This document shows, one piece after another, positions 1 through 49,553 of a stretch of DNA of 49,553 nt (its first letter is position 1; every line of letters begins with the position of its first letter). Source of the stretch: Girardia tigrina. Lineage: Eukaryota. The stretch covers positions 1 to 49,553 of the forward strand of contig MQRK01170520.1 in NCBI GenBank assembly GCA_001938485.1, written 5' to 3'. Both the position numbers and the translations under genes were made by a program. A model generated the notes under the pieces. It saw nothing but the letters and a program-made list of their open reading frames with translations. It was not told the origin of the DNA and made no database searches.

Positions 1-1184
1 TTCCCATTTTGAATTACTTTATTCGTGATACAAAGTATGCACCCCAAATAATATAAACTCTTTAAAAAGTAATAAAACATTATTTATTTAAGACATAAAG
101 TGTTTAATCATACAAAATGGGGAGTGGGGGAGAACATACATTTTTCCCCTACTCGAATATAAACACTTTATGAATTTGTCTGAATTTTAGTATACGTAGG
201 TCCACTGGCATATTTACAAAGCGTTTGGTGCTGATTAATTAATAACGGTAACCAACTTGTCCTAGCTTTTCTAAAAAATTCTTGATGTACGCATATTAGT
301 TTGCATCGTTCAATTTGTTAGCCTAACTATTTATTTTTAGTGAAGAGTTCTTCCCACTACAGTGCGTTCTTGTGGTCGGAGATCGTAACGCTGAAGAGGT
401 TAAAATATCATTCTTCTTCACTATGTACTATTAACAAGACCAATCGAACAAAGTCTTAGTAAATTTAAAGATTGATATTAACAAATCTAAAATATTTAAG
501 GTTCTATTGTGTCAACAAAATCGCTTATTAGAAAATATCATATGCATTTTGGATTCTTCTCAATTTGTCCAGAATAGATTTCCTCCAGGGATACAATTAG
601 TTTCGAAAATTTAAAGAAAAACCTTTTTAATTAACGTAAGTAATTTATGTACAACAATTTATTTTAAATTAACGAGTTCTTTTGTCATGGAACTGTTTTA
701 ATTTAAATATGAAAATATTTTAACTTACACTTTATTAAAAAAAATATAATATAATATGATATTTTGCTTTTAAATAGAATAAATTTCAGTTATTTTAATG
801 GTTTTAATAATAATATTTTATTTTCAAAAATTTAATGTATTTATTTATTTTGATATTTAGTTAATGGAAAATTCTTTGTAGATGACTTTTTTTGATTAAG
901 TTAGATGAAAATTTAACACACTGTTTAATTTAATTATTTTTTGTTTCCTCTTATTTTGTTAAAATAAATGATTTAAACAAGTTTTTAGAATAAATAAATA
1001 TAAATTTCGGTATGGAAAAAAATTTCCATTTCAAGGATATAATAAATTTCTCACGATCTAAGTGATAATTTATTATCTGATAACAATAATAATAATAATT
1101 ATTATTATTATCATAATGATTTTCCATATTACACCACTAATTTCTGAGAATAATATTTTTTATACAACAATTAAATTCTGTTAT

Positions 1185-1345
1185 ATTTATGGATTATTAG
1201 ATGCATTGGGTGGTTCAGTTGAATTATATTTCATTGATTTAGCGAACTCTTATTATCAGTTTGAACTAAGAGACTTCAAAAGACTGTCATTAAGGTTATA
1301 TACAGCTCCAGCAACGTTCCAAGTACTAATGCCTGATTTATTATT
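1185..1345 (+). mobile_element. Ty3/Gypsy reverse transcriptase relic
   Basis: Translation LLDALGGS..YFIDLANSYYQFEL...TAPATFQVLM matches gypsy RT motifs (LDxLxG, IDLxxAYYQ, APATFQxLM). The intervening sequence is deleted. Confidence 0.6.
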
Positions 1346-1575
1346 TATAAAGGTGTATTAGGATACTTGAATTATTTGCTAGTCTATGGAACATCAGAAC
1401 TGAAACAAAACTACAGACTAGAAGAAATTTTTCGAAAAAAAGTTATGACAAGTATAAAAATAATTCCAGAAAATTAAAAGGATAAAAGAAACAGAAGTTC
1501 TATTTATTGGAACACATTTTAAATAAATGATCAAATAAAGATAATTCAGCTAAATTTGTAATTATTAATCCGAAA

Positions 1576-2638
1576 CGGTTTTCGAGTATTAAAAAAAACG
1601 TTTTACGATTTCATTTTGCTTTAATAGTAAAATTCAAAATAAATCAATAACGATTTTTTCCTAATTCATTGGAGTAAAAGACATCAACAATAAATATTAC
1701 TATAAGTCTCAGGTGGAAAGTCGATTTTATAAAAAAATAAATAAAATTAAAATCAATTTTTAACTACGTTTTTGAAAAGTATCCACCACTAATTTTTTAG
1801 AAAAGGTCTTTTTTACTCCATTATATTAAAGAATTTTTTAATTTTTTTTGAAGTCGTGGAACATAATGTAAAAAAATAAAAACTATTTTTTTCAAAATAT
1901 AGTGTTCAAAACTCTAATTAAATTTAAGTATTTAAAAAATATTTTGAGTATTATCTGCTGAAATATATAAAAAAAATAATTTTTCACTGAAAATAAACAT
2001 TTTATTCATACAAATGTTTAAAAAATTAAGAAATTAGAGTTTAAAATTATATTATTTTAAATAACATCAATTAGTCTTCGTTCCTATCTTCATTCACTAC
2101 AGCATGAATTTTTTTTTTATAAACAGCCGCTTAATTTTTCAAAGTCCCAAACTTCAATTGCACTAGTATTTGAATGGATTCTAAAGTTATTAATGTCTAC
2201 GTTGTAAAATCGTCATTTTATAAGATGATCTTCACAACGCCGATTACTGCGAGGAATAAAATTTGTCTTTTTGCAAAATTTGTCTTTTTTCTGTTGGCGT
2301 TATTCAAATGGGACAACTGCCATATTGTTTAGAGATCCACAAATGCAACAATATTTGTCAGTGACGATCTTTCTAGGAAAATCTATCTTTAAAAATTCTA
2401 ATTCTTCTTTGATTTTTTTCATTCTTTAAATTAGCTAATTTTCTAGATATATAGGTTTTGATTTTAATTTTATTTCTTGTTTATAAATCGACATTCCTCC
2501 TGAGATTTATTGTAATATTTTTTGTTAATGTCTTTTACTCCTAAGAATTAGTAAAAAATCGTTATTGATTTATTTTGAATTTTTACTATTAAAGAAAAAT
2601 AAAATCGAAAAACGGTTTTTTTAAATACTCGAAAACCG
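1576..2638 (-). mobile_element. Non-autonomous TIR DNA element with ~125-bp inverted repeats and a degraded transposase-like N-terminal fragment
   Basis: 1576-1700 is a near reverse complement of 2512-2638. The internal minus strand reads IDFPRKIVTDKYCCICGS...VPFE*...FIPRSNRRCEDHLIK*RFY, a Cys/His motif recalled from ISL2EU/Harbinger-like transposases. Superfamily is uncertain. Confidence 0.6.
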
Positions 2639-3539
2639 AATTTGGCGGAAATATCGTAGTTTGATGTCAAAACGATTCTCCAAGTGAAAATCGAAAATTC
2701 AGCAGGGGCAGATATCCTTTTTAAACCCGGCTATACCCTTTGCTTGGCTCTAGATCGGGACTGCAGTAAGGAGAGAAATTTCAGTAAACTAACCAATTTT
2801 TCTTAGTCACATTCCTTTTTTGAATCTGTATAGGATTTATAAACGAAAACCGTAATTCTTTCGGTGAATACATCTACATTTGTCTTGAGATTATTGTGGA
2901 ATTAACGTGCCAATTTTTTTCAGCGAAACTAGTACATATTATGGCACTTGATCCCAAGAAGTTAACATCAGTAATTTCACTAAATTTTGTTCGTCGATTT
3001 TCGTTTGAAAGATGCTCTATTATCGACGATGGTCAAATTTTATCCATATGTGTCGACAAGAGAAACACAAGAGACACTGGTAATATTGAACTCAAGTGTT
3101 GAGAATTATTTAAAGAAACTTAGATTTGGCTAGTGGTTCTCACATTAACTGAAACTAATTCACTTTTAACATTTGTAATTCTCTTTTGAAAAAAGAACAT
3201 TTAATTTATGGGGACCGAAAATGGACTTTTTTAACAAACTTAGAATGCCGATTATCAAGGAAAAATGGGATGAAATTTCCGAAATGTTGAGAAAAAAAGA
3301 AAATTTTGATTTCTATCTTTTGAGTTTTTAAAGAAAACATGTTTTTTAAACTACTTACAAGGAATAAATCAATTCAAACATTTATTGTGGTTAACGGTAG
3401 AAATTGGTTCATTCAATTCAGACTAAACGTTCTGAATTGTAATTTTTGGTTTAAAATTGATTGAAGATAATAAAAAATTTTACCATTTTAAAAAATATAC
3501 AAAACAAACAATTACAACATAAGAGTTATATTTAGTACA

Positions 3540-4361
3540 CACATATTTTCATAATTAAAATTTCTTTCTTTCTGTAATATAGAATTAAGTATTGAGAAAC
3601 AGTGTTCAACACTAGCTGAAGTGGGTTGAAATTTCATTAAAAGACCATAAATTGAGGGGCTGAGGTTAAGGTCCGACATCCTTTACTGCTAAAATATCAT
3701 TTTTTTGAAGTCTTATTTCCGCATAATCTTAAATTTTGCATTCATCCTCTCCCAAATTGAGATCTGGAAGCATTCTTAATGCTGCCTCAATTGTGTATTG
3801 ACTAGCTTTCATTTCAATTGAGAAAGATGAAAAATTCTTGTATTAGGAATTGATGTTGTATAAACTATTTGATCTTACCAAATAAGTTCTTGAATGATCC
3901 TGAATTGTGCGAACCAGAATAAGTATATAATTCCTACCATTGAGACACGTCACATCAAAATCCATAAAAAGTTTTTGTCCATCAATATTAAATTTTATTT
4001 TCTGAATGAGTTGATTGTGAACAAGTTCAATTTGGTTTCTGCAAACTAATTTTGAAGGAAGAGGATGGTGCATACTTATGAATAATTCTTATATTTTGTT
4101 GTTCCTCAATTTCTTTAGCGCAATTACTTCACTTAAAAAGGCATATGTTACTTTGAAAGCAAATGACTTTCGATTTTCATTTTCCGTCGTTAACATTGGT
4201 TGATATCTGAGTACATGCGTTGCCGTTGAGTACTTTATTGACTTCCTGTGGGATTCTACATTGAACATCTTATCGCAACATACATTAACTTTACACAACT
4301 TGCAAAATAGATTATTCCCAGAGTCCATTGTAAATTCTGATGGATGTAAATTCTTTATCAT
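3540..4361 (-). mobile_element. Degraded hAT-superfamily (CGGBP1-like) transposase
   Basis: N-terminal BED-like finger FCKLCKVNV...VESHRKS, middle segment ALKKLRN...PLPS, and C-terminal hAT dimerisation motif QPTSASVEHCFSILNSIL near 3560-3630. Frameshifts and an internal deletion are present. Confidence 0.7.
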
Positions 4362-6025
4362 TGATAAAAAAATACATTCAGACTTACATAAACGAGCAAG
4401 CCTAATACAATAGTGCGTTTTTTATATGAGAAATGGCATAAAAAAATATAAAGTTAATAAAAAAAGGAAAGGCATATTTATAATGAAATAGTTATAAAAT
4501 TAAAAGAGGTTTCTTAGCAGAAAGTATCTCTAAAATTAATTCGAAATTGAAACTTTTGATTTTGAAAAAAATCAATGATTATTTTTTACACATTTTAATG
4601 TTCATTTGTATATAGTCATCCTCAAAATTGCTCTTTGCCTTTTTTATTTAATTTTAATAAATTAAACTTCACAAAGTATTCGTTCTTCAATAATATTCCG
4701 ATCGGCAGAATTGACAGTTTGCCGATCTTTCATCATAAAAAAAGACTGAAATAAAATGTCATTTTGTTTCATACATCATGGTAAATAAAAGAAGTGACAA
4801 TATTTTCAGACTTTTGCAGAGACCGCTATTATTTTTATCATTTGATAAAATTATATCTTGATTTAATCTTCACAAAAAGTGATAAATAAATTTTCAAAAT
4901 AATTTACAAGTAAATGATAATTTATTTAAAATGAAAGTGAAAGAACATGAATCAATTCCTTATTTATTAATTAATATAAGAAAACAATATATTTTCTCTA
5001 TCGTTTCGCACTTTATGAAATAAAGGAGACATTTTACCATAATATAAATAAAAAACAATAATCGGCCTCTGAGACAAAACCTTTAAGACTCAGTGCGGTC
5101 CACTTAATTTTGGCCTTCGCATTAAATCCAAAACAACCCGAAATTTTATTATTGTGAATCAATTGTTAACGACATTGAGATAATTTTCATTTGAATTTCT
5201 ATTACTATCACATTTAGAGTCATCACAACTCTCAGTTGGTCGTTCTCCGTTTAACATCGCTCTAATTAATTATTTAATTTCTATTTTTATTCAAACAATT
5301 TTTTTAATTTTTTTTAAAATATTTAATTTTTAAAAATATTAATTAATTTTATAAAATTGTTACAAATTAATTTCATTTAAATCTAATTAAATGGTTTTCT
5401 TTTTGTTTTTTGAAAAATATTAAACTTGATTTTAATTGTTAATTTTAAAAATATAAACTTATTAAATTTTTATTTTAATTATGTTCGAATAGTCAATCAC
5501 TGTAATTACAAAAAAAAATACCAATTTCCATCTGGATGGGAGAATCACCATTCTAAATTCAACATACTCAAATCAATATACAGCATCAATACATTCCCAT
5601 ATTCATACAATTTTAAATATTCTTCACATCATGCATATCAAAAGAATCCCAGGTGTATGATTTGCACAAATATTTACTTATTTTACATATAATTTTAAGA
5701 TAATTAATTATTTATTCTGAAAAAAACCCAATTAATTCAATAACTTTCTGTGGTTATAAAAAGTTTAATTTGAATTATTTAATGATTATTTACCAGGTAC
5801 ATTTGAAAATCAGAAAGACTAGAAAAACATTTTTGAGCATATGATGAATGTAGGTCTCTTCAATATACCGAGTGAGGCGAAAAATTTTATTTACTTTGGT
5901 TTTTTATGAGTTATTAATAATCTTATAAAAAGAATTCATTTATTATAGTCGGTGGTGAGTCTATCAGTAAAAGAATTTTAAATTTCCGTTTTTATTTCAT
6001 TTATCATAAATAATGTTTTACTAGT

Positions 6026-6028
<3 letters not shown>

Positions 6029-6060
<32 letters not shown>

Positions 6061-6110
6061 NNNNNNNNNNNNNNNNNNNNNNNNNNNNNNNNNNNNNNNN
6101 NNNNNNNNNN

Positions 6111-6159
<49 letters not shown>
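6029..6159. repeat. (AT)n microsatellite spanning an assembly gap (N 6061-6110)
   Basis: Seen directly. Confidence 0.95.
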
Positions 6160-6164
<5 letters not shown>

Positions 6165-6504
6165 TTAATAAACTTAAGACAACGTGAAATATTCTTAATA
6201 TTTCAACATAGATTGTTAAACACAAATAAACAATTACCGTACTTAAAGAATTCAAATCCTTTTAAAACTATTTTGCATGAAATAAAATGACAAATAATTT
6301 GTACAGGAGTAACAAATCGACAGTTGCATAAGGCATCAGAGTGATAAATATTTCAATAGTATGGAAAAAACCGTCATACATGTATATGACGTGTAAACTG
6401 AATTTTCGTTTTTGAATGTTTCGGTTTTAATTTTTAAATCGTAATTATTATAATTTATTATTTATTGCTTCGAATTCTGTGTTGATTTAACAGTCGGTCA
6501 ATTA

Positions 6505-6962
6505 AGGTGGCTCCCCGCGACATTCAGCGACGGTGCTGTACCGACAATATTGTCCCGATGCAGGCTATCCATATTGACCACGTCCTTAAATGGATTCACT
6601 CCGGTCCGTCCGCAATTTGCAATTTATTTGTTAATAATATTTTTTTAATAACGAAAATTTGTAATTTCTACAAAATTGATTTTCAGCAATATAATGAGTA
6701 AATAAGTGATAAAAGTCGTGATTTATCAAATAAATTAGTATTTTATTAGTATTTTCATAAAAATTTTCACGAAATTCCTTGTAGGAATCATCAAAATCGT
6801 CATTATACAAAATCAGCGTTAATTAAACCATTTAAAACGACTTGTATGGTTTACGATCGATTTCGTCGGCTTCCAGGCATCTTTCGGCGAAGGCGCTGTA
6901 CTGACAGAATGTTATTGATGCGGGCTATGCATATTGACCTCGTCCATAAACGGATTCACTCT
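6505..6962. repeat. Diverged ~95-bp GC-richer direct repeat pair (~6505-6602 and ~6865-6962)
   Basis: Shared blocks gcga.gg.gctgtac.gaca...gatgc.ggctat.catattgacc.cgtcc.taaa.ggattcact. Confidence 0.75.
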
Positions 6963-7552
6963 TCACATTTAAAAGCGTGACCGACAAAGAAACAAACACA
7001 CTTTTAAGACAAATATTATTTCGATATTAGTACTGTAGTCCGGCATTTTCCGGTCAAGCTCATTTTATCGACAGATAGATAGATTGGATACCGCTGACAA
7101 TATAAAACGCATCAACTACACCTGTCTAGTGCCCCTTGTTTACAAGTTTACCGCACCTTACCTCTTCGCGCCAGAAAACAAGTACTCTTGGCTCCCGCAC
7201 TGTACTATGAAAATGAGCATAATGAGTTTACTCGTCTCCTGAAAACAATGTTTTAAAATATATTATTTTCTCAGTATTTAAAAAAGATGATTTCTAGAAA
7301 AAAAATAAATCAAAATTTTATTAATAGTTAAAAACTCTAAAATTGCTTTTTTTCTCAAAATAAACAATTTCAAATAAATTAAGAAACATAACAAAACTAT
7401 GACAAAATATCGTCAATTAGTTGCTAGTCATAAAAAAGTGTGATTTCAAATTTTTCGATCGTAACTCAAGCAAATATTTTTTTCGATGTTCAAAAAGTCT
7501 TCAGAAAATCTAATTTAAAAATTTTTTTTAATATTTTCGGTTTTTAGTTATT

Positions 7553-7615
7553 GATCGACTGAAATTCAGGTCGCGATCGACTCATAGATCTCGATCACCT
7601 GGTTGACCAGGCCTG
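7553..7615. mobile_element. hAT-like terminal fragment
   Basis: Reverse complement begins CAGGCCTGGTCAACC with subterminal GATCGCGA/GATCGA repeats, typical of hAT MITE ends. The partner end was not found. Confidence 0.4.
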
Positions 7616-7701
7616 TTTTATACCATTTGCTTTTTATTTGGTACTTAAATTTTGTATTATATTTAAGTCTAAGGAATGTAAAAAAAATAATAGCAATTGA
7701 T

Positions 7702-7975
7702 TATTAAAAAGTGAACGCCATTTTTCGCAATTTATTTTTGTAATTAATTTCGGCGGATTACCCGCCATCTTCAGACTAAATTAACACTGGCTTTTTGCAG
7801 CTTATATATGAGAAAGGTGATTATGCAATCAATTATGTAATAAAGGCTCTATTTGAAAATGTTTAACAGAGAAGTTGAGTGTGAAGCTTGAAAACCTTCA
7901 TTAATTACAAAAAAAAATTAATTATAAAATTAATAACAAAAATAAATTGTGAAAAATTGTGTTCACTTTTTAATA
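7702..7975 (-). mobile_element. 5'-truncated Penelope-like element with inverted terminal arm
   Basis: ~48-bp inverted repeat (7702-7749 / 7928-7975). The minus strand carries an ORF tail INEGFQASHSTSLLNIFK*, a TATA-like tatataagc, a hammerhead core and AATAAA. Same layout as 23465-23836. Confidence 0.7.
7736..7779 (-). ncRNA. Minimal type I hammerhead ribozyme motif
   Basis: Minus strand UUAGU-CUGAAGA-U-GGCGG-guaau-CCGCC-GAAA-UUAAUU-ACAAA: CUGANGA/GAAA core, 5-bp stem II and palindromic stem III. Confidence 0.7.
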
Positions 7976-8830
7976 TTTAAATCTCATGTATTTATTATTA
8001 TTAATGGTGTATGTTTAAAATTTCACGTGTCGAATTTTACAAGTTGTTCTTTGAAATATAATTATGAATTTGAAATACAATTATAATTTTTTTTAATTAG
8101 TGTACAAAAATATAATAATTTAGATTTGTATCTCGAATATAACATGTGTCGGTTATTATTTTTATGTCCTATAAAAACAGTTTCAAGACTAAAATAGGGA
8201 GACGCTTTTACTTATCGAACCAAAGAATAATCATTAAAATAGCTGATATGAATATCAAACCATTTTCTGATTTTAAAAAATGCAAAAACTCTGGTCTATA
8301 ATAAGACCAATTTTTTTCTAATTTTGATTTATTTATATTATTTATTAATTAGTCACAATCGGGATAAAAATAAAAATACACATAATATTTGTTTGACCTA
8401 GGTTGAGAGGGATAGGTGCATTTTTAAATGTTTTTCCCGAGCGATATAAACTTGATTTACATTTTCAATTAATAATAAATAATAACTTTTGTTTATACTT
8501 TTATAAATCCTATTAATAAATGTACATTATTTAAAACTGAAAATTTATGGAAAATTTTGATTGTGTTTTTTAAAAAAAATAATAAATATTTTTTGAAATC
8601 TGTTAAAATTTAGTTCTAACGATATAAAAGAATTAACTAAATATTTTCTGATTTTATGTTTTTAATAAATTTATTTTACAATATTTTTTTTCAATATATT
8701 TTCCAAAATTAATGTACGAAAATGGAAAGAATTATTTTTAAGAAACATTTTTAATATGATAAATTTTAAAAAATTGACAAAATGATGAATAAATGAGAAT
8801 AAAATATAAAATATGTACAATAAAAACGTA

Positions 8831-9049
8831 CCTTTGAAACACTCGAGATGCCATTGAGCCTATGATTTCTTGTTCAGATGTTAAGTTCTCATAAAAATCA
8901 AGGTATCCTATCAAACTAAATACTGGATCGTAGTCTCCATCGTTTTCAATAATTGATTCAATTAATATTTCCGCCATGGTCACAGCTCCTCCTTCATTAT
9001 CCGTCACAGCCATTCCGAGAATCATTCCTCTCCATGCATCAATATTCAT
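8831..9049 (-). CDS. Probable first coding exon of an ADP-ribosylglycohydrolase (ARH/DraG)-like protein
   Basis: ATG-initiated frame DAWRGMILGMAVTDNEGG...MAEILIESIIE..GDYDP..YLDFY...IG....RVF resembles the ARH N-terminus. It ends at a good donor, AAG|GTACGT. Downstream exons were not securely identified. Confidence 0.5.
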
Positions 9050-9601
9050 TTTGTTATCAATTTATAAAAATTGTCATTATAAGTAAATGTCTTTTTTGTG
9101 TCTTTACGGTTTTTGATTGGCAAACTTTCATAACTAATAGGATTTTACAGATAGCTTTGCCTCTAATATAATTTTTATTTTGTTAAATAAAAAATATAGT
9201 TTTGCGATATGTATTGTTTCAAAGTATTGCTTCATAAGTATTGTTATACTTATAGAACTCATTTTATTTTTCATTGGTTATAATTATAAAAAAATTGACT
9301 TTCTTTTATAAAATATAATTATTTATATGATTGATAAATTTAAATTCATTTTTATTATAAGAAATAAAATTTGCTGAAAATATAAATATAAAAAAAATAA
9401 ATTTTATTATTTTATTAAAATTGGTTTATTGTCTCTCCATCTGCAATAATTACCACAAGTTTGTAAAATACTATTTTATACAATAAATTATATATAAAGC
9501 TATATATAAAATATATATTATATATAATTATGAAATATATTTATATAAATAATTTATACTTTCATAAAATTGTCCTGTGAGTTAATTTCCCCCAATAATT
9601 A

Positions 9602-10800
9602 TTAGGGCGAACAAAAAGTCTTTTCGTATTTTCTACGTCTTTTTGTTCAATTGTTTCTTATTACCAAATAAAGATATTGTATATACATTCGTTATATGTT
9701 TTAAAGCTCTTGAACTGCTCTATCACAATATATATTAAACCATCTAAGTAGTCGTTAATATAATTTTTATGGTCCTTTAAAAAAATCATGGAAAATTTTG
9801 AAATTCGTGTTATTTTACGCCATTACTGGAAACAGGGCTTAAACGCAACTGTAGCAGCAAAGAAGATATGCGAAGTTGAAGGCGATAATGTGGTCTCAAA
9901 TCGTATTGCACAAAATTGGTTCAAAAGGTTCAACGAAGGCGACATTGACCTCGGAGACAATGCACTTTCAAGCCGACCTATCACTGTAGATTCCGGAGCA
10001 ATTCGTGAAGCCGTCAATAAGTACTCGCAGATTGTCGGCCGAACTCGCTATTCCTCAAACATCCATTGTACGACACCTTCAGGCTCTTGGCAAGGTCAAT
10101 AGACGATGTCGAAAAGTGCCTCATGAATTGACACAAATTCAAGCCGAAAATTGTTTTGAAACTTGTCAAAAATTGCTTGAAAATCCGCGCGATGACCGTT
10201 TCATCCGTCGAATTGTAACTTGCAATGAAAAGTGGGTTTACTTCAGTAATCCACACCAACAAAATCAATGGTTGAACCCCGGACAAATGGCGAAACCGGT
10301 AGCGAAATGAGATCGTTTCTCAAGGAAGGCCTTTTGTGTGTTTGGTGGAATTTCGAAGGCGTGAATCACTTCAAACTCGTTCCAAATGGTCGTACCATCG
10401 ACGTTGACCTTTACTGCGCCCAATTTGATGGAATGTATGCGGCATTTGGCGAGAAATACCCCACTTTGATCAATCGAAAGCGAGTTCTCCTACAATAGGA
10501 CAATGCAAAACCGCACACCGCCAAACAAACAAAGTAAAAAAAATCTCGACCCCTATGAACTTCTTCCACACCCAGCGTATAGTGCGGATCTTGCGCCATC
10601 CGACTATCACCTTTTCCGCTCTATGGTACACTTTCTTCGTGGTCACAGCTTCAATAATCTGGCCGATGTCGAAAACGGGTGTCACCAGTTCTTCGCTTCT
10701 AAGAACAAGGATTGGTACTGCAGCGGGATCGTACAACTGGCCCATAGATGGGTTCAAGCTATAGATTCAAATGGCCTTTACTTTGAAACTTATATGTTTT
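9602..10800 (+). mobile_element. Mariner transposon with disrupted transposase (9788-~10790)
   Basis: TA followed by left TIR TTAGGGCGAACAAAAAGTCTTTTCGTATTT. HTH N-terminus, (W>K)VPHEL, IVTC(D>N)EKW, Q*DNA and HPAYSADLAPSDYHLF motifs. Frameshifts and stops present; right TIR missing. Confidence 0.92.
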
Positions 10801-12518
10801 TTATTTGTTTTAAAATTATGTTGCGAGTTTCCGGTGGTGTTTGGAACAAAAGCGAAGGAGCTGCATAAGTATATGTCGCTGTGATATAGCTTTGTTTAGC
10901 GTTTATGGGGAATCGGAAAGGACGGTGAACTTGGCAACGGTCTTTTATACCTGTTGCAAAAGCTACCTGGGGTAATATTGGAGAGCCATCGCTAGGCTTC
11001 TATACTCGAGGAAGTAGTTCCTTTGAAGGACTTGTGAAGAATGAAACCGATTTTTGAAGAAGAGCGTCAGAAACCATCAATGGGTAATGTCCTGATGGTA
11101 ATTTAAATTGCGATATCAATAAATGTATTGAAAATCAAATTAGTGCACTTAATAATTAGGACTCTGGTTGGTGAAATATTTGAGTTTGAAAAGTTATTGA
11201 TTGATTTACAATTTTGCAATTTTAATGGAAATTATATTCGTATCAAAATTATCATGAAAATTTACACTATATGTGTAATATGATTCCATAAAAATTGACA
11301 GGAGAATACTTACACAAAATGTATTTTATAATTTAAGAATTAAACGTTTTTTTTATTATTTTTTAAACAACTTAGAAATTAGTTTGAATATGCTGGATCC
11401 GTTATTGTAATATATTTGGTATAATAAAGATACTAAATAATCATATAATTATTTATCGTTACAAATGTGCACACTATTTTTTTATAAATTAAATAATTAT
11501 TATGTAGGAATTCTAAGTATTATTTAATGTTTTATTAGCAAAACTTATTTCATAAAATAGTTATTTGCACATTTAATTTTTAAAACTAATTGGTTGTAAA
11601 TATGTGGAAAATTTTTCCATCGTTTCTTTCTAGAGAGAAATGATGCGAAAATTTATCGTTGGACGTAAATAATTCATTTAAAGAAAAAAACGTAATAATT
11701 TTGTCATATTTCTTTCTGAAGGAGAAAGAATTTGAAAATATTCTTATATTAATTTATTAAAAGTGCTAACATTAGATATAATTGTAAAATAAATAAAATA
11801 GTGTATTTTGTTTTTTTAATTGCGGCTCGTTCCCGTTTGATATCGAAGAGCATTTATTTCTTTTTTCACTGATTTGATTTCTTTTATCTTCGAAGATTTT
11901 AAATTGCGGATTTTCTTGTCGAATGAATATAAAATTCTCTCATCCAATTCAAATTTTCTATTATTTTTTACTATTGCTTTTACCTTAAGTAATTTATTTC
12001 TTTGATCTTAATGTTTATTAATTACTTTTTTATTTTAATATTATCACAAGCTTGACTGTTTACAAGACAATCTTTGTCAAAGCTTTCGTACATTTACATA
12101 CTTCTAATTGACTAATGACTTTAATTCTGTTATATGAGTAAATGGAGATTGAATAATCAGTTAAAATAATTAGAATAATCAGCCCCTACTGATTTTATTG
12201 GCTAAAAATTAAAATGAATATTAATTATTTAACGAAGTACATGTAACAATGTCGTAGTTAAAGTAAGGAAAAGCATACATGAATGAGATGATTGCAGAGA
12301 TTCTCAGATGTTTAGATGACTATCTATGTAGAAAACCAAAACTAAATTTTTCATTGATATGGAATGGAAATCAAAAAGATTTTCCGGCTGAAAGAAAATT
12401 GCTCAGAAAATTTCTTATTCATAGGGAAAGGTAGCTGAACAGATACTTAAAACTTCTGTCGAATCATTCTATTAAAAGTATTGGTGAAAGTACTTGTAAG
12501 ATTTATGAAGGAAAACCT

Positions 12519-12662
12519 TATAGATTAATAATTATAGATTATAAATAGATTAATAATAATAGATTGATTAATAATAAGATAGATTAATAAATAAGATAGA
12601 TTAAATAAGAGTAGATTAAGTAAGAGTAGATTGAATAAGATAGATTAATAATAATAGATTAG
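12519..12662. repeat. Degenerate minisatellite built on TAGATTAA(TAA/ATAAGA) units
   Basis: About ten imperfect tandem copies containing tagatt. Confidence 0.8.
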
Positions 12663-12970
12663 TAATTCGGTTTCAGAAAACATTTCATTATGTGAGTTAA
12701 TTGATTCAGAAAGATGATCGTCACAAAAACAAAAACTAACAGGTAATCAAAAAAATTATCTGAAGTAACTGATACTGGATAACAGAGGAATATGTTTTGT
12801 TTGAACTCAATAGACAAGTAAAATGAACGAGGATAAAGTAAAACGCTTGATATACAAAAAAAGGAAGAAATAGAAAACAATTAAATTATATATAAAATAA
12901 CTAAACGGTTTATACGATTTTCTAGGAACTTCGTCGGAATTATTACTATGAGGGGTTAATTTAAATTTTT

Positions 12971-13520
12971 ATCTCGCCTGAATAATTTATTATTTTTAAT
13001 TTAAATGCTAAAATATTTTTATATTAATATGCTTATTCAATATTGTAAAATTAAAAATGATGTAATAAAACAATTATTAAAAATCAAAAACGTTTTTAAA
13101 AATAAAATATTTTTAATGTGTTTTTAGATATTTTAAAAAAATTAAAAATGATATAATAAAAGAAAATCATAAAAAATAAAATATCTATTTAAAAATATCT
13201 TTTATGTATCTATTAAATATCTTAAAATTAAAAATGTCAAGAAAACAAAATTATTAAATATTTATTTATAAATAAAAATATTTTTAATAAGCAATTTTAA
13301 ATAAATTTTGAAATAAATTTTGAAAATAAAGTTTAAATAATTTTTGAAATAAATTTTCAGGATTTTAAAAATTAAATCGAAAAGAATTTAATAGATTAAT
13401 TTGGGGCGAGATAATTAAATTAACAGGAAAATTTGTTTTAAATATGTGAATTGTTATATAAATAAATTTTGGTGTTAAAAAATGAATCCTGATATTAAGG
13501 TTGCAACCACTTCTCACAAT
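12971..13520 (+). mobile_element. LTR, PBS-like motif and first gag codons of a truncated Gypsy copy (same family as 15810-19694, opposite orientation)
   Basis: Diverged reverse complement of ~19055-19694. Bounded by TATCTCGCC...GGCGAGATA, then TGGTGTTAA (13470-13478) and MNPDIKVATTSH, compared with MNSDIDVATTSH. Confidence 0.8.
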
Positions 13521-14156
13521 TACTATGAGATACTTCTGACATCAAAACTATTATACCACACAAAAAAATGTTTAAATCTAATATTTAAACAAATTATTAT
13601 TTTTTTGAGAAACAATTTGTTTTATAAATCTTAAATCGATATAAATAAAAATACTTTTAAATATTCAAATTTGATTTTTTCATTACTTTTTATAAATCAA
13701 TTTTAAATTACGATAACATTTTAAAATATTTATTCGTTTCATTTAATTTTATTAATTTTTTTAAAATCGTTCCAAATAAAAATTATACACTTTTTACTTT
13801 TTATATTATATTAAAAACTCTCAAAACATTTTTATTTTTAGCAATTTAATTGATCTTCTTAATTTTAGTAAATTAATTTTTTCAAACGTTACATATTTAA
13901 TTATATAAATAATTTAATTTCTACATACTTAATATAACCTTCTTTCAAAAATTTTCATAACATTTTTAATTCCTAACACAGTTGAAAATCTTTTTATTTG
14001 AATATACAATTCCACAATTAGAGTTAACACCAAATATCCCCCGATATTAAAACAACATATTTTTTAATGTTAAAAATCATATTTTCGTCCTTCCTAACTG
14101 TTAGGATTATAGTGAACTCGTTTAAATTTTTGAATTAAACAATGAAAGTTTCAAAT

Positions 14157-15800
14157 TGTAAAATGAGATGATTTTTTTCGATTTACAAAAAACTATATTA
14201 TTCAAACAAATTAGTATTAATCCAATTATTACACTCCCCATGATCTCCAGATCAAATCATATAATCGTCCAGATACTGAAGGGCTTCCGTACCCGCACCG
14301 GTCTTTCAGCTGAATCTGTAGTTGTCGGTCCACTCATTTCGTCTTCACTGTCTGAAATGCGATCATCGGAATCCACTAACATCAGTTGTCGATTGTCCAT
14401 GGATCAAATATATATCCCATATAGGATTGTCCTGATGTGGGATATATGCCTCGTGATTCCATCGTCGTCCAGCTTCACCCCAACTGTAGACTTCAACGTT
14501 GTAATGACATGCGGCCCCGTCCATGGTTCATCGCATTTCCCGCCGTAGCGTCATACTAATCAGCGTTGAGATGCACTTCGAAATAAATTTGCATTCATCC
14601 TGACGCTCATTTCGAATTATTGGCAGTCGAGACTTGGCATGGAACATCAATTAATAGGCCTCGCATCCCGGTGACCCGTCGTACTGTTCTACCAAAACAT
14701 ACATTCGCTGATCGGCATTGCAGATCTCGCCGCCATTTTCTTCATGGTGCGGTGATAGCTCTCGCACATCTCATTCCTTTGATGCCAATATGCTGCGGTG
14801 AACCCTTGCTCGATTCAACATTTATCTAGCAACCGTCTCACTGGGGCACTTCGGTAGACAGCCACATTATCGGAAAAGAAAAGTTTCGGTGGTCCAAATT
14901 CCGAGCATACGCTATCTATACGCCAACCTATTTCCTCGGCGGATACACTACGCAACTTTCTCCAAATACAAAATCTTGTTGCTGAATCTACTATGGTCAG
15001 ATACGCGACACTGTTGAAATAAGTCACATCGCTATAAAGTTGGTACCATATCTTGTCAGCTGACAATTGCCCATGCCGATACTCAATTCATGGGGCTGGA
15101 CAGATCTTCTAGCACTCAATACACTGCTTGAAAACTGCCTTAACTTGATCTGACTTTATTGCATTAGTCCCATATTTTTCCCTCAACAGTTCCCACGTAC
15201 TGTCGACTCCAAAGTGACAGATATCATGAATTTTCTTGATCTCATCAACACGTAGATACTGATTTGCTTCAATGACGTTTACTTCCACTTTCCTGTTTAG
15301 CCATTGTTTTGGAACCCTGGTCAAACAATCTGCCAAATTCAATTAAGATTTCACTAACTCCAGTTCAACTTCTAATTTTCTTGATCTTTCAAATCTCTGA
15401 TGATATCGAGTCTTCGGCGCACCAAATGTTCAGATAACGTGCGGGTTCTTGGATTGTGTGTATTCTTGAATACTGTCATGAGCAATCCATACACTGTTGC
15501 GGATGCATCATCAGCTTGAACTTATGAAAGCCCCAGGTTATTGCCAAGTTTATTCCACCTATGGCCGCATCCAGTTCACTCATATTAATATAGCTTGTAT
15601 CTTCTTCTTTCCTTAACCAAGCAGCGTCTTCAACGATATCACCGTTAACACACAGTAGTACGCACATTGCTATACTACTTGCATCTATCTAAATGAAAAC
15701 ATTATAACTGCAAATTATCACCCACTTGCATGTTGCTGGATCTCCATCCATCCTCAACCTTTGACAGATTTCATTAACTTTCTCTATGATGTCTTTCTAA
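14157..15800 (-). mobile_element. Gypsy-type pol 3' half (RNase H-integrase) with PPT and short 3' LTR remnant
   Basis: RNase H motif DIVEDAAWLRK..INMSELDA; NLADCLTR; integrase zinc motif IHDICHFG...C..C; core DVTYF..YLTIVDSATRF..FGPPK...SDN. GGGGAG is followed by TGTAA...TTACA (14157-14233). Confidence 0.85.
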
Positions 15801-15809
15801 AATTTATTT

Positions 15810-18800
15810 TAAAATTTATTTAAATTGCTTAATACTTCTATTAAAATATATAAATTGTTTTGACAATAAAAATATTTTTATTTATAAATAAATATTTAAT
15901 ATTTAATGGTTTTCTTATCATTTTTAATTTTAAGATATTTAATAGATACATTAAAAAGATATTATTTATTTTTAAATGGATATTAAATTTTTATGATTTT
16001 CTTTTATTATATCATTTTTAATTTTTTTCAAAATATTTAAAAAACATATTAAAAACATATTTTATTTTTAAATACGTATTTAATTTTTTAATAGTTGTTT
16101 TATTATATCATTTTTAATTTTAAAATATTGAATAAGCATATTAACATAAAAATATTTTACCTTTTAAAAAAATAATAAATTATTCTGGCGAAATATGCAA
16201 TAACTCTCTCACGTCCGTCCTTGTCTCTTTGGGATAATACTGCTCCAATCGTGTCGAAACTGACATCAGTGTCCAGTTTTATCTGTGACCTTGTATCTTT
16301 GGGATAATACTGCTCCAATCGTGTCGAAACTGATATCAGTGTCCAGTATAAATTCTTTCTGGAAGTCTGGGAATCCTAGAATCGGTAGTGATGTTAAAGC
16401 CTCTTTCATCTCTGTAAATGTTTCATCACATGCGTCTGTCCATAACAATTTCTTCTTGTTCAATCCACACAGTTCTTCCAATGTTTTGGCCTTTGTTGCG
16501 TAGTCCTTAATAAATCGTCTATAATAATTGCAAATACCAAAGAAACTTCTTAGATTCTTTACACATTTCGGTTTTTCAAATGTATTTATGGCTTCTAATT
16601 TAGATGGGTCCGTCTATATACATTTATCATTAATTACATGTCCCAAAAATTTAACTTCCGTTTTTAAGATATGGCACTTTTCCCGATTAATTCTTAAACT
16701 TGCTTTCTCAATTTGGTCAAATACTTTATCCAAAGTTTCATCATGTTGTTCCAATGATTTTTAAAATATAAGAATGTCATCTAAATATACCACTGTCTGT
16801 TCTATGCCTCCGGGCATCTTTGTCATGAGTTCCTGAAACGTTCCCGGTGCCGCTGCTCTATACAAAAGGCATTCTATTGAAACAAAATTGTCCTAGCTTT
16901 GTGGAAAATGCTGCTTTTAGCTTTGAATCTTCCTCTAGTTTGACCTGGTAGTATGCATTGCCTAAATCAATTGATGTGAAATATCTGGTTCCATATAAAT
17001 ACACAAATCATCGGTGTATTCCATGGTGAATTACATTTCTTAATAATGTTGTTTTCCCATAAATTCTTAATAGTCTCATCGATCTTTTCTTCCAGATTAA
17101 CTGGTTGCATATGTGGTCTAAGGTTAATTGGAGGTCTTTTCATGTATATTCTATGTTTAATCATCGTCGTACATCCAATATCCCATTTATCCGCCATATA
17201 AACTCCTTGATGTTTTTTAACAATATCCACAATCTTTAGTCTATATGCAATTTTCATAATTTCCATGGCTCTTTTGAATATTTCCTCGTTTGTAACCTTA
17301 TGTCCAAATTTTGCTTCTAAGTTACATACTTGATAAAATTGTTCGTTCACACCATTTTCTTTCTTTTTTTAATGTAACTCGATTCCAAACGCCATCTGCA
17401 ATTCTATTCCTCCTATTATGTCTGGTTTTACGTCATTTACTACAATGAACGTTATATTTCTCTGTTTTTCTTTAATTTCTACGTCCACTGAAAATTTACC
17501 CATACAATCTAGTTAACTACTGTTCGCACAGTTTAATTTAATATCAGCCTTTTCTAATTTTACGTTCGTTAGTTTCTCAAAAATCTTTCTGTGGATTACA
17601 TTTACTCTTGCACCTGTGTCTAATAAACAATCCTCCACGTTACCTTGTATTATCAACTTTATACTCGGCCTGTCTTGCATTCTATCATACGATATATTTT
17701 CTGCTTTCCATTCATCTATTGACAAAATCCTGACAATTTCTTTTGTGTTCTTTTCTTCAATTGTTCCCACTAAACTTCGTCCAAGCTTGTACTCAAAAGT
17801 TTCTTTCTTTATAAATTTCCGTACTTTATCATTTAATCTTGCTTCGCTTATCTCAACATTCCTTTCATTGTCTATCACTACGTCTATAATATTTGATATA
17901 TTACTTCTACTATAAATACCAATACTTGGGGAGTCGCTGGTATCCTTTAATTTATTTCCACGACTGACTCCACTCTAGTCGAGGCGTTGCCGTTTGGGTG
18001 TTCACTTCCTGTAACAGATTCTTCATATTCTTCTTCATTGTTATTCACGAATCTTCAATAATCTCCTAGTCTTTTGTCTTTTCTCTCTCTATATCTTTGT
18101 TGATTGTGGCCCGATCCTCGATAGTTATTGTCACCAGTATTTTACTACCGTCTTCTGCCATTTAAGTTTGTATAGCATTCATTTTAACTGTGACCTTTAT
18201 CTAGAAATCTTTTGCATTTGATGTTTGGACAGTTTCTTCTTACGTGTCCCTGTTGTCCACAACCATAACATTTTATTGATCTCCTTTCCGAACAATTTAT
18301 TATCATGTGTCCTTCTTTTCCACATCCGAAACACTTGATTGGTTTTCTTTGTCTACACGTTTCACTTGTGTGACATACTTTTTCACAATTTATACATTTG
18401 ACCGCTTTCATGTCTTGAGCGTATTCTGTAGTATTTCTACCAACCCCTGTCTGATTTTGTCCGTATTTACTTCTCCTGTTACTGCTTCTCTGTAACTCCG
18501 GCGTCTGTTTTGCATCCCCTCATCTCTTATTACATTCACGTCTTCTGTCACACTTTTGACGTCATGTAAAGCCTTTATCTTTTCCTTTATCTCATTTATT
18601 TCTTTCCCTTTGTTAAGTCTCACTTCCTTTTTTATGTCCACATCATCACAACAATATAACAATAATACTTCCGTGAGGACCTCTTTTGATAAGTCATATT
18701 TCAAGATCTTGGCTGCGAGTTTTTCTACTTTCTCAAAAAATACTTCCAGTATATCTTCCTTCATCCTGTACCGGCATGCCTCAGTCAGGTCTTCGAATAG

Positions 18801-19694
18801 TGAGGAAGTTCGAGAGAATGCCTTTCTCAATCGGTCTTTATAACCTACTATTGTCTTATCTACCGCTTTGTATCGATCTTTCAGATCTCTCTCCAACAAA
18901 CAAAACGACTATTGTCTCTTGTTTGGCCTTCGCTATTCCTGCAAAATTAAAGAATGTTTCACATTCTTCAATAAATGTCTCCACATTATCACCTTTCCTG
19001 TACTTTTCAGGTAACAGTTGACCCGTGAAAATATCCATTGCAGCGTTAGTCGCCATGTGAGAGGTGGTTGCAACATCAATATCCGAATTCATTTTTTTAA
19101 CACCAAACTTTATTTATATAACAACAATTCACATATTTAAAACAAATTTTTCTGTTAATTTAATAATCCAGCCACAAATTAATCTATTAAAATCTTTTTG
19201 ATTCAATTTTTAAAATCTTACAAATTTATTAAATACAATTTACATTAAAACTAAAAATTCTTGCAAATTTATCAAATACATTTCACATTAAAATCAAAAA
19301 TTTATTTTAAAATTTATTTAAATTGCTTAATACTTATATTAAAATATATAAATTGTTTTGACAATAAAAATATATTTATTTATAAATAAATATTTAATAT
19401 TTAATGGTTTTCTTATCATTTTTAATTTTAAGATATTTAATAGATACATTAAAAAGATATTTTTTATTTTTAAATGGATATTTAATTTTTTATGATTTTC
19501 TTTTATTATATCATTTTTAATTTTTTTCAAAATATTTAAAAAACATATTAAAAACATATTTTATTTTTAAATACGTATTTGATTTTTTAATAGTTGTTTT
19601 ATTATATCGTTTTTAATTTTAAAATATTGAATAAGCATATTAACATTAAAATATTTTATCTTTTAAAAAAATAATAAATTATTCTGGCGAGACA
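15810..19694 (-). mobile_element. Internally deleted Ty3/Gypsy element: 5' LTR (~19165-19694), gag-PR-RT-partial RNase H (16196-19092), truncated 3' LTR (15810-16195)
   Basis: 15810-16195 is nearly identical to 19310-19694. Gag has several CCHC knuckles; protease LLDTGA; RT CNSPWNTP, VYLDDIL; RNase H FILDTDISFDTIGAVLSQ. No integrase; many frameshifts. Confidence 0.9.
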
Positions 19695-20646
19695 AAAACA
19701 TAAAAAGTATGTTTGGTGTATGTATAGGTTTAGAAATTATTTTTCATATATTAAGTTATAATTAAAGGAAAGCACACGTTATTTATTGTATTTTCTACAT
19801 TTTAATTGATTTTTTAATTTTAGATTATGATTTATACTGAATTTTCAATTGAATGTCTAAATTTTCTCATTACCTAAAAGCTCCAGTATGTTTGATAGTA
19901 TTTTTTGTGTAGTCTATTGGATTTAGTTAAATTATTTAAGATTACGTTAGATACCGAATATAATGAAACTGATAAAATCTGTAATCATAATTGTATTTGC
20001 GAATGATTCTTCTGTGATGAGTGAATAAGAATAATTCTTTAATAATCCATGAATGTTTCATTTTGTTGTATGTCCACAGTTTCTAATTTTCATAGGTATG
20101 GTTTTTACTTCCATAAAATTCTAGCATTTTTTTCAAAATCTCAATTTAATTCTAACTTTTGAAAATATTCATTTTTATATTTAATATTTTTAATAAATTA
20201 AAATTACTTAAATATTTGGGACATAAAGAGAAACTCGAATATTTAATAACGTATAATCATATTAAAGATCATTATTTTAAAGGTATCATTTATTAACGAT
20301 TTATTTTCCATATTTCGTCTAAATTATTTTAGTGATATTTAATTTTCTTTTAAGTTCTTTTAATTTTCTTATGAAAGTCGAATGCCGAGTGTTTTGTAGG
20401 GAACTAAAATTTTGAGACAAATTAAAGTGAAATGAAGGCAAAAAGCGATTTTACTTTAAAAGATTTTATATACTTGAAATTTCGGTCTTCAAATTCTGAA
20501 ATGAAAAGTGATTTTATAAAGATTTTTAAAATCTTTCTTTGTGGCTGATTCTGGTGCTGACATTATCCAACGATGACGACGAAGTGTTAGAGGCTTTATC
20601 TAATAATTTTAAAGCAAGAATATAGAAAGTCATCAAGTTAAAGAAA

Positions 20647-21279
20647 GTGGAGAGAAGAGGAGATGAGAACACGATGCGATTAATTCTCCGAAGACTCAAA
20701 GAACACAGCTGCTCGATGGACGACTGCTATCGTCAATTCGCGGAGATCAAAGAATTGAATAGACATCTCCGGCGGGATCATATCGGAGCAGAGCCAATAC
20801 CGAGAAAAAAGAAACAGAAGACAGCCCAGCCACGACAGAAGAAAAGAGTATACAAGTGCCTTCATTGCCCAAATGAATACAACTGCGCAGGATGACTGAA
20901 GATCCTCTTACAGAAGAATCACTGAGAAGAATTAGAGCAATCCAACACCCAGAGGGATGAAAACTTGGTAAGAGAGGAAGAGGAAGAGTCGACAACAATC
21001 CAATCGAACCCTCAGTTTTTGGACGCAACTGTGGGTATGTCGGGGACCCAGAACGAACAAAACGCCGAAGAAACACACAGAGACTACCGATTACCCGAAA
21101 TGAAGGCAAAAGGAAAGTTTCAGTGTCCATTTCGCGGTTGTTACGCGTCCACCGTAACAGCTAAAGGCATGTATTGCCATGGTATCAAATTCCATGGTTG
21201 GTCATTCGTCACTGGAAAACCGACTGTTCAGAGGCGGAAAGCCCCTGACCTCGTAGGATGCCTATCAGGGTGCCCTTAA
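20647..21279 (+). pseudogene. Disrupted ORF with three C2H2-type zinc fingers, probably retroelement-derived
   Basis: ORFs 20647-20895 and 20965-21279 share one frame with two intervening stops. Fingers: CSMDDC...NRHLRRDH, CLHC...(degenerate), CPFRGC...CHGIKFH. GC content is higher than in the flanks. Confidence 0.55.
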
Positions 21280-21639
21280 GGACTTTAGTTTGGGTGGACT
21301 CTCTAAAGAGCCTTAGGCTCAATACCATTGAAAGAGATGGGAGGCCTACCATCTAATAATTTTGACCGAACTGATTTTGTGAAATAAATACTCAAAAATA
21401 TAAAGATTTAGTAGACAAACTGGAAACTCCATCCAGCGGCTGACATTTTATCTTTGGGAAAAATTGTTTTATTAGACAACCAATTCATTTTTTAACGAAC
21501 ACAAAAAGCATTCTTATAAATAAAGATAATGGGTCAATATAGTTATGATATAATTATTTTGTTAAAAAAAGAAATATGAAACAGTGTCTATACATAAGCA
21601 ATAAGTAAGCTACGTAAGTTTCAGGAAGAATGAAAATAC

Positions 21640-21790
21640 AGAGACCAGGAAGTATATATCATCTACATTGATCGTGGGAAGCTTTAGGATTGTACACAGG
21701 AAAATTTTGTTGTCATGCTTAAAAGACTGTGAATTCTAGCAGAGATTAAATACTGTCATTCAGACTTCATAGTTGTCATTGTATGCGGAG
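21640..21790 (+). mobile_element. Highly degraded non-LTR RT fragment
   Basis: YIIYIDRGKL*DC....VMLKRL*I resembles the FIDxxKAFD..LxxxGI motif. Confidence 0.3.
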
Positions 21791-23464
21791 TTTATAATAC
21801 ATCGAGGAGGATGTTTTATTATTTCTGGGTTATTGAAACCTGTTTTGATGAAAATTGAAAAAGAAAAAGTAAAAGAGAATTATTTTGGAATCGTTTTAGT
21901 GAAGAGAGTGATATTTTTAAAAGAAAGAAAAATTGTAAATAAATTGAATGGAATGTATTTGATAGAAGTAAATTAAAAAAACGGCGTAAAAAATTTTTCA
22001 TATAAATATTTAATGAAAGTCGCCATGATAGATTCGCAAATTATTTTGAATTAAATAAGGAATTTTGGTATAATTTGATTTTAAAATTTGACTGTCGGAG
22101 TTTCTTTTTTATGAAAAAAATGAATGATGGAAAAATCATGTTTCATTGATCGATAATAAATACGTTTTTTCGTCGATATTTTGAGTTCGAGGGGCCGATC
22201 GGAATGGCATAGCAAAAATTTGCGAATTCATTGATTGTTTGGTGCAATTTTACGACAGTGACGTCGAATGTGACATGATATTTAAGACGAATCAATAAGA
22301 TTATCGCCGTATTAAGCGACGACCGATTCCAATGTTTGATTCTCTTTCAAACGACTTCAGTGTGAAAGATAAAATTAAATTATTCCCCTCGACTCGAAAA
22401 CCCTCCACTCGCACCATGGTGTTGCAGCCACACTGGACACGCTATATCATCAATACAGATATCACAAGTTCAACGAGGAATGTAGAATTAATAAGATGTC
22501 CATTTTCTGAAACAGAATTTATATGCTTTTCGAGTTATTTCAAAATAGAAATATCGCAGGTAAATTTCGGCAATAAAAATAGTAGACTTTAAGAATGAAT
22601 TTTTTTATCTTGTTTGTATATTTTCATATGTCGTAGCTGTGATTGGGATATTTCATAAAGTATACGGAAGCAAAAATGAAATATCTGTATACAATTCAAA
22701 GTTCTGATATACTGAAAGAAAAGCTTATTGAATGTAACATATTACCGAAAAATTACTATCGGAGTGAGTGTTTTATGGCAACTAGGTTGGTTAGAAATAC
22801 TTAGTAATCTTGCAATTGAAGTGAGTGAATTGGGCACAATATTAACCAGAAAATATATTTAATTCTTTGAATACCAGAAACGGAAAGCAGTTGATTGCGC
22901 AAAAGTTGCGTCATTGATGTTAGGTTGAGTATTGACTTCTATTTTCTAAAATAAAGACAAGACAAAACCTCCAAATTTATTTTCATATTATCCAAAGTAA
23001 AATACATGTATTTAAACCAATTTTATTTTTACATTTTTTAGTTTCCAATATTTTTTTTAATTTAGGTTATAATACGAAATTTCAAGTAACATGATTTTTT
23101 TAATCTCTGCATTATTTTAAAATTAAAAAAATATCAACTTCAATCTCTGAAAATTGGCACAATTTTAATCGGATAAAATGAAAATCAGCGGACGTAAAAA
23201 GCAGCTGATATGAAAAAGAATAAATCAGGATAATTTAATGAACTTTGTTTCTGTGAGAGAAGCGGATGAATTCAAAGAAGGTCTAGACGAAACAACTCTG
23301 TTTCGAAAAGATTATAGATTCAAAAACCTGCTTAAATGTTTTATAAGTGAAAAAGTAATAGAGAAACAGAATATTGTTTTAATAATGTTTTAAACAGAAA
23401 TATTTTTTTAATTATAATTAAAAGATTTTTTATTGGGAATTTAAAAAATACTTATTATATTTCA

Positions 23465-23836
23465 TAAAAACAAAAACACGCCATTTGTTAAATTTATTTT
23501 TTACGACAATTAATTTCGACGGTATAACCGTCATCGTCAGGTCTCAAGAAAGAAATGAATTTTAAATCTGCTTATATAGACAAGCAGTGATTATGTCATC
23601 AATGGATTATTATGTCATCTAAACACACTTAATAAGGTTTTCGAGAGACCCTTTTGCACATTAATCTTAGGATCTAAAGATCTGATATAAAGTGCTTCAC
23701 AGGCCACCCTCTCCCAATAGTTTTTTCGTTTTAAAAATTAAAAATTTATTTAAAAATTTAAAAATTAATTAAATTTTAACAATTAATTAATTGTCGTAAA
23801 AAAATAAATTTAACAAATGGCGTGTTTTTGTTTTTA
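23465..23836 (-). mobile_element. 5'-truncated Penelope-like element with GIY-YIG C-terminus and inverted terminal arm
   Basis: Near-perfect ~50-bp inverted repeat (23465-23515 / 23785-23836). The minus strand encodes KNYWERVACEALYIRSLDPKINVQKGLSKTLLSVFR*, fitting the PLE endonuclease end R...EALxI....PxxN. TATA-like ctatataagc, hammerhead and AATAAA follow. Confidence 0.82.
23503..23545 (-). ncRNA. Minimal type I hammerhead ribozyme motif
   Basis: Minus strand GAGAC-CUGACGA-U-GACGG-uuaua-CCGUC-GAAA-UUAAUU-GUCGU. Stems I and II covary with the 7736-7779 copy. Confidence 0.75.
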
Positions 23837-26007
23837 AACATAATTTGCCATTATTTTTTTATTTTTTGAATTATATTTCATAAATTATGGTAAAAATGTA
23901 AAAAATTGTTTTATTATGAAATACAAAATTTCAGTAGCGTAAATTTGTTTTTAATCAAAAAAGGGATGTAGCATAATATTTTAATAATTGTGTTGATCTA
24001 CCTAAATATCTCTACAAAATTGACCGTTGTTATGATATCAGTTTTCCTACAACAATTTCTATTTATGCGTATTTTTGAACATGGGTAGGGTATCGTAAAT
24101 AAAATGTTGATATAAAGTCTTAAAACGAAGTATGAAGTCATTTCATGACCATCATTTCCTTTACAATATGTTGCTTCTATTTCTGGACTCGTTTCTCTAG
24201 AACAAGTCTTTGAATCTTTTGTGAAGGACGACCTAGACAACATTTTGGGATCTATTTTGAAGCCACAAACAAAAATGCAAAAATAATATCGAGAAACTAG
24301 TGAAAAGATTGTTTCAATGATATTTTCACATAATTATTTAATGATTTTATAATTAAAGTAATGTCGCTTATTTGTTTAAATGTTGATTACTTTGTTTTTA
24401 TGTGATAATAAAATAACTATATAAATTTATAAAGTTGTTAGAAAATATTCCTGAATGTAGTCGTATGAGACTCGGCAGCTGTGCAGAATTTCGATGATGT
24501 CGAGAGAGTACATAGCTATAATTAATGTAAGGAAAATGATAATCGTAATTTAGTAGACTTTTAATTAACGACTATTGATTTCCTGAGGACAACGAACACG
24601 TAACATTCGCATTTTCTGCGAGGTCGTGTTTGTCTCCTCAGATAAAATTTGACTAATGCACTTTACCTTTGAATTCTTCTTTTTTGAATTATAAGTTTTT
24701 GTAAAATAAATCTTACAGACGAAAGCTCAGCTGCTATTTTAGATTTTAAATGACATCTATTTCTTAAGCTACACTCGGGGATATTTTTAAGAACTCATCG
24801 TTTTATAAAGACTACTTTTTTAAAAAAAAGAAAAAAGTTTTATTATTGTTTAAATATAAATAATGAAGGTAAATTACTTCTGAAAAGTATATGCTTTATT
24901 GAGAACTTTATTATTATTATCATTATTAATTGGTTCGATTTCGAGATAATTATTTTCTTCAAATTAAAAAATAAGAATCAATTTCAAAGATTTATTAGTA
25001 TTACATAAATAAAATTAGTTAAACAAATTAATTACAAATAATTTTTAGTTATAATTTAATATTTAATTTTCTCACATCCTCCTTTCAAAAAAATTTCTTA
25101 GCTTTTCGATATTTTAATCGATCTTCATATTGTCCTTTTCAGAGACGGGTTAATATGTGAAACCGCGTCCGCAATACTGTTGACTTGATCGCCTTCGACG
25201 CCTTCGATGGCGACTGGATGACCAGCATCTATATTGTACAATCAATTACTCGATAAAGGTTGATGTTCAACCTGCCCCGTCCAGGCTATAAGTTTAATCA
25301 ACGTAGCAGTCGATTTATTCAATCGCCGGGTCGATAGCTCCGTCTCGACAGTTTTTTCTATGTGGTATTTAATGAGAACGAGAATTTTCGATAAACTTAT
25401 TTATACATGATGTAGTATAGAATTGATCCTCCATATTCCACCACTAATCAGATTGGTTTTTTTTTGTAATTTGAATTAGTATGCTTGTTTATTTTTTAAT
25501 TCACATAGTAAAAAAATTCTTTATTTTTGAATTTTTATGCTTTTAAGGAATCTTGAATTTTATGAATTTTGAAATTTTAATTTAATTTTGAATTTTTATT
25601 TTATTAATTATTAATGTAGTATTTTGATTTTTATTAATTTAGTTTTTTTGAATTTTAAATAATTTTTAATGTTGTGGAGTTGGTTTATACAAAACTCTGA
25701 AAAGTTCGAAGACGCGGTTGCTCTAGACACCGACGGGAGGCGTCGAGCGGCGACCGCGGCAAGATGAGGCGATGACCCCGTTATTGAGTCGACGTTGGCG
25801 GAAGCACGCCGTCTGTTCCCACATTGATTTGAAAGGATAGCCCGGCTCTCCGTGGCCGTCGGTGAACGGGCAGCAATCCTCTCGCTCGATAACACGTTCC
25901 TGAATGTAAGAGGAAAAAAGCGAACAGGTGAATCGTTCAACCAACCGAGTTGGGATGGCGGATTTTTGAACAGAGGGGCGGCCATCACGCCCAAACGGCC
26001 CGTCGTA

Positions 26008-26586
26008 TTTGATTTCCAATCCTTCTGGATATTCGATTGGGTCTTCTTTCATGCAAAACATTGCTTTCGTTCCTCGTTCGATCGGCTCGCTGTTATCGGA
26101 TTTGACGGTGGACGAACCGACCGCGGCCGGCTCCCACAGATACTGCTCGTCGTCGTTGCCTTTGGAAGTCACCTGAACTTTGTCAGCGACTAGATACGAT
26201 GGATAGAAACCGACACCGAATTGACCGATCATCGAGATATCGGCACCGGCTTGCAGCGCCTCTGCAAATGCCATAGTTCCAGATCTGGCGATCGTTCCAA
26301 GATTGTAGAAGAGCTCGGCTTTCGTCATGCCGATTCCTGCGTCGATGAGAGTGAGAGTGTCAGCGTCTTTGTCCGGGATGATTTTAATCATTGGTTCTTT
26401 GGCGGTGACGAGCACGGATGGATCAGTCAAGCTTTTGTAGCGGATTTTGTCAAGCGCATCGCTGGAATTGGAAATCAATTCCCGAAGGAGAATCTCTTTG
26501 TTGGAGCAGAATGTGTTGATGATTAGACTCATCAACTGGGCGATTTCGGCCTGGACTGCGAATGTCCCGGTTTCACAGTCGGACAT
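26008..26586 (-). pseudogene. hsp90: Truncated cytosolic Hsp90 (N-terminal ATPase domain only), fused in frame to unrelated sequence ending at 25723
   Basis: [56 protein letters not shown]. Homology stops at EYPEGLEIK, and many normally invariant residues are substituted. Confidence 0.9.
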
Positions 26587-26879
26587 GATTAGCGTTTGAA
26601 AGTATTTTGAATATTGCGGTTCGAGTTTTGTAAATTTGGGGTTATTTAAACAAATGTATTTTTTTTGATAATAATTTGCTTTTGATAATAATTTTTTTTG
26701 ATAATAATAATAATTTTGATAATAATTTTGATAATAATAATTTTTTTTTGAATTTTTATTTTGCATTTCGATCACTCCGTTCAAATTTTATTTTTTTTGA
26801 TCGTTTTTTTGTTATTTAAAAAAAATTATTTTGATTTTTTTTTAATTCACTACACTCTGTTTCATATTCTTTGATTCGT

Positions 26880-27725
26880 AATTATTCAGCTCATGTCTGC
26901 AATTTCACTGAAACAACAAATGATGTATCTCATGAAAATTTCTTTCAACTTCATCATATGATAACCAATATTTTTCTTCTTCTGGAAACTGAGAGTTTAT
27001 TTCTGATGCGAAAGAATTCTATCTTCTGGTTGCTAACTATACAGTTTTTGAATCTTCGTGTTACAATTTGTAATGCACTTATGTCTGACATTCTCTTATA
27101 AAAAGCATATCTACCTACAAATGTGCTCAACATTTCAATGTTTATGTCTAAACTACTGTGATAATTTATCCAAATCTGAAAATGTGAAATCATTGGTTTT
27201 TTGTGGTTAGCATGAATGTTACTGCTTTGTGGTAAGTCATTGACTTGAACTTTCTGTCATATAGATAGTTATTAAAATGTTTGCAGAAAAAGTAAATGGT
27301 TAGAAGTTATTTTCGGGTTATAAATTATCCTTTATCGTAAGAATTAATTGCATTTGACCAGTAAGTTATGACCCTTGCATGACCATAGTCATTCATTTGT
27401 GATAAAAGGAATGACATTGTACCAAAACCGTGTCAAGTTTAAACTCTTCAATCAGATCTAGAAAGCAGAAAATAGGACTTGACATTGATGCCTGTTAAAA
27501 TTCCTCGAAACTTTTACCAATTTCAGGTTTCATGATCAATTTCTCTTTTCTTTACTTACATATTTGTTCTATGGTTCCAATCTTTTTGCATAATCTTTTA
27601 TAAATTTCCGATAATAATTATATATGCCAGGAAACCTCTTATAATTTTGATACACTTTGATTTAATGAATGTTCTGATAGTTTCTATTTTTAATTGATTA
27701 ATTTTGATACTCTAACTATTGAAAA
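26880..27725 (-). mobile_element. Older, heavily decayed Gypsy RT-end/RNase H fragment
   Basis: Remnant motifs FL....NYYRKFIKDYAK, LLSQ...GHARVITY, ITRK*LL, F..YLY, HFQIWINY with many stops. It repeats the RT end present in the adjacent younger element. Confidence 0.65.
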
Positions 27726-27734
27726 TATGTTCCA

Positions 27735-30348
27735 TTTATAAACTTTCTGTAATAATTGCAAATTCCTAGAAAACTTCTTAAATTTTTGATACATGTGGGT
27801 CTTTGAAAATTCTCTTCTATTGCTATTTTTCTGGGTCTGTCTGTAACCTTTTATCATTTATAACGTGTCCTAAAACTTTTACTTCTTGTCGTAATATTTT
27901 ACATTTCGATGGTTTGATTCTTAATCCTATCTCCTTTATTCTTCCAAATACTTCTTTGACTACGTTATAATGTTCTTCCTTAGTGCTTGTTGCTATTAAT
28001 ATGTCGTCCAGATAAACTGATGCTCCCTTCTTTATCGGTTTTAATACTTTGTTCATTAGTTCCTGAAATGTTCCTGGGGCTGCTGCTATCCCGAAAGGCA
28101 TCCGTTTAAAACAGAATTGTTCTGATTTAGTGGAAAACGCCGTCCAATTCTACCTGGTAGTACGCGTTTCCTATTGTGCTGAAATATTTGGTTCCATATA
28201 GCCTATCCATCATTTCCGCTATATTTGGCATGGGGAATGCCTGTCTCTTTGTAATTAGGTTTAACTGTCTGAAATCTAGACACAGTCTGGTTTTGTCCAT
28301 GTCTTTTTTCCAAACGCATACTATTGGTGTGTTCCATTGTGAATTGCATGGCTTTATTATTCCATTTTCTTCTAGATTTTTGATTGCTTCCTCAAGTTTT
28401 TCCTCTAAGAGTACTGGCTGTCTTCTCGGTTTTATGTTTATAGGTCCTCCTGTTGTTTCTATTCTGTGTCGTAACAAGTTTTTACAGCCGACATCCCAGT
28501 TGTTTTCCATAAATATGCCTTGATATTGGTGAATTATTTCTTCTAGGAATTTATCGTTTCGCGTATCGATCATTTTCAAGGCTTCCTTTCCTCGTTCTTT
28601 GTCTGTGATTCCTTTCCCAAACTTTGCCTCGATTTCGCAAATGTTAATTTTACTCGTATCCTGTTGTTTATCTTCTTTCCATTGTAGCTCTATTCCGAAT
28701 TCTTTCATCAAGAGCATACCCCCAATCATGTCTGGTCTTAAATTCTTTACTATTATAAATCTTATTTTCTCTGATTTCTTCCCAATTTTTATCAGTGTCT
28801 CTATTTCTCCACTAACATCCATTTGTAATCCATCTGCTGCTGTCAATTTCTGATTTGTTTGTTCCATTTGTGTGCTCTTTAATTTCTTAAGTATTTATTC
28901 TGTCATCACTTTTAAGGCTGCTCCAGTATCTAATAGACATTAAATTTCTGTCCTCAATCATGACTCTGATACTTGTTCGACCCTCTAATCTGTTGTATAA
29001 AATTGGTACATTTTCATAATTTGTTATTATCAACAATTCTCTTTCATTAAACGTGTCCTTTTTTATAAATTTTACCACTTTGTGACTTGTTTCTGGTTCC
29101 TTATAAAAGTTCGGCTCACTCATGAATTCTGACTTATTTTTATCCATTTTATAATTCATATTATTTATATTTAATTTATTATTTATTTTATTCATATTAT
29201 TAAAATTATTACTAATGTATATATAATTTATATGATCAGGTCTGTGTTTAAGAAAACTTACTTCAATGCCAAGATCGGTTCCTCATCGTCTTGGCACGAT
29301 TCGTTTTTTCTATATGTATTCGGTATTCTTCCTTCTCCATCATCGCGATATGTCTTCTTCTTTTGAATCCTCTTCTATAGTCGTCTGAGTTCCGGTTTCC
29401 CTGGCTTTTTATTTGTGCATCTGAGAATTGTCGGCTATCTCTTTGGGTTCTCCTTTGAAAATCCGTTCTTCCTTGATATCGTTTATTCAGATTCGTGTAA
29501 CATTCCTCAGCTCTATGTCCTGGATTGTTACATCTTCCACATCTTACCTTTTTGCATTCTTGTCGCACATGACCTTCTTCTCCACATGCATGGCATGTGA
29601 TCTTCCTCTGACGTTTACATTCAAAACTTTTATGTCCTACTTCCGTACAGTTCTAATATGTGATGTTGTTCTGCATAGAAAATCGTCTTCCGAAGGTATC
29701 TTTTTTCCTCGTCATGTTTCTTGTTGCCATATCCGTCGTCAAGCCTCTTTTGACCGCAACATCTCTATATGTTGGTCGTATTGCGAGAACTGGCTTTTCC
29801 ATTCTTTGGACTTCGTTTACTTTCCTAATGACGTCCTTCATCTCTGTTAATTCTTTCACTTCTCTAAATCTGATTTCTTTCTTCACGTAACTATCTTTTG
29901 ACGCGTGAATCAGAAGGCATTTCTCTACCTCCGTCTCTGTCCACTCATGTTTCATCAATTTTGCCGCCAACTTATTTGCTTTATGAAGAAGAATTCCTTC
30001 ACTGATTCTCCAGATCTCTTGAAGTTTACCGCCTCTATCCAATCCTTCATTAATATGCTTTTCATCTGAAAAGCTTTTCGTAGACGGGCTTCGTATCCCT
30101 TCACTTCGGGACCGACGCTTTCATATATTGGTACGAATTCGTGTGACAGTAAACAATTACCAATATCTCTTGCATACTTTCCGATACTTTGGCCCCTTTG
30201 AAGTATCTTGCGCAAGCCGAAATGAATGTTTCCACATTATCTTGTCGCCTAAATTTGTCTAGTATGAGCTTCGAAATTAGTTGTTTGGAGCTACTGGCGA
30301 TGGTCGACATGTTGGGTTCTTGATCGAGATTAAGACTCATTAACACCA
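27735..30348 (-). mobile_element. Ty3/Gypsy gag-PR-RT, 3'-truncated
   Basis: PBS-like TGGTGTTAA at 30340-30348. Gag DNVETFISACARYF and CCHC knuckles; RT CNSQWNTP, RLCLDFRQLN, MPFGIAAAPGTFQ, VYLDDILI. Related to the 16196-19092 family. Confidence 0.9.
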
Positions 30349-31149
30349 AAATTTAAAGAGTGAGCCTGTCCTTCACAGGTTTTACTCAAAAGACGCAAAT
30401 TCTACTCTCCGAGACATTGGAAACTCGCCAAAACAGTATGGAAGTGTAGCGGAAAGTGTTGGAAAACATCTTGAGAAATAATTGTTTTGATATTATGTGT
30501 AGACTTTAATAAATGGTATTTTTCTCTAAAAACTGCACAGACTTGTGCGACAACATATTTATAGTCATTTTTGTTGCTTATTAATATTAAACTAACAATC
30601 AGGGAATATCAACTTTCCTATAAATAATTCGATAATAATTAGAGTTAATAAATACTTTATACCCAAATAAATCACAATTATTTTTCAAAAAATAATAGAA
30701 AAATAATTATCGAAGTGAATAAATTTCAATTTTCTCGACGAATTTAATCACCTTTGTTGTTCGGATAAGAAGAAGTGGCCGAAAGCCTCCGGAATTTAAG
30801 AGGATTTCTCTTCTAGAAATTTGATTATCGTCAAAACAAATTCTGTATTAAAGTATACTTAGTTCTTCTCAGCAAGAATCACATTTGTTTGTTTTAATGT
30901 ATTTTAAATATTCAATCATAAATTTATATCAATCAAGAGAAACGAACATTTTTCGACATTCACAAATCTATTTTCATTTACGTAGAGAATTTTTATTAAT
31001 TGGGATTTTTTTAATTTTTAATTTAATTTTATAATAAAATACTTTCTCAGTTTTTCCAGTGCTAGTTGTATGTTTATGTGATGACCAGAGAACGCTCGAG
31101 AGCACCAATCAGTAAGGTCAAAAATACTTTTTATCAGCTTCTTCATCGT

Positions 31150-32450
31150 TTCCCTTGATTAAATAAAATTCAATTTGTAAGAATTCTTGATGTGGCACCG
31201 CAACATTGGTAGGGGTCCATGGGTCTTGGAGAAAGGATTACTAATGTCTTACCGCTAAGGTGGCCGATATTGGTAGTTCTGATCCGGTCGAGACAATTAA
31301 CAAGCTAGTCATTATTGTTTAATGTGAGAGTGCCGGTATCTTTATCTAGAATGAATTTTCTAGAATGAAATTATCATTACTTTATCTAGAATGCCCATCT
31401 TGCAGGTGTCCAGGTCGGAGGGATCTATTAGGCATTTGTTTCCAATTTTAACGAAAAAATCGCTGGAAATGGAGCTCAATTCATGAATGCAGATGCCTTT
31501 TAAGTATCTGGATTTGAAATTATTTGAAAATCTTTTATAAGTGGTTTCATTTCTCGTTAATTACTCGTTTTTATGACTTGACTCTTGGAGCAACTCAACC
31601 GTCTCCTTAAGTCATGTATTGCGTCAACTAGTAACCACAAGTGTTTGACACTATCAGTCCTCAAATTCAGACTTAAAGCGACACCAGATCGACGAGACAG
31701 ACTCAAACATTCATTCACGTGCTCCTTGATCCGTTTCAGTTCGTCTGTATGCTCGCATCCGGACGAACTGATCAATCACAGTAACTCAAATATCCGCAAA
31801 CACACTTGAGATAGTTCTTAGGAGTTCAAGACTTTTTAATCGGAATATCCCCATTACGATACTTGAAGCATTCATTGATTCCTTGTAAGTTGTTTATTTT
31901 CCTTTTGATTTGAACTTCATGTATTTCCCGTAATTCATCATATTTTCCATCGATTTCTTCTTTTTCGGGTAATTTGGTGGCTTTATTACGATGGCCTAAT
32001 TCCTTTATAAATTTATGAAATCTTCAAATTTCTTTACAGACATTTCAGAATATAATTTATACTGATCCATATTTGTTCTTTCAATTCCAGATTTTTTCTT
32101 CTGGTAGCTGTCTTTTCCAAATAGTTTTCAGGCTCTTACCTTCTTCCCATTGAAGTCCTAGATTTTCAATTTTAGCATTTTCTTGATCTCTTTCTTTTCA
32201 CAGACAAAAGAAAAAATGGATTGTTACTCTGTTTGAAGATTGCACTCCGACAATATACGGATGCCTTCAAAATGTTGATGACCAATCTATATTGGCTCAG
32301 CCAAATTCGTTCCATTTACCTAATTCTCCCTTTTATGTTCTCAAGAGTGTCATTTCACTTGAATTCCAAAGTAATGACTTTTCCGGTTTACGTGTTGACT
32401 AAAATTCATGCCACAGAGGCTCCTCTACCATGGATCTGTATATTCAATCA
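31150..32450 (-). mobile_element. Degraded LINE (APE-RT) fragment
   Basis: Remnants GI..EL...NKCL and YRP..FSK of the pre-RT region, plus an APE-like C-terminal remnant. Appears interrupted by a ~290-bp insert (~31570-31830). Confidence 0.4.
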
Positions 32451-33449
32451 TCATTCTATCGTCAATATTACACACAATCACCGTACAACGATATGTAAGG
32501 GACGAGCCCCAATCCGGTGCAGGATCAAATTTTAAGATTCGTAACTCGAAACTCCTAAATTTGTTTTACAACAATCCTCAAACGGGATGCCTATCATAGT
32601 AAAGTAAAAATACTTGGTTCCAGTAAAATCCAAGTTTTTCTCAAACATTAGGCCATACCACGCAAAATAATTCGCACAATAAATAAGTTTTCCAAAATCA
32701 ATCACATTATTTTTTAGGTAAATATCTTTAAATCATGGGAGAGAAAGATCGACAATTGCAATCGCAGCACCACTATCAGAGAGCCGCAACCATGATTTGC
32801 TATCAGAATGTGATTTCAGAGCTTTCGAAATTGCGTGACTGTGATTTAAAATCAATAGAAATATTCTTTCGGTCTAAAATCGACAGCAAAATAAGAACCA
32901 TTAGATAAGGGGATTGTTGCACGATAAAAGAATGAATTAGAGCACCTGGAAAGTGGTTTTGAGCGATTGTCGAGTTCTTGGGTTTCTCGTCGGTGTTGCA
33001 CCGCTCCGTTATTTCGATTGTGAAGGCTCTGTCAGTTCGTTTGACGGATCGATTAGTTGTGTCGATAGGATGATTTACTTTCGGAAATCTGCGCGAGGAC
33101 TCAAACATTTGTCGAGAGGTGCGGGTGTTCGGAGCAGCTATCGATTCCGTGCGGAGTGAGCGATTGAATCCGAGGTGTTCAATGTTTGGTTGAATTGATA
33201 TTCGGGAGTCTTCCCACTCATAGCCAAGAGCAGTGTCATGTGCTCTCGGTCATCAATATTGTCATCACCATCATCCGATTGTGTAGTAACAATAGCACCT
33301 ACATCCAGAATAACTTTTGCGATATGTTTACAGACAAGTGATACTACAATGTCTCTCTCAACTACAAAGCCTTTCTTATCATCCAAAATTAATGTCAGCG
33401 TCCAATATCCAATATTATCTCAAAAAAAATATCATTTTCGGGATTCTGA

Positions 33450-34555
33450 AATGTTTTCAGCTGAAGAATTTCATAAATTAATTTACAACCGTGAACCACT
33501 TTCTCATTTGGAATCAGTTCATGTCGGGTGGCAAAATGGTTTCCAGACCATGGTTTTGTCTCCAGATTTTAATCAGTTAATTGGAGTGTCGGCGGTTCAG
33601 TCTACCTTAACAACTTTTATAGTCAATATCAGTCTTTGTGCACAATTCGTAGAAGTAGATCAAATGGATGATAAACATCCTCATGAACGTCCATTTACTG
33701 GGCGTGGTTCAGTTGCTAGAAAATCTTTTTGCGTCGATCCAGAAGTAACTGAAGTCTATCTGCCTAAAGAACACTCCAAACTCACCGTGAAGCAACCGTC
33801 AATTGAGCCTCAAGAAGAAAAAGCATCTATTGAAATACAAGATGAAGAAGAATATAACAAAATCTTCAATAAAAGTTATAAATTATCCTACTCTCCGGCT
33901 TTCGATGGCAAAAATCAATTTCTAAATGCATATGAAGATAAACAAAAGCTTGTTGCTTATAATCAACTCAAACTTCCACCAAATAACGCCTTAAATACAG
34001 AAATTGCTGTATATAATTCGGCATATCCTGAAAATATTGAATCTGTCATCCAAGATTCAATTAGCAAACCACAGAATGTTCCAATTAAAAAGGAAACAAA
34101 AATATCTCCTAGTGAAAACAAACCAATTAATGTTGTGAATGCTGGTCCAAGTAGCGATGATGAAGAAACCGTTCAGAAATTATAGATGGTACATAAAAAT
34201 GTAATCAATGTCCTTCAATACAGACAAAAATATCATACACAAATTCGCACATTTTGGACTCCAAATAATATCAGTATCGCTATAGATGCTGCTATCAGAA
34301 TAAATGATAATGCAGTTTTCGTTGATCTCCTTTCAGTTTTGAATTAAAACAATCATCTTTTCACTTTGGACACGGCGTTGTTGTTATTACCCCAACTAGT
34401 TCAATTATACAACACAAAATTTATCTTGTCCGACTGCATATGTGGATATATCTCGAGAAGAAAGGTACAAGGAGTGTTCCTCTTGTTATGAGTATCTGGT
34501 TGAAATCCGAGAATTCTATCGAAAAGGCCGATTCAGAGACCAATTCCTCTTTTGA
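33450..34555 (+). pseudogene. KATNB1: 5'-truncated katanin p80 (KATNB1) pseudogene
   Basis: Last WD40 segment EP...V.VGW...QLIGVS..QS; linker EIQDEEEYNKIF. con80 domain follows an in-frame TAG: IRTFW...AIDAAIRIND.AVFVDLL...LLPQL. After a frameshift/deletion comes VDISREERYKECSSCY. No introns seen. Confidence 0.85.
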
Positions 34556-34628
34556 ACGAAGTTCTCATTCTATTCATGGTTGTCGCCAGTCAGAAAGGAT
34601 TTTCTTCATCTATAAATAGATGACCCGT

Positions 34629-34660
34629 GATTGGCCGATCTAAAAATAGATCGGCCAATC
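34629..34660. promoter_or_regulatory. Perfect 14-bp hairpin containing two inverted CCAAT boxes upstream of the sideroflexin copy
   Basis: GATTGGCCGATCTA-aaaa-TAGATCGGCCAATC. An E2F-like GCGGGAAA lies near 34780. The regulatory role is inferred. Confidence 0.35.
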
Positions 34661-34874
34661 TGAGAATGGCATTTTTTTTGAAAAGAAATATTTTTTCGAA
34701 TTTTTATATAGCGAAAAATATTCGATATGTGACACATTCAATTTTGTTTTAATGGTTAATTTTGATTAATAAAATTTTGAGCGGGAAAAAATTTTTTTTG
34801 AAATTTATCCGACATTTTTTTTAAAAACTTTTGTGGAGTTTTTGAGAGTTTTTGAATTTTTTAAATGACCACTG

Positions 34875-35545
34875 TTGAAGGTGAATTTCGAGAAACCGAG
34901 ATGCGATCAAAGCGCGTATTTGAGTCGAGCAGAACATTTCTTCATAACTGCAAATCATTTGAATATTTTTAAAAATTCACAAGAGCTCGAGAAAGCAAAA
35001 GAAATCGTTGTTAATTATCGACAAGGCAAAGTGAACGGTGGTCTGACAGAGGATCAATTGTGGAAAACCAAACAGATCTATGATGCGGCATTCCATCCAG
35101 AAAGGGGAAAAAGGATGATTCTCTTTGGACGAATGTCGTTCCAGGTTCCCGGCAATATGTTTATTACTGAAGGAATGCTTCAATTTTATAAGACTTGGTC
35201 GGGTGTTCTGTTTTGGCAATGGATCAATCAAACGTTTAATGCTGTAGTCAATTTCACAAACAGAAGCGGCGATAGTCAAATATCAAATTCGAGACTACCG
35301 ACATCGGGTGCTGTATCCACAACTTTGCTTATCAACAAACAAGTAGCGAATCTACCTCTTTTGGTTGGGCATCTTGTTCCTTTTGTGGCTGTGGTTACAG
35401 CTAATTGTGTCAACATACCTTGTTATGAGATCTTATGAGATCAGTACTAGTATTTCAGTGACTGATGAAAATGGAAACCATCTTGGAAACTCTTCGAAGG
35501 CCGAATCATCTCGAATATTTATGGTCATTCTTCCGATCGTCATCA
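34875..35545 (+). pseudogene. SFXN: Sideroflexin pseudogene (3'-truncated)
   Basis: PRCDQSAYLSRAEHFF, AFHPERG..MILFGRMSFQVPGNM, FWQWINQTFNAVVNFTNRSG, LVPFVAV.TANCVNIP. A frameshift leads to MR...VTDENGNHLGNS; deletions present. Confidence 0.9.
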
Positions 35546-35757
35546 ACCTGAGTCTCGAGGTGAAAATTTTAAATGTGACCCCCCGACCAGATGTTCGCTC
35601 CCCGTCGCAGGCGTGCCGCAGCCACAAAATCGCTGCGCCCGCTCTTGCACCATCAGGGTTAATTGTGTTTAAATCAAAATTTACAAATAATAAATTGGCT
35701 AATAAAAAGTGAAAGTGGAAAGAATGTTTATGATTGCAAACTACTATAGACATACTA

Positions 35758-35856
35758 CAGTCAGACCTCCGTATCCGTCCCTCTAATATCCGTCACTCTC
35801 TCAATCCGTCACACTTTCAAAAAAACACACCCCGACGGATACGAGAGGTCTGACTG
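35758..35856. mobile_element. pogo/Tigger-like MITE (99 bp)
   Basis: TA|CAGTCAGACCTCCGTATCCGTC ... GACGGATACGAGAGGTCTGACTG|TA. Confidence 0.85.
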
Positions 35857-36125
35857 TAGTTTCTATGAGGAAACCCGGAATCTTGAAATAAAAAATAAAT
35901 TTGTATTTAAATTTTTTGATGATTTTTTTAATAAAGTAAATATTTTAGATCTGGTTAATAAAGAGAAGTTTAACTAGTTATGTTTCAGTGAAACAGATGT
36001 GCTTTTGGAAATTGGGACCGATGAAGATGGTTGTATACAACAGAAAAATGTAAAAATTCTTTATGTTTGATAATATTGAAAGTGATAAAATTAAAGAAGA
36101 GATGCCTGAAAAAAAGTTTTAAAAA

Positions 36126-36197
36126 GGGTATGCGGAGGTTTAACCTGCGGGGTTTTGATCACATGGGGTTTGACCATAGGGGGTTTGACCATAGGTG
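36126..36197. repeat. Tandem ~15-bp GGGGTTTGACCATA units, MULE-like TIR fragment
   Basis: GGGTATGCGG start followed by four imperfect ggtttgacc repeats. The TE class is inferred. Confidence 0.45.
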
Positions 36198-36574
36198 TCA
36201 AGAATATATATGTGAAAATAAAGAACTAAGAATAAGTATCCTAAGAATAAATATCCTAAACCTTAGACTCTCAAGAGAGTCGAAATGAGGAAATTCCAAA
36301 ATGATTCTGTAGTGATTAATGAGATGCGGTTTCGATGCTGCTAAATCCGATTCAATACTGCCGGACTTTTTTATATAGTCAGTGTTTTGATGCATTCGTC
36401 ATCGTAAACATCAGAAATCTCGGAATCTAAATTGCATTTTCAACAGCAATCCAGTTCGCATTTACGCTTTCTATAGAACTAGCAATGGAGAACGCTTTTG
36501 CTTCATTATATTCGCATGTTTTTCATTATATTATCACAGATTTAATTCCATAGCGATAATTAATAATAAAATTT

Positions 36575-36660
36575 GTTGGGTTCTTGATCAAAATTATAAT
36601 TCATTAACACCAAATTTTATTTCTATCACAAATAACAATTATTCAAACAATTTTTTGTCG
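36575..36660 (-). mobile_element. PBS/5' junction remnant of the 27735-30348 Gypsy family
   Basis: gttgggttcttgatc...tcattaacaccaaa is shared with 30311-30350. Confidence 0.6.
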
Positions 36661-37297
36661 AGGAACTTTTCTTCGTTTTCTTATTAACCAGATTTTTATT
36701 ATATAAAAATATAGAATTATAAATACTGATAAGCTATTTTAAAATTGAATTTTTTTTATTCTCTTTATTTTGAAAATTTACATTCCACTATTTTATGCAA
36801 CTTAATTTAAATTAAAACTAACATAATTTATTGTATTCATTTTTTAATAAATTAATAAAAATGATTTTTATTTCTATTTTTGTGAAAATGTTTTTAATTA
36901 ATAAAAGATTTTAACGTTTTATTCATTATCAATATTTTAGTTTAAAAGCATTTTTTACGTACAATTATTTTAAATACAATACAAATTTTAAACACAATTT
37001 AAATACAAAAAATAATTTACAGTATTCCAGTTTTTATTATTATTACGATACATTAATGATAAAAGTTTTATCTTAGAGTTTTATCAAAGAGTTAGTTTGT
37101 CAAATCTTTAATTTGCAGAATTTCAAACTAACTTTAAAATTTAAAATTATCTGTTTTTTTTAATTTATACATATGGCAACAAAGTTCATTATTTTATTTT
37201 TTAGAATAACTTTTAAATTTAGTACAAACATTATTATCCTTGTTTTTATATATTTCTTTTAAATCAATTATTTAAAAATCTATTATTTCCCAATTAA

Positions 37298-37458
37298 CCC
37301 TATTGGGGCCGAAACTATTTCCTTTAGAAAAAATGAATTTTTGATATTAATTCTGGTTTATTATATCTAAATAACTTGTTCTACATTAAAAAATATTTTT
37401 TGTTTCATACGGTCTTTTTGTAATGTGTCCTTTTAAAAAGACGGTGGCCCCATTCGGG
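37298..37458. mobile_element. piggyBac-like MITE
   Basis: TTAA|CCCTATTGGGGCC ... GGCCCCATTCGGG|TTAA. Confidence 0.8.
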
Positions 37459-37864
37459 TTAATTTTATTTTAAGTTTTTACTCTACAATTAAAATTTGAT
37501 TATTTCCGAAAATAACTTTTTAAACAATTAATTTTTAATTATAATTGCTTAGAAAACTTTTGATTTTAAATATTTCCTTATTACAGAAATTCTTTATAAA
37601 AATTAATTGTTTCAAAAATTTTAAGAGTGAAACAATTACTATGTTAGAAATATAGTCAAAACTTCTTTTTTGTATCATTTTACATTATATTATTCACAGT
37701 TTTTTTTAAACATTTATGAGTTCATAGGGATTCATACATACCTCAATATATATCATCAGATACTGATATATGCAATAAAACTGTACTGCGCCCATTTTCT
37801 TCTTGATAAGGTAATGTCACTTAAATAGGGCACTCTATACATAATAGTTAAACAAGTTAATAAA

Positions 37865-38318
37865 AAGTCTAGTGATAATTTAAGCGCAATTTCCTTATGT
37901 TATTCGGTGCCCAAATATTAAAACGTTTATATCAGTATTTGACTATGATTAATTTTTTGTGACCGAACGAAAGGATATTTTTGAAAACTTTCTTCGGCAA
38001 TATTGTTCTAAATTATTGCAGGAATCGATTGGTAAATGTTTCAAGTCGCTAAGTGGACTGGTTGCCGAGATATAGGCCAAAAACTGCATTTTTTCGAGGT
38101 TTTTTGGCTTTTCCGGGAAATCCAGGAAGGAATTCCGGGAATTTTTTGGCCCACAATCATCCTCCTAACTTGCTTAACATATTTGCTTTTGGAACTAGCC
38201 CTCGATATTGCTTCGTTGTGGAGGAGATACGACTTAAAGCTGCGGACACACATCCATCAATCCACACAGAAATAACCAATTAATAATCGCAATTGTCAGT
38301 ATGGAAATTGCGCTAAAA
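37865..38318 (-). mobile_element. Helentron-associated (HINE/DINE-1-like) non-autonomous element
   Basis: Subterminal inverted repeats AGCGCAATTTCC (37883-37894) / GGAAATTGCGCT (38303-38314). A partial third copy forms a hairpin, with (GGAT)/(GT) microsatellite near the 5' end and a T-run boundary. Confidence 0.5.
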
Positions 38319-38587
38319 ACTAACCATATAAATACTAAAAAAATAATTCACAAAAATAATTGTTGGTAATTTCATTGCAACAATAAATTAAAATTTAAAT
38401 ATACACTAATACGTATATCGATTTAAAGGGCCCTTAACAAATGTTTAAATGCCCTAGTAAAAATAAAACAGGTGTAATATTAACTGTCGTTATTCATAAT
38501 ACAAAGATATTAAATCTTAAATAAAGTTTTTCGATAAAATCAATTTCTAATAATTAATATAAAATTTAATTGAGTAGTTTAATTTAG

Positions 38588-38836
38588 ATTTACTTTATCT
38601 TTATTTCTCTTCAATCTGGCTTCCTATGCAGTCATTAAGAATCAACTCACGAAAAAGAAGCATTTCTACGATTTGAATTTTCAATGTGGAGATTTATCGT
38701 TCCATGATCTGATGAAATATTTACATCGACTGATTCTCGATCCCACTATGAATAAAAAACATGTTCAATATTTACTGTCTTGCTACATAAGTGTCCGGGT
38801 TGATTGGGTTCGATTTGCTTTTTTCAATCCTAAAGA
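38588..38836 (+). CDS. CDO-like gene, exon A (start codon not located)
   Basis: tttag acceptor, open frame ...SFHDLMKYLHRLILDPTMNKKHVQYLLSCYISVRVDWVRFAFFNPK(E), donor GA|GTTAGT (phase 2). Aligns with the CDO N-terminal helices. Confidence 0.7.
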
Positions 38837-40181
38837 GTTAGTTGACATTCCTTATTTCAAAGGTTATTTATTAAACTCGAAAAATTGATAAATTTAATTT
38901 TCATAATATATAAATTATATTTTTTCCAAATTTAGCAAACTTCCTCTTTTATAAAGTATAAAGTTGAAAGATATGATTTTACCATTATCCAACATATTAA
39001 CACATTCACCACCATGGACCGCTTACTAGTATATAGTATAACTATAGTGACCATCAACACCAGAATTTATATTTTATAATTTTAGTATAAATGTGAGAGT
39101 TATTTTTAATGCTAAGTGTGTATTAATGGAAATATGTACTGACATTAAAAACGTGGTTTTTTTAAACACTATATATAAACCATGTATATAATTCTTAAAC
39201 ATTTGAGAGACAATAAATGTTTAATTAATCCAATTCGAGGTACTTCAAGAAAATAAAAATTGAAATTTGAATAAATATTACTATAATGAATAAATTTGTC
39301 TCGAAAAATCGATACTTTGGATCTTTTACTAATAATTCCATTTATTTGTTCACTGGTTTGGAATAATAAATGCGAATTTTAATATGCATTCTTTATACCC
39401 TGTACGAATTATGGCAAACAATACTCGAATATGTTAAAGTTTCATTTAACCATTTATGTTAAGTTCGAAATCAAAATTTTGAATTCGGAAATTTTTCAAT
39501 TATAAAGTTTTCATTTTAATCGTTAAACATGTATTTTCCTTTATTTTTAAAAAAATCTTTACTATACTTTTCCAATTTATTATAATAAATAAAAAAACAA
39601 AGCTTCCTTATGTTTTATATTCTTCTAAAATTTCATTTTAATACATTTTCATTTTTGATAATGATGTTTCAATAATAACATTATCATTTTAGGCTTTAAT
39701 TTAAAATATTTTTAAATTCCATTGAAAAATTTTAAATAATAAAATTAAAAAATTATGTGAACTCCCCAAAATCATAACAATTTATATTCAGATTATACAA
39801 ATTGTTAGAAAATGAATCTTAATCCGTAAAGTATTTTTTAGTGGAAAAAATAGAAAACTGATTAAATTAAAATATTTTTGAATAGGTAAATTTCATATTT
39901 AAAAGAAACTAATATTTGGTCGTATACGTTGTCTACTTGAATACCTTCTTTCAACCTTAGAGGATATTCCAATCTATGAATGTCCATTCATTAAATCTTG
40001 TAAGTTTACAAATCTTTAAAAAACTACAGCTTGCAGTTGTTAAAGAGGAAAGTTATTTTTATTCAAAGTTTCTCTATATTATGAAGATATTTATTTTTAA
40101 AAATATGACTAAAATACAATTTATTTTATATTATTTAAAATTAGATTAAAATTTATTTTTTTACTTATTAATTTTTTTAAG

Positions 40182-40309
40182 GAAATACGCCAAAAACATA
40201 ATAGAAATATGTGATCATTATATTATCTTTTTAATATGTTGGAACGCAGGCAGTGTGAGTTTGGATACGGAAAATATTAACAAAAACTGTTTTCTTAAAG
40301 TATTAAAAG
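40182..40309 (+). CDS. CDO-like gene, exon B
   Basis: KYAKNIIEICDHYIIFLICWNAGSVSLDTENINKNCFLKVLK compared with CDO RYTRNLV...LMILCWGEG...HCFLKMLQ. Phase-compatible acceptor and G|GTAAGT donor. Confidence 0.8.
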
Positions 40310-40353
40310 GTAAGTCTGTTTGAGAACATATTAAAAACTTATTAAAATTAAAG

Positions 40354-40446
40354 GTCGAATCAATGAAACTATATACGACAGTAAAGAAAAAACAAATGCC
40401 ATTTCGCAGAAGATTTACGATGTAAATATGGTTGGATTTATTGAAG
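40354..40446 (+). CDS. CDO-like gene, exon C
   Basis: After a 44-nt intron: GRINETIYDSKEKTNAISQKIYDVNMVGFIE, compared with CDO GNLKETLF...ENQCAYIND. Donor G|GTATAT. Confidence 0.75.
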
Positions 40447-40835
40447 GTATATTAAGACAGTAATAAAATTTGATAAAATAACTCAAAAAGTATTGTTCCA
40501 TTTTATATAATAACCCATAGTTTTAGTTTAGCGATTTCAATGTACGTTTCGGGTTTTCTACATCAAAATGGTCTTTAAAATGTGGGACTAAAACTACAGT
40601 TCCTTTTCTAAAGTCGAAAATCAGTAATTTTAACAATAAGTTTGTTAAGAGAACTCCAACATTTGACAGAACATTTATTACATTCACAATTTTGATCATT
40701 TCTATAACGATTGCTATCCCTTAAATCCATCAATCAATGTTTAATACTTCTCGTTCCAATCTGAACTAACTTGAAGAAAATTATTTTCTTTTAATTATTT
40801 AATTTAAATTTTATTGGATAAAATAAAATTATTTT

Positions 40836-41433
40836 TTACAAGCTTTTATTACGTTTCATTTGTTTGTTTGTTTGTTTGTCTGTATGGATCAAATCTTGCG
40901 ATCGAAATTTCACCCACTTCCCGTTGTGCTGGTGACTTGAAATTTTCAGGAGTGATGTATTCTAGATGACAATACACTTTTCCTTGAAAATTTTTGAAAA
41001 AAAATATTTTTTTTAATTTATTTTGCAAAAAAACCACTTACGATTATCTNNNNNNNNNNNNNNNNNNNNNNNNNNNNNNNNNNNNNNNNNNNNNNNNNNN
41101 NNNNNNNNNNNNNNNAATTCATCCACTTCCCATTCACCTAGCGACATGAAACTTTCAGGATGGATGTATTCTAGGTGACAATACACTTTTTCACTGTCAC
41201 TGCTCATCTACCGCCTTTAGTTTGGCCACAAAAATGTAATTAAAGTGTCGTTCTCATGTTTTCCTCAGTAGTAGGCTTTGAAATTTGCTACATCTAAATG
41301 CAAATAGAAAGTGGGTTTTCACCTAATAGGCTTTGATAATTCAGTCAAAAAATGTGGGAAGTGGGTGAAATAGATACAGAACCGCAAATATATGACAAAT
41401 TATAAAAGCTTGTACACCAAAAAATTTTTTGGT
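40836..41433 (+). mobile_element. HINE/DINE-1-like (Helentron-associated) element inside a CDO-like intron; spans an N gap
   Basis: TACAAGCTTTTAT ... ATAAAAGCTTGTA subterminal IRs, (TTTG)n tract near the 5' end, internal IR tttcacccacttccc/gggaagtgggtgaaa, a duplicated internal unit and a 3' hairpin ACCAAAAAATTTTTTGGT. Confidence 0.65.
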
Positions 41434-41950
41434 ATGATATTATTATAATCATTTTTAAACATTAATTTGATTTTAATCAACACTTTAATAAAAATTTTAA
41501 CTGACTTGTTAATTTCAATTTTTAGAAAAGCTGGAATTTGATAAAGCTTCAACATATTAAATTGATGTTTCTATATATAGCTGCGAAAATCACATTAAAA
41601 TCCCAAAACTGTAGCAGGACTGTGTGCAGATTGCTAGAATGAACATGAAAATATCTTGCATATTTCACAGAAAGAAAGTACGACACTGTCGAAGGAAATA
41701 AATGTAAAAAAGAACATCAAAAAGAGCTAAAATGGTCAGAAAGTTATTTCTCATATTGCCATTGACAATATTCAAAAACCGTTATGGTGAGGGATACAAG
41801 TTATAACAGTAATTACCAAAATTTATTGAAAAATATTTTTTATTCATAATTAATAACAAAATCATTTTTAATAAGATTCTACAAATCAAAATTTGCATCA
41901 GTTCATTTTAATTCTATTTACTTATAAAATACCCATGAAAAAAGGATTAA

Positions 41951-42183
41951 CCCTTCGTAACTCAATATCTTCAAAAAATACCACACAATGTAATAGAGAG
42001 AACTGTCAAATTCATCATCCTACCACCAACGCCACCTGTAGGTACTAATAAATCAGCGATGTTGTATAGATCGGTGTGTAACAGATATGCAACAGTGATT
42101 TAAAATGTGATATGTTAGTAGTTAGAGATCCTGTAAGAGTTACAACGGTTTGCTACAGAAGTGTCACACCATGTTACGAAAGG
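41951..42183. mobile_element. piggyBac-like MITE (intronic)
   Basis: TTAA|CCCTTCGTAAC ... GTTACGAAAGG|TTAA. Confidence 0.8.
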
Positions 42184-42401
42184 TTAATTTAAATTGCGAA
42201 TTCAATTTTTTAATAACGTTTTTTCTTAGATAAAGGAAATGATAATAGAGAAACCTGTTTATACGAGTTTACATTAAATTTTAGTAGTATTGATTACTTT
42301 AAACGCTACACAATATAATGAAATATAATATGTTTCATTACATAATAATCTTTATATTCTACAGTATTTGCTATTATTGCTGATATGGTAATGATATTCA
42401 G

Positions 42402-42607
42402 GCCTAAAAGGAAATCACTTATTAAGTAACGGAAGTAGCAAAGAGGAAGCGGTCTCCTTGCACGTATTTTCTCCTCATTTTGTAACTTCTCCAAATCAAA
42501 CAAGAAGTCAAATGATTCTCTCTGAATTACATTTCTATAGCAAAAATGGAAGACTGCTAAGGTTTGATAGGACATGTGTTATTATTTGTTTAAATGTTGT
42601 TTTTTAA
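42402..42607 (+). CDS. CDO-like gene, exon D
   Basis: ttcag acceptor in matching phase. (G)LKGNHLLSNGSSKEEAVSLHVFSPHF...LHFYSKNG compared with CDO SIGLHRVEN.SH.EPAVSLHLYSPPF...TFHSKFG. Ends at TAA 42605-42607, or possibly at a donor near 42562. Confidence 0.8.
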
Positions 42608-42714
42608 TATAAACATAATTATCTAAATAATTAATTGTGCGTCTTTCATAGATAAAGTTAAGAAAGTTTATGTTTCCTTGAATATTAAAATCTAGATATC
42701 TAAAATGCTATATA

Positions 42715-42884
42715 CAGTAAAATCCGATTAATCCGAAATGTTAAATCACACGAATATTTTTTCGGTATAGCCGGAATTCGGATTAACAGGAGTCAGATTA
42801 ACCGGATTTAACAGTATAAAAAATAATTCCGTGAATATAAATTTATTCGGTTTATCCGGATTCACGGATTAGCCGGTTTTACTG
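42715..42884. mobile_element. pogo/Tigger-like MITE
   Basis: TA|CAGTAAAATCCGATTAATCCG ... CGGATTAGCCGGTTTTACTG|TA, with internal cggatta repeats. Confidence 0.85.
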
Positions 42885-43209
42885 TATATCCGTGTATCAA
42901 CATTAGTAACACTTAAAATTAATTCTTTCAAGGTTTGACTTGAACAAATAATGCATCATTTTCGTCCTATTTTTCTATTTTTCAAAAAAAACTCCAAAAT
43001 GGAAATTACAAATGAACATCTTATTGAAATTAATTCTTTAAATCAGATGTATCATAAATTGTTTATAATAACTATTACTAAATATTTGCCTGAAAAATTT
43101 AAAACCTAAAACTAATGAGAAAACGTCTCTATCAAAAACATTATTGAATGTGTTTGAATGATATAATTATTTACTGGTGTTAGATAAATTCGAATTAAAA
43201 GATTAAAAT

Positions 43210-45569
43210 CCAATAATAATAATCATATATTTGAATACACTACCATTTCGTGAATATTTAAACAAGGAATTATAATCAATGTAATTTAATATTTCGTTTA
43301 ATATCACATTCCCCTCTTCAAAATCATCTGTATATCGATCTCGGATTCCACGTACTTCTGGTAGGGTATCTTCTCTCTTTGACTTGAGCCGTTTCATTGC
43401 CCTTTTTTCTCCAAGTTCGTATACTGGTCTGAGCCTTTGTTTCCCAACGTTTTTTTTCTTCGGTTTTTTTCACTTTTTTTTAATCTGGTTCTAGATACGT
43501 TGTATTTCTTTATTCACCCCTTCATGGTATAAAATGAATGTCCAGTCGTCAATAATTCTCCTGATAACGAATGGTCCAATGTAATTATTTTCAAATCCTT
43601 GTGCTCCTTCATTTATGACCATAACTTTCTGCACGACTTGTAGTTTTGCGTTCCACCGATGCTTGGCATCCCTTAATTTATCTCTTTCATTCTGGTCTCT
43701 CAAATTTTTAGTGATGAATTCGTGGACTATTTTTATCTTACTTCTCATTTCATTCACACATTCATCTGTGCTGTGATATTCTGCGTCCTAGAAGAGTTCA
43801 AAGTGAATGAAGTTGATTCTTGGTTTGCGTCCAAACAACACTTTGGTATGGGGAATACTTATTGGTTTTTTATTTTGTTGTTCGTATACCCAGTTGTATG
43901 AATAGTAGTGTTTCACTCCAGTCTTGAATTTTTCTTTCCACCATCACTGATCAGTGGTTTTAACGTTTGGAACAACCTTTCTATTATTCCATTTCCCTGT
44001 GGATAGTATGGTGAAGTAAACGTCTTCTTAATTCTCAGTGCTCGACAGTGTTCAATAAATAAATTTAATGTAAAATTCGAGTGTATTTATTCTGGAATCC
44101 CAAATTTTGATATCCAATGAATCCATAGATTTTTAATCATCTTTTCTGCTGTCATTGAATTTATCAGTATTAAGCATACGTATTTCCAGAAATAGTCGAT
44201 CACACCAAGGATATATCGGTATCCATTTCTAGTGCTTGTAAATGGTCCTGTGATATCTATTCCGATTACTTCAAATGGCTTTTTGGTAATCAAGTCTTGT
44301 AATGGCGCTTTAATTCTTCCATTGATATTTCTGTTTTGAATGCATGGTATGTATTTACTTAAGATTTCTTTTATATCTTTCACCATAATCCACCAGTAAT
44401 GATTTTTTTGTAAAAGCATCGGCTGTTTTTTTAATCCTGGGTGTCTCAATTGTCGGTGGTAGTTCCGAATTATTTCCCGTCTTTGTGTTTTGGCATGATT
44501 ACTCTATAGATTCCGTCCTTGAATAAATATATAATATCCCCACGAATTCTGATTTCATGTCCATCGGACTGATGTTTTGTTTACTCGTCTTTGTAGGTTA
44601 TTCGATTCAGTAACTTCCGTAACTCTTCATCTGTTTCCTGCTCCCACTCGTTTGGACTCTCGTCATTTTGATTTTAAATTTCATTGACAATTTTTCTGAA
44701 TATTCGCTATGAGTTTTCACTTTCTATGCATAATTTTCTTCTTTGGATCTTCTTGTCGTAGGGTACACTGTTCACATGGTGCTGGTCTTGAAAGAGCATC
44801 GGCATTATTGTAGTCCTCTCCTTTTCTGAATTCTATATCCATATCAAATATTTCGGGTTCTTATTTCCGAATATAGTACTGTGATATGTTTGATATATTC
44901 CATTTTAAAAGCTATTTTAATGCCTGATAATCCGTCCTGTCAAGAAAATGTGATCCTATCAAGTAGTGTTTAAATTTCAAAACAAACGTATGGATGGCTA
45001 GCAATTAGTTTCAAGTAATACAATATTATCACTGACTCTTACTTAGTGTTTTCGAGACATAATAAATAATTCATTCTTCTCCATTTTGAATTTGTGATAA
45101 TACTGCACAAAATTTAATCAAGGGATACGTCCGTATCTAGAATATATTTACCATCTTTTATAGGTAAAGCTAACTCAGGAAATTGTGTGAGATGTTCCTT
45201 GAGTCTGTAAAACATACTACTCGATTCGTCTGTCCACACAAATTTAGACTCGTTTTTTAACATTAAACTTAAATGACTGGATATTACAGCATAATCCTTG
45301 ATAAACCTGCGATAATAGTGGCAAAATCCCAAGAATTTTTGTTATTCTTAGTTGCAGCCTGGTAACTTTCATTATTTGATGCTCTTGATTTTATCAGGAT
45401 ATGTCTTCACGCAGAGCGCAGGTACGCTGTCAAAAAGGAAATTTTGTTATAAGACAAAGTTATAATGGTGTTTACAATAATAATCAGATATTTGAATACA
45501 CTACCATTTCGTGAATATTTAAACAAACAATTATAATCAATGTTATTAAATATTTCATTTTATATCACA
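43210..45569 (-). mobile_element. Internally deleted Gypsy element with short LTRs (45445-45569 and ~43210-43308), retaining RT end, RNase H and integrase
   Basis: Direct repeats start TGTGATAT; PPT GAAGAGGGGAA precedes the 3' LTR. Motifs GFCHYYRRFIKDYA, YILDTD, PFEVIGIDITGP, IDYF.K, KFGIPE, TSPYYPQGNG, YIGPF. Confidence 0.88.
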
Positions 45570-45590
45570 AACGGTAACACAGTTACTGAT

Positions 45591-45593
<3 letters not shown>

Positions 45594-45634
<41 letters not shown>
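45594..45634. repeat. (AT)n microsatellite
   Basis: Seen directly. Confidence 0.95.
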
Positions 45635-45637
<3 letters not shown>

Positions 45638-45699
45638 GTGTAAAATTCATATTATTCACTTGATGATCTTGTAATGACAACTATACCATCGAAATTAAT

Positions 45700-45900
45700 T
45701 AATATAGAATCTAAGATGTGTCAAAATAAAGGACACTTAGAAAATGAATGTTATACAAGATTACTTGGAGGAGCAGGGCACCAAAATAACTACTTAGCAT
45801 CAGGGTACAACCAACATCAGTGTAGAAATAGAGAAGATAAGAGGCGAAGACATTTCCGAAAATTCGTTGCAAACATAGAAGAAGAATATTGTTAGGGTTC
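45700..45900 (+). mobile_element. Gypsy gag zinc-knuckle remnant
   Basis: CQNKGHLENECYT resembles CNNPGHRAEECYT of the 29263-29568 ORF. Confidence 0.6.
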
Positions 45901-46789
45901 CGAAAAATATAAATTAAAATTTTAACTAAAAACTCTTGTAGAAAAAATGGAAAATAATTCCCTGGTAAAAAGTAATAAGTTTCGATTAACATAATAGTTG
46001 TTTTAATAAAATTTGAAGAATAATTGTAAATATTTTGTGATTTGTTTTAGTTAATCAGTTTCAGGGTTAGTAAAAATTAGTATATGAACAACAATGAATT
46101 CAGTAATAGTCACACAAATAATTTTCTATAGTAAAATAATAAAGAAGAATCAGTGTCGGAACAAAGTAAACTTTGTTATTTAATAAATCTGTTTGTTTAT
46201 ATTTTCAAATTTGACAATCGAACCAAGTCTCCTGTATTTGAGAAAAGGGTTCATTTTGATTTGGAATTACGTTAACGTTTCTTTAGAAGATTTAAAGTTT
46301 CGATATTAATTAACTGTTATCTGACAAACTCGCATCGATTATCTGTTGTGAATACGTTTATCGATACTATTGAGTTGAACAATATAAAGCTGTATACTAC
46401 TTTGTGTTATTGAAAATAAAGTTTCATAAAAGAAGTTATGTTCATTATTTATATATTTATGTTGGAAGTACTTACTAATTAATTGGAAAAAGACTAAAGA
46501 TTAAAAGATTAAAGATTTGTGTTTTAAAAAGTAAATATTTAAATTGAAGTTAAATACCCAAAAATATGATGAATCAGTGTTAGAAAATTAAAATCCAAAA
46601 GACATTGTCTCAAAAGAAATTGAGTCAGTCAGGGAAATAAATTAAAAAGAATCATTGACTGCCACAATATCGGTATTTATAGCATAAGTATCATAGATGA
46701 TACTATAAATGTATTGATAGGCAATATAAAAAACGGTAAAGAAATTTATAAAATAAAAGAAATTTATAAATTTAAAGAAATTTATCTAG

Positions 46790-48835
46790 GATTGGATGAC
46801 ATCTCAACACATGTCAACTCATCACATGATATTTTATCGCATCGAACTCAACACATGACACCTCAACACACGACTACTTCATCACGTGACTTCATCGTAA
46901 TGCATTAATTTTTTATTAATTTTTATTTTTAATTTTTTAAAATCTTTGTGTGTGAATTGAATAGATAATAATTGCGTTTTAAATTACCTTTACAATTATG
47001 TAGGGCTGGGCGCGGGACAATGAAATAAATTTCCGATGAACTGTTATTTAATATTTTTTAATAAAACGTTTTAAATAAAAGACTGTTTGATGAAAAATCG
47101 AAACATAATAATGAACACTTTACGTGATGTAGATCATTTGTCATTTAGTACCGATGCCTGGACTTCAAAAAGTAAATGTAGTCAATATATCTTTGACAGT
47201 ATATTATACTACCGATGATTGGAATTCGAAAACTTTTTGTCTCGCCACAAAAGAATAATCGGAAAGCCATACAGGAAAGAATATCGCCGAAAAACTTTGT
47301 CTAATCATGGACAATTGGATGACTAATATTAGTATCATTGTTGCAATTGTTACAGATAATACTAGAAATATGATTACTGTATTTCCGGAGCCTTAATTTC
47401 TGTAACAAAAGGGCAAGATTATGTTAAAGATATACTGGAAAAGTGTCAGAAGTTGGTTGGAAATTTTCACCACAGTGCTTTGGCTACTTTAACTTTAAAC
47501 ATTTGGCAAAAAACCTGAAATTCGCAACATCGATTGATTCAAGACTCCAAATCTAGATAGAACACTACGGTTGACAAGTTAGAGCGATTATTGTGAAACA
47601 GAAACTTTCCATTTCTGCAGTTCTACAATCATATAAAAAAAGCCCATAAGATATTGTCAGTTTAACTTTCTCAAAATGGTTAGGAACTAATTTGAACATT
47701 AATATCATTAGGAATTAACAATAAAAGCAATGTGTGGCATAAAATATGTTGCTGTATTTTTATATTACATATGGTTCATCAGCTTTTGAATAAAACAACT
47801 CAACAAGCAGAACATGTGAAGGAATAACAAAAATGTTTATCCAGCAATGACTATTGACTTAAAAATGCGTTATCCAATAAATAAAACTCTGGAAACCCAA
47901 ATGGAAATTGCAAATTTTTTGGATCCATGATTCCAAAGTCTTTCATTTTTTGAGAAGAAACGGAAATCCGGTTCATTAATAATTTTCAAAAAATCTTACT
48001 TCAACAACAGAATCTTGAATTAATACATAAAATTAATGGAAATGATAATTTTGGAGAAAACTTCATCTAAGTTTACGAAACTCACACCCATGAACGAGGT
48101 GATATCAAAACTTGCTGGAAAACCAAATACCACAAATAATTCAGAAAGTGTAACCCGTGAATGTATAAATCCAACCTTATGGAGCCGTAGAATGAAAATG
48201 TGCAAGATAGAAACTTATGATGGTGCGAAAATGCCAATCATTTCTTGATTATTGTATCTTATGGCAAAAAATACTTATCTATACCCACTACCAGTGTTCC
48301 TTCTGAACTTGTATTTTCAGTAACAGGAAATATTGTAACAGCGCAAAGGAATTATTTAACACCTAAGATTGTCGACCTGTTTACCTTTTTATAAAGTAAT
48401 TTCTAATAAAAATATATGGGTCACCATATGTTTATTTGTATTTTTATGAATATTATTATTATTATTCTTGTATTTTTATAATTATGCGAAAATTAGTAAA
48501 TAACTTAAAATTTATTGCGCAACGTTTCTGAAAAATAAAAAAAGTATTTAATATTTTGATAATAACAGTTTTTGTTGAAATAATTTCTAGGTCGGTGCAC
48601 TGATTCACCTACCGAAATTTCCGCCGGTTCACCGGTTTTCAAAAATCAGTGCACGGTCAGCCCTATAATTATGTGTTTAATAAATGTGTGCACTGATTAG
48701 ATTATAATTATGTGGTGAAATGACAATGTGATGGGATGTCACATGATAAAGTAGTCGAGTGTTGAGGTGTCATGTGTTGCGTTGGATTTGATGAAATATC
48801 ATGTGATGAGTAGACATGTGTTGAAATTTCAGGAC
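46790..48835. mobile_element. MULE-like TIR element (~95-bp inverted arms) interrupted by a hAT insertion
   Basis: 46796-46895 is the diverged reverse complement of 48733-48830, with caacacatg subrepeats. Confidence 0.7.
47001..48665 (+). mobile_element. hAT (Ac/ZBED1-like) transposon, internally deleted, transposase pseudogenised
   Basis: TIRs TAGGGCTG...CAGCCCTA with 8-bp TSD caattatg/taattatg. Motifs SFSTDAWTS, ESHTGKNIAEKL, IVTDN..NM, FLDP*F, AKKYLSIPTTSVPSELVFSVTG. Confidence 0.92.
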
Positions 48836-49400
48836 ACGGTATAGAGACGATGTCCGATAACGATTGGAGGTAATGATATGAAAGAAGAAATTAAAATCAT
48901 ATCAATTGATGAATGGAAGACATAAGATATTACATACGACAAGATGCAGTGTCGACCAAATGTAAAAATGAAGATACAGAATATAACGGAAGACTGTTTA
49001 TTAGTTACTGAAGGAAGAGTAAACCTAATTAGTAAAAAGATTTTTGAAGAGCTAATAGATGTGAAATTGGAAAAACTAGATATCAAGTTACAAGGCGGAA
49101 ATAACAGCCAATTAGATTACATGGGTAAAATATATGTGAAGGTAAAAATTAAAGAAAACAGATAAATATAAATTTTGAGGTAATAACTGCCGTAAACTAA
49201 ACCTAGTTTGAGGTATTTAAGTACAAAGTGAATTCAAAATAGAGTTAAGCTGGACGAAGGAAGGAAATAAAGTGAAGGAACAAGTAGAACAATTTTATAA
49301 AGTATGTAATTTAGAAACCAAATTCGGTCACTAGATGATAAATGAGGAACGATATCATAAAACCAAAGAAATAATGCCGATTCCAGATAAACCAAAGTTG
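48836..49400 (+). mobile_element. Gypsy protease-region remnant (family of 16196-19092)
   Basis: IISIDEWK..ITYDKMQCRP.VK...EDCLL...RVNLI..KIFE.L..VKLEK.DIKL and EQFYKVCNLETKFGH align with ORFs 17513-17878 and 16967-17350. Confidence 0.8.
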
Positions 49401-49437
49401 TCCATTAAAAAATAACTTTAAAAAAACTAACGTTGTA

Positions 49438-49553
49438 CAGGGTGCGGCAGCTATTTGAGAACACGTAATATAGACACCATATCTTTTTGTGTGTTATAAT
49501 TATATAATTTTATTTTTGCTGGTAGACATGGCAGAAGCTACTCTTACGAATGA
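49438..49553 (+). mobile_element. Possible Tc1/mariner left end (runs off window)
   Basis: TA|CAGGGTG terminus at the point where the gypsy remnant stops. Confidence 0.4.

Follow-up and report, generated by a model that had tools for sequence, protein, structure and literature searches.

The window (the whole 49,553-nt stretch of DNA analyzed) contains a genuine additional cysteine dioxygenase (CDO) gene, which is transcribed, spliced at the expected junctions and devoid of two of the three iron-binding histidines. Either its product is non-catalytic and retained in a different role, or the copy is heading to decay. Our preferred reading, held with about even confidence, is of a DNA-level CDO duplicate that most likely encodes a non-catalytic CDO-fold protein, whose retention would predate the separation from the species bearing its relative P0001 (see below). 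Translation, folding, selective retention and any binding role of the product are what we infer. The features of the gene are listed in Table 1.

Table 1. Parts of the CDO gene in the window.
Feature	Positions	Strand	Details and evidence
5' untranslated part of exon 1	38568..38711	+	RNA contig starts, ATG list
Exon 1, coding part, from first in-frame ATG to phase-2 donor GA/GTTAGT	38712..38836	+	CDO_I match, RNA junction 38836>40182
Intron 1	38837..40181	+	1345 nt, GT..AG, 21% GC
Exon 2, cupin motif 1: Y58, K60, C76-W77, T86, N88, C93	40182..40309	+	Pfam, PDB alignment
Intron 2	40310..40353	+	44 nt, GT..AG; skipped by RNA contigs
Exon 3, 31 codons (split codons counted)	40354..40446	+	present in RNA contigs
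Intron 3	40447..42401	+	1955 nt as assembled, GT..AG; high-copy repeats and assembly gap
Exon 4: H140, N144, S153, H155, F157	42402..42561	+	Pfam, PDB alignment, RNA contigs
Read-through tail to TAA, probably intronic in the main transcript	42562..42607	+	past RNA-supported donor 42561

The initial annotation described a CDO-family gene of four exons, joined through phase-compatible GT-AG introns into a single stop-free frame, and this description holds. Three of the exons match Pfam CDO_I (PF05995) colinearly: exon 1 with 14.1 bits (profile positions 11-55), exon 2 with 12.8 bits (58-98) and exon 4 with 16.9 bits (139-163). The exons were scanned separately, and each score is below the 23-bit gathering score (rough sum ~44 bits). 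Exon 3 has no Pfam match and no independent homology signal. A canonical paralog (paralog A, on C160324/C57136) has its three introns at the same positions and in the same phases (2, 1, 1), which also places the gene in the family. All four exons as originally delimited are preceded by AG and followed by GT, and the codons split at the three junctions are E (GA/G), G (G/GT) and G (G/GC). There are 165 whole codons without a stop from the ATG at 38712 to the donor at 42561; the joint chance of this is ~5e-7 when each exon is shuffled. The other five frames contain 0-6 stops per exon. An assembly gap (41050-41115) lies within intron 3, between two copies of one repeat, and is irrelevant to the reading frame because spliced RNA skips this intron.

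Two transcript contigs, one from run X1 (651 nt) and one from run X4 (718 nt), carry exactly the three predicted junctions, in one sample. They map to 38568/38572-38836, 40182-40309, 40354-40446 and 42402-42561, and the 1345, 44 and 1955 bases that they skip all have GT..AG ends. Thus, the copy is present as mature mRNA. Retention of intron 2 is ruled out by an in-frame stop inside it, as well as by its skipping in RNA. Runs X1 and X4 represent one sample of one study, and the evidence for expression is limited to that sample. Two variants were found in X4 (one synonymous and one V>A), a number without statistical power. In the leaf-litter metatranscriptomes X5 and X6 the gene itself was unmatched, and only intronic repeats were matched.

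A canonical CDO with the full His triad is encoded elsewhere in the 1.43 Gb genome, as at least two genes (contigs C160324/C160325/C224430 with C57136/C98428/C57135; C232308; C254399). These paralogs share the family and the exon-intron plan of the window copy; unlike it, they keep R60, H86, H88, C93, H140, S153, H155 and Y157. Identity of the window copy to the canonical copies is ~20-45%.

We take mammalian CDO1 to bind iron through H86, H88 and H140, to have C93 cross-linked to Y157, to possess an S153-H155-Y157 triad, and to bind the substrate carboxylate through Arg60 and Tyr58. Residues were mapped using phmmer against PDB chains of CDO1 (cysteine dioxygenase type 1, with structures such as 2b5h, 2ic1 and 6bpr); residues 2-41 of exon 2 align to CDO1 58-98, and residues 3-30 of exon 4 align to CDO1 138-165. 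The solved chains confirm the substitutions proposed at the outset (H86T, H88N, R60K and Y157F) and the residues said to be kept (Y58, W77, C93, H140, S153 and H155), and add C76 to the latter. The anchors common to CDO1 and the window copy are Y58, C76-W77, C93-F-L-K, G138-x-H140, N144 and S153-x-H155. Relative to CDO1, H86T and H88N remove two of the three iron ligands, leaving H140 as the sole remaining one. Y157F removes the partner of the Cys-Tyr cross-link and breaks the triad, with C93, S153 and H155 still present, and R60K replaces the carboxylate-binding arginine, with Y58 kept. The window copy also has a deletion of ~8 aa after the PxF motif and a shorter N-terminus. Because of H86T, H88N, Y157F and R60K, the encoded protein is predicted to be one that cannot work as a cysteine dioxygenase. 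It is homologous to an enzyme family with catalytic residues missing, as in a pseudoenzyme.

The ends of the gene differ from those first annotated, which placed the beginning of exon 1 at 38588 and the end of exon 4 at 42607. The RNA contigs reach back to 38568 (X1) and 38572 (X4), so transcription begins at 38568 or further upstream, and the transcript includes a TAA, in frame, at 38580. Coding does not begin at 38588; the frame itself opens after that TAA, at 38583. The first in-frame ATG, at 38712, is equivalent to approximately residue 16 of CDO1, and a start there removes ~15-20 N-terminal residues relative to the canonical copies. We found no in-frame ATG at the position of the canonical start, and the ancestral start codon has been lost from this copy. 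The leader before the ATG at 38712 is 144 nt and contains three upstream ATGs, at 38626 (a 16-codon uORF), 38684 (7 codons) and 38704 (2 codons), which would argue for weak translation. We rejected a further coding exon upstream that would join at the AG at 38630-38631, as the RNA contigs run straight across that site; such an exon is also unfavored by canonical paralog A, in which the ATG lies within exon 1.

At the 3' end, the RNA contigs cease to match the genome at 42561 (AG/GTTTGA). Because they leave the genome at this donor, there is probably a fifth exon, which makes the stop at 42607 questionable. A search for exon 5 in the window and the genome, using the tail of P0001, gave no match. 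Splicing to a candidate acceptor at 42651 would yield "...GRLLR-stop", but no such joint occurs in the reads table and we do not claim it.

Exon 4 was searched among 1.84 billion representative proteins, and one real relative was identified. This is P0001, a fragment of 82 aa from a different species, labeled by its UniParc number (UPI000606E2FD) alone. Of the other candidates, P0002 and P0004 are noise and P0003 is a protist protein, a canonical CDO with four domains. P0001 starts inside exon 3, spans the exon 3/4 junction and is 63-67% identical to the window copy, ungapped across exon 4. Both have Y157F and the deletion of ~8 aa after the PxF motif; the tail of P0001 after GRLLR differs from the window read-through. 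P0001 is not encoded in the 1.43 Gb genome, and no encoding contig for it is on record. Word-index protein searches with the open frames of exons 1 and 2 returned no match, and one with P0001 returned P0001 itself only. P0001 is thus the sole orthologue fragment identified, available as protein and not as DNA.

It is possible, at a probability we place clearly short of even, that the gene is a transcribed paralog without constraint at the protein level. Such an incipient pseudogene would have lost its start and its catalytic residues, with splice sites intact by chance and no stop yet. The missing ancestral ATG, the leader with its upstream ATGs and the loss of four active-site residues are consistent with this, and the first two of these also count directly against our preferred reading. 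The exon GC content (26-35%) is only slightly higher than that of the introns (20-29%). The gene is located among decayed elements, as the initial annotation had it: intron 3 is filled with repeats, and there is an integrase fragment on the downstream side and a frame-shifted retrocopy of sideroflexin on the upstream side. Furthermore, the sole relative found in very large protein sets is a protein fragment that begins inside exon 3. The fragmentary relative also weighs against our preferred reading, as do the doubtful 3' end and the restriction of expression to one sample.

However, an unconstrained copy would have had to diverge to such low identity with its canonical paralogs while its codons remained free of stops and frameshifts in DNA of 30% GC. 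In a rough neutral simulation covering the time since the split from the P0001 species, the probability of no stop was ~0.1, or ~0.004 with an assumed indel rate. Dead CDO copies in this genome do decay, because the fragments on C225098 and C31074 are riddled with stops (several). Y157F is shared with P0001 of another species; thus, the loss of catalysis would be old, and both frames have stayed open since. Selection on the window copy is plausible.

We consider it improbable that the product is still an enzyme with a remodeled metal site or metal-free pocket and a different chemistry or substrate. H140, C93, Y58, S153 and H155 are kept, K60 retains the positive charge, and the positions of the lost histidines have acidic neighbors, D85 and E87. 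However, exon 2 aligns without gaps between the CW and CFLK anchors, so D85 and E87 are out of register with H86 and H88 and, given beta-strand geometry, should face away from the pocket. The same alignment excludes a register shift that would make them metal ligands. Moreover, a single His corresponds to no known mononuclear iron site, and Y157F removes the Cys-Tyr cofactor. It is very improbable that the joined contigs are an artefact of mis-assembly or of a processed DNA copy: the identification of runs X1-X4 as RNA is a guess, but every exon occurs just once in the 1.43 Gb assembly, which rules out a retrocopy, read depth in X1 is zero in unique intron sequence and 14 in exons, and the contigs show 0-1 differences from the window.

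For the retained, non-catalytic protein that we prefer, an animal CDO gene (CDO_I, cupin) would have been duplicated at the DNA level. The duplicate has diverged far from the canonical copies, with transcription, splicing and the open frame kept, and the non-catalytic CDO-fold protein would have been retained since before the split from the P0001-bearing species. The old substrate pocket may still hold a small ligand, because Y58, K60, C93, S153 and H155 are in place. More tentatively, the protein might be free of iron and bind or sense a thiol, cysteine or some other, under selection in a soil-invertebrate lineage, and as such be the first thiol-dioxygenase pseudoenzyme.

Loss of catalytic or metal-binding residues with the enzyme fold kept is known from pseudoenzymes and non-enzymatic cupins such as the seed storage cupins, and in this respect the window copy is, by sequence, a candidate pseudoenzyme. 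Bacterial Gln-type CDO homologues and 3-mercaptopropionate dioxygenases have the CDO fold, and Arg60 is replaced in them, as it is in the window copy; they are active and keep the 3-His site that the window copy lacks. To our knowledge, this iron site is kept in all described members of the CDO family, and we found no described CDO-family pseudoenzyme in the literature searched.

In animals, cysteine levels and the synthesis of taurine are under the control of CDO. Should the window copy be drifting, it amounts to an ordinary duplicate in decay and mainly to a warning for annotation, in that a CDO_I match in this genome is not always a cysteine dioxygenase. If it is retained, the CDO cupin pocket would be reusable for something besides oxidation, and the thiol dioxygenases would join the enzyme families known to yield pseudoenzymes.

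The four exon stretches that the initial annotation had joined through GT-AG introns are each preceded by AG and followed by GT in the window sequence, and the split codons fit. These are GA/G (Glu) at the exon 1/2 junction, G/GT (Gly) at exon 2/3 and G/GC (Gly) at exon 3/4, and one stop-free frame continues across all of them, with 165 whole codons from the first in-frame ATG (38712) to 42559. The joint chance of meeting no stop, estimated by shuffling each exon separately, is ~5e-7; read in the other five frames, these exons contain 0-6 stops each, and the GC content of the window is 30%. Intron 3 (40447-42401) contains an assembly gap (41050-41115) that is flanked on each side by a copy of a 73-nt repeat and was probably caused by this tandem repeat. 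The coding frame is unaffected.

In a single run search, four sequencing runs from one sample (X1-X4, taken as RNA) were found to contain one fifth of the sampled words. Mapping of X1 and X4 to 38300-42800 yielded one contig each (651 nt at depth 14 and 718 nt at depth 11.5, respectively), covering 38568/38572-38836, 40182-40309, 40354-40446 and 42402-42561, with 0-1 differences from the window. The contigs skip 1345, 44 and 1955 bases, all with GT..AG ends, exactly at the three predicted junctions, and X1 depth over unique intron sequence is 0. Since every exon occurs just once in the 1.43 Gb assembly, a processed DNA copy does not account for the joined contigs. Transcription is supported by a single sample from a single study; in two leaf-litter metatranscriptomes only the intron 3 repeats were matched, and the gene was not found. 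The X4 contig differs from the genome at 40269 (G>A, synonymous, Thr) and 42483 (T>C, Val to Ala), and these variants are probably alleles.

Homology searches were run exon by exon, not on the joined protein. Exons 1, 2 and 4 match the Pfam profile for cysteine dioxygenase (CDO) type I, as had been anticipated, and do so colinearly, yet each falls below the 23-bit cut-off, and exon 3 has no Pfam match (see table). The colinear matches and the gene structure place the gene, by sequence, in the CDO_I family. In phmmer searches against the PDB, exon 2 residues 2-41 align to CDO1 58-98 and exon 4 residues 3-30 to CDO1 138-165. The residue mapping, originally based on mammalian CDO1, proved right: H86T, H88N, R60K and Y157F are replaced, and Y58, C93, H140, N144, S153 and H155 are retained. 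The substitutions are firm because there are no gaps in the alignment between C76-W77 and C93-F-L-K. The predicted protein thus lacks the features that define an active CDO enzyme.

When the whole genome was searched in six frames, PF05995 identified the canonical His-triad CDO whose existence elsewhere had been in question. Its sequences fall into at least two types (C160324/C160325/C224430 with C57136/C98428/C57135; and C232308 and C254399), and their exons retain R60, H86, H88, C93, H140, S153, H155 and Y157. Contigs C225098 and C31074 gave further CDO-like matches, fragments interrupted by several in-frame stops. The window gene is ~20-45% identical to the canonical copies per exon. All three of its intron positions and phases are identical to those of paralog A (the canonical CDO on C160324/C57136), which marks it as a product of DNA-level duplication rather than a retrocopy. 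Identical canonical exons occur on two to three short contigs each (C160324, C160325, C224430; C57135, C57136, C98428; C41247, C193064), a pattern suggestive of haplotypes left uncollapsed, or of very recent duplication, given how fragmented the assembly is.

Of 1.84 billion representative proteins compared with exon 4 (52 aa), four passed the threshold (E 0.001). Two were dismissed as low-complexity noise and one is a protist CDO protein of canonical type with four domains. The fourth, P0001 (82 aa, 66.8 bits, 63-67% identical), is a real close relative. It opens with the last exon 3 residues, continues ungapped across exon 4, retains H140, S153 and H155, and shares with the window gene Y157F and a deletion of ~8 aa after the PxF motif. 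Its best match in this genome is window exon 4, at 63% identity, which places it in another species; it is known as a protein record only (a UniParc number, with no contig on record). Word searches of proteins gave no match to the open frames of exon 1 or exon 2.

Both ends of the gene model require correction. An in-frame TAA (38580) falls inside the X1 and X4 contigs, which begin upstream of it, and translation must therefore start further downstream. The ATG at 38712 corresponds approximately to human CDO1 residue 16 and paralog A residue 22, and is preceded by three out-of-frame ATGs (38626, 38684, 38704). The ancestral start codon seems to have been lost, because the 43 codons upstream of 38712 are open and still similar to the canonical N-terminus, and paralog A has its ATG within exon 1. 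The initially proposed end of exon 4, with a stop at 42607, is doubtful: both contigs match the genome no further than 42561, at the sequence AG/GTTTGA, and P0001 departs from the window read-through exactly after GRLLR. A fifth exon likely exists. The X4 contig carries 72 further letters not placed on 38300-42800, and a search of the window and genome did not locate exon 5.

In the sideroflexin copy upstream, a 187-aa open frame covers SFXNs profile positions 2-192 (218 bits); positions 191-233 are matched in a second frame, and the copy resembles a processed pseudogene with a frameshift. The rve_3 fragment downstream belongs to a decayed retroelement. Some pieces of the intron 3 repeats occur in the two leaf-litter metatranscriptomes with zero differences, which suggests a leaf-litter habitat for the organism or a close relative.

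Coordinates and profile matches of features in the window and of related fragments
Feature	Location	Strand	Details
Exon 1	38588-38836 (as first modelled)		Pfam CDO_I (PF05995), 14.1 bits, profile positions 11-55
Exon 2	40182-40309		Pfam CDO_I (PF05995), 12.8 bits, profile positions 58-98
Exon 4	42402-42607 (as first modelled)		Pfam CDO_I (PF05995), 16.9 bits, profile positions 139-163
73-nt direct repeat pair	40909-40981 and 41118-41190		84% identical; flank gap 41050-41115
Intron 3 high-copy repeats	40565-41621 and 41924-42225		X4 contig depth up to ~36,000
Dead CDO exon 2 fragments	C225098:8077-8229, C31074:980-1093		several in-frame stops, His motif partly lost
Intronless sideroflexin copy	34875-35709	+	~3 kb upstream of gene; SFXNs profile
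Integrase-core (rve_3) fragment	43958-44059	-	downstream of gene; surroundings 43300-44900
353-aa open frame	25726-26784	-	weak HATPase_c_3 match, 28.8 bits

We give an even chance to retention of the gene as a non-catalytic protein. Its frame is open across very deep divergence in AT-rich DNA and all splice sites are functional, while this genome's dead CDO copies have acquired stops; moreover, loss of Tyr157 is older than the split from the species of P0001, and both frames have been open since. Neutral simulation scaled to the P0001 divergence gave a probability of ~0.1 for no stop in the window lineage, or ~0.004 with one indel assumed per ten substitutions, both values being rough and assumption-dependent. 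However, the gene has lost its start codon, its leader contains three upstream ATGs, expression was detected in a single sample, the sole relative is a fragment, and exon composition barely differs from intron composition. A transcribed copy free of constraint is a serious possibility, if a less probable one. An altered enzyme is very improbable.

With H140 alone remaining, a mononuclear iron site as in CDO could not form, nor could the Cys-Tyr cofactor in the absence of Tyr157. Given the established roles of these lost residues, the predicted protein is not a cysteine dioxygenase. A literature search, limited in coverage, found no described CDO-family member without the His ligands. Many enzyme families have duplicates that have lost catalysis, and any function here is putative. 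If the barrel folds, its pocket would retain Y58, K60, C93, S153 and H155, and might bind an amino-acid-like ligand without turnover.
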